The notes under the pieces: generated by a model | Database searches by the model: none | What the model was told of the DNA's origin: nothing | The model's input: only the letters and a program-made list of their open reading frames with translations | Position numbers and translations under genes: made by a program | Source: Bacteroidota bacterium | Lineage (GTDB): Bacteria > Bacteroidota > Bacteroidia > UBA7662 > JAYUJN01 | DNA: 64,000 nucleotides | NCBI GenBank assembly: GCA_043765195.1 | Contig: JAYUJN010000016.1 | Coordinates: forward strand, 17,761 to 81,760 | Direction: 5' to 3' | In this document: positions 1 to 64,000 of the stretch, in pieces | Layout: the number at the start of each line of letters is the position of its first letter | Numbering within the stretch: position 1 is the first letter of the stretch

Positions 1-3000
1 GCCAAAGACATACTCGAGTTTGGCGTTACAGTTACCGTCCATGGCGCACGAGCCGATTGGCATCCTTGCGCATTGGTGTATTGCGCATAGTATGTGTATG
101 GCGAGCCTGCGTTGGTTAGCGGCTGGTTGGCAGGTGTAAAGTTACAGCTTGCAGCACCCGTAGCCAGTTGCGTTCCGCCAGTAGCGGCATCGTACCAGTT
201 TAGCGGTTGGTTGTAAACAATCTCTATTTTCACACCACCATAAGTAGCATCTGGGCTTGCACTTCCATTAAATGTCTGCGACAATGCCACAGTAGCCGTG
301 CTACCCGCATTACTTATAGTTATCGGAATGCTCACCGAAGCCAGTGCAGTAGTGCTATTGGTAGTAGAGTATGCGGTAGTAGCCAAAGTAGCTGCACCAC
401 TTACTGCTGCCCTTAGCTCACTTAGCCAAACACCACCAGCAGGTACAACGTTTGTCATCACCAAGTTGGCACTTACTACCGTAGCGTAAGCAGGTAGCGC
501 AGGTAGCGTTATCGTATAGTTCAGCGGCGTATTCAATCCGTCCGAAGTAATCGGGCTTGCTGTAACCGAAGCACTTACCGTGTCGTTTTCGCAAGGCGTA
601 AAGTTTAGCGCACTTATTGGCGAACCTTCACAAACAGTAATATTTGGTATTGTTGGTCCAGCACTTGGTGCATCTACCGTAAAGTTTACGGCTACCCTTG
701 GTCCTTCGCACCCACTTGAAGTACAAGCCGCATAAAGCGTAGTAGTTCCTGGCGTGTTGGTGTTTGCTACACCAGTTCCAGCCACACCTATTGGGTTAAA
801 TGGCGTGCCTGAGCCTACGCTTGTTCCGCCCGTTGAGGCTGCGTACCATACAGGTGCCGCTTGGTAGTTCAAGGTAACCGTACCCACACTTCCAATCGGG
901 AAGATTGCATCGTTGCCAGTACAGTCGCCAGATGCGCCCTCAGTGTAAAGCAAGTTTAAAGTATTACTTGTTAGTACAGTTCCCGCAGGCAATGTAATTG
1001 TTCTCGAGTAGTTATACGGACCAGTTACCGAAGCAGCAGTATTACCATTGCCATTGGCTATGGTTAAGCCGCCAGTTACCGACAAACCACATTCACTTGC
1101 AAACGTTCCCGTGCAGGTACTTACCATACCGTTTATGGCTATGGTCGCACTTGTAACAATGCTACCAGCAGGTACACCGCTTACAGTTACCGTAGTTACT
1201 GGGCTTGCTACTTCGCCAGCAGGCTGGGCAGCAATCGTAATTGGTAGTACCACCGATGCAGCGCATCCGTTGGCACCCATTCCCTGACCAGCAAGTGGCG
1301 TTCCGCCTTGGCAAATATTAAAGTTTGCCACCGTAGGTGCGCCTGGTACAGTATTTATGCTTACCGTTACCGCTTTTATGTCCACACAGTTAGCAGGTGC
1401 AGGCGAAGTGGCTTTTATGTAGTAAGTTCCACCTACTGTAATAGCCGCTGGCGTACCAGATGCCGCAGGTATCGCCGTAGTAGCCGCTGCGTTAGCCCAG
1501 TAGCTAAGTACAGTACCCGTAGGCAATGTGCTACCAGCCGTTACAGCTGCTGCGGTCATATCTACCGTTGCAGGTGCGCAGGCACTCGCTGGGTTCGTTA
1601 TCGTTAGTTCAGGTAGTGGTGCTATGGTTAGCATTACCGCTGTACGGGTATCACTTACACACGCTGGGCTATAACCCACAGCACGAGTTTCGGCATAATA
1701 GGTAGTAGTAGCCGTAGGTAGCGGCGATGGGGTATATGTGTTGATGTTTGATGCCAACAATGTACCACCAGTAGCAGCGCTATACCAGTCTATTGCAAAA
1801 CCAGCACCAGCAGCAGCCACCGAAAGCGGCGTAGCAAGTGCGGTTACATTGGCGCAAATGGTTTGGTTCACAGGCGTAGCAGGTGCAGCAGGTGGGGTAC
1901 AAGCCGCAGCGCAATCTACGTTGTTTAAACTTACCGTTCTATCGGTAAAGCAACCACCAGCTCCGAACACACGCACTGTATAAGCTTGTGAACCCACAGG
2001 ATTGCTCAAATTGCTTACTATAATACCACCACTTGGTATGGTAGCAGCAGCAGTAGCACTGCCAGCAGCAAAGGTACTACCCAATGAATACTGGTAAGTA
2101 TCCGTAGCTCCAAAGCCAGATAGTGTTATTGTACCATCAGCATTGGGCGAAGTAGGTCCGTTACAAGTTATGTCCGTAGCTATGGCAGTATATGCAGGCA
2201 ACGGGTTTATCATAACTACTACCGAGTCTATGTCAGTACAGCTTCCTAAGGTAGCTTTTATATAGTATTTTCCAGCTACCGTAATGGCAGATGAAGTACC
2301 AGAGCTTGCAGGTATCGCCGTAGTAGCTGCTGCATTAGACCAATAGGTTAATACAGTACCCGTGGGCAATGTGCTACCAGTCGTTACAGTTGCTGCGGTT
2401 AGGTTAGCCGAAGATGGCAAACAAACCGAAATTGGGTTTGTAACCAAGTTTGGTGTTGGGTTTATGGTAAACGTAACCGAAGCACGTGCGCCTTCGCAAG
2501 AGCCATTGTTACATGAAGCATAATAGGTAGTAACGCCTGCTGTATTGGTGTTTGCCAAGCCTGAGCCAGCTACACCCACAGGGTTCAGTACCGCACCAGT
2601 AGCTATGGCAGTTCCGCCCGTAGAGGCAGTGTACCATGTAATGCCACTTTGTACGTATTGTACGCTTACAGTACCTACGCCAGTACCCGTAATAAAGGTA
2701 TCGTCTGCGCCAGTATTGTCGTTACTTGAGTTCCAGTATAGTATATTTACAGCAGAACCACTTGGCAAACCATTGATGGTTGCCGCTCTGTTGTAGGTAA
2801 ATGTACCCGCAGTGTTGGCAGAACCAGGGCTGGTAGCTGCTGCGTTGGTTACGCCGCCGCTTAATCCAAGCCTTACTTCCGACATCCAAGAACCTCCCAA
2901 GGCTTGTATGCCTGGTATGTTTATGGTTATGCTACCTATTACCGTTCCAGCTGGTGTAGCTGGTAGTGTAAATGAAGTTAGCACGTTGCCAGGCAATGTG

Positions 3001-6000
3001 TTTACCTCCACTGGTTGTGCAGCAATGTCTATTGGTATTACTACCACTGGACCCGATGGCGTTAGGCAAGATGTACTGTTCATACCAGCACCAGCAGGTA
3101 CAGCAGCACCTTGGCAAATGGTATAATTAGTCATAGCAGGTGCCACAGGCGCAGTATTTATGGTTACTTGCACCGATTTTATAATAAAACAACCACTTGC
3201 AGCATCTTCCGACCTAATGTAGTAAGTACCGCCTACTGGAACTTGCGCAGGATTGGATACGGGATTTGCCGTAGCAGCCGCATCTATCCAGTAAGTAAGT
3301 GTAGTTCCAGCAGTGCTACCAGCCGTTACAGCAGGTGCAGTTAGGTTTACAGTAGCAGGCGTACATACCGCAGCAGGTGCAGTAGTTGTGAGCATTGGTA
3401 CTGGGTTTACAGTTACCGTTACTGCTGTACGTGTAGTACTTACGCAGGCACTTGAGTAGCCAGTGGCTTCGGTTTCTGCGTAGTATGTAGTAGTAGCCGT
3501 AGGCACGGTAGTCAGTGAATATACTTCGCTATTGCTTTGTAGCAATGTACCGCCTGTGGCAGCATCGTACCAGTTAATTTGCTTTCCAGCACCAGGAGCA
3601 TCTACTGCCACAGCAGGTGGCACATTAGAGCCAGCGCAAATACTTGCGCCCGAAGCACCCGTTGGTGCGGCTGGTGGTGTACAAGTTGCAGCACAGTTTA
3701 CATTGCTTAGGGTTACCGTAGCATCTGTAAAGCAAGTTGCAGAACTAAATACACGTACTGTGTAGGTTTGTGTGGTAGCAGGGTTAGCCAAAGTACTTGC
3801 TATCATGCCGCCAGTTGGTATGGCAGTAGCAGTAGCAGGTATAGCCGTAGCAGCATCAAAAGTGCCACCCACTGAGTACTGATAGGTATTTCCAGCCGCA
3901 AAGCCAGATAGCGTTATTTTACCATCGCTGTTCGCAGTAAGACCAGTACAAGTAACCGCCGTAGTACCAGCTGTGTATGCAGGCGGTGCAGTTATGGTTA
4001 CAGTTACGGGTTTTATATCCGTACAGCCCGATGGTGTAGTTGCTTTTATGTAATAAGTACCACCTACTGTAATAGCAGTTTGTGTGCCAGCACTTGCAGG
4101 TATCGGCGTAGTGCCAGCGGCATCTGCCCAATAGCTAAATGTAGCACCTGTGGGTAGCGTAGTACCAGCAGTTACTGCGGCTGCGGTTAAGTCAGCAGAA
4201 GTACCACAAGCAGTTATCGCATTGGTAACTACCACAGGGGTGGGCGCTACTATAAAATCTACTGCTGTTCTTGGTCCGGGGCAACCACCTGTTTCGCAAC
4301 TTGCGTATAGCGTGGTAGTACCTGGTGTGCTGGTGCTGGTTATGCCAGAGCCTGTTACACCTACTGGATTAAATGGTGTTCCGCTTCCAAATGATGTTCC
4401 GCCAGTAGCGGCAGCGTACCATTTTATATCGGCTGGGTCGTTGTAGGTAAGGGTTATCGTACCCGCATTTGGTCCAAGAGGGAATATTGCTTCATCAGCA
4501 GCATTGTCATCGAAATTATCCCAATACACAAAATCTAAGGTAGAAGTTACAGGTGTAAGACCCGCAGCAGCCGTAAATGTTTGGTTGTACGTAAATGGCG
4601 ATGTAGCATTACTCAAAGCGCCAATACCAGAAGCGGCTGCACCTGTGAGGGCATTTGCTAAACCGATGCGCATATCCACTTGCCATGAGCCACCGAGCAC
4701 CGTAATGCCTGGTATGTTTATGTTAATACCGCTAAGTGTAGTACCTGCTGGCAAGCTCGCCAAAGAAACACTGGCAAACACGTTGCCTGGTGCTGCGTTT
4801 ACCTCCGTAGGTTGGGCTACTATGTTCAGCGGTAATACTACTTGTCGGGTACAACTGGCTGCACGCACGCCACCGCCCGTAGGCACGGGTGCGTTTTGGC
4901 AAATGGTATAACTGGTTACCGTAGGTGCTGTGCCAGGCGCAGTTATGGTTACGGTTACAGGTGATATAGCAGTACAACCAGCGGTTGATGTTACTTTTAT
5001 GTAGTAAGTACCAGCAGTAGCCGCCGTAGGCGTAGCATATACCGTAGTAGCTGCTGCGGTAGTAAAGTAAGCCAATATGCCGCCTTGTAGGTTAGAGCCT
5101 GCGGTTACTGCCGCTGCTGTAATGTCCACGGTAGCTGGGCTACAAACTGGCGCAGGGTTCGTTATGCTTAATGTAGGTAGTGGCGCACGGGTAAGCGTTA
5201 CGGCTGTACGTGTGGTGCTTACGCAAGCTGGGCTATAACCCGTGGCTTGTGTTTCGGCATAATACGTAGTAGTTACGCTTGGTAGCGGCGAAGGTGCGAA
5301 GGTATTGGTGGCAGTAGCCAGTGCAATACCGCCTGTGCTGCTCTGATACCAATTGGTTACAAAGCCTGTACCAGGTGCATCTACCGCCAAAGGAGCAGCG
5401 AGGGTGTTAGCACCTACGCATATACTTTGGTTTACTGGATTGGTAGGTGCTGCTGGATTAACGCACGCAGCCGCACAGTTTACTACTGCTTGGGTTACGG
5501 TAACGTCTATAAAACAGCCAGCGCCACTTGCAGAAGTTATTCTTATGGTATATGGCTGAGATGCACTTGGGTTTGCCAAGTTATTTACAATCACGCCGCC
5601 AGTTGGTACGGCAGCAGCCGTGGCTGGCACCGCACTTGCAGCATCAAAGGTAGAACCCGTAGAATATTGATAGAAATCGGTAGCACCAAAGCCACTCAAT
5701 GTAATTGTTCCATCGCTGTTGGCTACTGGACCAGAGCAAGTTACATCTGTCAATGAAGCTGTAACCACTGGGGCAGCGGCTTTTACGGTTATGGTAACTG
5801 GCGCACCAGCACTTTTACACGTAGCAGCTATTTGGCATACGCCGTAATAAGTATAAGTACCCGCCGCCAAACTTGCGGTGGTAAACGAAACACCCGTACC
5901 GAGTACTGTGGTGAGTGCGGCATTACTATACCAAGTAAGCGTACCCGTAGTACAAGCTGTACCTGTAAGGTTTACTGTACCTGCACCGCAACGCTGTACG

Positions 6001-9000
6001 GTAGCAGTTACCGTAGGTACAGAAGGTGTAATACATTCGGCTGCTACTACGGTAGTGTTGCTCACAGCTCCACTTGTTGCACAAGGATAGTCGGCTATGT
6101 ACATACGGTAGTTACCAGTTACAGTAGGCGTAAATGTTACGCAAGTACCAGCACCATAAGCCGCCGAAAATACAGGAGGGCTAAGTGCCAAGCCTGCGGC
6201 ATCGGTAAGTGTAATGGTTGTTCCTGTACCACCACCATTTACGCCAGCAAGTGCTGGCATGGTAGCCGTAGCAGGCTCGGTGCAGTTACCCATACGATAG
6301 GTTACGCCAGCCGTTAGTGTCATTACAGAGTATTCTGATTTCCAATTATTAGTTGCAATAATTGTTGCAGCTCCTGGTGTAGGGTTGGCTATCGCAGAAG
6401 GAAATTGCGATGCCGTACCACCTGAATTTACGCAGGGTGCAGGCACTATTTCTGTGGCGCATATACCAAAACTTCCTGTGGTAGCTGTGCCATTGGGGTA
6501 AACCCTTATGTACAACTGCGTGCCAGCAGGCTGGGTGGCTATTATTAGGTTTGGCATGGCAGATGCTGGCGAAGTGCCATTGTCGTTACAGGCTATGGCT
6601 GTCATTGCTGTGCAACTGCCTGTATAAACTTCCATTGCGGCATCTGTCATTAGACCAGCCGTAGTGGCTATTTTCATAATGCCACTTGCTGGCACTACTA
6701 CGCTGTACCACACATCGGCACCGCTGTATGTACCGCAAGTAGATGCAGGAGCGGCTATGCTCGTGCTGCTTGTAGCTACGTAAGTTGTACCAGTAGTACT
6801 GGTGCAAGCAACTGGGGCGCTTAAAGCCACGGCGTTACAGGGTTCGTCGTTTGCGGGCGGTATTGGGTCGGTTACACAGATGCTAAAACTACCTGTTGCA
6901 CCCGATTTTCCCCACACCCTAATATATACCAGTGTACCTGGCGTAAGTGCAGAAAGGTTGGCGGTGGGCATAAGGTCTGCACCCGCATTGTCGGCGCAAG
7001 CTACGTTTGTCCAGCCAGTAAATATGGCGCAACCTGTTGTGCCTGTTGCGGCATAAACTTGTATGGCTGCATCAGTTATGTTAGCACCTACGGCTGTAGA
7101 TACATTCAAATCTATGCTCAACAAACCAGATGCAGGCACGGTAGCCGTAAACCACACATCGGCATCGCCAGTGGCGGTGCAGCTTGTGCCAGGTGTAGCA
7201 GCCGTGAGCGAGCCATCGGTATTTACATACGTACCATAGCTACAAGCATTGGCTACTGTAAGGGCTATGGCTGCACATTGGTCGTCGTTTACGGGAGGAG
7301 TTTGCGTTGGTTTGGCGCATACGGTAAACGTACCACCTGTACCATCAAAGTCGTATATGCGTATAAAGTATATACTACCAGGCGTAAGCCCAGTTACGTT
7401 AGATGTATTTTGTCCGTCGTTGGCTGCTGCTGATGCGCAAGCACCACCCGCAACGGGTGCGCCTCCGCAGCTACTTAGCACCGCAGATACTGGACGAAAA
7501 TCGGCACCGCCATCTACCACCACGGTCATGTTGGAAGAAGCGGCTGTAAATTTATAAAATATTGTTTTTTGCGCACCTGCACCACAAGTAGCATCGCCCT
7601 CATCGTTGGCGAACGCATTTATGGTTTGGGTTATTGTGGTACAGTTTATGTCCACGGGCAAATCTACTGCATCTGCGCAACGGTCGTTTGGCGGAGGCAA
7701 AATTTCGGTTGCACACAGCGTAAATGCACCACCTGCATCAGTACTTCCGTTGGGTCCTACACGTACAAGGTAAGTAGTGTTGGGGCTAAGTGCTGCGTTT
7801 ATGTTTACGGGTGTAGTAGGAAACGCCGTAGTACTTTGCTGTGCTGAGGTAGTAGGTGCTACGGGAGTAACAGCACTACATAGTGCTGTGAGCGTAGGGT
7901 TGCTGCTCGTCGGAGCGGTAGAGCCAATTGGTCTGCCGCAACCAGCACCGCTTATGCTATATACAGCGATAGAGCCACTGGCTGCACCGCCCGCAGTGCC
8001 TTGGGTAAGTTTTAGGTTTAGGTTACCTATGGCACCAGTGGTTACATAGTACCAAACGTCTTTGGGTGTACCAGTAGTAAGCCCGCATATTGGGTTCGTA
8101 GTACCAAAACTACCAGGAACTGTATTGGTGGCATTGAGTGTAGTACCTGCTACTGTGCTGGCGCATGGCGCACCAGATGGGTTTATGGGTAGCATTGCTG
8201 CAAAGCAAGGCTCATCGTTGGCGGGAGCAGCGGGCGAAGTAGCCGCTGTTACCGTAAAACCTCTGGCAGTAGATGACTGACAAGCTGTGCTTGCACCCAA
8301 ACCGTTTACGGGTACAATAGCCCAAAAATAGGCAACACCATTTGTAAGGGTATTTGACGGAACTACATAGCTAAGTGAAGTAGTGCTTACAGGAAACGTA
8401 ACGCCTGCGATAGTACCCGCTGTAGGTGGGTTGGTCGTACCTACAAATACTTGGTAGCTACTAGCACCTGCGGCTGCTGCCCAAGTGAGCGTGGGCTGGC
8501 GGATTACAGTTGTAGAATTGGCTACTGGTGCGCTAAGAACAGGACACGCTGGCGTGGTGTTTGTGGTCGTAAAAGTGGTATTGTTGGCACTACAACCTAC
8601 GGCTGCGCCTGTGGCATTTTTGGGTACTACGTACCAAGTGTATGAGGTTGCAAAAGTAAGACCTGCGCTGGCAGGTACTGTAAATGTAGTGGTAGCAGAG
8701 TTACCTATAAGCACACCTGGTAAGGTAGTGCCAAGATAAATATCGTAGCTGCTGGGCGTACCTGCCGTAGCAGATAGCGCAGGAACTGCCCAAGACAACG
8801 TAGGCGTGGTGGATTGCCCAGTAGCCGCAGCGGCTGGTGATGAGTTGGTGGTACAGCCAGGAGCAGGTGTGGGTGCTATGGTGTATAGCGCACCACAAGG
8901 GCTATCGGGTGTGGGCCAGGTATCGAACATAATGTAGTACTGTGTGCCTGCGGTCATGTTTACCGAAAGCGTTTTGGCTGACACGCTGCTGCTTACTGCA

Positions 9001-9380
9001 CCAAGACAAGTAGTACCTGCACTAGTAGGGCAACCGTTGTAAACCATAATACCCGTCCAGGTTACGGTGCCTGTAAGCCTAATATCCACCGAACCAGTAA
9101 CGGTGGGTGTAAAGGTGTACAACGCCTCAAAGCCTGCAAAATATTGGAGCGCGCTAGCATCTGGGTTTGCGCAACTTGTAGGCACATTGGCGGTGGTAAG
9201 TTCATTTACTGTACCAAACGGACCGCCTGCTGCACCCGCCGTAGCTCCGCACGCTACCGCAGTAGGCGTGGTTACAAAGCCAGGTATGGCTTGGGCGTTG
9301 GGGCAAGTAGTGGCGTAAACCATACTGCTCATCAGCATACTAAACAACAGGGTTGTTAGTAAGTGTAGTTTTCTCATCAT
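1..9380 (-). CDS. Giant secreted cell-surface repeat protein (adhesin-like). The 5' end is in the window and the 3' end lies beyond position 1; >3,126 aa are encoded here.
   Basis: The reverse complement from 9380 reads ATG ATG AGA AAA CTA CAC TTA..., giving MMRKLHLLTTLLFSMLMSSMVYA/TTCP, which looks like a signal peptide. I hand-translated at 9380, at 5759 (ASLTDVTCSGPVANSDGTIT) and at 59 (QSARAPWTVTVTPNSSMSL); all three are in the same frame. The track has no ORF starting at 9380 although it lists every ORF with an in-window stop, so this frame has no stop down to position 1. The other five frames hold only short ORFs. The product is Thr/Ala/Gly/Pro-rich with paired Cys residues, typical of Ig-like/SprB-like modules. 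Confidence 0.85.
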   Translation of the reverse strand, partial: MMRKLHLLTTLLFSMLMSSMVYATTCPNAQAIPGFVTTPTAVACGATAGAAGGPFGTVNELTTANVPTSCANPDASALQYFAGFEALYTFTPTVTGSVDIRLTGTVTWTGIMVYNGCPTSAGTTCLGAVSSSVSAKTLSVNMTAGTQYYIMFDTWPTPDSPCGALYTIAPTPAPGCTTNSSPAAAATGQSTTPTLSWAVPALSATAGTPSSYDIYLGTTLPGVLIGNSATTTFTVPASAGLTFATSYTWYVVPKNATGAAVGCSANNTTFTTTNTTPACPVLSAPVANSTTVIRQPTLTWAAAAGASSYQVFVGTTNPPTAGTIAGVTFPVSTTSLSYVVPSNTLTNGVAYFWAIVPVNGLGASTACQSSTARGFTVTAATSPAAPANDEPCFAAMLPINPSGAPCASTVAGTTLNATNTVPGSFGTTNPICGLTTGTPKDVWYYVTTGAIGNLNLKLTQGTAGGAASGSIAVYSISGAGCGRPIGSTAPTSSNPTLTALCSAVTPVAPTTSAQQSTTAFPTTPVNINAALSPNTTYLVRVGPNGSTDAGGAFTLCATEILPPPNDRCADAVDLPVDINCTTITQTINAFANDEGDATCGAGAQKTIFYKFTAASSNMTVVVDGGADFRPVSAVLSSCGGAPVAGGACASAAANDGQNTSNVTGLTPGSIYFIRIYDFDGTGGTFTVCAKPTQTPPVNDDQCAAIALTVANACSYGTYVNTDGSLTAATPGTSCTATGDADVWFTATVPASGLLSIDLNVSTAVGANITDAAIQVYAATGTTGCAIFTGWTNVACADNAGADLMPTANLSALTPGTLVYIRVWGKSGATGSFSICVTDPIPPANDEPCNAVALSAPVACTSTTGTTYVATSSTSIAAPASTCGTYSGADVWYSVVVPASGIMKIATTAGLMTDAAMEVYTGSCTAMTAIACNDNGTSPASAMPNLIIATQPAGTQLYIRVYPNGTATTGSFGICATEIVPAPCVNSGGTASQFPSAIANPTPGAATIIATNNWKSEYSVMTLTAGVTYRMGNCTEPATATMPALAGVNGGGTGTTITLTDAAGLALSPPVFSAAYGAGTCVTFTPTVTGNYRMYIADYPCATSGAVSNTTVVAAECITPSVPTVTATVQRCGAGTVNLTGTACTTGTLTWYSNAALTTVLGTGVSFTTASLAAGTYTYYGVCQIAATCKSAGAPVTITVKAAAPVVTASLTDVTCSGPVANSDGTITLSGFGATDFYQYSTGSTFDAASAVPATAAAVPTGGVIVNNLANPSASQPYTIRITSASGAGCFIDVTVTQAVVNCAAACVNPAAPTNPVNQSICVGANTLAAPLAVDAPGTGFVTNWYQSSTGGIALATATNTFAPSPLPSVTTTYYAETQATGYSPACVSTTRTAVTLTRAPLPTLSITNPAPVCSPATVDITAAAVTAGSNLQGGILAYFTTAAATTVYATPTAATAGTYYIKVTSTAGCTAISPVTVTITAPGTAPTVTSYTICQNAPVPTGGGVRAASCTRQVVLPLNIVAQPTEVNAAPGNVFASVSLASLPAGTTLSGININIPGITVLGGSWQVDMRIGLANALTGAAASGIGALSNATSPFTYNQTFTAAAGLTPVTSTLDFVYWDNFDDNAADEAIFPLGPNAGTITLTYNDPADIKWYAAATGGTSFGSGTPFNPVGVTGSGITSTSTPGTTTLYASCETGGCPGPRTAVDFIVAPTPVVVTNAITACGTSADLTAAAVTAGTTLPTGATFSYWADAAGTTPIPASAGTQTAITVGGTYYIKATTPSGCTDIKPVTVTITAPPAYTAGTTAVTCTGLTANSDGKITLSGFAAGNTYQYSVGGTFDAATAIPATATAIPTGGMIASTLANPATTQTYTVRVFSSATCFTDATVTLSNVNCAATCTPPAAPTGASGASICAGSNVPPAVAVDAPGAGKQINWYDAATGGTLLQSNSEVYSLTTVPTATTTYYAETEATGYSSACVSTTRTAVTVTVNPVPMLTTTAPAAVCTPATVNLTAPAVTAGSTAGTTLTYWIDAAATANPVSNPAQVPVGGTYYIRSEDAASGCFIIKSVQVTINTAPVAPAMTNYTICQGAAVPAGAGMNSTSCLTPSGPVVVIPIDIAAQPVEVNTLPGNVLTSFTLPATPAGTVIGSITINIPGIQALGGSWMSEVRLGLSGGVTNAAATSPGSANTAGTFTYNRAATINGLPSGSAVNILYWNSSNDNTGADDTFITGTGVGTVSVQYVQSGITWYTASTGGTAIATGAVLNPVGVAGSGLANTNTAGVTTYYASCNNGSCEGARASVTFTINPTPNLVTNPISVCLPSSANLTAATVTTGSTLPTGTVLTYWSNAAATTAIPASSGTSSAITVAGKYYIKATLGSCTDIDSVVVMINPLPAYTAIATDITCNGPTSPNADGTITLSGFGATDTYQYSLGSTFAAGSATAAATIPSGGIIVSNLSNPVGSQAYTVRVFGAGGCFTDRTVSLNNVDCAAACTPPAAPATPVNQTICANVTALATPLSVAAAGAGFAIDWYSAATGGTLLASNINTYTPSPLPTATTTYYAETRAVGYSPACVSDTRTAVMLTIAPLPELTITNPASACAPATVDMTAAAVTAGSTLPTGTVLSYWANAAATTAIPAASGTPAAITVGGTYYIKATSPAPANCVDIKAVTVSINTVPGAPTVANFNICQGGTPLAGQGMGANGCAASVVLPITIAAQPAGEVASPVTTVTVSGVPAGSIVTSATIAINGMVSTCTGTFASECGLSVTGGLTIANGNGNTAASVTGPYNYSRTITLPAGTVLTSNTLNLLYTEGASGDCTGNDAIFPIGSVGTVTLNYQAAPVWYAASTGGTSVGSGTPFNPIGVAGTGVANTNTPGTTTLYAACTSSGCEGPRVAVNFTVDAPSAGPTIPNITVCEGSPISALNFTPCENDTVSASVTASPITSDGLNTPLNYTITLPALPAYATVVSANLVMTNVVPAGGVWLSELRAAVSGAATLATTAYSTTNSTTALASVSIPITISNAGSTATVALSQTFNGSASPDATYGGVKIEIVYNQPLNWYDAATGGTQLATGAASCNFTPANQPLTNAGSPYTYYAQYTNAQGCQSARAPWTVTVTPNSSMSL
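400..5800 (-). repeat. Three tandem, diverged ~1.8 kb (~600 aa) super-repeats inside the giant CDS
   Basis: A SprB-repeat-like motif T-C-x-G-x(5-6)-D-G-x-I-T-L-S-G recurs at about 2101-2180 (ATDITCNGPTSPNADGTITLSGFGATD), 3903-3968 (GTTAVTCTGLTANSDGKITLSG) and 5701-5760. Families of antisense plus-strand ORFs recur with the same ~1.8 kb period (1738/3532/5353; ~770/2545/~4330; 1048/2812/4504). By eye the DNA copies are only roughly two-thirds identical. Confidence 0.75.
6826..8245 (-). repeat. Four consecutive 135-180 aa modules, each opening with P-P-x-N-D-x-x-C-x-x-A
   Basis: Hand translation gives SPAAPANDEPCFAA (~8200-8245), EILPPPNDRCADAVD (~7660-7705), PPVNDDQCAAIA (~7262-7300) and PIPPANDEPCNAVA (~6826-6867). 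Confidence 0.6.
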
Positions 9381-9782
9381 GATTAATTTAAGTTATGTGT
9401 GTGTCGAAAATAATTTGATAGTTTGCAAACAATTATACCAATACAAAACGACGGCAAACCGAAGTTGATTTATATACTTGTTTGGGGTTGCAATTTAGTA
9501 ATATATTTTTATCTGTGCAAGATTTTTTTTAAGTTTTCGTCAAAAAAGATGGAATTTAACTAAAATATGTCATTTTTCTTACATAATGGCATTTTCATCG
9601 ATAAAATACCACAATTTAAACCATGTAACACTAACATAATGTGTCGATAATTTGGGGGTTTTATGGCAAAAACGGCGAGGCAGTGGCTCAAACGAACTTA
9701 TTTTTTACGAAATAAATCCCTACAAACGGAGGATTTTATTTTTTTGGAGCGTTTTTGCGCCCGCATTTGGGTTATTTTTTTG

Positions 9783-9790
9783 TACCTTTG
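9783..9790 (+). promoter_or_regulatory. Bacteroidota-type -7 box TACCTTTG upstream of hemW
   Basis: Matches TAnnTTTG and lies 32 nt upstream of the ATG at 9822. Confidence 0.55.
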
Positions 9791-9821
9791 GCGTTGTTGC
9801 TCACCCAAAAAAGTGCTTTAA

Positions 9822-10940
9822 ATGTCGGCTTTATACATACACATTCCTTTTTGCAGGCAGGCGTGCCACTACTGCGATTTTCATTTTTCTACCTCGGATA
9901 GCACCCGAAAACCCACCATAAATGCCATAGCCACCGAAATAGGTTTGCGGCGTGGCTACCTGCCCGAGCTGCCGCTGCGTAGCATTTATTTTGGCGGCGG
10001 CACGCCCTCGCTGCTGAATGCGGCGGAGCTAAACCAACTTTTTGAGGCAATACACAAACATTTTACCATTGCCCCAAACGCCGAAATTACCTTAGAAGCC
10101 AACCCCGACGACCTTAATATAGAAAAAATAAAACTGCTGCGCACCACGCCCATAAACCGATTGAGCATAGGCATACAGTCTTTTGACGATGCGCAGCTCA
10201 AACTCATGAACAGGGCGCACAATGCCGAGCAAGCCAAAACCTGCGTAAAAACGGCGCAAGATGCGGGTTTTGAGCGGCTGAGTATCGACCTTATTTTTGC
10301 ATTGCCCAAAATGACCAACCAGCTCTGGATAGAAACCCTGCAACAAGCCGTGGCACTGAATACCAGCCACATTTCGGTTTATGGGCTTACCATAGAGCAA
10401 GGCACTGCGCTGTATAAAATGGTGCAAAAAGGCTTGGTAATGCCGCAAGCCGACGATGCGGCGAGCCAGCATTTTTTGTTGGCGTTGGCGCATTTACAAA
10501 AGCATGGGTTTGAGCAATACGAAATATCCAGCTATGCCAAGCACGGCGACTATGCGGTACACAACAGCAGCTACTGGCAAAACCGCCCTTACTTGGGCGT
10601 GGGTCCGTCGGCGCACAGCTACAACGGCGATAGCAGGCAGTGGAACGTGAGCAGCAACCTGAAATACGTAAAATCTTTGGCAAACGGCGGTGCGGCGACC
10701 GTAGAAATACTAAGCCCCACCGACAAGGCAAATGAGTACATTCTCACCCGTTTGCGCACCAGCGGCGGCATTGTTTTGGAGGAGTTTGGCTTGCTTTTTG
10801 GCGCAAAAAATTTGGCGCACCTGCACACCGAAATGCAAAATTTGGACAAAAACTGGCTCGAAAGCACACCAAAAAAGATAGCACTTAGTACCGAAGGCAA
10901 GCTACTCGCCGACTACATTGCCAGCCAGTTGTTTTTGTAA
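9822..10940 (+). CDS. hemW: Radical SAM heme chaperone HemW / HemN-like oxygen-independent coproporphyrinogen oxidase family
   Basis: 372 aa with an ATG start. The N-terminal radical-SAM cluster motif is IPFCRQACHYCDF (CxxxCxxC). Length and layout fit HemW. Confidence 0.9.
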   Translation: MSALYIHIPFCRQACHYCDFHFSTSDSTRKPTINAIATEIGLRRGYLPELPLRSIYFGGGTPSLLNAAELNQLFEAIHKHFTIAPNAEITLEANPDDLNIEKIKLLRTTPINRLSIGIQSFDDAQLKLMNRAHNAEQAKTCVKTAQDAGFERLSIDLIFALPKMTNQLWIETLQQAVALNTSHISVYGLTIEQGTALYKMVQKGLVMPQADDAASQHFLLALAHLQKHGFEQYEISSYAKHGDYAVHNSSYWQNRPYLGVGPSAHSYNGDSRQWNVSSNLKYVKSLANGGAATVEILSPTDKANEYILTRLRTSGGIVLEEFGLLFGAKNLAHLHTEMQNLDKNWLESTPKKIALSTEGKLLADYIASQLFL

Positions 10941-11351
10941 AAAAACGTGGGCGTATTGCTTCATTTGCTGTACCATGCCCGCAAAACCGTTGGAGCGAGA
11001 CGGCGAAAGGTGCTGGTGCAAGCCTATTGTTTCTATAAAAAAAAGTTGGGCGTGGTGTACGTCTTTGGGCGTTTGCTGGTTGAGCAAATTTATGAGCATG
11101 GCTATCAGCCCTTTGGTAATAATGGCATCGCTGTCGGCAGAAAAATGCAGCTTGCCATCTGGTTGCAGCTCCGCCCAAAGCCACACTTGGGCTTGGCAGC
11201 CTTTTATGCGGTATTGGTCGGTTTTGTATTGGGGTTGTATGGGCTCGAGGGTTTTGCCCAAATCAATGATGTAGTTGTATTTGTCTTCCCATTGCTCCAA
11301 TAGCTCAAAATCGGCTATTATTTCTTGTTGTAGTTCTTCTATGGTCGGCAT
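10902..11351 (-). CDS. sufE: SufE-like cysteine desulfuration (sulfur acceptor) protein
   Basis: 149 aa. It has a SufE-type core around the conserved Cys (RIKGCQAQVWLWAE). Its 3' end overlaps the hemW 3' end by 39 nt in convergent orientation. Confidence 0.8.
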   Translation of the reverse strand: MPTIEELQQEIIADFELLEQWEDKYNYIIDLGKTLEPIQPQYKTDQYRIKGCQAQVWLWAELQPDGKLHFSADSDAIITKGLIAMLINLLNQQTPKDVHHAQLFFIETIGLHQHLSPSRSNGFAGMVQQMKQYAHVFLQKQLAGNVVGE

Positions 11352-11362
11352 TTTGTTTGTGT

Positions 11363-12787
11363 TTAAAGCTGTTTGGCGAGGGCTATCATTTGCGCTTCGG
11401 CGAAGGCTGGCGCGAGCAGTTGCATACCTATTGGTAGGTTTTGGGCGGATTTTTTGGCGGGAAAAGCAATGGCTGCCACGCCTGCGAGGTTGGCGGTTAC
11501 GGTAAATATATCTTCTAAATACATTTGAATGGGGTCTTTTGTTTTCTGACCTATTTCAAAAGCTGGCGTGGGCGTTACGGGCATCAATATACAGTGCGCC
11601 TGCGCAAAAATTTGGTTGATTTGGTCGTGGATTAGCCTGCGCACCTGCTGGGCTTTGGTGTAGTAGGCTTGGTAATAATCGGCGCTTAGTACGTAGTTTC
11701 CGAGCATGATGCGCCGCTTTACTTCTGCCCCAAAACCCTCGGTGCGGGATTGCAGGTAGGTTTGGCTTAGGGTTTGGGCGTGCGGGCTGCGGTGCCCAAA
11801 AAGCACGCCGCTGTACCGAGCCAAGTTCGAGGAACTTTCGGCGGTGGTGAGCAAATAGTAAGTGGCTACGGCGTATTTCAGGTAATCAAAATCCACGGTG
11901 ATGATGGTGTGGTTTTGGGCTTTTAGTTTTTCGATGGTTTGCTCGTAAGCCTGCCACACTTCGGGGTGTATGGCTTGTTTTTGGTCGGCTACCTGCGCCA
12001 GCACGGCTATGGTTTGGCGGCTTGCCTGCGTGGCATTTATTTGGGTGGCGGTGGGTACGGCGTGGGTGGCGGTGGTGGCATCGAGCGGGTCTTTGCCCGC
12101 CATAATGCTAAAAAGCAGTGCGGCATCTTGCACTGTGTGGGTGATCGTACCCACTTGGTCGAGGCTGGAAGCGTAAGCCACCACGCCATACCTCGAAACC
12201 CTGCCGTAGGTTGGTTTTAGCCCCACCAAACCACAAAAAGCGGCGGGCTGGCGTATGCTGCCGCCCGTATCGGTGGCTATGGAGGCAAAACAAAAATCGG
12301 CGGCTACGGCGGCGGCGGAGCCGCCCGACGAGCCGCCAGCCACACGCTGCGTATCGTAAGGGTTGCGCACGGTACCAAAAGCCGAATTTTCGTTGCTGCT
12401 ACCCATCGCAAACTCGTCGCAGTTTTGTCTGCCGATAACGATGGCATCTTGGTCCAGCAAACGCTGCAAAGCCGTAGAAGTGTGCATTGCCACAAAATGC
12501 TCGAGCATTTTAGAGCCTGCGCTGCACACGTGTCCTTTGTACAAAAAAAGGTCTTTTATACCCAAAACCAAGCCAGCCAAACTGCCCGCCGTGCCAGCCG
12601 CTATTTTGGCATCTATTAGTTTGGCTTGCGCCAGGGCTTCGTCGGTGTAAACCTCCAAAAATGCGTTTATCTCTGCGTTTTTTGCGCTAATTTGCGCCAA
12701 ATAATGCAACACAAGTGCCTCGCAAGAGGTTTTCCCTTGCTTAATGTCGGCTTGTATGTGCGCTAACTCGGTGTACCTCAGCCCCAA
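11363..12787 (-). CDS. gatA: Asp/Glu-tRNA amidotransferase subunit A
   Basis: 474 aa with the amidase signature GGSSGGSAAAVA. The listed start at 12787 is TTG, and there is no nearby in-frame ATG. Confidence 0.93.
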   Translation of the reverse strand: MGLRYTELAHIQADIKQGKTSCEALVLHYLAQISAKNAEINAFLEVYTDEALAQAKLIDAKIAAGTAGSLAGLVLGIKDLFLYKGHVCSAGSKMLEHFVAMHTSTALQRLLDQDAIVIGRQNCDEFAMGSSNENSAFGTVRNPYDTQRVAGGSSGGSAAAVAADFCFASIATDTGGSIRQPAAFCGLVGLKPTYGRVSRYGVVAYASSLDQVGTITHTVQDAALLFSIMAGKDPLDATTATHAVPTATQINATQASRQTIAVLAQVADQKQAIHPEVWQAYEQTIEKLKAQNHTIITVDFDYLKYAVATYYLLTTAESSSNLARYSGVLFGHRSPHAQTLSQTYLQSRTEGFGAEVKRRIMLGNYVLSADYYQAYYTKAQQVRRLIHDQINQIFAQAHCILMPVTPTPAFEIGQKTKDPIQMYLEDIFTVTANLAGVAAIAFPAKKSAQNLPIGMQLLAPAFAEAQMIALAKQL

Positions 12788-12792
12788 AACCT

Positions 12793-12978
12793 TTATTTTT
12801 TTGGGTCAGCGTTGTTTATTTCGCTTTCTATGTCACGCTTTACACCCGCCGATGCGTCTTTGAACTCACGTATGCCTTTGCCTAAGCCACGAGCAAGTTC
12901 TGGGAGTTTTTTTCCCCCAAAAAATAAAAGTACAATGAGCAATATAATTATTACCTCTTGTGTGCCTAATCCCATCAT
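12793..12978 (-). CDS. tatA: Twin-arginine translocase subunit TatA/E
   Basis: I trimmed the 72-aa track ORF to MMGLGTQEVIIILLIVLLFFGGKKLPELARGLGKGIREFK: one TM helix plus an amphipathic helix, as in TatA. Confidence 0.85.
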   Translation of the reverse strand: MMGLGTQEVIIILLIVLLFFGGKKLPELARGLGKGIREFKDASAGVKRDIESEINNADPKK

Positions 12979-13109
12979 GGTTTTTTTGTTTGATGTAAAA
13001 TATTTGTACAAAGTTCAGGGTTTTCGCTGGACTTTACAAGTTAAAAATTATTATTTCTACGGCTCTAACCCAACATAAACCTAAAAATGAGCGGTTTATG
13101 CCCAAAAAC

Positions 13110-14765
13110 CTACTCGAAACGCAGCTTGCACAGGCTATATGTATCCGAGCTTAGTTTTATACCCAAAAACCGACTGGCATTCTTGCTGCTGTAAATCACC
13201 ATTTCGTTGGCGTTTATTTGCTTGCCACGGTTGGGCTGCAAATAGCTTTTTTTGTCTTTGTTCGAAAAAAGGATTTTTTTGGTTACCGAGCCAGCCGCAT
13301 CTACCGAGGCTATGGCTACCACATTGCGCTGCGGATTGCGGCTTATGTTGTAAAACCCTCGGCTGTTCTGCTCAAAATTTCGTGGATTGTCGTTGAAAAT
13401 AAAGTGCAGCTTGCTGTCGTGTACCATCAGCGAATACGACGATTGGTAGCCGCCATCGTTCACGCTGGTTTGGTATTTGGGTATCACGCTGCTCCATTCT
13501 ATGTCGCCTTTTGGGCTTACGGAGGTTACTATCAAGTCCAAATAATTGTAGTAGGTTGTGGTGTGTATAATGCCGTTGGCATCACGGGTTTGAACGGTAT
13601 AAACATTTATAAATTCCGAAATGATGACCAAACCGCCATCGTCTCTCAAAATAAACTTGCGTGGCTCAAAATAAGGGCTGACCGCCAAGCCGCCATCTTT
13701 GGTTTTTAGCGTGCCGTTGCGTTGTTTTAGCTCCTGCTCAAAATTGGTATCGAACGGTTTTAGGCTTACCGCCTTGGTTTGCTTGGTGTTGCCATCTATG
13801 AGCGCATAAAAAATGCCCGTTAGCCCCTGCCCGCCCAGTGCGCCCACAATGCCCCGTGCCTTACTGGTTTCGTCGGCATAAAAGCCCGCCACCACCACTT
13901 CGTTTTTGCTGGTTAGCTTGTATTTTAGGTTTACTATCTGCTTTTTGGGCAATGAAATTTCGTATTCTTTCGGTATTTTTTCGGTGGCGTTGTATTGCAG
14001 CAATACATATTTAAAGCCCGATTCTCTTTTACCGTCGTCTCTGCGTTTGGTTTCTTGGCGCATTTCCTGTTCGTATAGCTTGCATAGCACAAACACATCG
14101 CCGTTGTTGTCCACGGAGCAGTTTATAATGTCGAGCTTGCGTGCGCTGTACGGCATCACAATGCTTTTGCTCCATATTTCGTTTAGGTTGTAGTCGTACA
14201 CACCAAATGCCAATTTGTCTTTTTCTGCTTTTTCGTAGCGCTCCACCTCAAAATAAACCAGTGCCTTGGTCGTATCTTCGCTGGTGGTTATGTTTATGTT
14301 GGCACGGTCGGCACGCTGCTCAAAATCATAACTGAGCAGGCTTTTGGGCTTGCCGTCCACCTTGCCATTTGGGGCTATGGCGATGCCGTACACGGTTTGG
14401 GTGCGGCTGCTGCGCTCGTATTTGGAGGTAAACATCAAAAATCCTTTTTTCATATACACAAACTCATCGAGCGCATATTTGCTGTCGTCGGTGGTGCTAA
14501 GGCTGTAATCTTGGGTAAATGCAAGGTTCATTTTATCGTCAAACTTTTGCAAAATTGGGGTAACTTTGCGGTTCAAAAGCCCGCCACTATACACGTTTTT
14601 TAGTATGTAAATGCCCGAGTTATCGCCTTGCAGCACATTTGTTACCGACTCCCGAAACGGGTTAAAGGGCGTCGCTACCGACCATTGGCTGGTTACTTTT
14701 TGGGCAAAGGCAGTGCCGAAAAAAAAGACGATTAAAAATGTTGTATTTCGGAAAAAAATTAGCAT
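13110..14765 (-). CDS. Hypothetical secreted protein
   Basis: 551 aa with an ATG start and the N-terminal signal-like sequence MLIFFRNTTFLIVFFFGTAFAQ. I recognise no catalytic motif. Confidence 0.7.
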   Translation of the reverse strand: MLIFFRNTTFLIVFFFGTAFAQKVTSQWSVATPFNPFRESVTNVLQGDNSGIYILKNVYSGGLLNRKVTPILQKFDDKMNLAFTQDYSLSTTDDSKYALDEFVYMKKGFLMFTSKYERSSRTQTVYGIAIAPNGKVDGKPKSLLSYDFEQRADRANINITTSEDTTKALVYFEVERYEKAEKDKLAFGVYDYNLNEIWSKSIVMPYSARKLDIINCSVDNNGDVFVLCKLYEQEMRQETKRRDDGKRESGFKYVLLQYNATEKIPKEYEISLPKKQIVNLKYKLTSKNEVVVAGFYADETSKARGIVGALGGQGLTGIFYALIDGNTKQTKAVSLKPFDTNFEQELKQRNGTLKTKDGGLAVSPYFEPRKFILRDDGGLVIISEFINVYTVQTRDANGIIHTTTYYNYLDLIVTSVSPKGDIEWSSVIPKYQTSVNDGGYQSSYSLMVHDSKLHFIFNDNPRNFEQNSRGFYNISRNPQRNVVAIASVDAAGSVTKKILFSNKDKKSYLQPNRGKQINANEMVIYSSKNASRFLGIKLSSDTYSLCKLRFE

Positions 14766-14809
14766 CTTTGATACAGTTTTAAAGATTAAAAATAAAACCC
14801 CAAAGTTAA

Positions 14810-15679
14810 ATGATAAACCTTTATAAAATGCTTAAATGTTTGGGTATTTGCGCCGTTTTTTTGTGCAGCCAAACGGCTGTGTGCCAAACCCTAAAAACCG
14901 ATACGCTGAAAAATAAGGCGCAGAGCCGCACCCAAATTATTTTTATAGACGACGACAAAGATGCCGCCAGTGTGTTGCAAAGAAAAGAAAAATACGTGGC
15001 TTATCCGCAGTATTTTTTGAAAATGCGCCCTTTTTCCATCATCACGGGCAAAGTACCCATTTACCTTGAGGTAGTACAAACCAAGCATTTAGCCTACGAA
15101 GTTGGGCTGGGCATCACTACCCAAAACTTTTTGTTTGGTACGGAGTATCAAGGTAATTTTGGTTCTATTTATCCTAACAGCAGCGGCATAAGCGATGTGG
15201 TGTGGAATGTGGCACAAAGCGACCTGCCCATTGCAGAGTTTGGTAGAAACAACCAAATCGTATCGCCCGTGAGCAGTTTGGGCGTTTTTGCCTCTGTTTC
15301 GGGGCGGTATTATTTCACAAAATACACCGACAACGCCAGCTACATAGCCCTCACCGCCGATTTTAGAAACTACAAATCGAGCACCGCAACCTTTGCGGGG
15401 CGCAGCAACACCAACCCCACGGGCTTCGCCTTCGACGAAACCAACCGCCTGACGCAAAGGCTCAATACCCAAAATTTTGCGTTCAACATTGGGGTTACCA
15501 CCCAAACAGGCTCGCTCACTTTCGACAATTATTTGGGCTTCGGGCTAAGGCGCATAAACAGCAAACAAGCCGCATTTGGCGAAACGGTAAACGGCTTACC
15601 CGCAAACGGAAGTTTTGGCTATAAAGCCGTAGAACCCATTATTACCTCTGGCTTTTGCATCGGATTCAAACTCAAATAA
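14810..15679 (+). CDS. Hypothetical exported protein, possibly an outer-membrane beta-barrel
   Basis: 289 aa with a signal-like N-terminus (MLKCLGICAVFLCSQTAVCQ; alternative start at 14828) and alternating aromatic/polar strands towards the C-terminus. Confidence 0.6.
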   Translation: MINLYKMLKCLGICAVFLCSQTAVCQTLKTDTLKNKAQSRTQIIFIDDDKDAASVLQRKEKYVAYPQYFLKMRPFSIITGKVPIYLEVVQTKHLAYEVGLGITTQNFLFGTEYQGNFGSIYPNSSGISDVVWNVAQSDLPIAEFGRNNQIVSPVSSLGVFASVSGRYYFTKYTDNASYIALTADFRNYKSSTATFAGRSNTNPTGFAFDETNRLTQRLNTQNFAFNIGVTTQTGSLTFDNYLGFGLRRINSKQAAFGETVNGLPANGSFGYKAVEPIITSGFCIGFKLK

Positions 15680-15718
15680 CAACCATTTTCAATCTAAAAC
15701 AATAATTATACCCAACCA

Positions 15719-16198
15719 ATGACTTCTATTTACTTACAAAAAGGCGACCAAGCACCACATTTTAGGCTACACGACAGCGACAAACAAATTGTGGATTTAA
15801 ACGATTTTTCGGGCAAAAACCTCGTGGTTCTGTTCTTTCCGCTCGCATTTACGGGCGTATGCACCACAGAGCTTTGCAGTGTGCGAGACGACCTTGCTTT
15901 TTACAACCAAATGAGTGCCAGCGTAGTAGGCATTTCGGTGGACTCACTTTTTACCCTCGAAAAATTCAAAGCCGAACAAAACATCAACTTTCCGCTGCTA
16001 TCCGACTTTAACAAAGAAGCCGCCGAGGCTTACGGCTGCCTCTATGCCGAATTTGTGCTGGGTATGCGTGGCGTAGCCAAACGCTCGGCTTTTGTGATAG
16101 ATAAAACGGGCAAAATAGCCTATGCCGAAGTACTAAGCTCGGCGGGCGACTTACCAAACTTCGAAGCCATTAAAGAAACATTGGCGGAGTTGGATTAA
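15719..16198 (+). CDS. Peroxiredoxin (AhpC/TSA-redoxin family)
   Basis: 159 aa with the peroxidatic Cys context FPLAFTGVCTTELC. Confidence 0.85.
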   Translation: MTSIYLQKGDQAPHFRLHDSDKQIVDLNDFSGKNLVVLFFPLAFTGVCTTELCSVRDDLAFYNQMSASVVGISVDSLFTLEKFKAEQNINFPLLSDFNKEAAEAYGCLYAEFVLGMRGVAKRSAFVIDKTGKIAYAEVLSSAGDLPNFEAIKETLAELD

Positions 16199-17187
16199 AC
16201 CACACAAATAAGCACCAAAATGAGCATCGCTACGCCCAAAAAAAACTGAAACTTCGGGTTGGTAGCGGTGCTGATGGTGGCTTCGTAGGCTTTTTTTTGC
16301 AGGCTTTGTAGGTTGTTTTGTATAAACGACTGCGCCTGCCCCACGTCCGTGGCGTGCAAATAACTACCGCCGCCGCTGGTGGCTACCTGCGCCAGCAAGC
16401 GGCTGTTTAGCTTTGTTAGCACCAGCTCGCCCGCCTCATTTTTTTTAAATTCGGTGCGTGTGCTATCCGTAAAAAGTTTGCTGCCTTGCTCCGTTCCGAT
16501 GCCGATGGTATGCACAAAAATGTTTTTTTCGAGCGCATTTTTAGCCGCCGTTTGGGCATCGCCCTGCAAATCTTCGCCGTCACTGATTAAAAAAATAATG
16601 CGGTTTTTGAGTTTTGTATTGTCCGCTTGCCGCTCAAAAAAATCGGTGGCAAGCTCTATGGCTCGGCTGCTATAACTGCCCTGCGTGGGCGGCGCTTGGG
16701 TGGTTATTTCGTCTATCAAAAGCTGGGCAGCCCCCAAATCACTGGTGAGCGGCAGTTGCGGGTATGCGTCGCCAGCGTAAAGCACGATGCCAAACCTGTT
16801 GTTTTGGAGCTGGCTCACGGCTTGGCGCATTATTTTTTTTGCCAAATCCAAGCGGTTGGGCTGCACGTCGGTAGCCATCATACTGCCCGAGGCATCTACC
16901 ACAAACACAATGTCCACGCCGTTTCGCAGCACTTTTTTGGTGGCTGCGCCCCACTGCGGGTTGCACAATGCCACCACCATTGCCGCCAAACAAACCATTT
17001 GTGCCACAAAAATATATACATACCGCTTAGGGTTGTTTTTTTGGGTAAAAACCGATTGCCAAAGCGCAGGATTAATGCGTGAAACCACTGCATTTCGCCA
17101 TTTTTGATACCTAAAAAAAGCAAAAGCCACCACAATTAGCCCAATTATAAGCCACAAATAATGCAATTGTTCAAAAAAATGGAGCAT
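16195..17187 (-). CDS. BatA-like von Willebrand factor A domain membrane protein
   Basis: MIDAS motif VDIVFVVDASGSM, with N- and C-terminal TM helices. The track ORF starts at a TTG (17223); the first ATG (MLHFFEQLHYLWL) is at 17187. Confidence 0.8.
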   Translation of the reverse strand: MLHFFEQLHYLWLIIGLIVVAFAFFRYQKWRNAVVSRINPALWQSVFTQKNNPKRYVYIFVAQMVCLAAMVVALCNPQWGAATKKVLRNGVDIVFVVDASGSMMATDVQPNRLDLAKKIMRQAVSQLQNNRFGIVLYAGDAYPQLPLTSDLGAAQLLIDEITTQAPPTQGSYSSRAIELATDFFERQADNTKLKNRIIFLISDGEDLQGDAQTAAKNALEKNIFVHTIGIGTEQGSKLFTDSTRTEFKKNEAGELVLTKLNSRLLAQVATSGGGSYLHATDVGQAQSFIQNNLQSLQKKAYEATISTATNPKFQFFLGVAMLILVLICVV

Positions 17188-17230
17188 GGTAATACAGCTA
17201 TTGTTGAATAAAACACAAACCAAGCCCGTT

Positions 17231-17617
17231 TTATGGGTTGTTTTGCAGGGCTACCACCGATATTTCTACGTTTGCGCCCAGCGGCAACTGGCTTACTTGC
17301 ACGGTTTCTCGGGCGGGCGGCGCATCAAAAAAGTAAGTGGCGTACACCTCATTCACCGCCGCAAAATCGCTCATATCCATCAAATAAATGGTGGTTTTCA
17401 CCACATTTTTCAGCTCTGTATCCGCTGCCACCAGTATCACTTGCAGGTTTTTCATTACCTGATGCGTTTCGGTGCGTATGTCGTTTTGCTGCATAGTTCC
17501 CGTTTGGGCATTTAAGGCTATTTGCCCCGATACATACACAAAACCCTGTGCGGCTACGGCTTGGCTATACGGTCCGATGGGTGCGGGCGCAAGCGGACTA
17601 AATATTATTTTTTTCAT
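17231..17617 (-). CDS. ridA: RidA/YjgF-family reactive intermediate deaminase
   Basis: 128 aa. PIGPYSQAV...VSGQI and the C-terminal EISVVA pattern are typical of the RidA family. Confidence 0.88.
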   Translation of the reverse strand: MKKIIFSPLAPAPIGPYSQAVAAQGFVYVSGQIALNAQTGTMQQNDIRTETHQVMKNLQVILVAADTELKNVVKTTIYLMDMSDFAAVNEVYATYFFDAPPARETVQVSQLPLGANVEISVVALQNNP

Positions 17618-17629
17618 GCGTTGTCGGTT

Positions 17630-18913
17630 TTAAAATGTGAGCGGAAGCACCATTTTGGTTTTATTTCGCAGTATAGTTACGGTGGTGGCTACGCCTTTGG
17701 TTTGTGTACTCAGGGCTTTCATGTACGCCATCATGTCGTTTATGGGTGTGCTACCCAGTGCTACAATGATGTCGTTGGCTTTCAAACCTGCTTTTTCGGC
17801 GGGTTTTCCGTCGGTTACGCCGTCTATTTTTAGCCCTTCGCCCTCATAGGTATAGTCGGGCAATATGCCCATCGTTACCATAAAGCGTGGCGTATCTTGG
17901 CTGGCTTCCTCTTTGGTTTTACTAAAATTTATTTTGGTTTGGTCGTTCAGTTTTTGTATCAGGGCGAGCATATAGTTTATAATGGTGGCTTCGCCTTTGT
18001 AGTTTATGTACTTAATGTCGTCGGTTGGTTTGTGGTATTGGGTGTGTATGCCCGTAAAAAAATGCAGCACGGGTATGTCTTTTAGGTAAAAAGACGTATG
18101 GTCCGAGGGTCCGATGCCCGAGCTGGTGGTTTTAAACCTAAGTTTTTTTTGCCAAGCGGCGGTATCCATCACTGCCGCCCAATCGGTGGAAGTACCCACG
18201 CCGTTTACAATCAGCACATTTTCTTTGTTTAGCCTGCCTATCATATCCATATTCAGCATACAATTTACGGAACTTAGCGGAATGGTCGGATTGTTCGAAA
18301 AAAACTTAGAGCCATAAAGCCCCATTTCTTCGCCCGAAAAAGCAATAAACAAATAATTGTAATTGCGGTATGGCGTGGGGTTTTGGGCTATATTTCGGGC
18401 TATTTCTATGAGTGCGGCTGTGCCGCTGGCGTTGTCGTCGGCACCATTGTGTATTTGGGGCGGCTCATTGTTTTTGGGCGTAAACAGCGAGCCAGCGTTT
18501 CCGTAGCCGAGGTGGTCGTAGTGCGCACCTATTATAATGGTGTGTTTGGCTTGGTTGTTTAGGTAGCCCACCACGTTTTGGGCTTTGCCTTTTTGCACGG
18601 AGTCGGCGAGCATTTTTTGTATGTTGGCGGTATCGTGCGGCGATTTTTTTAGGGAGAACTGAAAGTTTTGCAAATAGCTATTTACCGCATCGCCCTGTGG
18701 CGACAAGCCTATTTCGGCAAACTGCGCCACCAGATACTGCGCCGCCAAGTTTGCGCCCGCCGTGTTTGGGCTACGACCCTCGAGGGCATCGCTGGCTAAG
18801 TACGCTATATGTTTTTTTAGGTTTTTTGTGGTGGTTTTTGCCTCAAAACCTTGGGCGCACAAGCTCGTTTTTACTAAAAAAAGGCAAAAAATGAGGGCTA
18901 TTTTAAGGTACAT
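17630..18913 (-). CDS. M28-family aminopeptidase with a C-terminal PDZ domain
   Basis: Trimmed to MYLKIALIFCLFLVKTSLCAQ (signal peptide; ATG at 18913). The track's extra 80 N-terminal residues are Arg/His/Lys-rich read-through that overlaps pheS. It has an M28 core (GAHYDHLG, GADDNASG, FSGEEMGLYGS) and a PDZ-like tail (GLKANDIIVALG). Confidence 0.85.
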   Translation of the reverse strand: MYLKIALIFCLFLVKTSLCAQGFEAKTTTKNLKKHIAYLASDALEGRSPNTAGANLAAQYLVAQFAEIGLSPQGDAVNSYLQNFQFSLKKSPHDTANIQKMLADSVQKGKAQNVVGYLNNQAKHTIIIGAHYDHLGYGNAGSLFTPKNNEPPQIHNGADDNASGTAALIEIARNIAQNPTPYRNYNYLFIAFSGEEMGLYGSKFFSNNPTIPLSSVNCMLNMDMIGRLNKENVLIVNGVGTSTDWAAVMDTAAWQKKLRFKTTSSGIGPSDHTSFYLKDIPVLHFFTGIHTQYHKPTDDIKYINYKGEATIINYMLALIQKLNDQTKINFSKTKEEASQDTPRFMVTMGILPDYTYEGEGLKIDGVTDGKPAEKAGLKANDIIVALGSTPINDMMAYMKALSTQTKGVATTVTILRNKTKMVLPLTF

Positions 18914-18924
18914 TTGGTTGTGTT

Positions 18925-19932
18925 TTAGGCGAATTGTTGTAAAAAGCGCAGGTCGTTTTCGTAAAAAAGCCGTAGGTCGTTTATTTGGTATTTTAGCATC
19001 GTAATGCGCTCTATGCCCATGCCAAAGGCGTAACCGTTGTATATTTCGGTGTCTATGCCGCAGTTTTGCAGCACTTTTGGGTTTACCATGCCGCAGCCCA
19101 ATATTTCTACCCAGCCCGAGTTTTTGCACACGTTGCAGCCTTTGCTGCTGCAAATGAGGCAGGTTATGTCCATTTCGGCGCTTGGCTCTGTAAACGGAAA
19201 GTACGATGGGCGGAAGCGCACCTCAATGTCTGCGCCAAACATTTCTTTTACAAAATGGTAGAGCGTTTGTTTGAGCTGCACAAAAGATGCGTCGTGGGCT
19301 ACGTACAAGCCCTCCACTTGGTGAAAAAGGCAGTGCGCCCGTGCCGAAATGGTTTCGTTGCGATAGACCCTACCTGGCGAAATGGTGCGAATGGGCAGCA
19401 GCCCTTTTTGCATTTCTTTTACCTGCACCGATGAGGTGTGCGTGCGCAGCAGCACTTTGGCGGCTTGGCTCACAAAAAAAGTATCTTGCATATCTCGGGC
19501 GGGGTGGTGCGGCTCAAAATTGAGTGCCTCAAAATTGTGCCAGTCGTCGGTTATTTCGGGTCCTTCGGAGATGTTAAAGCCCAAACGCTCGAAAATATCG
19601 GTGATTTGGCTGCGCACGAGCTGCAACGGGTGCCGCCCGCCGCTTGCCTGTGCGGGCGGGGGCAAAGTAAGGTCGGGCGTGGGCTCACCGCTTGCTTGGG
19701 CGGGCATGCTGCGCTCCTTCAAAAGTGCGTGCTTGGCTTCCGCCGCTTGTTTTAAGCCATTTAGGAGCTGCCCCACCAAACGTTTTTCGTCGCCCGAAAC
19801 CTGTTTAAACAGCTCCATGAGGTCGGCTATCGAGCCCTTTTTGCTCAAATATTTTAGCCTAAACTGCTCGGCATCACTGGCATTGTACTGCTCTATTTCT
19901 TCTAATAATTGTTGTATTTGCGCTTGCATCAT
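18925..19932 (-). CDS. pheS: Phenylalanine--tRNA ligase alpha subunit
   Basis: About 335 aa with class II aaRS motifs (FRPSYFPFTEPSAEMD, GMGIERI). The track start at 19935 is TTG, immediately followed by ATG ATG. Confidence 0.95.
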   Translation of the reverse strand: MMQAQIQQLLEEIEQYNASDAEQFRLKYLSKKGSIADLMELFKQVSGDEKRLVGQLLNGLKQAAEAKHALLKERSMPAQASGEPTPDLTLPPPAQASGGRHPLQLVRSQITDIFERLGFNISEGPEITDDWHNFEALNFEPHHPARDMQDTFFVSQAAKVLLRTHTSSVQVKEMQKGLLPIRTISPGRVYRNETISARAHCLFHQVEGLYVAHDASFVQLKQTLYHFVKEMFGADIEVRFRPSYFPFTEPSAEMDITCLICSSKGCNVCKNSGWVEILGCGMVNPKVLQNCGIDTEIYNGYAFGMGIERITMLKYQINDLRLFYENDLRFLQQFA

Positions 19933-19950
19933 CAAAAAATGGTTAATCTA

Positions 19951-19958
19951 CAAAGTTA
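19951..19958 (-). promoter_or_regulatory. -7 box TAACTTTG upstream of pheS
   Basis: The plus strand reads caaagtta, i.e. TAnnTTTG on the minus strand, about 19 nt upstream of the pheS ATG. Confidence 0.5.
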
Positions 19959-19989
19959 GCCCTAATTTATTTTTTATTCTACTAATTTT

Positions 19990-20526
19990 TTACACCAGCC
20001 CCAACGCCGAATAATAACGCTGCTCCAACACCGTGAGGTGGTGCATCACATGACCGCACATAATAAACCCGAGTGCAAGTGCGCATATTTTATGGTTGGA
20101 GCTGGTGCCAGCCCAGCACAGGTTTTCTGCGCTCAAATGGTGGAAAAGCACCACATTTACCTGGCGTAGCAGCCCAAACTCCTGCACCAAATCTGCTACG
20201 CTACGCCCCGAAACGTCGGCGTTTTCCACGTAGTGGTTCTCATTAAAGCCCGCCAAGGGCGTGGCATCACGGCGTGCTATGCGCATGGCTCTGTACGCAA
20301 ACACCCGCTCGCCATCTATAATGTGTTGCAGCATTTGTTTGGCAGTCCATTTGCCCTCGGCATAAACAAAATCGCCCATTTTTTCGAGCCTGGGCAGTTC
20401 TTTTTCGAGTGTTTTAATGCCTCCATAAGTACGCAGCGCATCTGTAACCATTACATTATCAGGCACTAAACTTGCGTAAGGCATAAAAAACGAAGGCATT
20501 TCTGTTATCGAGGTTCTGGTAAGCAT
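19990..20526 (-). CDS. DinB-family (DinB_2-like) metal-dependent protein
   Basis: 178 aa with the His-containing helix pattern MLQHIIDGERVF...HH...MCGHVMHH, typical of four-helix DinB proteins. Confidence 0.65.
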   Translation of the reverse strand: MLTRTSITEMPSFFMPYASLVPDNVMVTDALRTYGGIKTLEKELPRLEKMGDFVYAEGKWTAKQMLQHIIDGERVFAYRAMRIARRDATPLAGFNENHYVENADVSGRSVADLVQEFGLLRQVNVVLFHHLSAENLCWAGTSSNHKICALALGFIMCGHVMHHLTVLEQRYYSALGLV

Positions 20527-20538
20527 TTTATTTATAAT

Positions 20539-21069
20539 TTATTTTTTTAGGTAGTTAAGCAAAAAAAGCCCCACATCTGGGTGCGTTATTTCATCGTTTT
20601 GGGCATCAAAAAGCACGGCTTCAAACGCAGCTATGGGCATGAGTATGGTTTCCAAAAATTCGTTTTCGTCGTATTTTGGCGTGGCTACCAGCTCGCAATC
20701 CAAAGCAATAAAAATATGCTTGCTTAGGTTTGTATAAGCGTCCAAAACCGTTTTTACGTGCCGCATACTGGCGCATTTATAGCCCGTTTCCTCCAAAAGT
20801 TCACGGTGCGCCGTGGCTACGGGCAGCTCGTTGTCGTCTATTTGCCCATCTACAAAGCCCAGCAAAACCCGCTCGGGTCCGGGGCGAAACTGCCGAACCA
20901 TAATCAATTCGTTGTTTGTAGTCAGCGCAGCCACCGACACAAACGGTCTGGAAATCATAATGTCGTACTCCGCCGTGCGCTCATTGGGCAGCAAAAAAGT
21001 ACGCCTTACCATTTGTCGGTAGCCTTTGTAGGCGAGTATTTCAGCCGTTTTTTTCCAAATATCAATCAT
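20539..21069 (-). CDS. NUDIX hydrolase
   Basis: 176 aa with the Nudix box GFVDGQIDDNELPVATAHRELLEETGY (Gx5Ex7REUxEExGU). Confidence 0.85.
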   Translation of the reverse strand: MIDIWKKTAEILAYKGYRQMVRRTFLLPNERTAEYDIMISRPFVSVAALTTNNELIMVRQFRPGPERVLLGFVDGQIDDNELPVATAHRELLEETGYKCASMRHVKTVLDAYTNLSKHIFIALDCELVATPKYDENEFLETILMPIAAFEAVLFDAQNDEITHPDVGLFLLNYLKK

Positions 21070-22222
21070 TTGCGTATTTTTTTGGGTTTTTGGAGGGAAA
21101 ATTCAATTTATTACCCAGTTTTTTTAAAACATTGTTTCGCCCAAAAAAATGGTAAAACCCAATATTTAGCACAAAAGCCAACACAACCGCAATGATAAAT
21201 TTGAGGTAAAACCCAATATTCAGAGGCATAAGGCATAGCTGCACAGCCATTACGGTGGGCATATTGGTTAGATAAACCGAGTACGAAGCATCGGATAGGT
21301 AGCGCACCAGCGGCGAGGTTTGCGCTTTTATTTGTGCAAAAAAGCCCCAAATACCCATCACCAAAAAATAAGTAGCGCTCGTGGCACTTAGCACCGCCGC
21401 CATTTTTATGTAAAAATAATACGGCAACTCGGTTTTGGTAAAATACAACTGCGGCGCAAGTGCCACCAACCCCAAAACGATGCCGATGCCCAAAAATATT
21501 TTGTAATTTTTAGTCATCAAATTAGCCCAAAGCTCGGCTTTGTATATGCCAATGCCGAGCAAAAAAAACGAAAAATAATGCACCAAAGATGGCAATTCGG
21601 GGCGCAAACCCAGCGGATTATCCACTATCCAGCGGGGCATGGCGTACATGGCTGCCACGGAGGCTGCCATAGCCACGGCAATAAAATACTTTATGGGCAA
21701 GCCAAAAATGGCGTGGAATGGCTTGGGTAGCCCAAACCTAAAAGCGAGTACAAACGCATAAAAAATGAGCAAATAATACAAAAACCACAAATGCCCCGTA
21801 GGAAAAAAATGGTTGGAGGCAAAAAGCCAGCCACCCAAATAAGCGTTTTTGATTGCCTCGGCTTGCAGCCAGCTATAATTTTGGAGCTTGTTTAAATAAA
21901 AAAATGCAATAATAATGGGTACAAAAACCACCAAACCCAGTACAAAAGGCACTAAAATACGGCGCAATCGGTCGCTGATGATTTGTGAAACCGTTTTTTT
22001 TTGGAGCTGCATAGCAAACATAAAACCCGAAAGCACAAAGAACAACTCCATGACGAAAAGGTGTAGCTCAAACACCGAAAAATCGAAAAACCATGCGCCA
22101 TTTTGCTCATTGATGGACCAAACTGGCGCAAATGTAACCATGTACGGCACAGCAGCGTGGATAAAACAACGGGCAAAGTTGGCAAAAATTCGCAAAAAAT
22201 CGAGCTGAACGATGCGGTTCAT
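21062..22222 (-). CDS. Acyltransferase family 3 (OatA/OpgC-like) membrane protein
   Basis: 386 aa, polytopic, with the N-terminal motif LDFLRIFANFARCFIHA typical of acyltransferase_3. Its 3' end overlaps the NUDIX start by 8 nt. Confidence 0.8.
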   Translation of the reverse strand: MNRIVQLDFLRIFANFARCFIHAAVPYMVTFAPVWSINEQNGAWFFDFSVFELHLFVMELFFVLSGFMFAMQLQKKTVSQIISDRLRRILVPFVLGLVVFVPIIIAFFYLNKLQNYSWLQAEAIKNAYLGGWLFASNHFFPTGHLWFLYYLLIFYAFVLAFRFGLPKPFHAIFGLPIKYFIAVAMAASVAAMYAMPRWIVDNPLGLRPELPSLVHYFSFFLLGIGIYKAELWANLMTKNYKIFLGIGIVLGLVALAPQLYFTKTELPYYFYIKMAAVLSATSATYFLVMGIWGFFAQIKAQTSPLVRYLSDASYSVYLTNMPTVMAVQLCLMPLNIGFYLKFIIAVVLAFVLNIGFYHFFGRNNVLKKLGNKLNFPSKNPKKYAND

Positions 22223-22254
22223 GGTTGTTTGGGTGGTAAATGTAAAAAACGGCT

Positions 22255-23862
22255 TTATCCCATTTTGGGTGCTGCTGCTAAAATTTCGGGCGATGCTTGG
22301 CTGGCGTATTCTTCAAAATTTTGGTTGAATGCCTGCGCCAGTTCCGTGGCTTTTTGGTCGTATTCGTGGGCATTTCTCCAGGTGAGCCTTGGGTCTAAAA
22401 TTTGGGCTGGCACATCGGGGCAGTTTTTGGGTATGGCTACACCAAAAATGGGGTGCGTGTGGTAGGTTTCGTTGTCCAACAAGCCGTCGAGTGCCGCTGT
22501 GATCATGGCACGGGTGTATTTTAGGTTCATGCGCTTGCCCACGCCGTAGCCGCCGCCGCTCCAGCCTGTGTTTATGAGCCAAACATTTACGTTGTTTTCA
22601 CGCATTTTTTTGCCCAAAAGCTCGGCGTATTGCGTGGGGTGCAGCGGCAAAAATGCCGCACCAAAGCAAGCCGAAAAGGTAGTTTGCGGTTCTTTTACTC
22701 CTACCTCTGTACCCGCTACCTTGGCGGTGTAGCCCGAAATAAAATGATACATCGCCTGCCCAGTACTCAATTTTGAGATGGGAGGCAGCACCCCAAAGGC
22801 ATCGCAGGTAAGGAAAAAAATATTTTTTGGACTACCACCCACCGAAACGGGTTTGGCGTTTTGTATAAAATGGATTGGGTACGAAACCCTGGTGTTTTCG
22901 GTCAGGCTGTTGTCGGCGTAGTTGGGCGTGTTTGTGCCTGGCTCAAAGCCGATATTTTCCAAAATTGCGCCGTGTTTTATAGCCGCAAAAATTTCGGGTT
23001 CTTTTTCAGAGGTTAAATCTATGGTTTTGGCATAGCAACCGCCCTCAAAGTTAAAAACTGAACTTTCGCCCCAGCCGTGTTCGTCGTCGCCTATGAGCGC
23101 ACGGTTGGGGTCGGCGCTTAGGGTTGTTTTTCCAGTACCCGACAAGCCAAAAAACACGGCGGTATCGCCATTTTTGCCCTCATTTGCGGAGCAGTGCATG
23201 GATAGTGTGTTGCGTTCATGGGGCAAAACGTAGTTTAAAACCGAAAAAATGCCCTTTTTTATTTCGCCAGTGTAGGCAGTTCCACCGATTAATATAATTT
23301 TTTTGGTAAAATTTATGATGGCAAAGTTAGCTTGCCTTGTGCCGTCTGTTTCGGGGTCGGCTTCAAAACTGGGGGCGTTTACCACGCTCCAATCGGGCAT
23401 ATCCATTTCTAAAACCTCGGCATTTGTGGGGCGCAAAAACATATTGTACGCAAACAAATTGGCGTAGGCGGTTTCGGTTACTACCCGCACATTTAGGCGG
23501 TAGTTGGCATCGGCGCAGGCGTAGCAATCCCGCACAAAAACGGATTTATTACTCAGGTGCGCCGCCATTTTTTGGTGCAGTTTATCGAAGTTTTCGGGCG
23601 AAAAAGCAATGTTTACCCTTCCCCACCACACGGTTTTGGCGGTGTTTTCGTCTTCTACCACAAACCTATCTTTGGGCGACCTGCCCGTAAACTTTCCAGT
23701 ATTTATAGCCAAAGCACCGTTGCTGGCGATTACGCCTTCGTTCAAATCGATGCTTTTTTGTATGAGTTCGTCGGCGGTTAAGTTCCAGTGGGCGTGCAAA
23801 ACGCTTTGTAAGCCCAACGACTCAAGCGTTGCGTTTTTTGCTTTTGTACCTATATCAGTCAT
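22255..23862 (-). CDS. pckA: Phosphoenolpyruvate carboxykinase (ATP)
   Basis: Trimmed to the ATG at 23862 (MTDIGTKAKNATLESLG), giving 535 aa with the P-loop FFGLSGTGKTTLS. The track's 733-aa version adds 198 Arg/Lys/His-rich residues and overlaps the upstream glycosyltransferase gene. Confidence 0.95.
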   Translation of the reverse strand: MTDIGTKAKNATLESLGLQSVLHAHWNLTADELIQKSIDLNEGVIASNGALAINTGKFTGRSPKDRFVVEDENTAKTVWWGRVNIAFSPENFDKLHQKMAAHLSNKSVFVRDCYACADANYRLNVRVVTETAYANLFAYNMFLRPTNAEVLEMDMPDWSVVNAPSFEADPETDGTRQANFAIINFTKKIILIGGTAYTGEIKKGIFSVLNYVLPHERNTLSMHCSANEGKNGDTAVFFGLSGTGKTTLSADPNRALIGDDEHGWGESSVFNFEGGCYAKTIDLTSEKEPEIFAAIKHGAILENIGFEPGTNTPNYADNSLTENTRVSYPIHFIQNAKPVSVGGSPKNIFFLTCDAFGVLPPISKLSTGQAMYHFISGYTAKVAGTEVGVKEPQTTFSACFGAAFLPLHPTQYAELLGKKMRENNVNVWLINTGWSGGGYGVGKRMNLKYTRAMITAALDGLLDNETYHTHPIFGVAIPKNCPDVPAQILDPRLTWRNAHEYDQKATELAQAFNQNFEEYASQASPEILAAAPKMG

Positions 23863-23945
23863 GAAAAAAAATTGCTTAAAAAAAAAGGGTGATGGATTGG
23901 TGATGTTGGGTGTAAAAATACGAAAAAAATGCTTAGGTTGGGCTG

Positions 23946-25136
23946 CTACAATGTGGCGTAAAACTGGCATAGTTCGGCGTTTATTTTTTGGTTGTCGTAG
24001 TGGGTTTTGGCTAAAAAATACGCATTTTTGCCCAAATTTGTGCATATTTCGGGGTTTTGCAGCAGTTTTAGGCAGGCATCGGCAAATGTTTGGGGCGTGT
24101 CGGCTATGTAATAATGCTCGAGGTGCGTGCCACAAACGCCCTCCGCCCCCACGCTGGTGCTTACGATTGCCTTGCCGAGCGCCATGGCTTCCACCAGTTT
24201 TATGCGCATTCCGCTCCCCGAAAGCAACGGCACTATGAGTATGCCGTTTTGTTGCATATAGGTTTGGGCGTGGTCTATTTCGCCCCATATTTTTATGTTT
24301 TTGCTGGCTTGCTGTGCTATTTTTTGGGGCATATTTCTGCCCGCAATGTTTACAACCACGTGCGGATTTTTTTCTATGATTTTGGGCAATACTTGCTCCA
24401 AAAACCAGTTCAAACCCTCGATGTTTGGCAGCCAATCTAAGGAAGCGATGAAGCAAATGGCGTGGTTTTGTGGCAGCGAAAAGTTGGGCGGGCTACCGAT
24501 GTTGGCACCGCCCGAGGACACAAAAATGGGCTTTTTGCAGCCCATTTCCACAAACATTTTTTGGTCGTTTGACGTAATGGCTACTACGGCATCTACTTGG
24601 TTCAAAAGGTTTTTTTCATAGACGTGCAGTCGGCGGGCGCAGAGTTTAAAGTACCATTTTAGGGCTAGGTTTGAGGCTTTTTCTGCCATTCTTTTCCAAA
24701 TAATATGCTCTACATTGTGCGCCCTGAGTATAATTTTGGCGTGGGAATGTTTTTGTATTGTGGGCAAATAATCGGCTATGTACGGCGACTCGAGGTGTAT
24801 GATGTCGAAGGTTTGGGTTTGCAGCAATTTTTGGAGCTTGGCGTTGGCTTCTGGGCTAAAAAAACGTGTTATGTTGTACGATTTTTTTGTAAACAGGTTG
24901 AAAAACGCTGGCAAAAGGCGCACATTTGTGTTTACGGCTGTGGTGTGCAGCGCTATGTTTTGGGTAAATTCGGTGGGCAGTTCCGCTGGGTTTATGCCGT
25001 GTTTTGGCGTGGCGAGGGCAAACATGGTTACTTGGTGTTGCTGCTGCACGTAGCCCATTGCGTTGGTGTAGCCTTGTATAGCGCCGCCATCTTTGAGCGG
25101 AAACGGTATGCGTGTGGTTACAATGAGTATTTTCAT
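23946..25136 (-). CDS. GT-B glycosyltransferase (family 1/4-like)
   Basis: Trimmed to MKILIVTTRIPFPLKDGG (ATG at 25136), giving 396 aa, with the C-terminal GSGMRIKLVEAMALGKAIVST motif. The start lies 1 nt after the stop of the upstream peptidase gene. Confidence 0.8.
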   Translation of the reverse strand: MKILIVTTRIPFPLKDGGAIQGYTNAMGYVQQQHQVTMFALATPKHGINPAELPTEFTQNIALHTTAVNTNVRLLPAFFNLFTKKSYNITRFFSPEANAKLQKLLQTQTFDIIHLESPYIADYLPTIQKHSHAKIILRAHNVEHIIWKRMAEKASNLALKWYFKLCARRLHVYEKNLLNQVDAVVAITSNDQKMFVEMGCKKPIFVSSGGANIGSPPNFSLPQNHAICFIASLDWLPNIEGLNWFLEQVLPKIIEKNPHVVVNIAGRNMPQKIAQQASKNIKIWGEIDHAQTYMQQNGILIVPLLSGSGMRIKLVEAMALGKAIVSTSVGAEGVCGTHLEHYYIADTPQTFADACLKLLQNPEICTNLGKNAYFLAKTHYDNQKINAELCQFYATL

Positions 25137-25137
25137 G

Positions 25138-26070
25138 TTAGAGTTCTTGCATGAGCAACTGGTAGAGTTTGAGCATGGCTTCGAAGTCTTTTTTGTGTAC
25201 TTTTTCGTTTGGGGTATGCACAAAATCCTCGGGTGCGCCCACAAAGCACCAGTCGATGGGGTAGCCCGATTTTTGAATGTGGTTGCCATCGCTGCCGCCG
25301 CTGCTTTCTACCTCTATTTGGTACGGAATGTTGTGTTTTTGGGCTATTTCCACGATTTTTCGCACATAAATACGGCGTGGTATGCCGCTATCCCTCATAG
25401 AAATGGCTACGCCCTTGCCGTGCTGCACCCCTTGCGTTACCCAAGTAATGTCGGATATGAGGGCTTGGCTTACGTGGTAGTTCTCATATATAAACCTGCC
25501 CAAATGCCGAGGCGATGCGCCGCTTACTTCTTCTAAGGTAGAAAAAACGACGATGCCGTTTTCCAGCGTTTCGCACAGTTTCAGTGCATTTAGCACGCCC
25601 AGCCTGTTGTCCAAATAGCAGCTTTGTATGTACTTTTCGTCTTCTATAAACTGTTGTTTATACACCAAGTTTGTGCCTGGCTCTACGTTCTTTTTTGATT
25701 TTAAAGTAATTTTGGCTGGCTCGTTGTTTTGCGCCTCTTGCACCTGCAATGTGCCTTCCACGAGGTTGTTTTGGCTGTCGTAGCCGTATAGCTCTATGCC
25801 TTGGTTCAGGCGTGGACCGCCCAGTTTTACCAGTTCGTTGTTGTAGCGCACCGTAAACCCAATGCTATCTATGTGCGCAAAAACGGCGGTGCGTGGCTTG
25901 CCAAAAACGAGTATGATGTTCTCTTGAAAGCCGTTGCCAGCGTGTATTATGGGTTGGGTTTTCCAGCTTGATTTGTGTTCGTTTACGTAGTCTAATATAA
26001 AATTAGTCATCTGAATTTCTTCGCCAGCGGGCGCATATATGCCGCACATTTTTTTTAGTAATTCGTACAT
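25138..26070 (-). CDS. M42-family (FrvX/CelM-like) aminopeptidase
   Basis: 310 aa with N-terminal LLKKMCGIYAPAGEE and AHIDSIGFTV, resembling the M42 metal-binding H-x-D region. Confidence 0.7.
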   Translation of the reverse strand: MYELLKKMCGIYAPAGEEIQMTNFILDYVNEHKSSWKTQPIIHAGNGFQENIILVFGKPRTAVFAHIDSIGFTVRYNNELVKLGGPRLNQGIELYGYDSQNNLVEGTLQVQEAQNNEPAKITLKSKKNVEPGTNLVYKQQFIEDEKYIQSCYLDNRLGVLNALKLCETLENGIVVFSTLEEVSGASPRHLGRFIYENYHVSQALISDITWVTQGVQHGKGVAISMRDSGIPRRIYVRKIVEIAQKHNIPYQIEVESSGGSDGNHIQKSGYPIDWCFVGAPEDFVHTPNEKVHKKDFEAMLKLYQLLMQEL

Positions 26071-26298
26071 TTCGCTATTGTTGTTAAATACTTTTCTGTG
26101 TTTTTTGTGTTCGTAATCATGCCCAAAAACCTAATTTGTAGCCGTTTTAATGCCCAAAATTAAGAAAAAAACAAGTAAAATGCAAATCCTTTTCAACTAT
26201 TTGAGCGCATTTTGGAAAAGCCACCAAATTTTGAAACAATCGGCAACCATTAAAACGGAAACGAACTACGCCCACGCCACAAAAACGTTGGGTATAAA

Positions 26299-27330
26299 TT
26301 AAACTTTTTGTGTTCGTAGCATTTTTTTTATGTTTTGTACCAATGGCGAGCCTTTATACACAAAACCTGTGTAAAGTTGCACCAAATCGGCACCAGCATC
26401 TATTTTTTGGGCGGCATCTTGTGCCGAAAAAATGCCACCTACGCCGATTATGGCGTATGTTTGGGGCAGGTTTTTGCGCAAAAACGCCACCACTTCCGTG
26501 CTGCGCCCGCTCAGGGGTAGCCCGCTAAGCCCGCCCGCACCCATTTGCGCCACTCGGGCGGCGGTGGTACGCAAGCCCGCTCGGGCTACGGTGGTATTGG
26601 TAGCCACCACGCCCGCAATTTGGGTTTTTTGCACCAAATAAACCACGTCGTTCAGTTGTTCGTCGTTCAAATCGGGGGCTATTTTCAAAAAAATCGGCTT
26701 TGGTTTTGGTTTGCTTTGGTTTATCGCCTGCAAACCCACCAAAATCCCCTCCAAGGCATCTTTTTCTTGCAGCTCCCGCAAATTGGGCGTGTTGGGCGAG
26801 CTTACATTCACCGTAAAATAATCCACGACATCGAACAGCCGCTCAAAACAAATTTCGTAATCCCGCAACGCCCTATCGTTGGGCGTATCCTTGTTTTTGC
26901 CTATGTTTCCGCCAATTATCAAGCCCTTGGGTCGGTTGCGCAGCCTCGCCGCCGCCACATCTACACCCTCATTGTTAAAACCCATGCGGTTTATAATCGC
27001 ACCATCTGCCCGCAGCCTAAACAAACGTGGCTGCGCATTGCCCATTTGCGGCATGGGCGTTACCGTGCCTATCTCCACAAAACCAAAGCCCAGCCGCCAC
27101 AGCGCAGCGTAATAGCGGGCATTTTTGTCCAGCCCAGCCGCCACGCCCACCCTGTTTTCGAAGCGCAAACCAGCCACCACCGCCGCATCGGCAGGCACAG
27201 TAGGGTGCAGCCAATCCAGCAAAAAACCGCCCAGCGCATTGCCAGCCACAAAATTTAGGGCAGAAAGCGAAAAATTGTGCGCCATTTCGGCAGGCAACAA
27301 AAAAAGAAAAAAACGAATGATAGCGTACAT
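26299..27330 (-). CDS. pyrD: Dihydroorotate dehydrogenase (quinone), class 2
   Basis: 343 aa with an N-terminal membrane-association helix followed by FENRVGVAAGLDKN, GFVEIGTVTP and GGIFSAQDA. Confidence 0.93.
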   Translation of the reverse strand: MYAIIRFFLFLLPAEMAHNFSLSALNFVAGNALGGFLLDWLHPTVPADAAVVAGLRFENRVGVAAGLDKNARYYAALWRLGFGFVEIGTVTPMPQMGNAQPRLFRLRADGAIINRMGFNNEGVDVAAARLRNRPKGLIIGGNIGKNKDTPNDRALRDYEICFERLFDVVDYFTVNVSSPNTPNLRELQEKDALEGILVGLQAINQSKPKPKPIFLKIAPDLNDEQLNDVVYLVQKTQIAGVVATNTTVARAGLRTTAARVAQMGAGGLSGLPLSGRSTEVVAFLRKNLPQTYAIIGVGGIFSAQDAAQKIDAGADLVQLYTGFVYKGSPLVQNIKKMLRTQKV

Positions 27331-27405
27331 AGCCTGTATTGAATTGTAAATGTATAAAAATGTTTTTTGTTACGCAAATAAAAATGATTTTTTCGCAAAA
27401 AAAAC

Positions 27406-29811
27406 CTAAAACTTATAACTGTAACCGAAGCGCAACACCTGCGTTTCGTAATAATCGCTGCTGGTATAAGAAAAACCACGCCCGACAACCGTTTTTTTCA
27501 AAACCATGGTATTTAGTAAATCCGTGGCATTAAAAAACAGCTCGCCCTTGCCAGCCTGCACCACCTTTTTCAAGCCCAAATCCAACGAAAAACGCTGCGC
27601 CACCACGCCCTGCGGGCTAATATCGGGCGCATAATACACCGCCGAAAGTTGCCCCTGCACCTTGCCAGCAAAATAAAAGGTATTGTTTAGCTTCACATTG
27701 CCCGAAAATATTTTTTGTTGCGCCGCACTAAAAACCTGCGGCACAGGGTATTTGTTCTCCACCGAAAAAGCATTTATTTGGTTGCGGTACGCATTCAGGT
27801 TCAGGCTAAACCCGTACATTTTAGATGGCTCTTGCGCCCAAACCATTTCCACGCCCGTGTTGTAGCTCTTGCCCGCATTCTGAAAAACGGCATAAATCAA
27901 ATTGCTGCCTGGCGCAATGCTCGAAATTCGGGTAATCGTACCCTGCGAAAACTTGTGGTAAAACGCCGCAAAAAAACTGCCCTTGTCCCCACTTTTTTTG
28001 TACCCAAGCTCCACATTGTTCGTAAACTGCGGTCGGAGCGCAGGGTTGCCCACCTTTATTATTTCGGCATCGTCGTACTTCGGAAAAATCCGAATGTCCA
28101 CCTCGTTCGGTCTGTCCACACGCCTGTTGTAAAAAAACGACACCTTATTTTCCTCATTTAGCTTGTAAGCCAGCCGCACATTCGGGAATGGTTGCGTGTA
28201 ATTGTAGCCATCGCTCTTGTAGGTTGGGTGGTTTGGGGCTACCTCATAGTTTATTTTCACGTACTCCATGCGCAAACCCAGCTCCGCCTCCCAGTTTTTG
28301 GTTTCAAACACATAGTTGCCATACGCCGCTGGTATCCACTCGCTGTACGTAGCCTTGCCGCCCGCCGTGCTGTCTATCACCGAGTTTGCGCCAGGCATAA
28401 ACTGCATATTGGTGGGTATGTCCCTTTTGCGCAGCTTCACGCCCGTTTCCAGCCTCCCAAACTTCAAGGGCTTTACGTAATCCAGCGTAAAATCGTACAC
28501 TTGCTCGTCCGATAGCAGCTTAAACGCATCTTTACCAAGCGAATTGGGCAAAATATTGTCGTAAAAATACTTCTCGTTTTCTCTATGAAATGTATAATTA
28601 AGCCCAACATTCAACACATTGCCCGCACCCTTAAACTTGTGCTGATAGCTGGTGCTGCCCATAAAAGTCGTTTTTAGCTCGTCCTCCAAAAACTGCCATA
28701 GCCTTATTCTTTCGGTCAATCCGCCATAAAAAAACGGCTGGTCGCCCCTATCTATAATTTTTTCGCTGCCCCACAAACCCGAAACCGTAATGCTATTTTG
28801 GGCATCGAACACATAATCCACACCCGATTTTAGGGTCGTAAAATGGGTGTTTCTGTTCCTTTTCAGTTGCTGGTTTATTACATCGCCGTTGTCGTAGGTT
28901 CTTTTTACAAACTCGTTTTTGTTCAGGGTTTCGGTGTATAAATAATCGCCCTGAAAAAAAACATTGAGCTTTCCCCTCAAATAATTCAGCGAAATGTTGG
29001 GGTTTAGCTTTGGCGTTCTGGCGTATTGGGGCGTGATGGTAGGCAAATTTGGCTGGCGCACCCAAAGCGCACCTGCGCCCGTGGTCATGCCTATTTTGCC
29101 GTTAAAACCCTGCTTTTTGTTCGTTTTATACACAATATTTATAATTCCTGCGTTGCCATTGGCATCGTACTTCGCCGACGGATTGTTTATAATCTCTATT
29201 TTTTCTATGGCGGAGGCGGGTATGTTGTCCAAGCCCGACTGGCTGCCAAAGCCCGTGAGCGCCGTTTGCTTGCCGTCTATCAGCACCACTACTTTGTCGC
29301 TGCCACGGAGCTGCACCTTGCCACTTTGTACCGCCACGCCAGGCAGGTTTTGCATGGCTTGCAGCACCGAGCCGCCCGTTTGGCTAATATTATCTTTGAG
29401 CAAAAAAGTTTTTTTGTCCATTTTTTCGCTTACTTCGTCTTGCTTTGCCACGATTAAAAGCTCACCGAGCGTGTTTTTTTGCACCAGCTCCGTGCTACCC
29501 AAATTCAAAAAAGGTGAGAGCTTGCCCACAAACAACGCCTGCATTTGGGTTTTGTAGCCCACATAAGAAAACTGCAATACATATCTCCCAGGTTTTACAT
29601 TTGCCAAGCTAAAATAACCATCTTCGGCTGTGGCGGTTCCGCCCACAAAACTGCTGTCTTTCTCCGTTTTTAGCACCACATTGGCAAAAGCGATGGCTGT
29701 TTTGCCCACCGATTCTTTTACATTGCCCGAAATGGTAACGGTATTTTGCGCATTTAACCCCAAAAAAAGGAGGAGAAATACGGCTATAAGCAAGTTTGTT
29801 TTGTGATTCAT
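27406..29811 (-). CDS. TonB-dependent receptor with an N-terminal CarboxypepD_reg-like domain
   Basis: 801 aa: signal peptide, a TISGNVKE...ANVVL carboxypeptidase-regulatory-like domain, a plug, and a beta-barrel ending RFGYSYKF with a terminal aromatic residue. Confidence 0.9.
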   Translation of the reverse strand: MNHKTNLLIAVFLLLFLGLNAQNTVTISGNVKESVGKTAIAFANVVLKTEKDSSFVGGTATAEDGYFSLANVKPGRYVLQFSYVGYKTQMQALFVGKLSPFLNLGSTELVQKNTLGELLIVAKQDEVSEKMDKKTFLLKDNISQTGGSVLQAMQNLPGVAVQSGKVQLRGSDKVVVLIDGKQTALTGFGSQSGLDNIPASAIEKIEIINNPSAKYDANGNAGIINIVYKTNKKQGFNGKIGMTTGAGALWVRQPNLPTITPQYARTPKLNPNISLNYLRGKLNVFFQGDYLYTETLNKNEFVKRTYDNGDVINQQLKRNRNTHFTTLKSGVDYVFDAQNSITVSGLWGSEKIIDRGDQPFFYGGLTERIRLWQFLEDELKTTFMGSTSYQHKFKGAGNVLNVGLNYTFHRENEKYFYDNILPNSLGKDAFKLLSDEQVYDFTLDYVKPLKFGRLETGVKLRKRDIPTNMQFMPGANSVIDSTAGGKATYSEWIPAAYGNYVFETKNWEAELGLRMEYVKINYEVAPNHPTYKSDGYNYTQPFPNVRLAYKLNEENKVSFFYNRRVDRPNEVDIRIFPKYDDAEIIKVGNPALRPQFTNNVELGYKKSGDKGSFFAAFYHKFSQGTITRISSIAPGSNLIYAVFQNAGKSYNTGVEMVWAQEPSKMYGFSLNLNAYRNQINAFSVENKYPVPQVFSAAQQKIFSGNVKLNNTFYFAGKVQGQLSAVYYAPDISPQGVVAQRFSLDLGLKKVVQAGKGELFFNATDLLNTMVLKKTVVGRGFSYTSSDYYETQVLRFGYSYKF

Positions 29812-29817
29812 AATTGT

Positions 29818-29912
29818 TTTCTACACCACAAAGGTACTAAATTTATGCCCAAAATCCTTTATTCAAAACCCAAATGATGTGAACCTGAACAATTTTATAG
29901 ACCACGCCAAGC
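29818..29912. repeat. Left copy of the duplicated host intergenic sequence flanking the R-M cassette. It holds the receptor promoter plus a dead copy of the deoC 5' end.
   Basis: 29818-29854 is identical to 32397-32433. 29847-29912 matches 32604-32670 at roughly 85-90% by eye. The left copy reads ATGTGAACCTGAACAATTTTATAGACCACGCCAAGC where the true deoC start reads ATGAACCTAAACAATTTTATAGACCACACCAAGC; the 2-nt insertion creates ATG TGA. Confidence 0.85.
29829..29836 (-). promoter_or_regulatory. -7 box TACCTTTG of the TonB-dependent receptor gene
   Basis: The plus strand reads caaaggta, 18 nt upstream of the ATG at 29811. It lies within the 36-37 bp block that is duplicated at 32397-32433. Confidence 0.55.
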
Positions 29913-30005
29913 ACTGTGCAAAATTTTAGTTGTGTATTGTTGTCAATTAGGATTTATTTTACTTTTTTTTATCCATTTTTTTGCATATTTAGATTTTTAT
30001 TCGCA

Positions 30006-30017
30006 TATTTGCAAATA
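30006..30017. promoter_or_regulatory. Perfect 12-bp palindrome TATTTGCAAATA, 14 nt upstream of the HTH gene; candidate operator
   Basis: Read directly from the sequence. GCATATTT also occurs twice as a direct repeat (29983-29990 and 30003-30010), 20 bp apart. Confidence 0.4.
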
Positions 30018-30031
30018 AATTAAGATGCAAT

Positions 30032-30337
30032 ATGTCTGAATGGAATAACAAAGTCAAACGAATGCTCAAATCGGAGTTGATAAAAAGAGGTTTGTCCACC
30101 GAAGATTTAACCCTTTTATTGAATGAAAATGGTTGCTCAGAAACCAAGTCGAGCGTTGATAGTAAAATTAGTCGGGGTACTTTTAGTGCATCTTTTTTTA
30201 TGCAATCGCTGTTTGTGATTGGCTGCACAAAAATTGAGATAGAAGAATATCGTTCTACCTTTTTAGTTTCTGAACCTTCAAATTTGATGGTTGCCGAACA
30301 CAATGTTGAATATAAAACCGTTGAAAATGAACACTAA
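30032..30337 (+). CDS. Small helix-turn-helix-like protein (resembles DUF6471-type proteins); putative regulator of the R-M cassette
   Basis: 101 aa. MSEWNNKVKRMLKSELIKRGLSTEDLTLLLNENG...KISRGTFSASFFMQSLFVIG is a pattern I recall from small HTH proteins near mobile or R-M genes (not verified). Its stop overlaps the methyltransferase start by 11 nt. Confidence 0.5.
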   Translation: MSEWNNKVKRMLKSELIKRGLSTEDLTLLLNENGCSETKSSVDSKISRGTFSASFFMQSLFVIGCTKIEIEEYRSTFLVSEPSNLMVAEHNVEYKTVENEH

Positions 30338-31697
30338 ATTGAAATTCATAGATTTATTTGCGGGTCTTGGCGGCATTCGTTTGGGTTTTGAGCAGGCTTG
30401 CAAAGAGCGTGGCATCGAAACTGAATGTGTTTTAACTTCTGAAATCAAGCCTTATGCGGTTCAAACGCTCAAACACAACCATCACCACGAAAATTTTGTT
30501 GGCGATATTTTTCAAGTCAAAAACGAGGATATTCCGCCCTTTGACTTCTTGTTCGGCGGTTTTCCTTGCCAGCCATTTAGTGCAAGCGGCAAAAGAAATG
30601 GCTTTGCGGACACACGAGGAACTTTGTTTTTTGAAATAGAACGCATTATCAAATACCACCAGCCACAGGGTTTTATCCTCGAAAATGTGGAGGGTTTGGT
30701 CAAACACGATTTGGAAAATAAACACGATGCGATAGGTAGAACGCTACAAACGATTTTGCATAAACTTGAAAAAGAACTGGATTATCAAGTTTCTTGGAAA
30801 GTTTTAGACAGTGTTCATTTTGGCGTTCCACAATCTCGAAAACGGGTTTTTATTGTAGGTACAAAAAACGAAAAAGTATCGTTAGAAAATTTTGAGCCAA
30901 CTTACAAAGTGCTAAATGACGTTTTAGAAAAAGGAAAACCAACGATGAATACGGCGTTTACTAAAAAATTGCTTTCGTATTTTACGGTTGAGGAGCTTTA
31001 CGGAAAATCCATCAAAGATAAACGTGGAGGCGAAAATAACATTCATAGTTGGGATATTGGCATTAAGGGCGAATGCTCAAAAGACCAAATTAATTTGTTA
31101 AATCAGTTGTTTAGAGAACGCAGAAAAAAGCAATGGGCGAGTGAAATCGGCATTGATTGGATGGACGGAATGCCGCTGACTTTAAGCCAAATTCAGTCGT
31201 TTTTTCCTACGAATAATTTGTTTGAAAACATCGATGTAAAAATACTTTTAGACGATTTGGTAGAAAAAGGATACATAAAATTTGAACACCCAAAAAAGTT
31301 GGTTAATGAAATTACCGAAAATGGTATAATTACCGCTCGTATTTATGACGAAACCAAACCCAAGGGCTACAATATTGTAACTGGAAATTTAAGTTTTGAG
31401 GTCAATAAAATACTAAATCCGTTTGAAATTGCACCTACTTTGGTAGCAACTGATATGGTAAAAATTGTTGTACCCGATGGTAAAGGAATTAGAAAACTAA
31501 CGATAAGAGAAGGATTGCGCATTTTTGGTTATCCCGAAAACTACGATATTCCCGTAAAAGAGAGTTTAGCCTTTGATTTACTGGGCAATACAGTGGTTGT
31601 TTCTGTTATAAAAGCCGTTGCAGAAAGGATTTTAGATGCAATTCAGATGCCAGAATACGAAGTTTTAGAAACCGAAAACACAGGAATTACAGCGTAA
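30327..31697 (+). CDS. DNA (cytosine-5)-methyltransferase
   Basis: Motif I FIDLFAGLGG, motif IV GGFPCQPFS, motif VI ILENVEGL, motif VIII QSRKRVFIVG, motif IX-like RKLTIREGLRIFGYPENY and motif X LLGNTVVVSV. The start is set at the ATG at 30327 (MNTKLKF); alternatives are the ATG at 30303 or the track's TTG at 30291. Confidence 0.93.
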   Translation: MNTKLKFIDLFAGLGGIRLGFEQACKERGIETECVLTSEIKPYAVQTLKHNHHHENFVGDIFQVKNEDIPPFDFLFGGFPCQPFSASGKRNGFADTRGTLFFEIERIIKYHQPQGFILENVEGLVKHDLENKHDAIGRTLQTILHKLEKELDYQVSWKVLDSVHFGVPQSRKRVFIVGTKNEKVSLENFEPTYKVLNDVLEKGKPTMNTAFTKKLLSYFTVEELYGKSIKDKRGGENNIHSWDIGIKGECSKDQINLLNQLFRERRKKQWASEIGIDWMDGMPLTLSQIQSFFPTNNLFENIDVKILLDDLVEKGYIKFEHPKKLVNEITENGIITARIYDETKPKGYNIVTGNLSFEVNKILNPFEIAPTLVATDMVKIVVPDGKGIRKLTIREGLRIFGYPENYDIPVKESLAFDLLGNTVVVSVIKAVAERILDAIQMPEYEVLETENTGITA

Positions 31698-31709
31698 TTC
31701 CTGTGTTTT
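31675..31709. terminator. Bidirectional intrinsic terminator: a 16-bp perfect inverted repeat with a 3-nt loop, flanked by an A-run and a T-run
   Basis: AAAACACAGGAATTAC-AGC-GTAATTCCTGTGTTTT(T). It spans both convergent stop codons (methyltransferase TAA at 31695-31697; endonuclease TAA complement at 31687-31689). Confidence 0.75.
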
Positions 31710-32376
31710 TCAAGTATTGAGATTTTACTTTTTCCAACCAATTTTCGCTGTAGCTGTCTGTGCTATGCGCATATTTTTCGAGTGTTTCAGCAATGGCGTT
31801 CAAAAAACTTAGCTTGTCTGCGAATGGTTTGTTTTTGGGGCTTTTAGCATACCACTTTACTGGTCTTAAATTATAGGGCTGACTGTTTTTAGTTTGCACA
31901 TACACAGGATTTGCGCCCGAAGTTCCTGCCATTTCCCAAACTTTCATAAGCCATAAATTGTCCACACTCAAAACAGAATCAACCATTTTGTAACCAAAAA
32001 TCAAATAATCTGCGTCAAGTCTTTCAGGTTTGAGAAGAAGCGATTTGTTGTAAGAATCAAAATTTGCGATGTCAAATGCTGGCGTAGCGTCTGCGTTGAA
32101 GGTTTTGATTTCTAAAAAGCCCTTTTTGTCATTTTCGTCAAGTAAAAAATCTGGAAACTCTTGGGTATTTGTCGGTTGCCTAAAATAGAAATTCTTTTGT
32201 TTCAGCCATTCGCCAAGCCATTCTTGCAACAGGTCGCCAATTGCGTCTTTTCCGTTGTATTTTGCAGAAATGCCACCAAGCCTAATTTCAATACTCCCGA
32301 TTTGTTCTTTTATTTTGAACTCGTTCAGCAATAAATCATAAATTTGGTATGCCGTAACTTTTATCTTTTCTGCCAT
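31687..32376 (-). CDS. Type II restriction endonuclease (PD-ExK fold)
   Basis: 229 aa, convergent with and overlapping the C5-methyltransferase by 11 nt. The catalytic-type motif is QEFPDFLL...KGFLEIKTF (PD...ExK). It is AT-rich relative to its neighbours. Specificity cannot be determined from sequence alone. Confidence 0.75.
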   Translation of the reverse strand: MAEKIKVTAYQIYDLLLNEFKIKEQIGSIEIRLGGISAKYNGKDAIGDLLQEWLGEWLKQKNFYFRQPTNTQEFPDFLLDENDKKGFLEIKTFNADATPAFDIANFDSYNKSLLLKPERLDADYLIFGYKMVDSVLSVDNLWLMKVWEMAGTSGANPVYVQTKNSQPYNLRPVKWYAKSPKNKPFADKLSFLNAIAETLEKYAHSTDSYSENWLEKVKSQYLKNTGITL

Positions 32377-32396
32377 TCGTTTGGTGGTGTTTGATA

Positions 32397-32433
32397 TTTC
32401 TACACCACAAAGGTACTAAATTTATGCCCAAAA
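32397..32433. repeat. Right copy, part 1: a duplicated TonB-receptor promoter block now placed upstream of the restriction endonuclease gene
   Basis: 37 nt identical to 29818-29854 (TTTCTACACCACAAAGGTACTAAATTTATGCCCAAAA). Confidence 0.85.
32408..32415 (-). promoter_or_regulatory. Duplicated -7 box TACCTTTG, 32 nt upstream of the restriction endonuclease ATG
   Basis: The plus strand reads caaaggta inside the duplicated block. The endonuclease start is at 32376. Confidence 0.5.
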
Positions 32434-32603
32434 CGGTTATACATTGGTATTTTGGCGCATTGTTTGCAACCAACCCAAAAAAAATTTGGTTAGGTAATCA
32501 CTCATTTGCCCCATTGCGCCAAATCGCCGAGCAGTTAGCCGTTTATTATTTCATTTGGGCGTTTTCATTACCCAAAACATAAAAATAGCCAAACCGAGGC
32601 ATT

Positions 32604-32670
32604 GCCCAAAAATCCATTATTCAAAACACAAAAAATATGAACCTAAACAATTTTATAGACCACACCAAGC
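32604..32670. repeat. Right copy, part 2: the native deoC leader and 5' coding end, matching 29847-29912
   Basis: GCCCAAAAATCCATTATTCAAAACACAAAAAATATGAACCTAAACAATTTTATAGACCACACCAAGC aligned against the left copy. Confidence 0.8.
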
Positions 32671-33281
32671 TGGGCGCACACCTCACCCGAGCAGAAGTAG
32701 CGCAACTCTGCCAAGAAGCCGCCGAAAATAACTTTGCGGCGGTGTGCATACCGCCCTATTTTGTGGCGCAATGCCATAAATTGCTGGCACAAACAACCGT
32801 AAAAACCTGCACCGTGGTGGGTTTTCCGCTGGGTTATAGCACCATAGCCGCCAAAATAACAGAAATAAAAAAAGCCTTAGACGACGGCGCACAAGAAATA
32901 GATGCCGTAATTAATTTGGCTGCTTTGGCGAACGGCGACTGGCGCACGCTAACCAACGAGCTGGAAAGCATGACGAATACCTGCCATTTTCAAGGAAAAA
33001 TCATCAAAATTATCATAGAAACCGCTTATTTGACCCAAGCAGACTATGCGCCGCTCACCGAAATTTGCATAAAAACGGGCGTGGATTTTGTAAAAACCTC
33101 CACTGGTTTTGCGCCCACGGGTGCCGATGTAGCCTCGGTGCGCCAGCTCAGGCTTTTGCTACCCGAAACCATCAAACTAAAAGCCTCGGGCGGCATCAAA
33201 ACCAAAGACCAAGCCCAGAGGCTCATAGCAGCAGGTGCCAGCCGCATAGGCACTTCTTGCGGGCTACAACTAATAGGCTAA
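32637..33281 (+). CDS. deoC: Deoxyribose-phosphate aldolase
   Basis: 214 aa, DeoC class I aldolase pattern (VCIPPYFV, DFVKTSTGF, LKASGGIKT). Confidence 0.9.
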   Translation: MNLNNFIDHTKLGAHLTRAEVAQLCQEAAENNFAAVCIPPYFVAQCHKLLAQTTVKTCTVVGFPLGYSTIAAKITEIKKALDDGAQEIDAVINLAALANGDWRTLTNELESMTNTCHFQGKIIKIIIETAYLTQADYAPLTEICIKTGVDFVKTSTGFAPTGADVASVRQLRLLLPETIKLKASGGIKTKDQAQRLIAAGASRIGTSCGLQLIG

Positions 33282-34327
33282 ATGGTGGCGGTGGGCGTTT
33301 CGCCTTTGTTGGCAAGCTGCCCGCAGGCTGCGTCTATGTCTTTGCCTCGGCTGCGCCTTATGTTCACTATAATGTTGCGTTGGGTGAGGTAATCGGCGAA
33401 CTGCTCGAGCCTGTCGGCGGCGGTATTTTCAAACTCGCCATCGCCTATGCTGTTGTATTCTATTAGGTTTACTTTGCAAGGAATATGCCTGCAAAAAGCC
33501 GCAAGTTCCTGCGCATCTGCCAGCCCATCGTTGAAGTTTTTGAACACAATGTACTCGTAAGTAACCCTGGTGCGGGTTTTTTCGTAAAAATAAATGAGCG
33601 CTTCCGCCAAGGCTTCCAAGGTATTGCTTTCGTTTATGGGCATAATTTGGTTGCGTTTTTCGTCGTTTGCGGCGTGCAGCGACAGCGCAAGGTTGAACTT
33701 TACTTGGTCGTCCGCCAGTTGTTTTATCATTTTGGCAATGCCTGCGGTGCTTACCGTAATGCGCTGCGGCGACATACCCAGCCCGTCGGCTGCCGTAATT
33801 CTATCTATGCTTTGCAGCACATTTTTGTAGTTCAGCAGCGGCTCGCCCATGCCCATATACACAATATTGCTCAGGTTGCGCTCGTGGCTGGTTTCGCTTT
33901 GGTGCTTTATAATGGCTACTTGGTCGTAAATTTCGGCGGCGGTAAGGTTGCGCTCACGCTTGAGCTTGCCCGTGGCACAAAACTTACAGGTGAGGCTGCA
34001 GCCCACTTGCGAGCTTACACAGGCAGTGGTGCGGTTTTCGGTGGGTATTAGCACGCCCTCCACAAAAAAATTGTCGTAGAGCTTAAACCGATTTTTTATA
34101 GTGCCGTCGGTGCTGTACTGGCTATGGTCGGTGATGATGGCATTTAGCGCAAAATTTTCTTGCAAAACCGTTCGTAGCTGCTTCGATAGGTTGGTCATTT
34201 CCTCGAAACTACGAGCCGATTTTTGCCAAAGCCACTCATAAATTTGCTTTGCCCTAAAAGGTTTTTCGTTTAGCGTTACCATAGCTGCGGTAAGCTCGGG
34301 CAGGGTAAGTGTGCGAATATCTTGCAT
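33278..34327 (-). CDS. rlmN: 23S rRNA/tRNA (adenine-C2)-methyltransferase RlmN (radical SAM)
   Basis: Cluster motif GCSLTCKFCATG and the MGMGEPLLN motif. The track start at 34357 is TTG; the first ATG (MQDIRTLTLPEL) is at 34327. Confidence 0.92.
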   Translation of the reverse strand: MQDIRTLTLPELTAAMVTLNEKPFRAKQIYEWLWQKSARSFEEMTNLSKQLRTVLQENFALNAIITDHSQYSTDGTIKNRFKLYDNFFVEGVLIPTENRTTACVSSQVGCSLTCKFCATGKLKRERNLTAAEIYDQVAIIKHQSETSHERNLSNIVYMGMGEPLLNYKNVLQSIDRITAADGLGMSPQRITVSTAGIAKMIKQLADDQVKFNLALSLHAANDEKRNQIMPINESNTLEALAEALIYFYEKTRTRVTYEYIVFKNFNDGLADAQELAAFCRHIPCKVNLIEYNSIGDGEFENTAADRLEQFADYLTQRNIIVNIRRSRGKDIDAACGQLANKGETPTATI

Positions 34328-34369
34328 TTGGCTGTTTTGGGTGTAAAGATAACCCAAAAATAGTTGGTA

Positions 34370-34822
34370 TCACCCCAAAAAACGGCTTTTAATGTCGTCG
34401 TTTGGTAGCCAGCACTCGGTTTTTTGCCCAAACCATTTGTACCTATTTTTGGCTACGAGTTCATACACAAAATTTCGGATAAAGGGCGGCACAAGTATAA
34501 ATACGTAAAACAACGACCAGCCGTAGCTTAGGTTTTTGGCTATTTTTAGGGCAGCAGCCGATTTTGTATGTATTGTTTTGCCATCATAAAAAACCACGGT
34601 ATCCATGGATAGCACTTTTTTTTGGGTTGAAAGAAGCTGCGCAACAGCCAAAAAAACCTCCGAATTTGCGAAAGCAAATTCGGAGGCGGCTTGTTGTTGA
34701 ACAAATATAGTGTGTAGTGATGCGAATTTTAGTCTTTTTTTTGGGTCGTTTTTTATGATAAATTGTACCATAGTGCTACATAAGTTGCACTTGTCGTCAA
34801 AAAAAACGATGGCTTGCAACAT
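34370..34822 (-). CDS. DCC-family thiol-disulfide oxidoreductase (DUF393)
   Basis: 150 aa with the N-terminal FFDDKCNLCS motif (D-x-x-C-x-x-C). Confidence 0.7.
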   Translation of the reverse strand: MLQAIVFFDDKCNLCSTMVQFIIKNDPKKRLKFASLHTIFVQQQAASEFAFANSEVFLAVAQLLSTQKKVLSMDTVVFYDGKTIHTKSAAALKIAKNLSYGWSLFYVFILVPPFIRNFVYELVAKNRYKWFGQKTECWLPNDDIKSRFLG

Positions 34823-34825
34823 GGT

Positions 34826-35740
34826 TTATTCGTAGTTTTTCAACTGATAAGTTACGCCCACCGTAAGTATGTTGCTAAACTGACCCCTTGTTCCCTTGTA
34901 GCCCGCTGGCGTGCCGTCTGCCTTCAAAATATTGAATTTTATATCGTCGTCGTAGATGTAGGCAGCGCCCAAACCTACGGCAATGAACTTGTTCACCTTA
35001 AAGTTTAGCAATGCCTCCACGTTTACGTCCACTTTTGTAGGCGTGGTGTAGTCCATAAACAAACGTGCGTGCGATTTAAAGCCAATGTTTTCGGCAAAAG
35101 CCTTTACATAATTAGCGTCTATGCTCGCACCTATTTGGCTACGGAAGTTAGTGCCTTTGTCGGCGGGTATGTACTTTGCCAAAGCCACAATGGCGGCGTT
35201 GTTTACGATCGTTGCTTTGTAGGCAATGGGCGAAACAGTAACCGTATAATCGGGTTTGGTGTAGGTAGCGCCTATGCCAGCCTCAATGTAAGCAGGCGAA
35301 AAAAGGGTAGAAATGAGGTTAGAACCGCCCGCTTTTGGAAACTCAAAACCGTCGGCAAACTGGCTACGGAACAAACCGCCTGCGGTTAGCCCCCAGTTTT
35401 CTTTGAGTTTTTGGGTGTAAGCACTTGTAAACAAAATACGGTCGTCTATTTTACGAAAAGCCGCACCAGATACCACGCTACCAATGCGGTTTGCGCCGTA
35501 AGCAAGCGTAAGGGCGTTGTCCCATTTGCCTTTGCCGATGGGTTTTGTGGCGTTCACATCTATTAAACCAGCCACGGTTATGTTGTTTTGCCCGCCTGCA
35601 GCCTGATAGGTCGAAAAAGCTGCATTTGCAAAATTCAGGTTGTAGTTAGAAATAATTTTCCAACCCTCCGTTTTTGTGGCTTGTGCTTGGGCTGCCACTG
35701 CCAAAAGTGCTACACATACCGTTAGTACTAATTTTCTCAT
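34826..35740 (-). CDS. DUF3078-like outer-membrane protein (paralog 1)
   Basis: 304 aa with a signal peptide (MRKLVLTVCVALLAVAAQAQA). It shares blocks with 36650-37552: GGQNNIT, WDN, SPAY(I/L)E(A/L)G(I/V)GATY, LFMDY, Y(I/T)YD(D/H)DIKF. Confidence 0.65.
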   Translation of the reverse strand: MRKLVLTVCVALLAVAAQAQATKTEGWKIISNYNLNFANAAFSTYQAAGGQNNITVAGLIDVNATKPIGKGKWDNALTLAYGANRIGSVVSGAAFRKIDDRILFTSAYTQKLKENWGLTAGGLFRSQFADGFEFPKAGGSNLISTLFSPAYIEAGIGATYTKPDYTVTVSPIAYKATIVNNAAIVALAKYIPADKGTNFRSQIGASIDANYVKAFAENIGFKSHARLFMDYTTPTKVDVNVEALLNFKVNKFIAVGLGAAYIYDDDIKFNILKADGTPAGYKGTRGQFSNILTVGVTYQLKNYE

Positions 35741-35833
35741 TGTTTTTTGTTGTTTTAAGTTTAATTATTTAAAATTGTAGTCTGGCTAAGTCCTTATCAA
35801 AAACTTAGCCAAAGCTACGTATTCTACCGCTAT

Positions 35834-36487
35834 TTATAGGTATTTGTTAATAATTTGTTTGGCTTTTTCTTGTCCGCCCACACCAAACGAGATGCCCAGT
35901 GCAAGTGCCAAACCCAAGCCCAATGCGCCAAATACGATTTGTACCAAGCTCTCGATAATGCCGCCGCCGATGCCTACCTGCGCCAGTGCCATAGAAAACA
36001 CAATGAACAACACAAAGCCACGTGCCACATCGCCGATAAGTTCGCTGCTGCTGTTGCCAGAGGCAGCCATACTTTTGCGTATCATGTCCTTTACCAAATT
36101 ACCCAAAAACAAACCCACCACTACCAGCACCAAAGCCACGATAATGTTTGGTATTAGGGCAATGCCTTGGTTTAGCAAATTGGCTACGGCAGGCAAACCC
36201 AGTTTCGAAAAAACGGCTACCAGCGTAAAAAGTAAAATTGTCCAATAAACAAAGCCACCTGCAATTTCGGGCGTAGAGGTATTTGCGTTTTTTAGCATCG
36301 GCTCTATGCCTACTTGTTGCGTTAGGTTTTTTACATTTATTTTTGTAAGTACCTTGGTTATAACCGAGCGCAAAATTTTGGCTATAATAAAACCAATTAC
36401 AAAAATAACGAGTGCGCCCACTAAGCTGGGCAAAAAGGCGGTAAAGTTAGAAATAGCGCCTGAGAAATACGTTGTGAAATTTTCCAT
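35834..36487 (-). CDS. Conserved-TM-helix repeat membrane protein (mechanosensitive-channel-N-terminal-like)
   Basis: 217 aa with several TM helices of the repeated pattern LP(S/A)L(V/I)GAL(V/L)I...G..IAK, as in TM_helix repeat proteins. Confidence 0.5.
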   Translation of the reverse strand: MENFTTYFSGAISNFTAFLPSLVGALVIFVIGFIIAKILRSVITKVLTKINVKNLTQQVGIEPMLKNANTSTPEIAGGFVYWTILLFTLVAVFSKLGLPAVANLLNQGIALIPNIIVALVLVVVGLFLGNLVKDMIRKSMAASGNSSSELIGDVARGFVLFIVFSMALAQVGIGGGIIESLVQIVFGALGLGLALALGISFGVGGQEKAKQIINKYL

Positions 36488-36649
36488 TTTTTTGTTTTAA
36501 TTTGTTTAATGTGAATGGTAGTTTAGCACATTTCAAAAAACGTGCCAAAAATTTTCACAACTATTTGGTAATGAAATAGTTACAATTTTTAAAATTAAAA
36601 AATAGACGAATTACGCACTTTTGTCGACGAATTTGATTTCGTGCTAACG

Positions 36650-37552
36650 TCAGTTGTTTTTATCTATAAGATACTCTAAACCGATGGTCAGCATATTGTT
36701 AAACTGGCTGCGTGGCGCTTCGTATCCGAGCTTGTTGCCATCGATGTCGGTTATGCTAAATTTTATGTCGTGGTCGTAGGTATAGTTCGCCGCAAAAATT
36801 ACTTTTATGTGTTTCGTCGCTTTTAGGGTGGCTACCATGCTGGCATTTACATCTATGTATTTAGGGTTTTTATAATCCATAAACAAAGTGCTTTTTGCTT
36901 TTACGGTCAGGTTGTCGTTTACCTTTTTGTTCAGGTTCATTTCCACCCTTGCGCCCAGCTCGCCCCTAAATTTTTTTGTGGCTTCTACCCCAAACTTACC
37001 TGCGTTGGATAGTGCGGTATCCAGCACAAACGTAAACTTAGACCCGAGCGGCGACGCATTTATTTTTAGGGTTGGGTTGGAGTAGGTAGCACCCACGCCC
37101 AGCTCGAGGTAGGCGGGCGCAAAAATATTGGAAATGCGAACAGGTTTATCGTCTATAAACTCCACACCTGGCAGGCTCTGGCTGCGAAAATCTGCAAGGG
37201 CGGTGTAGCCCAAATGCTCGTTTATTTTGCTGGTAAATTTGGTGTTTATCGCAAACCTATCGTCCGACTTGCGAAACCTATCGGTTTTTGCGCTGCCCAG
37301 CCTACTCAGCCCAATGGCAAAAATAAGGTTGTTGTCCCAGATAGAAAGCTCCGTTTTGCGGGTGGCGGTTAGGTCCACAATCGTACCAAAGGTGATGTTG
37401 TTTTGCCCGCCGCCAGTTTGGTATTTGCTAAACTGTGCATTGCTTACGCTGAACAAAAACTGGTAGTGGCTGCTCCAATTGGATTTTGCTTGGGCAAGCA
37501 AATTGGCGGCATTGAGTATAGAAATGGTTAAAAATAAAAAGCCCTTAGCCAT
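36650..37552 (-). CDS. DUF3078-like outer-membrane protein (paralog 2)
   Basis: Trimmed from the TTG at 37600 to the ATG at 37552 (MAKGFLFLTISILNAANLLAQA). It shares motif blocks with 34826-35740. Confidence 0.65.
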   Translation of the reverse strand: MAKGFLFLTISILNAANLLAQAKSNWSSHYQFLFSVSNAQFSKYQTGGGQNNITFGTIVDLTATRKTELSIWDNNLIFAIGLSRLGSAKTDRFRKSDDRFAINTKFTSKINEHLGYTALADFRSQSLPGVEFIDDKPVRISNIFAPAYLELGVGATYSNPTLKINASPLGSKFTFVLDTALSNAGKFGVEATKKFRGELGARVEMNLNKKVNDNLTVKAKSTLFMDYKNPKYIDVNASMVATLKATKHIKVIFAANYTYDHDIKFSITDIDGNKLGYEAPRSQFNNMLTIGLEYLIDKNN

Positions 37553-37642
37553 GTATTTTGGATAAAAAGTGTGTGTGCGTGAAAATTTGCTAAAAAGCAA
37601 TATTTTGTGCGTATCACTTTTTATGAGGGTTTTTTTGGCGCG

Positions 37643-38155
37643 TTACTGCCTTTGTTTTTTATTTTTTTTAAATAAATTTTTCAGGGCTTTGTTCTTAAAA
37701 ACTGGCTCGCCCACCAGTATTTTCCGCACGGATATGGCGGTGCGCATATCCACTACTCGGGTGTAGCCAAAGTGCAGTGCGGGGTTTATATCCAACGAAA
37801 CGAGCCACTTTGCGGCTGGCAGTTTAAACTCGATGCCTGCTATGCCGTCGGCTCCCGCATAGCGCCCTGCGCTTAGGTCGTAGCCCGTGTGCAGCCCGCC
37901 GCCCGCATAAAAGTTGAGGTTGTCGGTCGCCAGCGGAAAGTGTTTTTCGAGCAAAACGGTGGCTCGCACGCCCCTTAAATTTAGGGCGGCTATGGCTTCC
38001 AAGGTGGTTTTAGGCAAAATCCTTTGCTGCAAACTAAGCCCAATGTGGTTGTTGCTGATGCGCAAGCCAGCAGCGGTAATGTATTGCTGGGCGAAGGCGC
38101 TTTTTTTGTTTACGCAAAACAAAATTGCGAGTGTGAGTAATAATATTTTTGGCAT
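37643..38155 (-). CDS. Hypothetical exported small beta-rich protein with a Lys-rich C-terminal tail
   Basis: 170 aa with the signal peptide MPKILLLTLAILFCVNKKSAFAQ and the C-terminus KNKALKNLFKKNKKQRQ. Confidence 0.55.
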   Translation of the reverse strand: MPKILLLTLAILFCVNKKSAFAQQYITAAGLRISNNHIGLSLQQRILPKTTLEAIAALNLRGVRATVLLEKHFPLATDNLNFYAGGGLHTGYDLSAGRYAGADGIAGIEFKLPAAKWLVSLDINPALHFGYTRVVDMRTAISVRKILVGEPVFKNKALKNLFKKNKKQRQ

Positions 38156-38197
38156 TGAGTTTTTAGTTGTGGTTTTGGGTGCAAGTTTGGCGTTCGG

Positions 38198-38569
38198 CTA
38201 CCAAATGTTTTCTAAATCTTTTTTGGTGTATAAATGATTGCGGTCGGTAAAAACGGTGGGTTTGTCGTCTTTTAATTGTAGGCTGCCTTTACCAAATATG
38301 CGTGCCAAAAATGCGAACGGCACCAAAAAAACGAAGTATGCCACCGTGAGCAGCACACGGCTGTTGAACCAACCCAGGGCGTGTGAGAGCGCAAACCAGC
38401 CCTGTACGATGTATTTTGTGAGGAAGGGAACGAACACAAAAATCAGCCCGAGTGCCGTGGTAATTTTGGTGAGCAGCGGTATTTTGAATATGAGCGAGAG
38501 CAGCAGCAAGCCTACTACGATGACCAATTGGGCTTCTCGGCTTTTTTCGGGTGTGGTTTCGGGGGTCAT
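38198..38569 (-). CDS. Small two-to-three-TM membrane protein (SxtJ-like?)
   Basis: 123 aa with hydrophobic segments LVIVVGLLLLSLIF and VLLTVAYFVFLVPFAFLARIF. The family assignment is from memory only. Confidence 0.45.
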   Translation of the reverse strand: MTPETTPEKSREAQLVIVVGLLLLSLIFKIPLLTKITTALGLIFVFVPFLTKYIVQGWFALSHALGWFNSRVLLTVAYFVFLVPFAFLARIFGKGSLQLKDDKPTVFTDRNHLYTKKDLENIW

Positions 38570-38581
38570 TTTGGGTGTTTT

Positions 38582-41221
38582 TTATAGGTTTTTGATTATG
38601 GCATCGTAGGCGTTTTGTAAGCCTGCGGGCTGGGTGCCGCCCGCCGTAGCCAAAAATGCCTGACCGCCGCCGCCGCCGCCAATGTGCGTGCTGGCGTGCT
38701 TTATGAGGTTGGTGGCACTTAGGTTTTGCGCCACGAGGTCGTCGGTGAGGGCTATGGCAAGGCTGGCTTTGCCCGCTATTTCAGCACCGAGTACAATGCA
38801 GGCATTTTGCCCAAAGCGCTGTTTTAGGTCGCTGGCTAACTTTTTGAGTGCGTCGGCGCTGGGTACGTCCACGGTGGTGGCTATGCAGTTTTTGCCATTT
38901 ATTTTGGTGGCGTTTTGCAGCAATGTTTGGGCGAGGGCGTGCAGTTTTTCGTCTTCTATTTTGTCTATGGTTTTGCGTAGGTTTTGGTTGTCGTCTGCCA
39001 TTTTTTGCAGTGCAGCTACGGCATCTTTTGGGTTGCCGAGCGTGGTTTGTAGCTGGTGTAGCAGTTGCAGTTTTTGGTTTACATAGTCCAAGGCACGCTG
39101 GGCAGTTATGGCTTCGATGCGCCGCACGCCCGCCGACACGCTGCTCTCGCTTATGAGCTTAAAAAAGCCAATTTCAGCAGTATTTTTTACGTGTATGCCC
39201 CCACAAAGCTCCACCGAAAACTGTGGGTCTATGATTACTACCCGCACTTTTTCGGTGTATTTTTCGCCAAAAAGTGCCATCGCCCCCATTTTTTTGGCTT
39301 CGGCTATGGGCGTATCCACGGCGGTGTGTACGGTTATGGCTTGGCTTATTTTTTGGTTCACCATGGTTTCTATGGCTTGCATTTCGTCGTCGGTGGTTTT
39401 ACCAAAATGCGCAAAATCAAAGCGCAGCAGCTCGGGGTTCACCAGCGAGCCTCGCTGCTCCACGTGCGTGCCCAGTACCTGGCGCAGGGCAGCTTGTAGC
39501 AAGTGCGTGCTGCTGTGGTTTTTTTGGGTGAGGGAACGGTTGGCGGTATTTATTTCGGCGGTAAAACTGGCTTCGGGGTGCTGCGGCAGCTTGTCTATGA
39601 GGTGAATAATGAGGTTGTTTTCCTTTTGGGTATCCAGCACCTGTATGGTTTCATTTTGGTTGAACAAAATGCCCGTATCGCCCACTTGCCCGCCACTTTC
39701 GGCGTAAAAAGGCGTGGGCGTTATCACGAGCTGCACCAGCTCCTTGCCCTTGGCGGTTACTTTTCGGTACTTTACTATTTCGGTTTGCACTCGGTGCAGG
39801 TCGTAGCCCACAAAATCTATTTTTTCTACGCCTTGCTGCACCTCCACCCAATCTTGGGCATCTATCACGGAGGCGGCTCTGGCACGCTGTTTTTGGGCTT
39901 GCATTTCGGCATCGAAGGCTGCTGTGTCTATTTCCAGCTCGTTTTCTTTGGCTATGAGGCTGGTCAAGTCCAGCGGAAAACCGAAGGTATCGTACAGCTC
40001 AAAAGCCACTTTACCGCTCAAAAGGCTGCCTACATTTTCGGTTTTGGCTTCTTTTATTACGGCATCGAGCCGCTTTAAACCGTTGGCAAGTGTGCGCAAA
40101 AATGCCTCTTCTTCTTGTTTTATAATTTTGGCTACAAAGTCTTTTTGGGCTACCAAATTTAAAAAAACGCCCTCGAACTGTGTGGCTAAAACGGCGACGA
40201 TTTCGTGCATAAAAGGCTCTTTAAAGCCCAAAAAAGTATAGCCGTAGCGCACTGCTCGGCGCAGAATGCGCCTGCACACGTACCCAGCGCCGTTGGCGCT
40301 GGGTAGCTGCCCGTCGGCTATGATAAACGAAACCGCCCGTATGTGGTCGGCGATTACACGCATGGCTACGTCGGTTTTTAGCTGGCTATCGGTGTTATAA
40401 TTGTATTTTATGCCCGAAAGTGCCTGTATTTTATCTATAATTGGCACAAAAACGTCGGTATCGTAGTTCGATTGTTTGTGTTGCAGCACCCTAACCAACC
40501 GCTCAAATCCCATGCCTGTATCCACGTGGGTTTGTTTGAGTGGCTCTAAATTGCCGTTTTTTAGGCGGTTGTATTGTATAAAAACGTTGTTCCAAATTTC
40601 TATCACTTGCGGGTGGTCTTTGTTCACCAAAAGGCTGCCGTGCACCGCCTCTATTTCGGGCTGGGTGCGGCAATCTATGTGAATTTCGGTGCAGGGTCCG
40701 CAGGGTCCGGTATCGCCCATTTCCCAAAAATTATCCTTTTTGTTTCCATACACTATGTGGCTCGGCTCTACGAGTTTTTGCCAGCAGGCAAGGGCGATGG
40801 TGGAGGCAGGAATGCCCTCTTTTTCGTCGCCCTCAAACACGGTTACGTACAGTTTTTCTTTGGGGATTTTATATACTTCGGTGAGCAGCTCCCACGCCCA
40901 AGTGATGGCTTCGCTCTTAAAATAATCGCCAAACGACCAGTTGCCCAGCATCTCAAACAGGGTGTGGTGGTAGGTGTCGTAGCCCACGTCTTCGAGGTCG
41001 TTGTGCTTGCCCGAAACCCGCAGGCAGGGCTGGCTGTCGGCAATTCGGGTGGCGGGCGGTATGGCATTGCCCAAAAAATAATCTTTAAACTGGTTCATGC
41101 CTGCGTTTGTAAACATGAGCGTGGGGTCGTTTTTGTTTACTACGGGCGCAGGCGGCACGATGAGGTGCTGCTTGGATTCAAAAAATTTTAGAAAATGTAA
41201 ACGAATTTCGGTAGAGGTCAT
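38582..41221 (-). CDS. alaS: Alanine--tRNA ligase
   Basis: Trimmed to the ATG at 41221 (MTSTEIRLHFLKFFESKQH), giving 879 aa, with the editing-domain HSSTHLL motif and a C-terminal GGGGG DHHA1-type region. Confidence 0.97.
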   Translation of the reverse strand: MTSTEIRLHFLKFFESKQHLIVPPAPVVNKNDPTLMFTNAGMNQFKDYFLGNAIPPATRIADSQPCLRVSGKHNDLEDVGYDTYHHTLFEMLGNWSFGDYFKSEAITWAWELLTEVYKIPKEKLYVTVFEGDEKEGIPASTIALACWQKLVEPSHIVYGNKKDNFWEMGDTGPCGPCTEIHIDCRTQPEIEAVHGSLLVNKDHPQVIEIWNNVFIQYNRLKNGNLEPLKQTHVDTGMGFERLVRVLQHKQSNYDTDVFVPIIDKIQALSGIKYNYNTDSQLKTDVAMRVIADHIRAVSFIIADGQLPSANGAGYVCRRILRRAVRYGYTFLGFKEPFMHEIVAVLATQFEGVFLNLVAQKDFVAKIIKQEEEAFLRTLANGLKRLDAVIKEAKTENVGSLLSGKVAFELYDTFGFPLDLTSLIAKENELEIDTAAFDAEMQAQKQRARAASVIDAQDWVEVQQGVEKIDFVGYDLHRVQTEIVKYRKVTAKGKELVQLVITPTPFYAESGGQVGDTGILFNQNETIQVLDTQKENNLIIHLIDKLPQHPEASFTAEINTANRSLTQKNHSSTHLLQAALRQVLGTHVEQRGSLVNPELLRFDFAHFGKTTDDEMQAIETMVNQKISQAITVHTAVDTPIAEAKKMGAMALFGEKYTEKVRVVIIDPQFSVELCGGIHVKNTAEIGFFKLISESSVSAGVRRIEAITAQRALDYVNQKLQLLHQLQTTLGNPKDAVAALQKMADDNQNLRKTIDKIEDEKLHALAQTLLQNATKINGKNCIATTVDVPSADALKKLASDLKQRFGQNACIVLGAEIAGKASLAIALTDDLVAQNLSATNLIKHASTHIGGGGGGQAFLATAGGTQPAGLQNAYDAIIKNL

Positions 41222-41239
41222 TTTGTGGTTGCTTTGGTA

Positions 41240-41247
41240 CAAAAGTA
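41240..41247 (-). promoter_or_regulatory. -7 box TACTTTTG upstream of alaS
   Basis: The plus strand reads caaaagta, 19 nt upstream of the ATG at 41221. This supports the trimmed start. Confidence 0.55.
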
Positions 41248-41322
41248 CAAAAAATATTAAATTTGAGCGGGTTTTTTTAGCCCAAATGGACAAACGGTGT
41301 GCATTTCAACGCATTTTTTTTG

Positions 41323-41330
41323 TAGCTTTG
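41323..41330 (+). promoter_or_regulatory. -7 box TAGCTTTG upstream of pepP
   Basis: Matches TAnnTTTG and lies 60 nt upstream of the ATG at 41390. Confidence 0.45.
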
Positions 41331-41389
41331 TAAAATATAAGTGCCTGCAAAGGCATCATGCCCCAAAACACCGACCCAAACCCACCAAT

Positions 41390-42679
41390 ATGCGCCACCT
41401 ACCGATAGACAAGCAACTTTTTATAGACAATAGAGCCAAATTTGTGGCTCAGATGCAGCCCAACGCCATAGCGGTGTTTGTGAGCAACGATGTGATGCCA
41501 CGCAACGGCGATGCGCACTATAAATTTAGGCAAAATACGGAGCTTTACTGGCTCACGGGCATTGCCCAAGAGGAAACCTACCTGATTTTGTACCCCGATG
41601 CACCGCTGCCCGAGCAGCGAGAAATGCTGTTTTTGCGCCCCACCAGCGATACCATAGCCGTGTGGGAAGGGCATAAATTTACCATAGCCGAAGCCAAAAA
41701 CCAAACTGGGATAGCCAACATAAAATGGCATAGTGCGTTTGAAGGCACGCTGCACAACCTCATAAAATTTGCGGACCATTGCTACCTAAACCTGAACGAA
41801 AACGACCGTGCGCACACGCACGTAGCCACGGCAGAACTCAAATTTGCACGTGAGCTGCAAAGCCAGTTTCCGCTGCACAGCTACCTGCGCAGCGCACCCA
41901 TTTTGCGGCAGCTCCGAGCCGTGCGCCACCCGCTGGAACTCGATGTGGTAAAAACCGCCATAGACATTACGCACCGAGGCTTGGAAAATATACTAAAAAT
42001 GATAAAACCCCAAACCGCCGAATACGAAATAGAAGCCGAGCTTTCACGCACTTTTATTGGCAATAGAGCCAACGGGTTTTCGTTTGACCCGATAATAGCC
42101 AGCGGAAAAAACGCCTGCATACTGCACTACACCGACAACAACCAACTGTGCCAGAGCGGCGACCTGATACTCATGGATTTTGGGGCGGATTATGGCTACT
42201 ACGCCGCCGATATGACCCGCTGCGCACCCGTAAACGGCACATTTAGCCCACGCCAAAAACAAATATACAACGCCGTACTCAACGTAATGCGCCAAGCCAC
42301 ACAGCTACTCACCACCCAAAACAGCCTGCACGAGTACAACACGCAAGCCGCCAAAATTATGGAAACCGAGCTACTAAGCCTCGGCTTAATTACCCAAGAC
42401 CAAATAAACAAACAAGACCCCGAGAACCCCGCCTATAAAAAATATTTTATGCACGGCACGGGGCATTTTTTGGGCATAGATGTACACGACATAGGCGCAA
42501 GATACCAAAAGCTACAACCGAATATGGTAATAACCTGTGAACCAGGCATTTACATACCCGAAGAAGGGTTGGGCATACGCCTCGAAAACGACATACTCAT
42601 CACAGACCAGCAGCCCATAGACCTAATGAGCCACATACCCATAGAAACAGCCCACATAGAGCAACTGATGCGAGGGTGA
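41390..42679 (+). CDS. pepP: Xaa-Pro aminopeptidase (M24B)
   Basis: Trimmed to the ATG at 41390 (MRHLPIDKQLF), giving 429 aa, with M24 metal ligand regions DFGADYGYYAADMTR, HGTGHFLGIDVHD and EPGIYIPE. Confidence 0.88.
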   Translation: MRHLPIDKQLFIDNRAKFVAQMQPNAIAVFVSNDVMPRNGDAHYKFRQNTELYWLTGIAQEETYLILYPDAPLPEQREMLFLRPTSDTIAVWEGHKFTIAEAKNQTGIANIKWHSAFEGTLHNLIKFADHCYLNLNENDRAHTHVATAELKFARELQSQFPLHSYLRSAPILRQLRAVRHPLELDVVKTAIDITHRGLENILKMIKPQTAEYEIEAELSRTFIGNRANGFSFDPIIASGKNACILHYTDNNQLCQSGDLILMDFGADYGYYAADMTRCAPVNGTFSPRQKQIYNAVLNVMRQATQLLTTQNSLHEYNTQAAKIMETELLSLGLITQDQINKQDPENPAYKKYFMHGTGHFLGIDVHDIGARYQKLQPNMVITCEPGIYIPEEGLGIRLENDILITDQQPIDLMSHIPIETAHIEQLMRG

Positions 42680-42746
42680 GGTGAGGGAAGGTGGGGCTTT
42701 GTGCTACGCTAACTGGTAAAACTGTACAGACTTAATGAGAAATATC

Positions 42747-42754
42747 TACCTTTG
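42747..42754 (+). promoter_or_regulatory. -7 box TACCTTTG upstream of the ATPase/nuclease-like operon
   Basis: Matches TAnnTTTG and lies 21 nt upstream of the ATG at 42775. Confidence 0.55.
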
Positions 42755-42774
42755 TAGGCAAAATTTGAAAAATA

Positions 42775-43926
42775 ATGAAAGAATCTATACATATAAAAAA
42801 TTTAGGTCCGATAAAAGATATTTTTATTGAAGATATAAAGCCTATCACAGTTTTAATTGGAGAGTCGGGGAGCGGAAAAAGTACCCTGATGAAAGCAATA
42901 GCACTTTTTAGGTGGCTATACAAAATGCACAATATTCGCTCGTATCTCAAAAGAAGTAAAGTTTCAAAAAGCCCATTTAGGTTTAGAATGGATACTTATT
43001 TTAAAAATTGTGGCTTTGACCAGTATTTAAAATACAACCCAGAGATAATCTATACCGTTAAATTTGAAAATGGAAATACATACACAATCAAATTTGCAAA
43101 TAACAAATTGACGGGAACAAGTGATAAAGACTTAGTACAATCAACTGATTTGCAATACAGCAAATTAAGTTTTATTTCTGAAACAAGAAATGTCATTCCT
43201 TTGTGGGCTGATAAGGGTGCGTCTTTATCGGGCGGATATTTAGGATTTTATTTTCACGAAGTATATAATGACTTTGTTTTGGCTTCGGAAAGTTTAAAGG
43301 AATTAGATGTTTCGTATTTAGACTTAAAATTATCTGTCAAAAGAGTACAATCTGAAAAAAAATACCTAATTCAGGGTAAAACAAACAAGTATGAAATTGA
43401 TTTTAAGAATAGTTCGTCGGGGACACAAAATGCGATACCCGTTTCATTGGTTGCTGAACATTTTTCCAATCATTTTGACTTCGAAGATGCCTTTAACCGA
43501 ACTCTTTTGAAGTTTTTGAGTCAGACAGATAATATTACAGATTTTAAACCTGTAAAAAACTTAGGGGACATTCAAAAAAAACTTTATATACACATTGAAG
43601 AGCCTGAATTAAGTTTGTACCCAGATGCGCAATGTGAACTTGTAAGTGATTTAATTTCAAAATGTTTCATTAAAAATACAAATGAAATTGAACTGATTTT
43701 CTCGACACATAGCCCATATATCATAAATCATTTGAATTTATTAATTAAGGCAAATGATAGCAATAAACTAATTGATGGTGCTAAAATTTCATTTGAAAAC
43801 TTGGCGGTTTATCAGGTTGAAGAGGGAAAAATAGAAAACTTGATGGTTCAAAATGAGCGAATAATAAACACAAATCCGCTTTCGGACACCATCAATAATA
43901 TTTATGACCAATATGCACAGTTATAG
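42775..43926 (+). CDS. ABC/SMC-like AAA ATPase (AAA_15/AAA_21-type), first gene of a putative defence pair
   Basis: 383 aa. Walker A is VLIGESGSGKSTL. Walker B/D-loop is LYIHIEEPELSLYP. The H-loop is IFSTHSPYIINHL. About 240 aa separate Walker A from Walker B, as in AAA_21/OLD/PtuA/AriA-type ATPases. The gene is strongly AT-rich compared with pepP. Confidence 0.85.
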   Translation: MKESIHIKNLGPIKDIFIEDIKPITVLIGESGSGKSTLMKAIALFRWLYKMHNIRSYLKRSKVSKSPFRFRMDTYFKNCGFDQYLKYNPEIIYTVKFENGNTYTIKFANNKLTGTSDKDLVQSTDLQYSKLSFISETRNVIPLWADKGASLSGGYLGFYFHEVYNDFVLASESLKELDVSYLDLKLSVKRVQSEKKYLIQGKTNKYEIDFKNSSSGTQNAIPVSLVAEHFSNHFDFEDAFNRTLLKFLSQTDNITDFKPVKNLGDIQKKLYIHIEEPELSLYPDAQCELVSDLISKCFIKNTNEIELIFSTHSPYIINHLNLLIKANDSNKLIDGAKISFENLAVYQVEEGKIENLMVQNERIINTNPLSDTINNIYDQYAQL

Positions 43927-44554
43927 CAATATGGAAAATTTACTTACAAATAATTTCGTTTCGCACTATAATATTCCTCTACCAACAACAAATTGGGCAA
44001 TAAAAACACAAGAGCGATATTTTGAGGTTGAAGATACAAATGCAGGAGAAATTCAACTGCATACAAGTAGAGGTGCAGGAATGGCAAAATTTTCGAACCA
44101 AGATACGCTTGAACTTACCATCATCAATTACGACGGGTTTATAACATCAATACCTGATGAAGTTTTTAAAAGTGGTAGAAAAAGATGCGATATACTTGTA
44201 ACTTGCAATACAGATAGGTATTTTATTTTGGGCGAAATTAAAGACAGGTCTGTGCTTAATCAAAACACACAAAAGAATGTTAGAAAAGAAGCTAAAAAAC
44301 AACTTATTTCGTCGCTTAACACAATTTTAGCAGTGCCTGAAATTATTAGCTACCTAAATCTTAAAGTTGTAAAGCGTTGTTGCTATTTCAACAAACAATC
44401 GGCTTCTCCTATAATTTTAAGTGCAACAACAGCTTTTAACCGACTTCTAAGTTTTTATCCCGAAGGCTTTAAAATGAGTAACCCCGACATGGAAAACTTA
44501 GGCTTTGAGTTTTACGAATATACAGGAGAGCAAACAATGGTGTTAAAAAACTAA
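43904..44554 (+). CDS. Small protein with a PD-(D/E)XK-like motif (putative nuclease effector)
   Basis: 216 aa. Alternative ATG starts are at 43913 and at 43931 (MENLL, 4 nt after the upstream stop). The 43904 start overlaps the ATPase gene by 23 nt. The motif is KRCDILVTCNTDRYFILGEIKDR, i.e. D...(E-x-K) on adjacent predicted strands, followed by a helix with KKQLISSL. I see no HNH or TOPRIM signature. Confidence 0.5.
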   Translation: MTNMHSYSNMENLLTNNFVSHYNIPLPTTNWAIKTQERYFEVEDTNAGEIQLHTSRGAGMAKFSNQDTLELTIINYDGFITSIPDEVFKSGRKRCDILVTCNTDRYFILGEIKDRSVLNQNTQKNVRKEAKKQLISSLNTILAVPEIISYLNLKVVKRCCYFNKQSASPIILSATTAFNRLLSFYPEGFKMSNPDMENLGFEFYEYTGEQTMVLKN

Positions 44555-44669
44555 AAATGTCATGGCTCTAATTAACATTAGACTGAACTTTACGCCAATT
44601 TTAATATTTCTACCTCTAACTCCAAACAACTAAACCGACCAGCTACGAAACGACAACAAGACGATAAAA

Positions 44670-46025
44670 ATGCAAAGAAGAAAGTTTTTAAAAGATACGA
44701 TAACGGGGCTACCCTTGCTATTTTTCACGCCTACACTTTTGGCGAGCTGTGGCAAGGGTAATGTTGCGCCCAACGGCAAAACGGTGGCGGTAATCGGCGG
44801 CGGAATTTCGGGGCTTGCTGCGGCTAAAAAACTCAAAGAAAAGGGCTTTACCGTCGTCGTTTTGGAGGCACAAGAAAAAGTAGGCGGACGAATACGCACC
44901 GACCGAAGCCTCGGCGTGGCTTTTGACGAGGGTGCGAGCTGGATACACGGACCAAACGGCAACCCAATTAAAAGTTTGGCTGCACAATCGGGGGCAAATA
45001 CTTTTCTGACTGCTGACGACAACGTGGTAGTTTTTGACAACAACGGAACAGCCTACCCAGACACGGTTTTGACCAATGCCGAAAATCAGTTTAACAACGC
45101 TTTAAATGCGGTTAGAAGTGCAGGAACGCAAACCCAAAGTTTTCAGACCATATTCAATTCACTTTACCCAGCACAAACCAACGACAGGCTTTGGAAGTAC
45201 ATGCTTTCTGCTTATTTGGAGTTTAATACGGGCGCAGATATTTCAAAATTGTCCTCAAAGTTTTTTGACGACGACGACGAATTTAACGGCGCAGACGTGA
45301 TTGTTACAAATGGCTACGACAAACTAACCAACTTTTTAGCCACGGATTTGGATATTAGGCTAAATACACGAGTTTCGGGCATCAATTATGCAAACGCAAG
45401 GGTAAATATATCTACCAACGCCAGCAACATAGAGGCTGATTATGTAATCGTTTCCGTTCCGCTGGGTGTGCTAAAAAACAATGCCATTGCTTTTACGCCT
45501 GCATTGCCCACAAGTAAAATTAGTGCCATCAACGACACAAACATGGGCAATGTGAACAAATTTTTGCTGGTTTGGGATACGCCGTTTTGGGATACCAACC
45601 TGCAATACATAGGCTACACGCCCGATACAAAGGGAAAGTTTAATTATTTTCTTAATCTTAAAAAATTTAGCGCATCAAATGCACTAATGACTTTTGCTTT
45701 TGGCGACTATGCCACGGCAACCGAAAGCATGACCGACAGCGAAATTATAAACGAAATAATGCTCCATTTAAAAAGCATTTATGGCAGCGGCATTGCCAGT
45801 CCCACCAATTTTTTGAGAACAAAATGGGGGCAAAACCTAAATGCTTACGGTGCTTATTCTTATGCCACAAATGGCTCAACGTCCTCCGATTTTGATACAC
45901 TGGCAAGCGAAGTGAGCAATAAACTGTTTTTTGCTGGCGAACACACCGAAAAAGCATACAGAGGCACGGTTCACGGCGCATATTTGAGCGGATTGCGTGA
46001 AGCCGACAAGATAATAAGCCTGTAA
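44670..46025 (+). CDS. FAD-dependent amine oxidase, predicted Tat-exported lipoprotein
   Basis: 451 aa. MQRRKFLKDTITGLPLLFFTPTLLASCG carries a twin-Arg motif plus a lipobox Cys. The dinucleotide fold is VAVIGGGISGLAAAKKLKEKGFTVVVLEAQEKVGGR. The C-terminal FFAGEHT is typical of flavin amine oxidases. Confidence 0.85.
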   Translation: MQRRKFLKDTITGLPLLFFTPTLLASCGKGNVAPNGKTVAVIGGGISGLAAAKKLKEKGFTVVVLEAQEKVGGRIRTDRSLGVAFDEGASWIHGPNGNPIKSLAAQSGANTFLTADDNVVVFDNNGTAYPDTVLTNAENQFNNALNAVRSAGTQTQSFQTIFNSLYPAQTNDRLWKYMLSAYLEFNTGADISKLSSKFFDDDDEFNGADVIVTNGYDKLTNFLATDLDIRLNTRVSGINYANARVNISTNASNIEADYVIVSVPLGVLKNNAIAFTPALPTSKISAINDTNMGNVNKFLLVWDTPFWDTNLQYIGYTPDTKGKFNYFLNLKKFSASNALMTFAFGDYATATESMTDSEIINEIMLHLKSIYGSGIASPTNFLRTKWGQNLNAYGAYSYATNGSTSSDFDTLASEVSNKLFFAGEHTEKAYRGTVHGAYLSGLREADKIISL

Positions 46026-46042
46026 CGACAATTAGACGAAAC

Positions 46043-46624
46043 ATGAACCCGATATTTTTTGAAACTCAATTGGAATTTAGAGAATGGTTAGAAAAAAACC
46101 ATAGAACCGAAACCGAGCTAATCGTTGGTTTTTACAAAATAAATACCAAAAAACCTTGTATGAATTGGTCGCAGTCGGTGGACGAAGCCCTTTGTTTTGG
46201 TTGGATTGACGGCGTGAGAAAATCTATTGACAAAGAAAGTTATTGTATTCGGTTTACACCCAGAAAAAATACGAGCATTTGGAGTGCTGTAAATATTGCA
46301 AAAATTGAGCATTTGACAGCGCAGGGGCTTATGCACAGCGCAGGACTTGATATTTACGAACACCGAACAGAAAACAAGTCGAGAATATATGCTTTTGAAA
46401 ATGAAGAGGTAAAATTGACGGCAGAATTTGAGCAACAATTTAAGCAAAATAAAATTGCGTGGGCGTATTTTCAAACCCTTGCGCCAACGTATAGAAAGCC
46501 CTCGCTGAATTGGGTAATGAACGCAAAACAGGAAGCAACCAAAATTAAACGCCTGAGCGAACTTATTACAGATAGTGCCGCCCAAACCAACAAATGGAAA
46601 CACAATAAATACAATAAAAAGTAA
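46043..46624 (+). CDS. YdeI/OmpD-associated family protein
   Basis: 193 aa. FREWLEKNH...GFYK...EALCFGWIDGVRKSID...RFTPRK resembles the YdeI (DUF1801-related) family. Confidence 0.65.
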   Translation: MNPIFFETQLEFREWLEKNHRTETELIVGFYKINTKKPCMNWSQSVDEALCFGWIDGVRKSIDKESYCIRFTPRKNTSIWSAVNIAKIEHLTAQGLMHSAGLDIYEHRTENKSRIYAFENEEVKLTAEFEQQFKQNKIAWAYFQTLAPTYRKPSLNWVMNAKQEATKIKRLSELITDSAAQTNKWKHNKYNKK

Positions 46625-46725
46625 AGCGAAGTAAAAAACATCAAACAACAACACGCAGAACCAAATTAGCATATTGGATAAAATTATAGATAAGCCCTTA
46701 CAGACCAAAGTTAAAACATAAAATA

Positions 46726-47502
46726 GTGTATTATATAATTCAAGAAAATATTTTTAGAGAACCAAATTATGACAACATTTTTTTGGTTTTAGAAAAACTG
46801 CATTTGTCATTTGAAATTGTAAAAATAGAACCATTTATGGAAAATTTTGCTTTTAAAACTGATTTAGAAAATGTATTTGTATATGGTTCGGTGAAACTGG
46901 CAAAGTTGGCACAACAATATAAATTTAAACCAGGTTCTTTTTATGGAGGCAACCATTCATTTGAAATATACTCAAAATATTATGGTGAAAATTTATTAAA
47001 CTTTGATAGTGAAATCTCCGAGTTTGGAAAAAAATTGAAATGGGAAATTGGAGAAGAAAAATTTATACGACCAAGCCAAGACGCAAAAGTTTTTACAGGA
47101 AAGAAATTCACCGAAATAAAATGGAATGATTTTGTTGAACAAACGCTAAATAACAAAGAAAAAATCCCTTTAAACAAAGATACTAAAATTCAAATTACTC
47201 AACCAAAACGAATTTACAAGGAAGCCAGAATTTGGATAGTTGATGGAAAAGTAGTTACAAGTTCATATTATCTTTTTCATGGCAATATTGAGTTTGAAGA
47301 AAATGTAGGCATTAACGGAATAAATTTTGCAGAAAAAATGGCAAAAATATATGAAGTAGCAGATGCTTTTGTGATGGATATTTGCTTGACGAATGAGGGC
47401 TGGAAAATAGTTGAAATTAATTGTGTAAATAGTGCGGGATTTTACAAAGCTGATATTGAAAAATTAATAACTGCATTAGAAGAAAAATTTAACCATATTT
47501 AA
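46726..47502 (+). CDS. ATP-grasp domain protein (DUF4343/R2K-like)
   Basis: 258 aa with a GTG start. FIRPSQDAKVFTGKKF is the Lys-containing ATP strand; EARIWIVDGKVV follows; FVMDICLTNEGWKIVEINCVNSAGFY is the D...E-x-N Mg/ATP-grasp signature. The gene is very AT-rich. Confidence 0.65.
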   Translation: MYYIIQENIFREPNYDNIFLVLEKLHLSFEIVKIEPFMENFAFKTDLENVFVYGSVKLAKLAQQYKFKPGSFYGGNHSFEIYSKYYGENLLNFDSEISEFGKKLKWEIGEEKFIRPSQDAKVFTGKKFTEIKWNDFVEQTLNNKEKIPLNKDTKIQITQPKRIYKEARIWIVDGKVVTSSYYLFHGNIEFEENVGINGINFAEKMAKIYEVADAFVMDICLTNEGWKIVEINCVNSAGFYKADIEKLITALEEKFNHI

Positions 47503-47620
47503 AAACAACAAACGACTCCAATAACGAGCGGATACTTAAGCAAACTCAGTACGTATTACATCTGTACTTCCAATACCATACCCTATAAATAACAACCCAA
47601 AGCAATTACCACAAAACTGA

Positions 47621-48253
47621 ATGCAAAAACTCATCGCCATAGAAGGCAACATAGGTGCTGGAAAAACCTCGCTGGCATACAAATTAGCCGCCGACTTCCA
47701 AGCCGAAATTTTATTGGAACAATTCGAGGACAACCCGTTTTTAGCCGATTTTTACAAAAACCCGACCCAACACGCATTTACGACCGAAACCCATTTTTTG
47801 ATACAGCGTTACAACCAAATTCAGAACCAATACCAACGCCTAAGCGAGCAAAACAAGCCGATAATCGCCGATTTTTGCTTTTGGAAATCGCTCATTTTTG
47901 CCCAAAAAACCCTGCCTGCGCTCGAGTACGAGCTGTTTCGCAGCCTCTTCGAGGTTATAAATACCCGCCTGCCCAAGCCCGACCTGCTCATTTACATCAC
48001 CCGCAGCCCCACCAACTTGCTGCAAAACATACACCAGCGCAACAGGGCTTACGAGCAGTACATCACCCCCGATTATTTGTCTATTATAGAGCAAGGATAC
48101 CACGATTTTTTGCAGTTGCACCACGGTTTTCCGTGCGTTTTGGTAAACGCCACCGACTTAGACCTGCTGCACAACCCCGAGCATTATGCCCAAATTACGG
48201 CACTTTTGCAGGGCATTTTAGTACAGCATACCAGCCACACAGGCGCACATTAA
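47621..48253 (+). CDS. Deoxynucleoside kinase
   Basis: 210 aa with the P-loop IAIEGNIGAGKTSL and dNK family layout. Confidence 0.88.
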   Translation: MQKLIAIEGNIGAGKTSLAYKLAADFQAEILLEQFEDNPFLADFYKNPTQHAFTTETHFLIQRYNQIQNQYQRLSEQNKPIIADFCFWKSLIFAQKTLPALEYELFRSLFEVINTRLPKPDLLIYITRSPTNLLQNIHQRNRAYEQYITPDYLSIIEQGYHDFLQLHHGFPCVLVNATDLDLLHNPEHYAQITALLQGILVQHTSHTGAH

Positions 48254-49678
48254 GCAAGCCACCGTGCCGCCGATGAGGGCTTTTATGCCCAGCTCGGTGA
48301 GGTTGCGCCGCTGCGTGGGTGCAAGCTGGCTGATGCCGCCTATTTGTATGCCGATGCTAGCAAAATTGGCAAAACCACTCAGCGCATACGTAACGATGAG
48401 CAACGATTTGGGGTCGAACACAATGCCTGCCGCACGCATTTTGGCGAGGCTACCGTAGGCATAAAACTCGTTTATAATCGTTTTTTCGCCCAAGAGCTGC
48501 CCCACATTCAGTATGTCTTTTGGGTGCGTGCCTATGAGCCACGCCAGCGGCGCAAACACATAACCAAACACCATTTTGAACGAAAACTCGGTGTATTGCC
48601 CGTTTGTGCCTTGGGCTATAAGGTCGTTTAGGGAGGTAAACGACAGCCCAAAAATATGGTTTATGCCGCCAAACCAACCCAGCATGGCGTTCGCCACAGC
48701 CATCAATGCCGTAAAAACCACCAGCATCGCCGCCACATTGGCAGCCAGTTTTAGCCCGTCAGTCGTGCCGTTGCTTATGGCATCGAGGGCGTTGTCGCCT
48801 ATATTTTCTTTGGGGATAGGCACATAAGCCTCCACTTTTTCGGTTTGGGGAAAAAGAATTTTACTACACACAATGGCAGCGGGCGCACTCATAATGCTCT
48901 GCGAAAGCAAATGCAGCGCAAAAAACTGCTGCTGCGCAGGGTCGCTGCCGCCCAGCATACCCACATACGCCGCCAGCACGCTGCCAGCCGTATTCGCCAT
49001 GCCGCCCACCATCACGCACAAAATTTCGGACTTGCTCATGCCCGCCAAGTACGGTCGCACCATGAGCGGCGCTTCGGTCTGACCCAAAAAAATGTTGGCT
49101 GCCGTAGATAAACTTTCGGCACCCGATAGGTTCATTATTTTGCTCAAAAGCCACGAAAAAAACTTTACAATAACCTGCAAAACGCCCAAATAATACAACA
49201 AAGACGAAGCAGCCGCAAAAAATATAATATTCGGTAATACCTGAATAGCAAACACATAGCCCCAATTTTGCTTAAAATCCGCCAAGTTTCCGAATATAAA
49301 CTCCGTTCCTTGGTGCGAAAGATTTATCATGGATACAAACACATTGGAAGCCGACTCTATAATCATTTTAAAACTATTTTTGGGTATCCAGCCCAAAATC
49401 ACGCCCACCGAAACCAGCAGCACGCCCGCCGAAATAAGCCTCGAGCGCAGGGAGGCAGTTTTCGCAATTTCTTTTCTGACCGTGATGTAAACAAAAATAA
49501 CCGCCAAAACAACCCAAAACGGCAGCGGATTTAAAATGCCCAGCGCAAACATAATTTGGGCAAAAACGCCCACGCCGACTAATTTCCAGTCTATCGCACG
49601 GCGGTTGTTGCTAAACGCATAGCAAATGGCTAAAAGGGCTATAAGTCCTACAATTCCACGGATTAAATTCATGTACAT
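48218..49678 (-). CDS. nupC: NupC/CNT-family Na+/H+ nucleoside transporter
   Basis: 486 aa, polytopic, with CNT family blocks (GTEFIFG, FAANIFLGQTEAPL, GFANFASIGIQIGG). It is convergent with the dNK gene and overlaps it by 36 nt. Confidence 0.88.
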   Translation of the reverse strand: MYMNLIRGIVGLIALLAICYAFSNNRRAIDWKLVGVGVFAQIMFALGILNPLPFWVVLAVIFVYITVRKEIAKTASLRSRLISAGVLLVSVGVILGWIPKNSFKMIIESASNVFVSMINLSHQGTEFIFGNLADFKQNWGYVFAIQVLPNIIFFAAASSLLYYLGVLQVIVKFFSWLLSKIMNLSGAESLSTAANIFLGQTEAPLMVRPYLAGMSKSEILCVMVGGMANTAGSVLAAYVGMLGGSDPAQQQFFALHLLSQSIMSAPAAIVCSKILFPQTEKVEAYVPIPKENIGDNALDAISNGTTDGLKLAANVAAMLVVFTALMAVANAMLGWFGGINHIFGLSFTSLNDLIAQGTNGQYTEFSFKMVFGYVFAPLAWLIGTHPKDILNVGQLLGEKTIINEFYAYGSLAKMRAAGIVFDPKSLLIVTYALSGFANFASIGIQIGGISQLAPTQRRNLTELGIKALIGGTVACLMCACVAGMLY

Positions 49679-49808
49679 TTATTTTTTATGGGCTGCCAAA
49701 TTACATATTTTTTCTTGTAATAAAGCATTTTTGTGTTTTTTCGGGTAAATTTCCCCAAATTTATGACTTTGTTTCGGTTTTTTTGGTCGTTTTAAACGCT
49801 GTTGGTTA

Positions 49809-50537
49809 CTATGCGGCTTTTTTTTGCAAAAAAGCTACGTGGCAAATCGGCGTACCCAAGCCCAAACGCTTGTAAAAAAAATCTTGGCAATGAAGGTAAA
49901 AAGGCAACACAATTTTTAGGTATTTTTCTTCCACCCGCCCCGTGCGGCGCACAAAAGCCGTGGGTTTTAGGTGTTTTAGCTCAAAGCCTCGTGCCGCAAA
50001 ATAGCTCTGGTACTCCTGCGGACGAATTACAAACTGGTTGATGTTGGGTTCTAACTGCTGAAAAATGCGATAGTCCTCCGTGTCGGGGTTGGGGTTTACG
50101 ACCACGAGCCAGCCGTCGTCGGGCAAATTTTTGTGTATTTGCGCCAGTAGCTCGTCTTGGTTCGTAATTACGGTCAGCACACAAATCATACAAAAAACAT
50201 CAAACGGATAGTTTGCAGGCAAAATTTCGTGGATATTTCGCACCTCAAAGCGCAGGTTATCAAACTGCTTAAAATTTTCTTTGGCTCGCTCTATGCAGTC
50301 CGCATCTAACTCATAACCAACGATTTGCGTATTCGGTATCTTGGCAAAATTCGCACTCGTTTCGCCCCAGCCACAGCCAGCATCTATGATGGTAAGCGGC
50401 TTGTTCAGCCCTTTAAAAAAGCGGGTTATAATCCTAGAATAGTTGTACTGCGGGTAAAAATACGGCGACAACTCAAACATAAGTTTGTCTTTTATTCGTC
50501 GGGTAAATCCTGGATTTTGTTCTAATTTTTTAGTCAT
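49809..50537 (-). CDS. Class I SAM-dependent methyltransferase
   Basis: 242 aa with motif I IIDAGCGWGE. Its start overlaps the stop of the upstream GT4 gene (ATGA). Confidence 0.8.
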   Translation of the reverse strand: MTKKLEQNPGFTRRIKDKLMFELSPYFYPQYNYSRIITRFFKGLNKPLTIIDAGCGWGETSANFAKIPNTQIVGYELDADCIERAKENFKQFDNLRFEVRNIHEILPANYPFDVFCMICVLTVITNQDELLAQIHKNLPDDGWLVVVNPNPDTEDYRIFQQLEPNINQFVIRPQEYQSYFAARGFELKHLKPTAFVRRTGRVEEKYLKIVLPFYLHCQDFFYKRLGLGTPICHVAFLQKKAA

Positions 50538-51709
50538 TTTATTTTTATTACTTCTGTATAAATATCGAGTGTTTTTAGCATAATTGTATTTGCCGAAAAC
50601 CTATTTTTGGCATCATTTCTTAGGGCAATGGGGTCGTATTTGTGGTAGTTTTGGTACATTTCCAGCATGGCATTTGCAAAGGTTTCTACCTCAAAATCTG
50701 GCACCAAAATGCCGTTTTGTGGCGTAACAATGTCCTGCGGACCCGCACTGTTGGTGGATATGAGCGGCTTGCCCGCCGCCAGCGCCTCTATAAGCACCAC
50801 GCCAAAACTCTCGTAAAAACTGGTAAACGCATATACTTGGCACTGCTGCATTTGCGCCGCCACTTGCGCCCTATCGAGGTAGCCCAAAAAAGCAATTTTA
50901 TGGCTCAGTCCGAGCTGCGCCACGTATTCTTTTAGGCTCGCAAGGTCTTCGCCCTCGCCGCCTATCGCCAGTTTTGCACTGGGTATTTGGCTATGAATTT
51001 TCGCAAAAGCATCTATGAGCAACTGAATGTTTTTGCGCCAATAAATAAAACTAATGCTCAAAAAAGTAAAACTTTCGGTTTTGGGGGGCAAGTCCAAAAT
51101 CGGAATGTTCAAAAAATCGTCCTTTACCATATTCGGCATCACACCCAAAACTTGGGGCGCAAGTTGTAGCTTTTTAGTCAAATCTGCGGCAAACTGCGAA
51201 CTTACCACGAGCGATTTTTGGGCGTTTTCCAGCACTTTTTTGGCTGTGCGCAATTCCGTTTTGTTTATGATGGCGTTGCCGTTTTTTTCGGTTATAAAAT
51301 CCGTGTTGTGTTCGCTCAATACCAGCGGAATGTTGTGTTTTTGAGCGAGGTATTGGGCTGCTATGCCCGCATAAAACACGCAATGTGCGTGTATCACGTC
51401 TGGTTTTCCGAACTGTTTTATGTAGCCCTCAAACCATTTGCCCACAAATTTTGAGAATAAATAATACGACAATTGCCTAAGTCTTGGCTGGTATGGGCTC
51501 CAATAGACATTAAAAGTAAGCAAACCGTCGTCGTTTATTTGGGTTACGCTATTGTTTTTTTTTATAAAATTAAATGGCAATAAAACTGGGTAAAGCACCC
51601 TTACCTCATGCCCCAAGAGCTGTAAGGCTCGGGCTTGCTCCTCAAAAAAAGAGCCATACACGGGCGTTTGCGGCGATTTATACCAAGATGGAACTACGAG
51701 AATATGCAC
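50534..51709 (-). CDS. Glycosyltransferase family 4
   Basis: 391 aa with a GTG start. It has a GT-B fold and the C-terminal ESFGVVLIEALAAGKPLIST (E-x7-E region). Confidence 0.85.
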   Translation of the reverse strand: MHILVVPSWYKSPQTPVYGSFFEEQARALQLLGHEVRVLYPVLLPFNFIKKNNSVTQINDDGLLTFNVYWSPYQPRLRQLSYYLFSKFVGKWFEGYIKQFGKPDVIHAHCVFYAGIAAQYLAQKHNIPLVLSEHNTDFITEKNGNAIINKTELRTAKKVLENAQKSLVVSSQFAADLTKKLQLAPQVLGVMPNMVKDDFLNIPILDLPPKTESFTFLSISFIYWRKNIQLLIDAFAKIHSQIPSAKLAIGGEGEDLASLKEYVAQLGLSHKIAFLGYLDRAQVAAQMQQCQVYAFTSFYESFGVVLIEALAAGKPLISTNSAGPQDIVTPQNGILVPDFEVETFANAMLEMYQNYHKYDPIALRNDAKNRFSANTIMLKTLDIYTEVIKIK

Positions 51710-51794
51710 AAATTTTCCTTTTTATTAAAATACAAAGTTAAACAAAATAATGATAACTGTTAAAGTTTCTTGCCAAGCATTTTGGCTGCGTTTG

Positions 51795-52532
51795 CTACAA
51801 AAACGCTTTTAATACATCGCTAAATTGCTGCAAAAGCTCTGGCGATTTTTCCAGTACATTGCCCACTACCAAAATATCTGCACCCGCACGGTACAGCTCT
51901 TGGGCTATGGCTGGCGAAGTAATGCCTCCGCCCACGATGATTGGTAGGCTTACTTGCTGGCGCACCGCCTCTATCATGGCTACCGATACGTGGTTTTGTG
52001 CGCCGCTGCCCGCATCTAAATAAATGATTTTTAGCCCCAGCATTTCGCCCGCCATAGCCGTGCAAGCCGCTATTTCGGGCTTGTTGGCGGGTATCGGCTG
52101 GGTGTTGCTTATGTACGAAACCGTGGTGGGCTTGCCGCCATCGATGAGCATATAGCCCGTGGGCAAAATTTCTAAGCCGCTTTGTTTGAGCATGGGTGCC
52201 GCTACTACGTGGCTGCCGATGAGCAGCTCGGCGTTGCGCCCCGAAATGAGCGAAAGCAGCAAAATACCGTCGGCGTTGGGCGTAATTTGGGCGGGGCTAC
52301 CCGGGAAAATCACCACTGGAATGTCCGTGGCTTGCTTTATTTTAGCCACCACATCGGCTATGTGCGGCACCGAAACCAAGCTGCCGCCCACAAAAAAGTA
52401 GCCGATATGCAGCCCTTTTACCGCCGCCAAAATCTGTGGCAAGTGCGCAGGTTTGTCGGGGTCTATGAGTATGGCAAGCCGCTTTTTTTGGGCAGCCGTA
52501 CCAGCCACCATATTTTTATAAATATCTTGCAT
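51795..52532 (-). CDS. Geranylgeranylglyceryl phosphate synthase family protein (PcrB/GGGPS)
   Basis: 245 aa with family blocks VIFPGSP, LSLISGRN, IYLDAGSGA and IIVGGGITS. Confidence 0.85.
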   Translation of the reverse strand: MQDIYKNMVAGTAAQKKRLAILIDPDKPAHLPQILAAVKGLHIGYFFVGGSLVSVPHIADVVAKIKQATDIPVVIFPGSPAQITPNADGILLLSLISGRNAELLIGSHVVAAPMLKQSGLEILPTGYMLIDGGKPTTVSYISNTQPIPANKPEIAACTAMAGEMLGLKIIYLDAGSGAQNHVSVAMIEAVRQQVSLPIIVGGGITSPAIAQELYRAGADILVVGNVLEKSPELLQQFSDVLKAFL

Positions 52533-52537
52533 AGCTG

Positions 52538-55180
52538 TTATAGTAGGTTTTGCAAGGCTATTTCTAAGGCTTTTATTTTGTGCTGCGCATCGGCTTGCTT
52601 GTTGCGCTCGTTTTGCAGCACGCTGTCGGGTGCGTTACCCACAAATTTTTCGTTGCTCAATTTACGCTCCACGCTCTCCAAAAAACCTTTTTGGTATTCT
52701 ATTTCTTTTTGTAAACGCTCTTTTTCGGCGGCTACATCTATTTTATTGCCCAAATCTAAGTAGCATTCGTAGGTATTTACCATAAATTTTGTGTAGCCGC
52801 TCGGCACTTGCGCCCCCAGCGTAAACTCCGATATGTGTGCAAGTTTGGATATTATGCCGCTAAAACGGTCAAACACGCCATTTTCCTCGGCATCAATCTG
52901 TAAATTTAGGGCTTCTTTGGGCGAAATTTGCTTTTGCGCCCGCAGGTTTCTAATACTGCTTATGAGTTCCAACACTTGGTTGGTCTCGTCTATCAAATTT
53001 TTGTCGTAGCTTTCTGTTTTGGGGTAAGGCTCGAGCATCAAAAACTCACCATTTTTGCGCTCGTTTGTGTTTTGCCACAGTTCCTCGGTAATAAAAGGCA
53101 TAAACGGGTGCAGTATTTTGAGCAATTGCTCAAAAATATCGATGGTTGCTTGGTACGTGGCTCGGTCTATTGGCTGCTCGTAAGCGGGCTTTATCATTTC
53201 CAAATAATTGGCGCAATAGTCGTCCCATATCAATTTATACACGTTCATAAGTGCCTCCGAAAGGCGGTATTGGGCATAATCAGCTTCGGTTTGGGCTATC
53301 ACCTGCGCCATTCTGTTGCGCATATAAGCTATGGCAATGTTGTTTTGGGGGCTTTCTCCGTCTATGATTTGCCAGTTTTTTACGAGCCTAAATGCGTTCC
53401 AGAGCTTGTTTGCAAAATTGCGCCCTTGCTCGCAGTAGCTTTGGTCAAAGGGCAGATCGTTGCCCGCTGGCGAGCATATAAGCATACCGAGGCGCACGCC
53501 GTCGGCACCATATTTTTGTATCAGCTCCAAAGGGTCGGGCGAGTTGCCCAGCGATTTGCTCATTTTTCGCCCCAGTTTATCACGCACTATGCCCGTCAAA
53601 TACACGTTTTCAAACGGTTTTTTGCCCGTATATTCGTAGCCTGCTATGACCATGCGTGCCACCCAAAAAAACAAAATTTCGGGTGCCGTAACCAAATCTT
53701 GGGTCGGGTAGTAATAATTAAGCTCTGCGCCGTCGGCTTTTAGCGGCTCGTTGGGTGCTGCCTGCCCAAAACCGTCAAAAACCGAAATAGGCCATAACCA
53801 AGAGCTAAACCAAGTATCCACCACGTCGGGGTCTTGGGTTAGGTCTTGCTCCGTGTATTTTGGGTCGGCATTTTGGTTGGCTATCCCGAGGGCTATTTCT
53901 TTGGTTTCGGCTACTATTATTTCGCCATTTGGCAGGTAATAAGCGGGTATTTGCTGCCCCCACCACAGTTGGCGGCTTATGCACCAGTCTCTTACGTTTT
54001 CGAGCCAGTGTTTGTAGGTATTTTTAAACTTTGCGGGGTGCAGCCGAATTTCGTCGTTCATTACCGCATCGAGTGCGGGCTTGGCTAACGCCTCCATTTT
54101 CAAAAACCACTGCAAACTCAGCCGTGGCTCTACCACTGCGTTGGTGCGCTCCGACCTACCCACTTTGTTTTGGTAGTCTTCTATTTTTTCTATCAATCCA
54201 TTGGTTTGCAGCTCTTTGGCTATTTTTTTTCGCACCACAAAACGGTCTTCCCCCACATAAATTTGGGCGGCTTTGCTCATTGTGCCGTCGTCGTTTAGGG
54301 TATCTATCACGGCTAACTTGTGTTTCAGCCCCAAATTATAGTCGTTTATATCGTGGGCAGGCGTTACTTTTAGGCAGCCAGTACCAAAATCCATGGTAAT
54401 GTATTCGTCGGCAATAATCGGAATTTCACGGTTTATAAGCGGCACAATGCAGGTTTTGCCCACCAAATGCTGGTAGCGAGGGTCGTCGGGGTGTACGCAA
54501 ATCGCCACATCGCCCATAATGGTTTCGGGGCGGGCGGTAGCCACCACTATGTACTCGTTTTCGGCTTGCGAAATCTGGTATTTTACGTAATAAAGTTTGC
54601 TTTGCTCCTCCGTAAAAATCACCTCCTCGTCCGAGAGCGCAGTTTTGCCCTGCGGGTCCCAGTTTATCATGCGCACGCCTTTGTAAATGTGGTTTTTTTG
54701 GTACAAATCCACAAAAACCTTCGTAACCGCCTGCGATAGCTTGGGTTCCATCGTAAAACGGGTTCTGTCCCAGTCGGCAGAAATTCCTATTTTTTGCAAT
54801 TGCGACAGTATTATGTCGCCATATTTTTGCTTCCATTCAAATGCGTGCTGCAAAAACGCCTCACGGCTAATGTCCTTTTTTGCAATGCCTTGGGTCGCCA
54901 GCAGTTGCACCACTTTGGCTTCGGTGGCAATGCTTGCATGGTCGGTTCCTGGCACCCAGCAGGCGTTAAAACCCTTCATTCTCGCCCTACGCACCAGCAC
55001 ATCTTGTATCGTATTGTTTAGCATGTGCCCCATGTGCAGCACGCCCGTAACGTTGGGCGGCGGAATTACCACGGTGTACGGCGTTCGGTGGTCGGGCACA
55101 GATGCAAAACACTTGTGTTCCAGCCACTGCGCATACCATTTATTTTCGGTGTCGTTTGGTTCGTATTTCGTAGAAAGCAT
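52538..55180 (-). CDS. valS: Valine--tRNA ligase
   Basis: 880 aa with the HIGH motif (PPPNVTGVLHMGHMLN), KMSKS (GRKMSKSLGN) and a C-terminal coiled coil. Confidence 0.97.
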   Translation of the reverse strand: MLSTKYEPNDTENKWYAQWLEHKCFASVPDHRTPYTVVIPPPNVTGVLHMGHMLNNTIQDVLVRRARMKGFNACWVPGTDHASIATEAKVVQLLATQGIAKKDISREAFLQHAFEWKQKYGDIILSQLQKIGISADWDRTRFTMEPKLSQAVTKVFVDLYQKNHIYKGVRMINWDPQGKTALSDEEVIFTEEQSKLYYVKYQISQAENEYIVVATARPETIMGDVAICVHPDDPRYQHLVGKTCIVPLINREIPIIADEYITMDFGTGCLKVTPAHDINDYNLGLKHKLAVIDTLNDDGTMSKAAQIYVGEDRFVVRKKIAKELQTNGLIEKIEDYQNKVGRSERTNAVVEPRLSLQWFLKMEALAKPALDAVMNDEIRLHPAKFKNTYKHWLENVRDWCISRQLWWGQQIPAYYLPNGEIIVAETKEIALGIANQNADPKYTEQDLTQDPDVVDTWFSSWLWPISVFDGFGQAAPNEPLKADGAELNYYYPTQDLVTAPEILFFWVARMVIAGYEYTGKKPFENVYLTGIVRDKLGRKMSKSLGNSPDPLELIQKYGADGVRLGMLICSPAGNDLPFDQSYCEQGRNFANKLWNAFRLVKNWQIIDGESPQNNIAIAYMRNRMAQVIAQTEADYAQYRLSEALMNVYKLIWDDYCANYLEMIKPAYEQPIDRATYQATIDIFEQLLKILHPFMPFITEELWQNTNERKNGEFLMLEPYPKTESYDKNLIDETNQVLELISSIRNLRAQKQISPKEALNLQIDAEENGVFDRFSGIISKLAHISEFTLGAQVPSGYTKFMVNTYECYLDLGNKIDVAAEKERLQKEIEYQKGFLESVERKLSNEKFVGNAPDSVLQNERNKQADAQHKIKALEIALQNLL

Positions 55181-55209
55181 TAACTCTTATTTTTTTGATA
55201 CAATGGCTA

Positions 55210-55217
55210 CAAAAGTA
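55210..55217 (-). promoter_or_regulatory. -7 box TACTTTTG upstream of valS
   Basis: The plus strand reads caaaagta, 30 nt upstream of the ATG at 55180. Confidence 0.5.
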
Positions 55218-55329
55218 CAAAAATATGCCCAAATATTGGCAGGTTTCATAAAATTAAGTTCGCCCAGCCGCCAAAACGGGTTTTAAAAACACAAATACCC
55301 GCATTTTGAGCCAGATAGCAACCCATTTT

Positions 55330-55950
55330 TTAGGGTCGCTTGTGTTTTTCCATGGCATCGGCTACATTTTGCGCATTTTCAGTGCCAATGCGCCTAAGCT
55401 CTTTGGTTATGTTCACCAAGTTTTTTTCGTCTCTGTTCTGCGAAAGTTTAGCCGCCGAGTGTATTTCGTCTATCGTTATCTCAAAACCGATGATGCCTTT
55501 TAGGTCTTTTTTTAGCATTTTTTCGGACATAGTACCCACCGAAACGGGGTTCTCCGACGATTTTTCGTACTTATCCACCAGCTTCGTCAAAGAGGCAAGA
55601 AGCCGCTCGCCCGCCACCACTTTTATCCTTCCATAAATATGTACGGCGATGTAGTTCCAAGTTGGTACGTTTTCGTGGTCGTACCACGACGACGAAATAT
55701 AGCTGTGCGCCCCCTGAAAAATCACCAGCACCGCATCGTTTTCCCCAAAGTTTTTCCATTGCGGGTTGCCCCTCGAAATATGCCCCAGCAAAACGTCGTT
55801 GCCCGCCTCATCTTCGCCGAGCATCAGCGGAATGTGCGTAGCCAGCAGTTTGTTGTCCGAGTGGTTTATCAAAATACCGAAACCATTTTTTTCTACAAAC
55901 TCGTATATGTTCTCTAAATTATCGTTTTTGAACTGGGGCGGAATATACAT
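55330..55950 (-). CDS. paiB: FMN-binding negative transcriptional regulator (PaiB family)
   Basis: 206 aa. MYIPPQFKNDN...LATHIPL...GHISRGNPQW is the typical PaiB N-terminus. Confidence 0.8.
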   Translation of the reverse strand: MYIPPQFKNDNLENIYEFVEKNGFGILINHSDNKLLATHIPLMLGEDEAGNDVLLGHISRGNPQWKNFGENDAVLVIFQGAHSYISSSWYDHENVPTWNYIAVHIYGRIKVVAGERLLASLTKLVDKYEKSSENPVSVGTMSEKMLKKDLKGIIGFEITIDEIHSAAKLSQNRDEKNLVNITKELRRIGTENAQNVADAMEKHKRP

Positions 55951-56077
55951 TTTGGGTGTTGTTTAACGTGTTTTAAAAAGCTGGAGGGAGGACGAAAGAA
56001 AGCAAGGAACATACATTACACCTGCCGAAATAATCAATTTTGTAAAATCCGTATTGGTAGTGACATTTGTTTGTCTA

Positions 56078-57160
56078 TCATTGTTCAAGCGCAATTAATT
56101 CGAGTAATTTGTCTGTTAGGTTTTGTCCATTGGCAATTTCAGTCTTAATAAATTCAATTAGTTTGTCCATTTCCATGCGCCAATAAGGAGTTTTTAGTTT
56201 TTTAGATATTGATACATACGCCTTGCTTTTAGGTTTATTCAGTTTTACGAAACCTGCTTTATTTTCTATTTCCAAAAGTTTCTCCATCATAGGAATAATG
56301 TCCGCTATCCACTTTTTGTCGGATTGTGGATAATTATCCATAATCATAAAAGCAAATTTAAGATTATCTCCTTGAATTTCCAACATGGTTGAATATTTAT
56401 TGCCCTGATATTCAATATGTTCTGTTAATGGAAAATCTATCAACGCATCGCCTCTTGTTTCTGTGATACGTCCTGTTCCAATTTTCTCTACTATTGATGC
56501 CAAATATGTTTTTTGTAAAATAGTTTCGAGTTGATTGTCCGCTATAAATTGCTTGTTAGGGTTTTCATAACTCACATTAATCTTTTCACCTTTTGTCTTA
56601 CCCCCATCTTGGAAAACCATATCATAATCTTTTACATTCTTGGTAAAGTCCTCTAAAACTGATGTAAGTCTTTCCAAAAGATTAACGTACTCAGTAATAA
56701 TTACTGAATGAGTGTCATTATTATTTAGTTCAACTAATTTTAGGGCTTTGTAAACATCAGTATATGTTATTCTGTTCCAATAATTGTCGTTGTGATTGGT
56801 TTTTTCTCCAATTAAAGTCAAAAAGTAAAAGTGTTTGGTATAGCCTCGAAATTCTTCTTCACAATAATTTTTATAGGTATGTAATTGGTCAGAATGTTGC
56901 GAAGATTTGATTTTGTTTTCAATTACAATTATTTCCTTGTCCGTTTGAATTAAAATATCAATTTTTCCTCGTTCAGTTTGAGTGTTTAAAATGTTACCAA
57001 TATTCTCGAGCTTGAAGATTTCCTTTATAAGTTGATTTCTTTGTCTTGAGTTCAATGCCGTACAATCGTTTGAAAAAAGCCAAGCGAAAACCTGTGAATG
57101 AATTCGTTCAATATCTGCAATTCCTAAATATTCAAAGAATGATTTTTTGTCTGACATCAT
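56078..57160 (-). CDS. PD-(D/E)XK nuclease superfamily protein (orphan)
   Basis: 360 aa and AT-rich. N-terminal ERIHSQVFAWLFS is followed by GKIDILIQTDKEIIVIENKIKSSQHSDQL, i.e. D...E-x-K then Q/H, a layout I associate with PDDEXK-family orphan nucleases. Confidence 0.65.
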   Translation of the reverse strand: MMSDKKSFFEYLGIADIERIHSQVFAWLFSNDCTALNSRQRNQLIKEIFKLENIGNILNTQTERGKIDILIQTDKEIIVIENKIKSSQHSDQLHTYKNYCEEEFRGYTKHFYFLTLIGEKTNHNDNYWNRITYTDVYKALKLVELNNNDTHSVIITEYVNLLERLTSVLEDFTKNVKDYDMVFQDGGKTKGEKINVSYENPNKQFIADNQLETILQKTYLASIVEKIGTGRITETRGDALIDFPLTEHIEYQGNKYSTMLEIQGDNLKFAFMIMDNYPQSDKKWIADIIPMMEKLLEIENKAGFVKLNKPKSKAYVSISKKLKTPYWRMEMDKLIEFIKTEIANGQNLTDKLLELIALEQ

Positions 57161-57221
57161 TTAATAAGTCAATAGGTTAAAAATGGTAAGGTTGTTGATT
57201 TGGGTTGGTTTTTTCCGCTTG

Positions 57222-57232
57222 CCCCCCCCCCC
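57222..57232. repeat. Homopolymeric C11 tract (G11 on the coding strand of the downstream nuclease gene)
   Basis: Read directly as gCCCCCCCCCCCa. The corresponding tract in the right repeat copy (58106-58115) is interrupted: CCCCCCCTCC. Confidence 0.9.
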
Positions 57233-57233
57233 A

Positions 57234-57241
57234 CAAATATA
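57234..57241 (-). promoter_or_regulatory. -7 box TATATTTG upstream of the orphan nuclease gene, directly abutting the G11 tract
   Basis: The plus strand reads caaatata, about 74 nt upstream of the ATG at 57160. An identical box occurs in the right repeat copy at 58117-58124. Confidence 0.4.
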
Positions 57242-57260
57242 CACATTATTTTTATAACTC

Positions 57261-57302
57261 AAAAAAATTAGGGCTGCTTCAATATGAATGAAACAGCCCT
57301 AA
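57261..57302 (-). terminator. Duplicated, slightly degenerate copy of the ctaD intrinsic terminator, now downstream of hepT
   Basis: The stem TTAGGGCTGCTTC pairs with GAAACAGCCCTAA (one mismatch), with a 9-nt loop, followed on the minus strand by T7. Confidence 0.6.
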
Positions 57303-57392
57303 CGCTATGCAGTTTTATGTGGTTTACTTGCTTTTTATACCCAAAAACGGCAGCAAACGTGTAAATAAAAAACCGTATTACGTGCGGTGATT

Positions 57393-57731
57393 TCACTCGC
57401 CCAAAAGCTGTTTTACCTCTGACTGTAAAAGTGGTAAATGTCTTATTACAATACCCCAAATAACATCGTCCGAAACCGAGTCGTAGCCGTGAATAATTCT
57501 ATTTCTTACATCTACTAACTTTCTCGAATTTGTAATTTCAATACTTTCAGTTTGCTTTAAAATTCGGCTCATAGCCTCGCCAATAATTTCTATATTTCGC
57601 TCAACTGCCCGTTTTGTTCTCAGGTCGTTTTGGTAATTCAAAAACTCTTTTGGATTACCAACAAAAAAACTTTCAATTTCATTTGTGGCGTTCAAAATGT
57701 CGTAAAGCCACGCTTTTATATCATTGTCCAT
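57393..57731 (-). CDS. hepT: HepT-like (DUF86) RNase toxin
   Basis: 112 aa with the R-x4-H-x-Y motif (VRNRIIHGY). Its start overlaps the mnt stop by 11 nt. Confidence 0.85.
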   Translation of the reverse strand: MDNDIKAWLYDILNATNEIESFFVGNPKEFLNYQNDLRTKRAVERNIEIIGEAMSRILKQTESIEITNSRKLVDVRNRIIHGYDSVSDDVIWGIVIRHLPLLQSEVKQLLGE

Positions 57732-58023
57732 AAACCAGTTGTCTTTGTTGAGTTATGGTTTGTCGGAAATAAGGGTTTTTAATCGCTTTGTCTTCCAGCA
57801 AGTCAATGGGTCTTTTTAAAATGTCTTCCAACGAAAATTTTAGGTCAAAATAATTGTCGGCATAATCCAAAACGTCCAATGGATAAAAATCAACGATTAA
57901 ATCAATGTCGCTTTGTCCATTAAATTTACCCGTGAGTACCGAACCAAAGGCATACAAAGTCTTCACCTTGTGGCGCTCACAAAGTTTTGAAATTTCTGAA
58001 TTGTAGTTTTGTAATCTGTTCAT
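57721..58023 (-). CDS. mnt: MNT-type nucleotidyltransferase antitoxin
   Basis: The G-S-x10-D-x-D motif is FGSVLTGKFNGQSDIDLIV. The start is set at the ATG at 58023 (MNRLQNY), because the track's TTG start at 58050 lies on top of the -7 box. Confidence 0.85.
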   Translation of the reverse strand: MNRLQNYNSEISKLCERHKVKTLYAFGSVLTGKFNGQSDIDLIVDFYPLDVLDYADNYFDLKFSLEDILKRPIDLLEDKAIKNPYFRQTITQQRQLVYGQ

Positions 58024-58039
58024 TTGGCTTTCCTTGTTG

Positions 58040-58047
58040 CAAAAGTA
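58040..58047 (-). promoter_or_regulatory. -7 box TACTTTTG upstream of mnt-hepT
   Basis: The plus strand reads caaaagta, 17 nt upstream of the ATG at 58023. Confidence 0.5.
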
Positions 58048-58105
58048 CAAAAAGTATTTTGATTTATCGCCGTGCTTTTAAATTTACGGCGGAGTTGGTA
58101 GAGTT

Positions 58106-58254
58106 CCCCCCCTCCACAAATATACACATTATTTTTATAACTCAAAAAAATTAGGGCTGCTTCAAAATATGAAGCAGCCCTAACGCTATGCAGTTTTATG
58201 TGATTTACTTGCTTTTTATACCCAAAAACGGCAGCAATCGTGTAAATAAAAACA
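58106..58254. repeat. Right (native) copy of the ~150 bp direct repeat. It covers the last ~50 nt of ctaD, its terminator and the downstream sequence.
   Basis: See 57222-57372. Confidence 0.88.
58144..58183 (-). terminator. Rho-independent terminator of ctaD
   Basis: A perfect 13-bp stem (TTAGGGCTGCTTC / GAAGCAGCCCTAA) with a 7-nt loop, followed on the minus strand by T7. It begins 22 nt after the ctaD stop. Confidence 0.8.
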
Positions 58255-60073
58255 CTTCTGCTTTGTCTAAAATGGTCTCTGCGGGTACTGGCTGCTGTTT
58301 TGGGCTGCCTGCCATCTCGTCTGTTCCCATTTCATCGGGTGTGGTTTGCAAAATAAAATCTTTTTCGGCACCGGGCTTGCTATAATCATAAGGCCAGCGG
58401 TGTACGGCTGGTATTTCGCCAGGCCAGTTGCCGTGTATATGCTCCACAGGCGTGGTCCACTCCATTGTGTTGGATTCCCAAGGGTTTTGGGTGGCTTTTG
58501 CGCCCCTAAATATACTGTTAAAGAAATTGTACAAGAATATAAACTGTGCCAAACCAGCCATCATGGCGGCAAGGCTTATGAGTTGGTTTACTTCTACCCA
58601 GTTGTTGTTTTCGCCAAATATGGCGCTAAATGCGTAATAGCGGCGTGGCACGCCATCTATACCCATAAAGTGCATCGGGAAAAACACCAAATATGCAGCC
58701 GCAAACGTGAGCCAAAAGTGTATGTAGCCCAGTTTTTTGTCGAGCATTCTGCCAAACATTTTCGGAAACCAGTGGTAAATGCCCGCCAACATACCAAATA
58801 TAGCCGAACTGCCCATCACCAAGTGAAAGTGCGCCACCACAAAGTAGGTATCGTGTAGGTTTATATCCAAGGCTGCGCTGCCCAAATAAATGCCCGTAAG
58901 TCCGCCGCTGATAAACATCGATACCAAACCGATGGCGAAAAGCATGGCAGGCGTAAAGCGTATGTTTCCACGCCAAAGGGTAGCCAAATAATTAAACGTT
59001 TTTATGGCAGATGGTATGGCTACTGCAAGGGTCATTGCCATGAAAATATTGCCCAAAAATGGGTTCATGCCCGTAATAAACATGTGGTGTCCCCACACAA
59101 TAAACGACAGGAACGATATGCCGAGCAGCGAACCAATCATGGCACGGTAACCAAATATGGGCTTGCGTGCGTTGGTGGCTATAATTTCGGAGGACAAACC
59201 CAAGGCTGGCATCAAAATGATATATACCTCGGGGTGCCCCAAGAACCAAAAAAGGTGCTGGTAAAGCACTGGGCTGCCGCCCGCTCTGGCTAAGGCTTCG
59301 CCGCCGATGTAAATTTCGTTTAGGTAAAAACTGGTGCCGAAGCTCCTATCAAAAACCAATAAAAACGCCGCCGAAAGCAACACTGGGAACGATAGCACGC
59401 CCAAAATTGCGGTGCAAAAGAACGCCCAAATGGTTAGTGGCATACGGGTCATTTTCATGCCTGTGGTGCGCAGGTTTATTACGGTAGCGATGTAGTTTAT
59501 ACCGCCCATAAGCGATGAGCCTATAAAAAGTACCATCGAAACCAGCCAAAGCGTCATGCCCAAACCCGAGCCGCTCATGGCTTGTGGCAAGGCACTTAGT
59601 GGTGGGTAAACCGTCCAGCCGCCCGAGGCGGGTCCTGTTTCTATAAAAAACGAGGCGAGCATTACCACCGATGAGCAAAAGAAAAACCAATACGAAAGCA
59701 TATTGATAAATGGCGCAGCCATATCTCTTGCACCCAGTTGGAGGGGAATTAGTAAATTGCTAAATGTGCCACTTAGCCCAGCCGTGAGTACAAAAAATAC
59801 CATGATTGTGCCGTGCATCGTTACCAATGCCAAGTAAAACTGTGGGTCTAATTTGCCGCCCTTGCCCCATTTGCCTATAATACTTTCGAGCCAAGGCAGC
59901 TCGGCGTTGGGCCACCCAAGCTGTACCCTAAACAGCAATGAAATTAGCATTCCGATTACGCCCATGCTTATGCCCGTAATCAAAAACTGCTTGGCTATCA
60001 TTTTGTGGTCTTGCGAAAAAACGTACTTGGTTATAAACGTTTCTTTGTGGTGGTGTTCGTGTTGGTTTGCCAT
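58205..60073 (-). CDS. ctaD: Cytochrome c oxidase subunit I
   Basis: 622 aa with 12 or more TM helices and heme-copper oxidase blocks (WFFGHPEVYIL-like LFWFLGHPEVYIILMP, HHMF, VVAHFHLVM). Confidence 0.95.
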   Translation of the reverse strand: MANQHEHHHKETFITKYVFSQDHKMIAKQFLITGISMGVIGMLISLLFRVQLGWPNAELPWLESIIGKWGKGGKLDPQFYLALVTMHGTIMVFFVLTAGLSGTFSNLLIPLQLGARDMAAPFINMLSYWFFFCSSVVMLASFFIETGPASGGWTVYPPLSALPQAMSGSGLGMTLWLVSMVLFIGSSLMGGINYIATVINLRTTGMKMTRMPLTIWAFFCTAILGVLSFPVLLSAAFLLVFDRSFGTSFYLNEIYIGGEALARAGGSPVLYQHLFWFLGHPEVYIILMPALGLSSEIIATNARKPIFGYRAMIGSLLGISFLSFIVWGHHMFITGMNPFLGNIFMAMTLAVAIPSAIKTFNYLATLWRGNIRFTPAMLFAIGLVSMFISGGLTGIYLGSAALDINLHDTYFVVAHFHLVMGSSAIFGMLAGIYHWFPKMFGRMLDKKLGYIHFWLTFAAAYLVFFPMHFMGIDGVPRRYYAFSAIFGENNNWVEVNQLISLAAMMAGLAQFIFLYNFFNSIFRGAKATQNPWESNTMEWTTPVEHIHGNWPGEIPAVHRWPYDYSKPGAEKDFILQTTPDEMGTDEMAGSPKQQPVPAETILDKAEVFLFTRLLPFLGIKSK

Positions 60074-60107
60074 TTTTATAAATAACTTTAAGGTGTTTAT
60101 TTTCGTT

Positions 60108-61199
60108 TTAGTTGAGCGCTACCTGCGCTTTTGGTGCTTCATTGAAAGAGGGCGTTTGCGCCTGCAACCACTTGTCGTACTCGGGGCGGGTTACTACTTT
60201 TATCAGCCTTTTCATGTTAAAGTGCGCCGAGCCGCATATTTTATTACAAAAAAGGAGGTAGTCAAAGTCATAATCGTTGCGTATCTGACGCATTTCGTCG
60301 GTTGTATAAATGGGTGTGAGGTAAAACTGCGTGGGCATACCTGGCACTACGTTCATTTGCATTCTGAAATCGGGTATGTATGCGCTGTGTATTACATCTT
60401 GCGCCCTAAGCCGAAACATTACGGGTTCATTCACAGGCAAATAAATTACATCTGCCTTAAAATCGTCTTTTGTATTGGGGTCTTTGCTATCTATACCCAT
60501 GTCGTTTGTGCCGCCTATGAGCTTGTAGTTGTGCTTGCCAAGTGTGGCATCTGCGCCTGCATAGCGAGCTTTCCACCCAAACTGGTAGGCGTACAGCTCC
60601 ACGGTATTCACCTTTGCGCCCTCGGGCGGGTGCTGCGTAATAGCCGACCAAACTTTTAGCCCATAAACCACCAAACCGAGTAGCACCACGCCTGGAATCA
60701 CCGTCCATACAAACTCTAAGGTGTGGTTATCGGGGTAATAAAGGGCGGTATGTCCTTTTCTGGCTCTGTACTTATAAGCAAACCAAAATAGCAATACGTG
60801 CGTGGCTATAAATACCGCAAATGTGATGTAAAATGTAACCATAAACAGCTCATCTACCACAGCGGCGTGCTGCGAGCCCGCCGTAGTCATGGATAGCGTG
60901 CCGTATTCCATTATCTGCCAAAAAACGTAGCCAAAAAACAACACGCCAAACACCAAAAACAATGCGCCGTTTATCGCATTCCAGTTGAGTACACGCTCGC
61001 CTTTGGTTTTATATACGTTGTTTAGCAGCCTAAGCGACATCAAAAGCACCGCACCCAGCAGCGAAAACGCCAAGATATACAAAAATATGGTCGTTAGCGG
61101 CACCGATGCAGCAGCCAACAGCGAGCTTGCCTCGGCAGTTTGGTTCATAAAAAGCGAAAATGCTCCGATAAAAAGGACTTTTTTCAAAAATTTGCTCAT
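60108..61199 (-). CDS. coxB: Cytochrome c oxidase subunit II
   Basis: 363 aa with N-terminal TM helices and a CuA-type site (DVIHSAYIPDF ... CNKICGSAHFNM, i.e. H...CxxxCGxxHxxM). Confidence 0.88.
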   Translation of the reverse strand: MSKFLKKVLFIGAFSLFMNQTAEASSLLAAASVPLTTIFLYILAFSLLGAVLLMSLRLLNNVYKTKGERVLNWNAINGALFLVFGVLFFGYVFWQIMEYGTLSMTTAGSQHAAVVDELFMVTFYITFAVFIATHVLLFWFAYKYRARKGHTALYYPDNHTLEFVWTVIPGVVLLGLVVYGLKVWSAITQHPPEGAKVNTVELYAYQFGWKARYAGADATLGKHNYKLIGGTNDMGIDSKDPNTKDDFKADVIYLPVNEPVMFRLRAQDVIHSAYIPDFRMQMNVVPGMPTQFYLTPIYTTDEMRQIRNDYDFDYLLFCNKICGSAHFNMKRLIKVVTRPEYDKWLQAQTPSFNEAPKAQVALN

Positions 61200-61281
61200 T
61201 TCTAATTCAAGTTATGTTCGTACTTCACAGCTATAAACAAATACAACTGCTTTTGGTTTTTATTTTTATACTTTTAAAGCA

Positions 61282-61289
61282 CAAAAGTA
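61282..61289 (-). promoter_or_regulatory. -7 box TACTTTTG upstream of coxB-ctaD
   Basis: The plus strand reads caaaagta, 83 nt upstream of the ATG at 61199. Confidence 0.4.
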
Positions 61290-61421
61290 CGCCCAAATAC
61301 GTAATTTTCAAAACATTTAACGTCGCCTGTTTTACCAATCCACACTATTTAGATTTGTTTTAAATAATAAAACCTCCCAAAATAAAAATATGCCCAAAAC
61401 CGAACCATAACCCACATTTTT

Positions 61422-61429
61422 TATGTTTG
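61422..61429 (+). promoter_or_regulatory. -7 box TATGTTTG upstream of the ABC transporter gene
   Basis: Matches TAnnTTTG and lies 47 nt upstream of the ATG at 61476. Confidence 0.45.
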
Positions 61430-61475
61430 GTTAGCTGTGCCATTCCGCACTTTTGCCCGTTACGCATTATTTTCA

Positions 61476-63281
61476 ATGAAACATTTAAAGTACCTCAATA
61501 AATTTTTTTTTAAGTACAAATTACTTCTGGCGGGCGGTTTAATCGCCGTGGTGGTTTCCAACATATTTGGGGTGATGTATCCGCCCGTTTTTAGGTATTC
61601 CATCGACCTTATTACCGAAAGTATTCATATTTTTAATACCTTCAACCACACCAAACTACAAAACGAAGTATATAGCCTTTTTACACATTACCTGCTCATA
61701 TTTGCGCTGGTGGTGCTGGTGCTTACGCTCATAAAGGGCTTTTTTTTATACCTCATGCGCCAAACGCTTATCGTAATGAGCCGTGAAGTGGAGTTTGACC
61801 TAAAAAATGAATTGTACGCCAAATACCAAGAACTAAGTATTTCTTTTTTTCGGCGCAACAAAACGGGCGACCTCATGGCACGCATCAGCGAAGACGTGGG
61901 CAAGGTGCGTATGTACATAGGACCAGGCGTGATGTACTCGGTGAATATGGTGATTATGCTCGTTTTTACGATTTATACCATGCTTCGGGTAAATGCCGAA
62001 CTGACCATGTACGTACTTTTGCCGCTGCCGCTGCTTTCGGTGGCTGTTTTTTATGTAAACAACATTATACTGCGCCGCAGCAAAAAAATACAAGAGCAGC
62101 TCGCCACCATAAATAGTTTTAGCCAAGAGGCGTACTCGGGCATTCGGGTGATAAAAGGCTATGGGCGTGAGGGCATTTTTAGCAATTTGTTCTCGCACGA
62201 GCTCGATGTTTTTAAGCAAAGAACGCTGGCTATGGTTCGGGTAGATGCCTTGTTTTTTCCGTTAATTATGGCACTGATGGGCATTAGCACCATACTTACG
62301 GTGTATATAGGTGGCTTAAAACTGACGGAGGGTACAGTTTCGGCGGGGAACATAGCGGAGTTTGTGATATACGTAAACCTACTGGGTTTTCCCGTTACCA
62401 GCGTTGGTTGGGTGGCATCTATGATTCAGCAGGCGGCGGCATCGCAGGCACGCATCAATGAGTTTTTGGAAACAAAACCCGAAATAGACAAAACCGCAGG
62501 CAAAGTAATGGAAATAAACGGCGATATAGCCTTTGATAATGTATCGTTTGTGTATCAGGATTCGGGCATTGAGGCTTTAAAAAATGTGAGTTTTTCGATA
62601 AAAAAGGGCGAAACCATAGGCATAGTAGGCAAAACAGGCAGCGGCAAAAGTACCATAGCCGCACTACTGGCACGCCTCTACGATGCCAGCAGCGGCAAAA
62701 TACAAATAGACGAACACGATATACAAGCCATTAACCCCGTGAGCCTGCGGGCGCAGATAGGCTATGTGCCGCAAGATGTGTTTTTGTTTTCGGATACAAT
62801 AGCCAACAACATTGCTTTTGGGGCTACCGAAACAACCCAAGCCCAAATAGAAACCGCCGCCCAGCAGGCATCGGTGTACGACAATATTTTGCAGTTTGAG
62901 CATGGCTTCAACACCATTTTGGGTGAGCGAGGCATTACGCTTTCGGGCGGACAAAAACAGCGTGTAGCCATAGCCAGAGCCATTGTTCGGCAACCGAAAA
63001 TATTTATTTTCGACGATTGCCTCGGCGCATTGGATACAAACACCGAGAGAGAAGTGCTAAACAACCTAAAAAAACTGTCGGAAAACACAACGACAGTGAT
63101 TATTAGCCACAGAATTTCGTCGGTGATGGCTGCCGACCACATCATTGTGCTAAACGATGGCGTGGTTGCGGAGCAGGGTTCGCACCAAAGTTTGGTGGCT
63201 GCCAAGGGTTATTACAACGCCATTTTTAGAAAACAACAGGTAGAAAACCGAGTAGATGCGCTGGCTGAACTACCTAACTAA
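61476..63281 (+). CDS. ABC transporter, fused permease/ATP-binding protein (MsbA/MdlB-like exporter)
   Basis: Trimmed from the GTG at 61437 to the ATG at 61476 (MKHLKYLNKFF). It has six TM helices, then Walker A GKTGSGKST, signature LSGGQKQRVAIARA and Walker B IFIFDD. Confidence 0.9.
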   Translation: MKHLKYLNKFFFKYKLLLAGGLIAVVVSNIFGVMYPPVFRYSIDLITESIHIFNTFNHTKLQNEVYSLFTHYLLIFALVVLVLTLIKGFFLYLMRQTLIVMSREVEFDLKNELYAKYQELSISFFRRNKTGDLMARISEDVGKVRMYIGPGVMYSVNMVIMLVFTIYTMLRVNAELTMYVLLPLPLLSVAVFYVNNIILRRSKKIQEQLATINSFSQEAYSGIRVIKGYGREGIFSNLFSHELDVFKQRTLAMVRVDALFFPLIMALMGISTILTVYIGGLKLTEGTVSAGNIAEFVIYVNLLGFPVTSVGWVASMIQQAAASQARINEFLETKPEIDKTAGKVMEINGDIAFDNVSFVYQDSGIEALKNVSFSIKKGETIGIVGKTGSGKSTIAALLARLYDASSGKIQIDEHDIQAINPVSLRAQIGYVPQDVFLFSDTIANNIAFGATETTQAQIETAAQQASVYDNILQFEHGFNTILGERGITLSGGQKQRVAIARAIVRQPKIFIFDDCLGALDTNTEREVLNNLKKLSENTTTVIISHRISSVMAADHIIVLNDGVVAEQGSHQSLVAAKGYYNAIFRKQQVENRVDALAELPN

Positions 63282-64000
63282 GTTTACCTCTGGCTCTAAA
63301 TCTATACCGAACTTTTGGGTTACGGCGGTACGAATTTCTTGGGCAAAATCCCAAATTTGTGCGCCCGTGGCTTGCCCGTAGTTTACAAGAACCAGCGCAT
63401 GGTTGCGGTAAGTACCCGTTTCGCCGCTTCTTTTGCCTTTGTAGCCGCATTGGTCTATGAGCCAAGCTGCGGATAGTTTCATGTCGTTTTCGCCGTTTTT
63501 ATAGCCCGAAATGCTGGGATAGCTGGCTTTTAGGGCGTCAAATACGACTTGCGCCACCACAGGATTTTTGAAAAAACTGCCCGCATTGCCCACCACGGCT
63601 GGGTTGGGGAGCTTGGCTTGGCGCACCGCCACCACGGCTGCCGCCACTTGGGCTATGCTGGGCTGGGCCATGCCTTGGGCGTGCAGGTATTCGGCTATGC
63701 CTGCGTATTGGGTTTGGGGCTGGTGCGGCGGTTTTTGCAGCTCAAAACCAACTTGGGTGATGATAAATTTATTTTTTAGGTCAGTCTTAAAAATGCTGCT
63801 GCGGTAGCCAAAGGCGCAAGCTGGGGCGGCGATGGTTTCGAGGCGTTTGGTATCTAAGTTATAGCCCGTAACTTGGTGGCAAATGTCTTTGAGTTCCATG
63901 CCGTAAGCCCCGATGTTTTGTATGGGTGCTGCGCCCACGGTGCCTGGTATTAGGGCTAAGTTTTCGGTATTTGCCCAGTTTTGAGCAATGCAGTGGCACA
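63270..64000 (-). CDS. murB: UDP-N-acetylenolpyruvoylglucosamine reductase (3' part; the N-terminus lies beyond the window)
   Basis: The frame stays open to position 64000: hand translation upstream of the track's GTG gives CHCIAQNWANTENLALIPGTVGAAPIQNIGAYG. The IPGT-VGAAPIQNIGAYG block is typical of MurB. It overlaps the ABC gene end by 12 nt in convergent orientation. Confidence 0.9.
   Translation of the reverse strand, partial: CHCIAQNWANTENLALIPGTVGAAPIQNIGAYGMELKDICHQVTGYNLDTKRLETIAAPACAFGYRSSIFKTDLKNKFIITQVGFELQKPPHQPQTQYAGIAEYLHAQGMAQPSIAQVAAAVVAVRQAKLPNPAVVGNAGSFFKNPVVAQVVFDALKASYPSISGYKNGENDMKLSAAWLIDQCGYKGKRSGETGTYRNHALVLVNYGQATGAQIWDFAQEIRTAVTQKFGIDLEPEVNLVR

Follow-up and report, generated by a model that had tools for sequence, protein, structure and literature searches.

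Within the window (the whole 64,000-nucleotide stretch of DNA that was analyzed), a three-gene restriction-modification (R-M) cassette lies between a TonB-dependent receptor gene and deoC. A fuller version of the unit exists at the fabH locus in this pair of lineages, and the window cassette is a second, truncated copy of it. According to the explanation that we consider probable, it was copied from the fabH-site cassette and inserted without a recombinase, duplicating a long target sequence and handing a host promoter to the endonuclease gene.

The inserted cassette is 2,481 bp long (29916-32396), and its homology to the donor-type copy continues to 32404. It is flanked on the left by the receptor gene (27406-29811, minus strand; Pfam domains OMP_b-brl_3, Plug and CarboxypepD_reg) and on the right by deoC, the gene for deoxyribose-phosphate aldolase (32637-33281, plus strand; PF01791). 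The first of its genes encodes a small five-helix HTH protein of the DUF6471 family (30032-30337, plus strand; PF20075, E=2e-21). It is followed by the gene for a C5-cytosine DNA methyltransferase of 456 aa (30327-31697, plus strand; PF00145, E=1e-80; TIGR00675, E=2e-98) and, on the minus strand, by that for an NgoBV-family Type II restriction endonuclease of 229 aa (31687-32376), which matches PF09564 (RE_NgoBV, E=7e-47) over its full length (residues 6-226). These Pfam and TIGR matches agree with the first-pass annotation, which had placed an HTH-methyltransferase-endonuclease cassette between the receptor gene and deoC. The DUF6471 and methyltransferase genes overlap by 11 nt and therefore probably form one operon. 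The 3' ends of the convergent methyltransferase and endonuclease genes are overlapped by a perfect 16-bp hairpin with a 3-nt loop (31675-31709; inverted repeat, 100% complementary), likely a bidirectional terminator of the two genes. The insert is AT-richer than its surroundings (G+C content of 36.2% versus 45.5% for the window). Within its 2.48 kb, the ORF and Pfam check revealed just the three genes and no integrase, transposase or prophage genes. Both properties had been noted at first pass.

The cassette is flanked by direct repeats composed of two parts. A 37-nt promoter block serving the receptor gene (P-left, 29818-29854) recurs without a single change at 32397-32433 (37/37), while 29848-29912 matches 32606-32670 at 57 of 65 positions (88%). 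The window contains this 37-mer exactly two times, versus 0.00 expected (100 shuffles), and the positions and full identity proposed earlier for this block are reproduced by the computed alignment. On the right, both parts belong to a native copy that retains the whole 274 bp of the duplicated target (32397-32670): the promoter block comes first (P-right, 32397-32433), then a spacer (32434-32602), and finally the leader and start of deoC (32603-32670). On the left, P-left is followed directly by a decayed version of the deoC leader plus the initial 34 nt of that gene (29846-29912). The fusion point is the microrepeat TGCCCAAAA (29846-29854), and the 178-179 bp between the two TGCCCAAAA repeats, which form a 9-nt direct repeat, are missing. 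The left copy is thus contiguous, as had been stated, but it is a deletion derivative. Two other earlier statements have to be revised, namely that some 170 bp within the right copy are unrelated sequence and that the duplication spans about 95 bp. The 172 bp in question are the native spacer; they are found in the single-copy empty site, and therefore the duplicated target, spacer included, amounts to 274 bp. Despite the insertion, the start and promoter of both deoC and the receptor gene are kept whole. Rfam found no RNA gene, the repeat is not a tRNA-type att site, and the cassette junctions display microhomology and filler instead of a common core.

The occupied structure was seen in at least five independent metagenome contigs and is therefore no assembly artefact. 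The corresponding empty site is present in two contigs of a sister lineage (L087 and L088), in which the receptor gene, a 246-bp spacer and deoC follow one another with a single copy of the sequence; the spacer lines up with 32397-32636 of the window. This is the receptor-promoter-deoC arrangement that the first-pass annotation had expected in relatives lacking the cassette, and it bears out the reading of the locus as an insertion between direct duplicates of its intergenic target. The flanks in L087 and L088 are 96.9% identical to those in the window, the DeoC protein is 98% identical, and the native copy (32397-32670) is colinear with the single copy, with 18 differences over 274 positions.

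The receptor-deoC adjacency is kept in no outgroup, and therefore the empty site could also be the result of precise loss via the repeats. According to this reversed order of events, which we regard as unlikely, the common ancestor already had the cassette at the deoC site, and repeat recombination later removed it from the sister lineage. Recombination between the 37-nt blocks would indeed recreate exactly the observed empty site, and the deoC-site and fabH-site copies (97.4-98.7% identical) have diverged about as far as the lineages have. Even so, the original insertion with duplication would still be needed, so that only the timing would differ and the feature itself would be of the same kind. 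Decay in the left copy is of little help, as it fits either order: in the leader part (65 nt) this copy has accumulated seven changes, including deoC ATG to GTG, which is of the order of the lineage divergence, compared to one in the native copy and four in the sister lineage. We infer a gain rather than a loss, together with the mechanism of joining considered below.

The differences between the repeat copies are distributed unevenly (0/37 in one part versus 8/65 in the other). This counts against the explanation that we favor, which can account for it only by selection acting on the two promoter copies, by gene conversion, or by chance (an estimated probability of about 0.03-0.05). The same pattern would follow from a Campbell-type integration, in which a circle carrying the cassette and a pre-fused junction of block and leader (P-L') recombined with the chromosomal 37-nt block. 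A crossover within the block would leave it 100% identical next to a diverged donor leader (88%), and the event would directly leave the left copy contiguous and the right copy untouched, as seen. We nevertheless find it very unlikely. An earlier event must already have equipped the cassette ends with the block and the deoC leader, so that the duplication is merely pushed back, and homologous recombination would have had just 37 bp to work with, a very short stretch. Moreover, the end points of the deletion fall exactly in the 9-nt TGCCCAAAA repeat, for which slippage is simpler. Finally, the left leader agrees with the window's own right copy at four states that differ from the sister lineage, and therefore it did not come from a distant donor.

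A cassette copy 97-99% identical to that of the window is located upstream of fabH in both lineages. Window positions 29916-32404 are 97.4% identical to two of the fabH-site contigs (L090 and L091), and positions 29916-30286 are 98.65% identical to a third (L100). The fabH-site flanks of L100 differ from those of L090/L091 by 3.0%, which is close to the 3.1% difference between the window and L087. Furthermore, L100 co-occurs in samples with L002, and L091 with L088; the overlap between L002 and L100 is exactly 141 nt, the assembler's k. Because of these divergence levels and the co-occurrence in samples, we infer that the deoC-site and fabH-site copies reside in one genome. The two copies were never seen on one contig, and a three-way comparison of cassette copies over 371 nt provided no resolution.

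Beyond this pair of lineages, endonuclease homologues 80-90% identical are found in many Bacteroidota, whereas DeoC identity falls to 71% and then to 55% or less. The cassette thus moves horizontally. Elsewhere in the Bacteroidota, the canonical unit measures about 2.53 kb, has its own endonuclease promoter and is bounded by terminal inverted repeats of 10-15 bp (GTTAGGTGCAATTTT and AAAACTGCACCTAAC). In one case (L121), the two repeats stay complementary thanks to a compensatory change. Such ends are also a property of the transposon-like R-M units described by Furuta et al. (2010), and they speak for transposition through the inverted repeats by a transposase acting in trans. Unlike in those units, no short target duplication accompanies the inverted repeats (nine contexts) and no transposase gene is present nearby. 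As for the window copy, transposition is contradicted by its structure: the copy has lost the endonuclease-side end (no second inverted-repeat end was found at 32397-32440), its junctions do not coincide with repeat ends, and a 274-bp duplication far exceeds any made by a transposase. We therefore regard transposition as highly improbable here. The inverted repeats of the family might instead represent a shared operator upstream of both inward-facing promoters. At the DUF6471-side end of the window cassette, alignment of cassette ends from 13 contexts revealed a diverged remnant of the repeat (29928-29938). The cassette-end words GTTAGGT and ACCTAAC fit the integron core consensus (GTTRRRY / RYYYAAC). 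An integron gene cassette was considered and rejected: no attC-like structure was found, Rfam searches of four canonical loci were empty, and the flanks are ordinary host genes.

The two junctions differ in their makeup. On the left, a 3-nt filler (ACT, 29913-29915) separates the end of the target (29912) from the start of homology to the fabH copy (29916). On the right, a remnant of the cassette's own endonuclease leader (32377-32404, minus strand), homologous to the leaders of two canonical cassettes (L093 and L117) and of L090, has 8 nt in common with the duplicated block (TTTCTACA, 32397-32404). Homology to L090/L091 (29916-32404) places the cassette ends no more than a few nucleotides away from the boundaries of the repeats. 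In the explanation that we favor, the target would have been the 246-bp divergent-promoter spacer between the receptor gene and deoC. About 2.48 kb would have been copied from the pre-existing fabH-locus cassette of the same lineage and attached to the target at two positions separated by 274 bp, leaving 32397-32670 duplicated on both sides. The 8-nt microhomology and the ACT filler would fit either illegitimate joining or replication template switching. Subsequently, the left copy would have lost its 178-179 bp through slippage between the two TGCCCAAAA, and the useless left deoC fragment would then have decayed. Judged from the product alone, the locus resembles the outcome of microhomology-mediated template switching as in the MMBIR/FoSTeS models, featuring a short tandem duplication with foreign DNA at the new junction, one microhomology join and one filler.

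Regarding its enzymes, the cassette resembles the NgoBV/NlaIV Type IIP R-M systems. It has a full-length RE_NgoBV endonuclease and a C5 methyltransferase as the partner, and its host is depleted in GGNNCC, which we take to be the specificity of the NgoBV/NlaIV family (as recorded in REBASE). GGNNCC is the predicted recognition site of the window system. In host DNA the observed-to-expected ratio of GGNNCC is 0.25-0.34, making it the second most depleted of the 256 XYnnZW patterns, and the cassette has no such sites. The depletion fits prolonged exposure to an active enzyme with this specificity. Unlike the NgoBV/NlaIV systems, the Bacteroidota family has an additional gene, that of the DUF6471 HTH protein, upstream of the methyltransferase gene. 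A PDB sequence search produced no match for this protein, and there is no sequence-level similarity to controller (C) proteins. In its single-sequence AlphaFold model (pLDDT of 71.7 overall and 72-92 for residues 1-75), the best Foldseek matches in PDB are C.Esp1396I, C.BclI and C.EcoT38IS, with target TM-scores of up to 0.79 and weak E-values of at least 0.14. As modeled, the cassette would therefore be similar to the R-M systems of these C proteins in coding for a small five-helix HTH protein with a C-like fold. However, in classic C systems the C gene precedes the endonuclease gene and is co-transcribed with it under a C-box operator, whereas here the DUF6471 gene sits in front of the methyltransferase gene, with which it overlaps, and runs convergently to the endonuclease gene. 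Accordingly, the C-protein-controlled layout was rejected for this cassette. A conserved TTTGCAAATATG block upstream of the DUF6471 gene could be a candidate operator.

The loss of one cassette end has consequences for the endonuclease gene. Bacteroidota promoters (Bacteroides, Flavobacterium) have a consensus consisting of a TAnnTTTG -7 box and a TTTG at -33, 19-21 nt upstream. In the duplicated block, a box of the -7 type, TACCTTTG, is present on the minus strand at 29829-29836 and again at 32408-32415. The T of the left box is at -25 from the receptor ATG. The right box, a predicted endonuclease promoter, lies 39 nt upstream of the endonuclease ATG as counted from its T, and 32 nt as counted from its G, in agreement with the exact copy of the receptor's -7 box previously reported at -32. 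In canonical cassettes the endonuclease gene is preceded by about 95 nt of conserved DNA, in which TACATTTG occupies -39. Of this, the window copy keeps the leader alone: its segment ends 20-28 nt before the endonuclease ATG, and is therefore without the family promoter and the inverted repeat of that side. Since so little cassette DNA precedes the ATG, any endonuclease promoter must be in the duplicated DNA. With the native promoter lost and the duplicated -7 box at the same -39, the duplicated receptor promoter most likely drives the endonuclease gene.

It might be argued that the promoter copy is just a passive by-product without a role, and that the endonuclease is either silent or expressed by another signal. 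We consider this possible but rather doubtful. In its favor, the block lacks the canonical -33 element at 19-21 nt from the -7 box, the nearest TTTG being 13 nt upstream of it. In addition, the excess of TAnnTTTG over the whole window is mild (111 versus 85 +/- 10). On the other hand, the motif is enriched about 8-fold where promoters are expected, with 14 boxes located 20-60 nt upstream of the 51 predicted genes in the window versus 1.8 expected. The short cassette leader and the position of the box, the same as in canonical cassettes, also argue against a passive role, as does the endonuclease ORF, which is intact in all contigs. The strong depletion of GGNNCC points the same way, though the fabH-site copy could explain it.

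Insertion with long target duplication has been described as a class by Nobusato et al. 2000 (Gene 259:99) and Furuta, Abe & Kobayashi 2010 (NAR 38:2428, PMC2853133). The latter study covers Proteobacteria, Cyanobacteria, Actinobacteria and Thermus; Bacteroidetes are not among its taxa, and promoters are not discussed. We found no literature report of such an R-M insertion in Bacteroidota, in line with the first-pass remark, which was aware of no such description there. With regard to the criteria of Furuta et al. (2010), R and M homologues are inside the insert (29916-32396), which at 2.48 kb is below 20 kb and has no mobility genes. The direct repeats (37/37 and 57/65, native copy 274 bp) exceed 30 bp, a related empty site with one copy is known (L087, L088), and the repeat is neither an att site nor multi-copy (two copies in the window). 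The locus further resembles the class in its G+C content, which is below that of the host, and in having the repeat placed across a translation start, as is often the case in that study, where the target gene is thereby spared. It differs from the published cases in four respects. It belongs to an uncultured Bacteroidota lineage, part of the interior of one repeat copy has been lost in a secondary deletion, the donor is apparently a second copy in the same genome, and the duplication swaps the endonuclease's own promoter for that of the host. The window locus is thus a clear case of a known kind of gene mobility rather than a new kind.

The cassette lies between a TonB-dependent receptor gene (27406-29811, minus strand) and deoC (32637-33281, plus strand). 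It codes for a DUF6471 protein (30032-30337, plus strand), a C5-cytosine methyltransferase (30327-31697, plus strand) and, convergent with these two, an RE_NgoBV endonuclease (31687-32376, minus strand). A repeat search bore out the flanking repeats of the first-pass annotation: 29818-29854 is identical to 32397-32433 (37/37), and 29848-29912 matches 32606-32670 at 57 of 65 positions. The window contains the 37-mer twice, compared with 0.00 occurrences expected from shuffles. The insert was also correctly described as AT-rich (G+C content of 36.2% vs 45.5% for the window) and as free of integrases and transposases, as no recombinase gene is present in it. At least five metagenome contigs, which come from different samples, share this arrangement, and therefore mis-assembly is ruled out; all three cassette ORFs are intact in every contig. 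An Rfam scan of the window gave no match, and the sigma-70 promoter and terminator scan is uninformative for this phylum.

A search with DeoC retrieved one cluster at 98% identity, a single relative at 71% (contig L089), and otherwise sequences at no more than 55%, so the window organism is sparsely sampled. The 98% variant sits on two contigs (L087 and L088), in which the receptor gene adjoins deoC with 246 bp between them and without the cassette. Over flanks of 7.8 kb and 2.7 kb these contigs match the window at 96.9%, and their single-copy spacer aligns colinearly with window positions 32397-32636. Thus, the single-copy empty site that the annotation had predicted does exist in relatives. 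The alignment includes a 172-bp segment within the right copy, which had been taken for ~170 bp of unrelated sequence and is in fact native. It follows that the native target is the right-hand copy, 32397-32670. An insertion with a duplicated target had been proposed correctly, the size of the target being 274 bp and not ~95 bp.

The left copy corresponds to the native target minus 178-179 bp. Both end points of the deletion fall within a 9-nt direct repeat, TGCCCAAAA (native 32425-32433 and 32603-32611, left 29846-29854), as is typical of slippage. Across the 65 nt of the leader part, private changes number seven in the left copy, one in the native copy and four in the sister lineage represented by L087 and L088; one of those in the left copy turns the deoC ATG into GTG. 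Judged by these changes, the decaying copy is the left one. Three of the 18 lineage differences in the 274-bp target cluster in 8 nt overlapping the cassette end, where the window has TTTCTACA at both 32397-32404 and 29818-29825 and the empty site has TTTTTATG (L087:7761-7768). This cluster possibly reflects either gene conversion of the leader of the receptor gene by the junction copy or pre-existing microhomology. Contig L003, from a third and closer strain (98.9% identical), has its first base at window position 32405, one base past the end of cassette homology and within the promoter block, a start point suggestive of a mixed occupied/empty population, or of a fork, in that sample.

A more distant outgroup was sought by scanning GTDB genomes with the receptor protein, and none emerged: the best matches (66-73%) belong to many families and none has an adjoining deoC. 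Receptor-deoC synteny was not found in L089 either. The matching receptors come from Flavobacterium, Emticicia, Chitinophagaceae and Chryseobacterium, without synteny, and beyond the 98% cluster no DeoC relative exceeds 71%; the receptor gene itself may have been horizontally exchanged.

The cassette has close relatives elsewhere. Endonuclease homologs are 80-90% identical in many Bacteroidota, far above the housekeeping neighbors, which indicates that the cassette moves horizontally. One close copy is located between a hypothetical gene and fabH on contigs L090 (5974-8461) and L091 (1223-3710), where it shows 97.4% DNA identity over window positions 29916-32404. The same fabH junction recurs on a third contig, L100, whose 371 nt of cassette (1-371) match the window copy at 98.65% (identities of the fabH-site copies thus span 97.4-98.7%). 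Between L100 and L090/L091 the flanks diverge by 3.0%, close to the 3.1% between the window and L087. Moreover, L100 comes from the same sample as L002, a deoC contig of the window type, and L091 shares its sample with the empty-site contig L088. The overlap between L002 and L100 measures exactly 141 nt, equal to the assembler's k, as expected from a fork between two cassette copies. Since flank divergences, sample pairings and this overlap link the contigs to the two lineages, we infer that the fabH-site cassette is present in both lineages, the copies being on separate contigs, and that the window lineage has a second one at deoC. The window cassette would then be a second, truncated copy of a unit that the genome already contained. 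That the event was a gain rather than a loss we likewise infer; outgroup polarization of the three cassette copies yielded 2, 1 and 1 informative sites. The fabH-site copy is itself flanked by two short direct repeats in colinear order, exact over 15 nt and 13 nt (seen in 0/5000 resamples). We also considered a fabH-promoter origin for the TATATTTG box in L090 and for the 20 nt preceding the endonuclease ATG, and rejected it because the alignment of 13 further contexts revealed the leader to be cassette-native.

Comparison with the fabH-site copy resolves both junctions. Homology starts at 29916 and ends at 32404. At the left junction, three nucleotides (ACT, 29913-29915) derive from neither partner. 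At the right junction, the last 8 nt of cassette homology are at the same time the first 8 nt of the duplicated block (TTTCTACA, 32397-32404). The microhomology, the filler, the 274-bp duplication and the lack of a recombinase gene point to illegitimate joining or to replication template switching, and they argue against site-specific recombination and transposition. The product is a short tandem duplication whose new junction contains foreign DNA, and the left copy would then lose 178-179 bp through slippage at TGCCCAAAA. Restriction-modification (R-M) 'insertion with long target duplication' was reportedly described by Nobusato et al. in 2000. The window cassette displays all the defining features of this class as described in Furuta et al. 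2010 (PMC2853133), in which Bacteroidetes are absent from the listed taxa and promoters are unmentioned. Our literature search found no paper combining Bacteroidetes, target duplication and R-M.

Long duplications are not universal for R-M insertions in these genomes, as an ApaLI-like system beside a cassette has entered with an overlap of only 3 bp, which rejects a long duplication there. This unit distinguishes two Chitinophagales genomes (L094:3932-5906 vs L093:5907) that have 100% identical flanks and differ by ~1.97 kb, coding for an ApaLI-like endonuclease, an N6/N4 methyltransferase and an HTH_3 protein. Its entry point is precisely the initial GTT of the inverted repeat of the NgoBV-type cassette, which its own first bases, GTTACCTGCAAG, resemble.

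A metagenome scan revealed 25 more cassette loci, with a unit size of 2.52-2.535 kb in most contexts. Conservation between contexts starts at GTTAGGTGCAATTTT, ~95 nt upstream of the endonuclease ATG, and stops at its inverted copy AAAACTGCACCTAAC, ~88 nt upstream of the DUF6471 ATG. Canonical units (L103:1319-3848, L121:235-2756, L096:5907-8441 and others) are thus ~2.53 kb long and bounded by terminal inverted repeats of 10-15 bp; in L121 a compensatory change preserves the complementarity of the two ends. These repeats may be transposon-like termini; no short target duplication was found beside canonical cassette ends. Alternatively, they may be a shared operator for a C-like protein, placed symmetrically upstream of the two inward-facing promoters. 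The DUF6471 protein is modeled as a five-helix HTH, for which R-M controller proteins are the best PDB matches, at weak E-values; PDB sequence and NCBIfam searches with the DUF6471 protein and the endonuclease gave no matches. Integron attC sites at the cassette ends found no support. On L109, an unrelated metagenome contig, a direct repeat of ~108 nt (2260-2368 and 4908-5015; 38/40 over the first 40 nt) brackets a canonical unit and is a second candidate for a long target duplication; several other canonical units are without a flanking long repeat. The region upstream of the DUF6471 gene (window 29983-30016) has two GCATATTT repeats 20 nt apart, a 10-bp palindrome, ATTTGCAAAT (30007-30016), and a block, TTTGCAAATATG, that all cassette relatives conserve and that may serve as an operator or promoter.

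Bacteroidota promoters have a -7 box with the consensus TAnnTTTG. This motif is found 20-60 nt upstream of 14 of the 51 predicted genes in the window vs 1.8 expected, and it is therefore taken as a working promoter element in this organism. In canonical units the endonuclease gene has a promoter that belongs to the cassette, AAATTTGTACATTTGCGAC, whose box is at -39. Of this leader, the window copy retains the last 20-28 nt, and it lacks both a AAATTTGTACATTTGCGAC-type promoter and the endonuclease-side inverted repeat. With only 20-28 nt of cassette DNA preceding the ATG, any endonuclease promoter has to lie within duplicated host DNA. In both lineages the receptor gene has TACCTTTG at -25, and the duplicated copy of this box is at -39 from the endonuclease ATG, the position of the box in canonical cassettes; a promoter copy does adjoin the endonuclease gene, as the annotation had noticed. 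The endonuclease gene has also acquired everything that natively lay upstream of the receptor gene, and the latter is left with the 37-nt block only. The identity gap between block (37/37) and leader (88%) fits selection on both copies, and gene conversion or chance could also have kept the block identical. A well-spaced -33 element was not found at the block. Overall, we lean towards transcription of the endonuclease gene from the duplicated receptor promoter. The core interpretation, insertion with target duplication and a promoter copy beside the endonuclease gene, is supported.

The sequence GGNNCC, which we take to be the specificity of NgoBV and NlaIV in REBASE, is found 49 times across 61.5 kb of host DNA (observed/expected 0.25-0.34) and not once in the cassette. 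Among 256 gapped patterns it ranks second in depletion, and nearly all of its 16 variants are depleted. This fits long exposure to an active enzyme of that specificity, and the older fabH-site copy alone could account for it. In host DNA outside 29913-32396, CTNNAG (0.19-0.22) and TCNNGA (~0.35-0.57) are also strongly depleted and GGCC-containing words are nearly absent, which hints at other restriction systems in the past of the lineage.

Taken together, the locus documents R-M insertion with long target duplication through a clean occupied/empty pair of sites, in a phylum for which we found no published example, and with junctions resolved to the nucleotide that favor illegitimate joining or template switching over a recombinase. 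Current views remain intact: a known mechanism is extended to a new phylum and no new one is introduced. Such a duplication can have regulatory consequences: both host genes keep promoters and the endonuclease gene exchanges its own for the upstream region of the receptor gene. If that promoter is used, the locus would be a concrete example of host regulation taking over a restriction gene. The L109 repeat and the short colinear repeats at the fabH site hint at a broader reading, which we consider rather unlikely: the NgoBV-type family may be a recombinase-less selfish module, ~2.53 kb long with inverted repeats and widespread in Bacteroidota, that is still copied within a genome by microhomology or template switching despite the loss of an end and a promoter, with the duplication giving the toxin gene a host (TonB-dependent receptor) promoter. 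If true, the long duplication would not be a mere scar and would put restriction under the regulation of a host gene.

Follow-up and report, generated by a model that had tools for sequence, protein, structure and literature searches.

A horizontally acquired ABC ATPase and PD-(D/E)XK-like gene pair in Bacteroidota as a divergent relative of the predicted defence candidate PDC-M29

The 64,000-nucleotide stretch of a Bacteroidota genome analyzed here (the window) contains a two-gene cassette in which an ABC-type ATPase gene (gene 1) is followed on the same strand by a gene for a small PD-(D/E)XK-like protein (gene 2). The best explanation of the cassette, to which we give a probability of roughly 0.6, is a self-contained, horizontally mobile conflict module, most likely directed against phages or other mobile elements, of the ABC-ATPase-plus-nuclease type, as a separate clade within the superfamily of PDC-M29. 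An earlier note on this DNA had proposed an anti-phage system of a new pairing; that lead is sound but not unprecedented, and the cassette is a divergent relative of the predicted candidate PDC-M29. Few classes of bacterial immunity are as large and as modular as the ABC-ATPase-plus-effector pairs, whose Bacteroidota versions are little explored. The features of the cassette are collected in Table 1.

Table 1. Features of the two-gene cassette, in positions of the window.
Feature	Positions	Strand	Basis or remark
Strain-specific insertion/replacement segment containing the cassette	42690..44588	+	host junctions relative to sister strain L080
Core mobile unit (promoter and two ORFs)	42747..44556	+	blastn against 40 loci
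Putative -7 promoter box, Bacteroidota type, TACCTTTG (TAnnTTTG)	42747..42754	+	28 nt upstream of the ATPase ATG
Gene 1, ABC-type ATPase (AAA_15/AAA_21), 383 aa, remote PDC-M29A homologue	42775..43926	+	Pfam, PADLOC, Foldseek
Walker A GESGSGKST, residues 29-37	42859..42885	+	read from the sequence; invariant in 27 homologues
ABC signature-like NSSSGTQ, residues 212-218	43408..43428	+	N212, S213-S215, G216 and Q218 invariant (27 homologues)
Walker B and catalytic glutamate LYIHIEEPE, residues 270-278	43582..43608	+	H273-L281 invariant (27 homologues)
H-loop STHSP, residues 310-314	43702..43716	+	read from the sequence; invariant (27 homologues)
Gene 2, PD-(D/E)XK-like putative nuclease, 207 aa, remote PDC-M29B homologue	43931..44554	+	
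Putative active-site segment: C86-D87 (44186-44191), E102-I-K104 (44234-44242), Q124 (44300-44302)	44186..44302	+	

Regarding the origin of the cassette, horizontal acquisition, which the earlier note had suspected from base composition, is shown directly by a sister strain without the cassette. In a blastn comparison of the window with the corresponding locus of this strain (L080), the backbone matches at 96.7% identity as far as 42689, and the two sequences align again from 44589. Between these points L080 has an unrelated segment of 954 bp that contains an SDR gene, and the cassette is therefore accessory DNA. The drop in GC content that had been estimated by eye is from 48.9% in the adjoining 3 kb on the left to 31.9% in the cassette; across loci, the cassette has a GC content of 29-35%, below that of its flanks in 35 of 36. 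Comparison by blastn with 40 loci revealed that similarity sets in at 42747-42775 and ends by 44556 (at 44520-44556 where it runs through gene 2), and that no two cassette loci have flanking DNA in common. The core unit contains no integrase, transposase or terminal repeats. A search for cassette-border repeats and att-like sites gave only short repeats at chance level in the region, and neither a tRNA nor an Rfam family was found at the cassette borders. The cassette carries no methyltransferase or other self-protection gene, no helicase gene and no antitoxin-like third gene. A retron-type ncRNA in the cassette was ruled out, as no Rfam family or non-coding RNA was found. In the window, the cassette lies between pepP, an M24 Xaa-Pro aminopeptidase gene as had been stated, and an amine oxidase gene, for whose product an exact-protein look-up gave no match. 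The amine oxidase, OmdA, R2K ATP-grasp and dNK genes nearby were considered as parts of a larger system and rejected, because none of them is conserved beside the cassette elsewhere and the sister strains differ independently there.

The two ORFs, the ATPase motifs, the gene junction and the -7 box described in the earlier note are all present in the sequence. The two genes are predicted to be transcribed from this box, the cassette's own promoter. The box is not significant by itself (111 TAnnTTTG matches in the window, where 85 ± 10 would be expected by chance), but in 22 of 39 homologous loci the start codon of the ATPase gene is preceded by such a box at a distance of 20-34 nt. A scan for sigma-70 promoters and terminators gave counts at shuffle level, with a consensus that is not the relevant one for Bacteroidota. 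At the junction, an ATG at 43904 would give a gene 2 product of 216 aa and an overlap of 23 nt, and the ATG at 43931 lies 4 nt past the stop codon of gene 1; a 213-aa form is called on other contigs. Homologous loci always have either a gap of 1-8 nt or the 23-nt overlap, an arrangement consistent with translational coupling. The 131 homologues of gene 2 are mostly 200-208 aa long and begin at a conserved N-terminal ME.LL, so that 43931 is likely the true start.

Judged by its motifs, the gene 1 product is an intact ABC ATPase. Its Walker A and Walker B motifs are separated by about 235 residues, close to the 240 estimated earlier, and the assignment to the ATPase class of Septu, PARIS, OLD and Gabija is borne out jointly by Pfam (AAA_15, 1e-19; AAA_21, 1e-16), PADLOC and Foldseek. 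The best PADLOC match is PDC-M29A (3.2e-36, 123 bits), which is covered over its full length (profile positions 3-398 of 410), and the same profile is the best PADLOC match of every family ATPase tested. The top Foldseek matches, Septu PtuA (8eea, E = 2.5e-9, TM 0.44), retron PtuA/Eco8 and GajA, are all anti-phage ABC ATPases; the predicted model with which they were obtained is only moderate (pLDDT 68). The protein has neither a C-terminal TOPRIM domain nor a long coiled coil.

Gene 2 is a member of a small orphan family that comprises 293 clusters, with lengths of 200-230 aa. Its product contains the segment CDILV...GEIKD, in which the alignment and the AF2 model indicate a conserved acidic D...(D/E)xK motif on consecutive strands. 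Among 64 aligned representatives, with identity down to about 20%, D87 and E102 are each present in 63 and Q124 in all 64. The D...ExK arrangement of the earlier note thus holds for its near-invariant acidic residues but not for its lysine: position 104 is K in 26, T in 28 and S in 10, the canonical lysine being missing in 38 of the 64. Position 117 is occupied by K or R in 97% of the T/S-type sequences as against 8% of the K-type sequences, and the lost ExK lysine appears to be compensated by, or relocated to, this position. In the AF2 model of gene 2 (pLDDT 84), the motif residues lie in or at two strands that follow each other, E97-101 and E106-113 (216-aa numbering); a long helix and then a fourth strand come next. 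The sole recurrent Pfam similarity is to HSDR_N_2, which was obtained for 23 of 40 members (best 1.2e-4), in all cases below the gathering threshold (14.8 bits for the window protein against a threshold of 25). Foldseek searches of the PDB and BFVD gave BsoBI as the best match (E = 0.021, TM 0.28) and none with E < 1e-3; the lists, which were used only as a qualitative enrichment, are dominated by PD-(D/E)XK nucleases, including McrC and type II restriction enzymes. For the restriction-endonuclease fold expected from the motif, the lists are rich in such nucleases but no match is individually significant, and the fold and Pfam evidence is consistent with a PD-(D/E)XK fold at a level below significance. 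Searches of PDB sequences with the single sequence and with the 64-sequence profile yielded nothing usable, and PHROGs and NCBIfam gave no match. The HNH, TOPRIM/DUF4435 and RloB signatures that gene 2 was said to lack, and NERD, have no Pfam match in it, and HNH has none in PADLOC or NCBIfam either. The best PADLOC match of gene 2 is PDC-M29B (3e-5, 22 bits, profile positions 40-122 of 164), a profile matched by 28 of 40 gene 2 relatives (best 8e-10), and hhalign with PDC-M29B-like proteins gave a probability of 86% (E = 5e-6).

The linkage of the two genes, an open point of the earlier note, is maintained across homologues: starting from gene 2, the ATPase gene lies directly upstream in 40 of 42 genomic loci, and starting from the ATPase (35-63% identity), a gene 2 homologue lies directly downstream in 20 of 21 metagenomic loci. 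The two proteins diverge together (r = 0.86, 34 pairs), with gene 2, the presumed effector, evolving about twice as fast as the ATPase, the presumed sensor. Gene 2 also occurs as one orphan copy and one split copy. The cassette is found in 42 of 185,579 species genomes. None of 50,697 phage and 72,556 plasmid records was matched in a tblastn search with gene 2, and the one match in an IMG/VR search was a spurious P-loop. A prophage- or plasmid-borne origin for the clade was rejected because these phage and plasmid searches came up empty.

PDC-M29 is a phage defence candidate of PADLOC-DB v2, defined as the cassette FAM_00005>>FAM_02872 (Payne et al., bioRxiv 10.1101/2024.01.29.577857); candidates of the PDC type were defined by their embedding in BREX, DISARM or type I R-M loci (10.1101/2024.01.29.577857). 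The term PDC-M29 occurs in no searchable paper, and no experimental report was found for it or for the gene 2 family; a 2026 domain-centric discovery paper makes no mention of AAA_15, ABC or OLD. The earlier note could not place the pair in any named system, but both window proteins have their best PADLOC matches in PDC-M29A and PDC-M29B; the homology is remote, and "uncharacterised candidate" is still an accurate description. For a direct comparison of both subunits, a bona fide pair on a Persicobacter plasmid (L083) was used, the bona fide PDC-M29A at locus L049 being an orphan. In the window pair as in the Persicobacter pair, the A gene precedes the B gene on a single strand and 4 nt separate them. 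The active-site signature CD...ELK...QL recurs in bona fide PDC-M29B, and PDC-M29 and the window clade are both found mainly in Bacteroidota. In contrast, window A is only 28% identical to the bona fide A protein and scores 123 bits against 445-488 for true members, and window B is 27% identical over 113 aa and scores 22 bits against 161. With 207 aa, window B is also about 40 residues longer than the B proteins of L083, L084 and L085 (161-170 aa; models of 162-164 positions). From these comparisons of sequence, we regard the window pair as a new clade within the PDC-M29 superfamily. The partners of five more distant family pairs have no PDC-M29B match reaching E = 1e-5. PADLOC would probably miss many of the window-family loci; the 293-cluster family is half-detected by current tools, in that the PADLOC models see the ATPase and largely miss its partner.

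The novelty that had been attributed to the pairing of an ABC ATPase with a PD-(D/E)xK protein does not stand, since HEC-02 (ABC ATPase and NERD protein) is a precedent that defends experimentally: phage protection was shown and both genes were required (Payne et al. 2024, 10.1101/2024.01.29.577857). Seven of nine related HEC candidates were protective when tested, including HEC-02, an ATPase with a PD-(D/E)xK protein (10.1101/2024.01.29.577857). As a two-gene system of an ABC ATPase and a small protein of the PD-(D/E)xK superfamily, HEC-02 is the best validated functional analogue of the window pair; however, the similarity of the window ATPase to HEC-02A is confined to the first ~42 residues of the ATPase (43.5 bits), NERD is not among the Pfam matches of gene 2, only 2 of 40 relatives match HEC-02B, and weakly (9e-4), and the lineages differ. 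Septu is likewise a two-gene operon of ATPase and nuclease, and its PtuA is the closest solved structure to the window ATPase (8eea). In Septu, including the PtuAB of retron Ec78/Eco7, the ATPase oligomer is proposed to control the nuclease. The PtuB partner of Septu is an HNH nuclease, which gene 2 is not by any match, and gene 1 scores 24.5 bits against the NCBIfam PtuA model (cutoff 500), with partial PADLOC PtuA matches of about 35 bits. PARIS, OLD and Gabija have ATPases of the same AAA_15/AAA_21 ABC class, and gene 1 gives partial matches to AriA (69 bits), GajA and Old, to OLD (6p74) by sequence and to GajA by fold. In these systems the nuclease is of the TOPRIM type, on a protein of its own (AriB) or fused to the ATPase (OLD, GajA), and the window pair lacks such a domain, and the GajB-type helicase of Gabija has no counterpart in the cassette. 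The N-terminal PD-(D/E)XK domain of HsdR (HSDR_N_2/HSDR_N) matches the D...ExK segment of gene 2, which differs as a stand-alone protein of 207 aa with no helicase or motor domains.

The pair is most likely a sensor ATPase with a nuclease effector, for which we infer an anti-phage function. By analogy with Septu PtuAB, PARIS AriAB, Gabija and HEC-02, an oligomer of the ATPase would bind the small gene 2 protein and hold it inactive, until a signal from the phage, or a shift in the nucleotide state, releases or activates it. The gene 2 protein would be a metal-dependent PD-(D/E)XK-type nuclease with the candidate site D87/E102-x-K104 (or K117)/Q124, and once activated it may cut DNA or, like the effectors of Septu and PARIS, tRNA, thereby stopping phage replication or the infected cell. 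Several observations weigh against this explanation. The faster evolution of the presumed effector is the opposite of a simple variable sensor and conserved effector; most of the neighbours are housekeeping genes, and the window locus itself lies between pepP and the amine oxidase gene; and gene 2 has insignificant structure matches, a sub-threshold Pfam similarity and a lysine missing in 38 of 64 representatives.

Instead of releasing a sequestered abortive-infection effector, the two proteins may form a constitutive ATP-dependent restriction-like complex with direct recognition and cleavage of invading DNA, the mode of action proposed for OLD, Gabija, retron Eco8 and McrBC-type enzymes. We regard this reading as rather unlikely. 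It draws on the HsdR nuclease domain as the only recurrent Pfam similarity of gene 2, on McrC and type II restriction enzymes in the Foldseek lists of gene 2, on the missing antitoxin-like third gene, and on the DNA-cutting Eco8 and GajA as structural neighbours of the ATPase. However, no methyltransferase or self-protection gene accompanies the pair, the sequence has no sign of specificity for a DNA sequence or modification, and the nearest structural relatives, PtuA-type ATPases, work with tRNA-cleaving effectors that cause growth arrest.

In a selfish addiction module, the nuclease would be the toxin and the ATPase its neutraliser, and the pair would be maintained by post-segregational killing together with horizontal transfer, with no role dedicated to phages. 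A minimal, mobile cassette of foreign composition in unrelated genomic contexts would fit, as would the strict linkage and tight coupling of its genes, and the orphan and split gene 2 copies suggest decay after separation of the pair. Nevertheless, we consider this toxin-antitoxin-like function improbable: tblastn finds gene 2 in none of the 72,556 plasmids and 50,697 phage genomes, which commonly carry addiction modules, and the ATPases of the clade are known from defence systems, not from classical TA pairs. The difference from abortive-infection defence is partly semantic. There is similarly little probability that gene 2 has a degenerate endonuclease-like scaffold and acts as an adaptor or sensor without catalysis, with the ATPase as the active component. 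Its fold searches are not significant, most members lack the canonical lysine, and its rate of evolution, twice that of the ATPase, is as expected for a phage-contacting surface; but D87, E102 and Q124 are kept in 63-64 of 64 representatives, an acidic conservation typical of a metal-binding catalytic site, the lysine appears moved rather than lost, and bona fide PDC-M29B retains CD...ELK...QL. A housekeeping DNA-repair or recombination pair like RecF/RecN or SbcCD is highly improbable, as the weak P-loop-level NCBIfam similarity of the ATPase to RecN, RecF, SbcC and Rad50 covers only the N-terminal 40-70 residues far under the cutoffs, a long coiled coil is missing, and the pair, which has a rare and patchy occurrence, varies between strains and is richer in AT than each of its hosts.

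Beyond the conflict module favoured here, it is conceivable, if on balance doubtful, that the Bacteroidota-centred clade is its own kind of working defence system, in which the enlarged small subunit is both the nuclease and the part under phage arms-race pressure, and in which a 1.8-kb unit spreads between phyla into chromosomal hotspots without a recombinase of its own. This possibility rests on the ~40 extra residues relative to PDC-M29B, the missing significant structural neighbour and the twofold rate of evolution; if true, it would provide a tractable minimal model of how ABC-ATPase defence diversifies and moves. The present analysis supplies the cassette boundaries, a putative native promoter and candidate catalytic residues. 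In addition, the apparent migration of the lysine in the putative active site is a natural experiment, and the sister strain with a different gene at the same site is a natural isogenic comparison. If the cassette is protective, the PDC-M29 superfamily would be validated and a small PD-(D/E)XK effector type would join the Septu/PARIS/HEC-02 paradigm; if it is not, caution would be due in inferring defence from architecture alone.

Regarding the genomic neighbourhood, the earlier note had suggested enrichment beside known defence genes as a check. The 109 nearest neighbours at 35 loci include a minority of AbiEi/Eii, type II/IIG R-M, PifA, MADS and WYL genes, but most are unrelated housekeeping genes, and the enrichment in defence islands appears weak. 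Clear examples of defence islands are L002/L003, L009 and L049, the last being the locus at which the bona fide PDC-M29A stands without a B gene. Some cassette loci adjoin AbiE, type II/IIG R-M, a Schlafen-like helicase or a second PDC-M29A.

The cassette lies between a gene for an M24 Xaa-Pro aminopeptidase (pepP) upstream and one for a flavin amine oxidase downstream, and its features are collected in the table below. The GC content is 0.30-0.34 over 42800-44600 compared with about 0.49 over alaS and pepP on the left, in agreement with the drop relative to pepP that the earlier note had estimated by eye. Gene 1 matches Pfam AAA_15 and AAA_21, and a sequence search of its product against the PDB returned an OLD nuclease as the only match. 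The ATPase motifs named in the earlier note were each seen in the sequence and, together with an ABC signature-like motif, are invariant in an alignment of 27 homologues. In the AF2 model, which is of moderate quality (pLDDT 68), the ABC core is good and the insert poor. The closest solved structures found by Foldseek are all anti-phage ABC ATPases, namely Septu PtuA (E = 2.5e-9, TM 0.44), retron Ec78/Eco7 PtuA, the retron Eco8 effector and Gabija GajA. The TAnnTTTG element is common by itself (111 matches in the window vs 85 ± 10 expected); the promoter call therefore rests on positional conservation, as 22 of 39 loci have such a box at a distance of 20-34 nt ahead of the ATPase ATG, which upholds the proposal that the operon has its own -7 box. 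Rfam families and tRNAs were looked for in and beside the cassette, and none was found.

Features of the cassette and of the neighbouring accessory block (window positions)
Feature	Position	Location or strand	Remark
-7 box TACCTTTG	42747-42754	upstream of gene 1	TAnnTTTG match
Gene 1	42775-43926	same strand as gene 2	ORF, 383 aa
Walker A GESGSGKST	42859-42885	gene 1	read in sequence
ABC signature-like NSSSGTQ	43408-43428	gene 1	read in sequence
Walker B LYIHIEEPE	43582-43608	gene 1	read in sequence
H-loop STHSP	43702-43716	gene 1	read in sequence
Gene 2	43904-44554 (216 aa), or 43931-44554 (207 aa) from internal ATG	same strand as gene 1	ORF
YdeI/OmdA gene	46043-46624		absent from L080
R2K-clade ATP-grasp ORF	46726-47502		PF14243 6e-22; GC 0.26-0.31, very AT-rich; absent from L080

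Two starts had been considered for gene 2, and both ATGs are present. As its homologues (131 in a collection of 5.8 billion proteins) are nearly all 200-208 aa long and begin with 'ME.LL', the ATG at 43931, 4 nt past the ATPase stop, is most likely the true start, and the upstream ATG at 43904 is non-conserved. Among the 37 loci in which both genes could be placed, the conserved gene 2 ATG lies either 1-8 nt past the ATPase stop or 23 nt inside a somewhat longer ATPase gene (392 aa), and both arrangements are consistent with translational coupling. The latter is found in a subclade of 392-393-aa ATPases, the 3' ends of which overlap the gene 2 start by exactly 23 nt at 16 comparison loci (L016-L020, L022-L024, L027-L030, L034, L036, L037 and L048); L047 also belongs to the subclade, but gene 2 could not be placed there. 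The overlap generated by the non-conserved ATG of the window is likewise 23 nt, which is probably a coincidence.

Searches of Pfam, NCBIfam and PHROGs assigned gene 2 to no family. AF2 modelled its product with confidence (pLDDT 84, pTM 0.81), and the elements around the motif, strand, strand with the aspartate at its start, strand carrying ExK, long helix and strand, follow in the predicted fold the order of the canonical PD-(D/E)XK core. Foldseek searches of this model against PDB and BFVD gave no individually significant neighbour (best BsoBI, E = 0.02, TM 0.28); the tops of both lists are dominated by PD-(D/E)XK proteins, including McrC, BstEII, Avs3/4 nuclease domains, XisH, Hjc, BamHI, Card1, EcoO109I, arenavirus endonucleases, RecU, MunI, herpesvirus UL24 and VRR-NUC. 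The HsdR nuclease domain (Pfam HSDR_N_2) is matched weakly by 23 of 40 family members (best 1.2e-4, below threshold), and other Pfam families each appear in at most four of the 40. The D...ExK arrangement proposed in the earlier note holds in part. In an alignment of 64 representatives reaching down to about 20% identity (207-aa numbering), D87 and E102 are each kept in 63 sequences and Q124 in all 64, with D35, N56, C86 and C150 also nearly invariant, but the lysine is not conserved, its position being occupied by K in 26, T in 28 and S in 10. PD-(D/E)XK enzymes are known to shift their catalytic lysine to other positions. At position 117, seven residues ahead of Q124, K or R occurs in 97% of the 38 T/S-type sequences vs 8% of the 26 K-type sequences, and this K104/K117 covariation is the strongest internal argument for a functional site. 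The T/S-type sequences may belong to just a few clades, which would limit the number of independent lysine switches.

The two genes form an obligate pair. In a genome scan seeded with gene 2, an ATPase homologue was located directly upstream by tblastn in 40 of 42 loci, the exceptions being L032, which is cut by a contig end, and L025, a true orphan. In the reciprocal metagenome scan seeded with the ATPase, relatives of 31-63% identity were recovered; 21 of the loci extend 285 nt or more beyond the ATPase, and in 20 of these a gene 2 family member lies immediately downstream (HMM E = 1e-10 to 1e-72). The earlier note had proposed linkage of homologue pairs as a check. The sole exception, L072, carries the most distant ATPase (31% identity; 1259-2458), the top PADLOC match of which is still PDC-M29A, followed by ORFs of 149, 292 and 454 aa without PADLOC match, and may represent a partner swap. 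In L025 the 5.5-kb contig encodes no ATPase at all beside the orphan gene 2 homologue (1973-2692, 51% identity), and the ORFs upstream of this homologue sit on the opposite strand. In L062 the gene 2 homologue (5139-5704) is divided between two successive ORFs (5139-5513 and 5510-5704), the probable cause being a frameshift in a pseudogene or a fault in the assembly. Over 34 loci, the percentage identities of the ATPase and of gene 2 to their window counterparts are correlated (r = 0.86), the ATPase being always the more conserved (mean 76% vs 51%); divergence is about 2.15-fold faster in gene 2 and is distributed evenly along its length. When 1.84 billion cluster representatives were searched exhaustively with a profile, only 293 relatives of gene 2 emerged, all of them stand-alone proteins of about 200-230 aa.

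Regarding classification, the best PADLOC-DB match of gene 1 is PDC-M29A (3.2e-36, full length), followed by AriA (1e-19), and the only match of gene 2 is PDC-M29B (3e-5). The PDC set comprises 145 untested candidate systems, predicted because their genes lie inside BREX, DISARM or type I R-M loci; in it PDC-M29 corresponds to the cassette FAM_00005>>FAM_02872 (Payne et al., bioRxiv 10.1101/2024.01.29.577857); no mention of 'PDC-M29' was found in the searchable literature. PDC-M29B is matched by 28 of 40 close gene 2 relatives (best 8e-10) and by 26 of the 64 representatives (best 4e-13). In five distant pairs the top ATPase match is PDC-M29A throughout (105-145 bits), and the partners do not reach 1e-5 against PDC-M29B; the current PADLOC models only half-detect the window clade. 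A Persicobacter plasmid carries a bona fide PDC-M29 pair (A 5.7e-147; B 168 aa, 5.7e-48) with a 4-nt gap, as in the window. The window ATPase is 28% identical to its counterpart there (2e-27), and the figure for gene 2 is 27% over an alignment of 113 residues (2e-4); when profiles of gene 2 and of PDC-M29B-like proteins were compared, the CD...ELK...QL core aligned with a probability of 86% (E = 5e-6). An intermediate clade occurs on two plasmids of gut Bacteroidales. From these comparisons, the window pair is assigned on sequence grounds to the PDC-M29 superfamily, as a separate clade with a longer small subunit. The earlier view that no named system fits is therefore replaced by a divergent clade of an untested candidate, which appears functionally analogous to HEC-02 (an ABC ATPase and NERD protein pair) and Septu. 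On one Bacteroides finegoldii plasmid (NZ_OY725969.1; L085, 4139-5702) a PDC-M29-like pair, an ATPase and a hypothetical protein of 166 aa, is surrounded by a glycosyltransferase/O-antigen ligase cluster, not by defence genes.

At the DNA level, 40 other loci resemble the window from 42747-42775 onwards and at most as far as 44556, two bases beyond the gene 2 stop codon; alignments that span gene 2 stop at 44520-44556, and the flanks are never common to the window and these loci. With few exceptions the cassettes have a GC content of 29-35% whatever the host, and in 35 of 36 loci it is below that of the flanks, which ranges from 30 to 54% and, for the divergent L050 pair, reaches 65%. The cassette contains neither an integrase nor a transposase gene, and it lacks meaningful terminal repeats. 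The most direct evidence confirming the proposed horizontal acquisition comes from the sister strain L080, the backbone of which is 96.7% identical to the window: similarity breaks at 42689 and resumes at 44589, and the cassette is replaced by an unrelated 954-bp segment with a gene for a short-chain dehydrogenase (L080 7787-8503). As a mobile unit the cassette is minimal, and in this host it is accessory. Since L080 differs here and an 83% relative has dNK directly after pepP, the pepP-dNK interval is a strain-variable hotspot. L080 also lacks most of the amine oxidase gene and the OmdA and R2K ATP-grasp genes, the latter two constituting a second accessory block in the hotspot (window 46026-47593). 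As L080 keeps a fused amine oxidase remnant (8551-8830; window 44744-45900) of 74 nt of 5' coding sequence and 125 nt of the 3' part, this gene is ancestral at the site and was later deleted there. The gene 2 family is rare, being found in at least 42 of 185,579 species genomes (the two peptide patterns used for the scan give a minimum). Its hosts are mainly Bacteroidota, together with some Ignavibacteria and Chlorobi, and no member was found in IMG/VR or in the phage and plasmid collections searched. At L027, L029, L042 and L047, the contigs that carry ATPases 77-81% identical to that of the window are classified as Methylacidiphilales, Limnohabitans and Leptospira, which could reflect cross-phylum transfer or binning and contamination artefacts.

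The analysis establishes a co-inherited, tightly coupled, mobile pair with its own promoter, intact ATPase motifs and a conserved acidic site in the partner, and the interpretation in the earlier note was largely correct. According to published accounts, the nuclease of Septu/retron PtuAB, PARIS and HEC-02 is a separate protein under the control of an oligomeric ABC ATPase, PtuAB and AriB cleave tRNA, leading to growth arrest, and retron Eco8 cuts dsDNA in an ATP-dependent manner; both genes of HEC-02 are needed (Payne et al.). Because these ATPases control separate nucleases, it is proposed by analogy that the window ATPase would sense infection and then license the putative gene 2 nuclease, which may target DNA or tRNA, sequestration and release being one possible logic. 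Reading the pair as a defence or conflict module has, as a whole, a probability of about 0.6. Its rivals are a constitutive restriction-like complex; a selfish addiction module; a non-catalytic gene 2 partner, to be weighed between the unconserved lysine and the compensating pattern at position 117; and a housekeeping repair pair, a reading to be set beside the accessory status of the cassette. Another ABC ATPase-nuclease pair would be no surprise to a specialist. The family is directly testable, as it is cleanly delimited, is missed by current annotation, shows unusual active-site covariation and has, in the L080 difference at the same site, a natural isogenic control.

In a survey of two ORFs on each side at 35 loci, the 109 nearest ORFs are mostly unrelated housekeeping genes (raw counts), and a minority are AbiEi/AbiEii, type II/IIG R-M, PifA, MADS and WYL genes. 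According to the PADLOC authors (Payne et al.), candidates found through embedding are associated with other systems less frequently than those that come from islands. Clear defence islands are seen at L002/L003 (MvaI/BcnI-Vsr-Dcm, a Schlafen-like helicase and a MazG-like gene), at L009 with AbiE, and at L049. In the last, from a Chlorobiaceae MAG (10862-14252), downstream of the cassette come a type II methyltransferase, an ORF with weak similarity to type II REases and, 2.4 kb from the cassette, a bona fide but orphan PDC-M29A (5.6e-134) with no B partner downstream, placing two ATPases of one superfamily within 3 kb.
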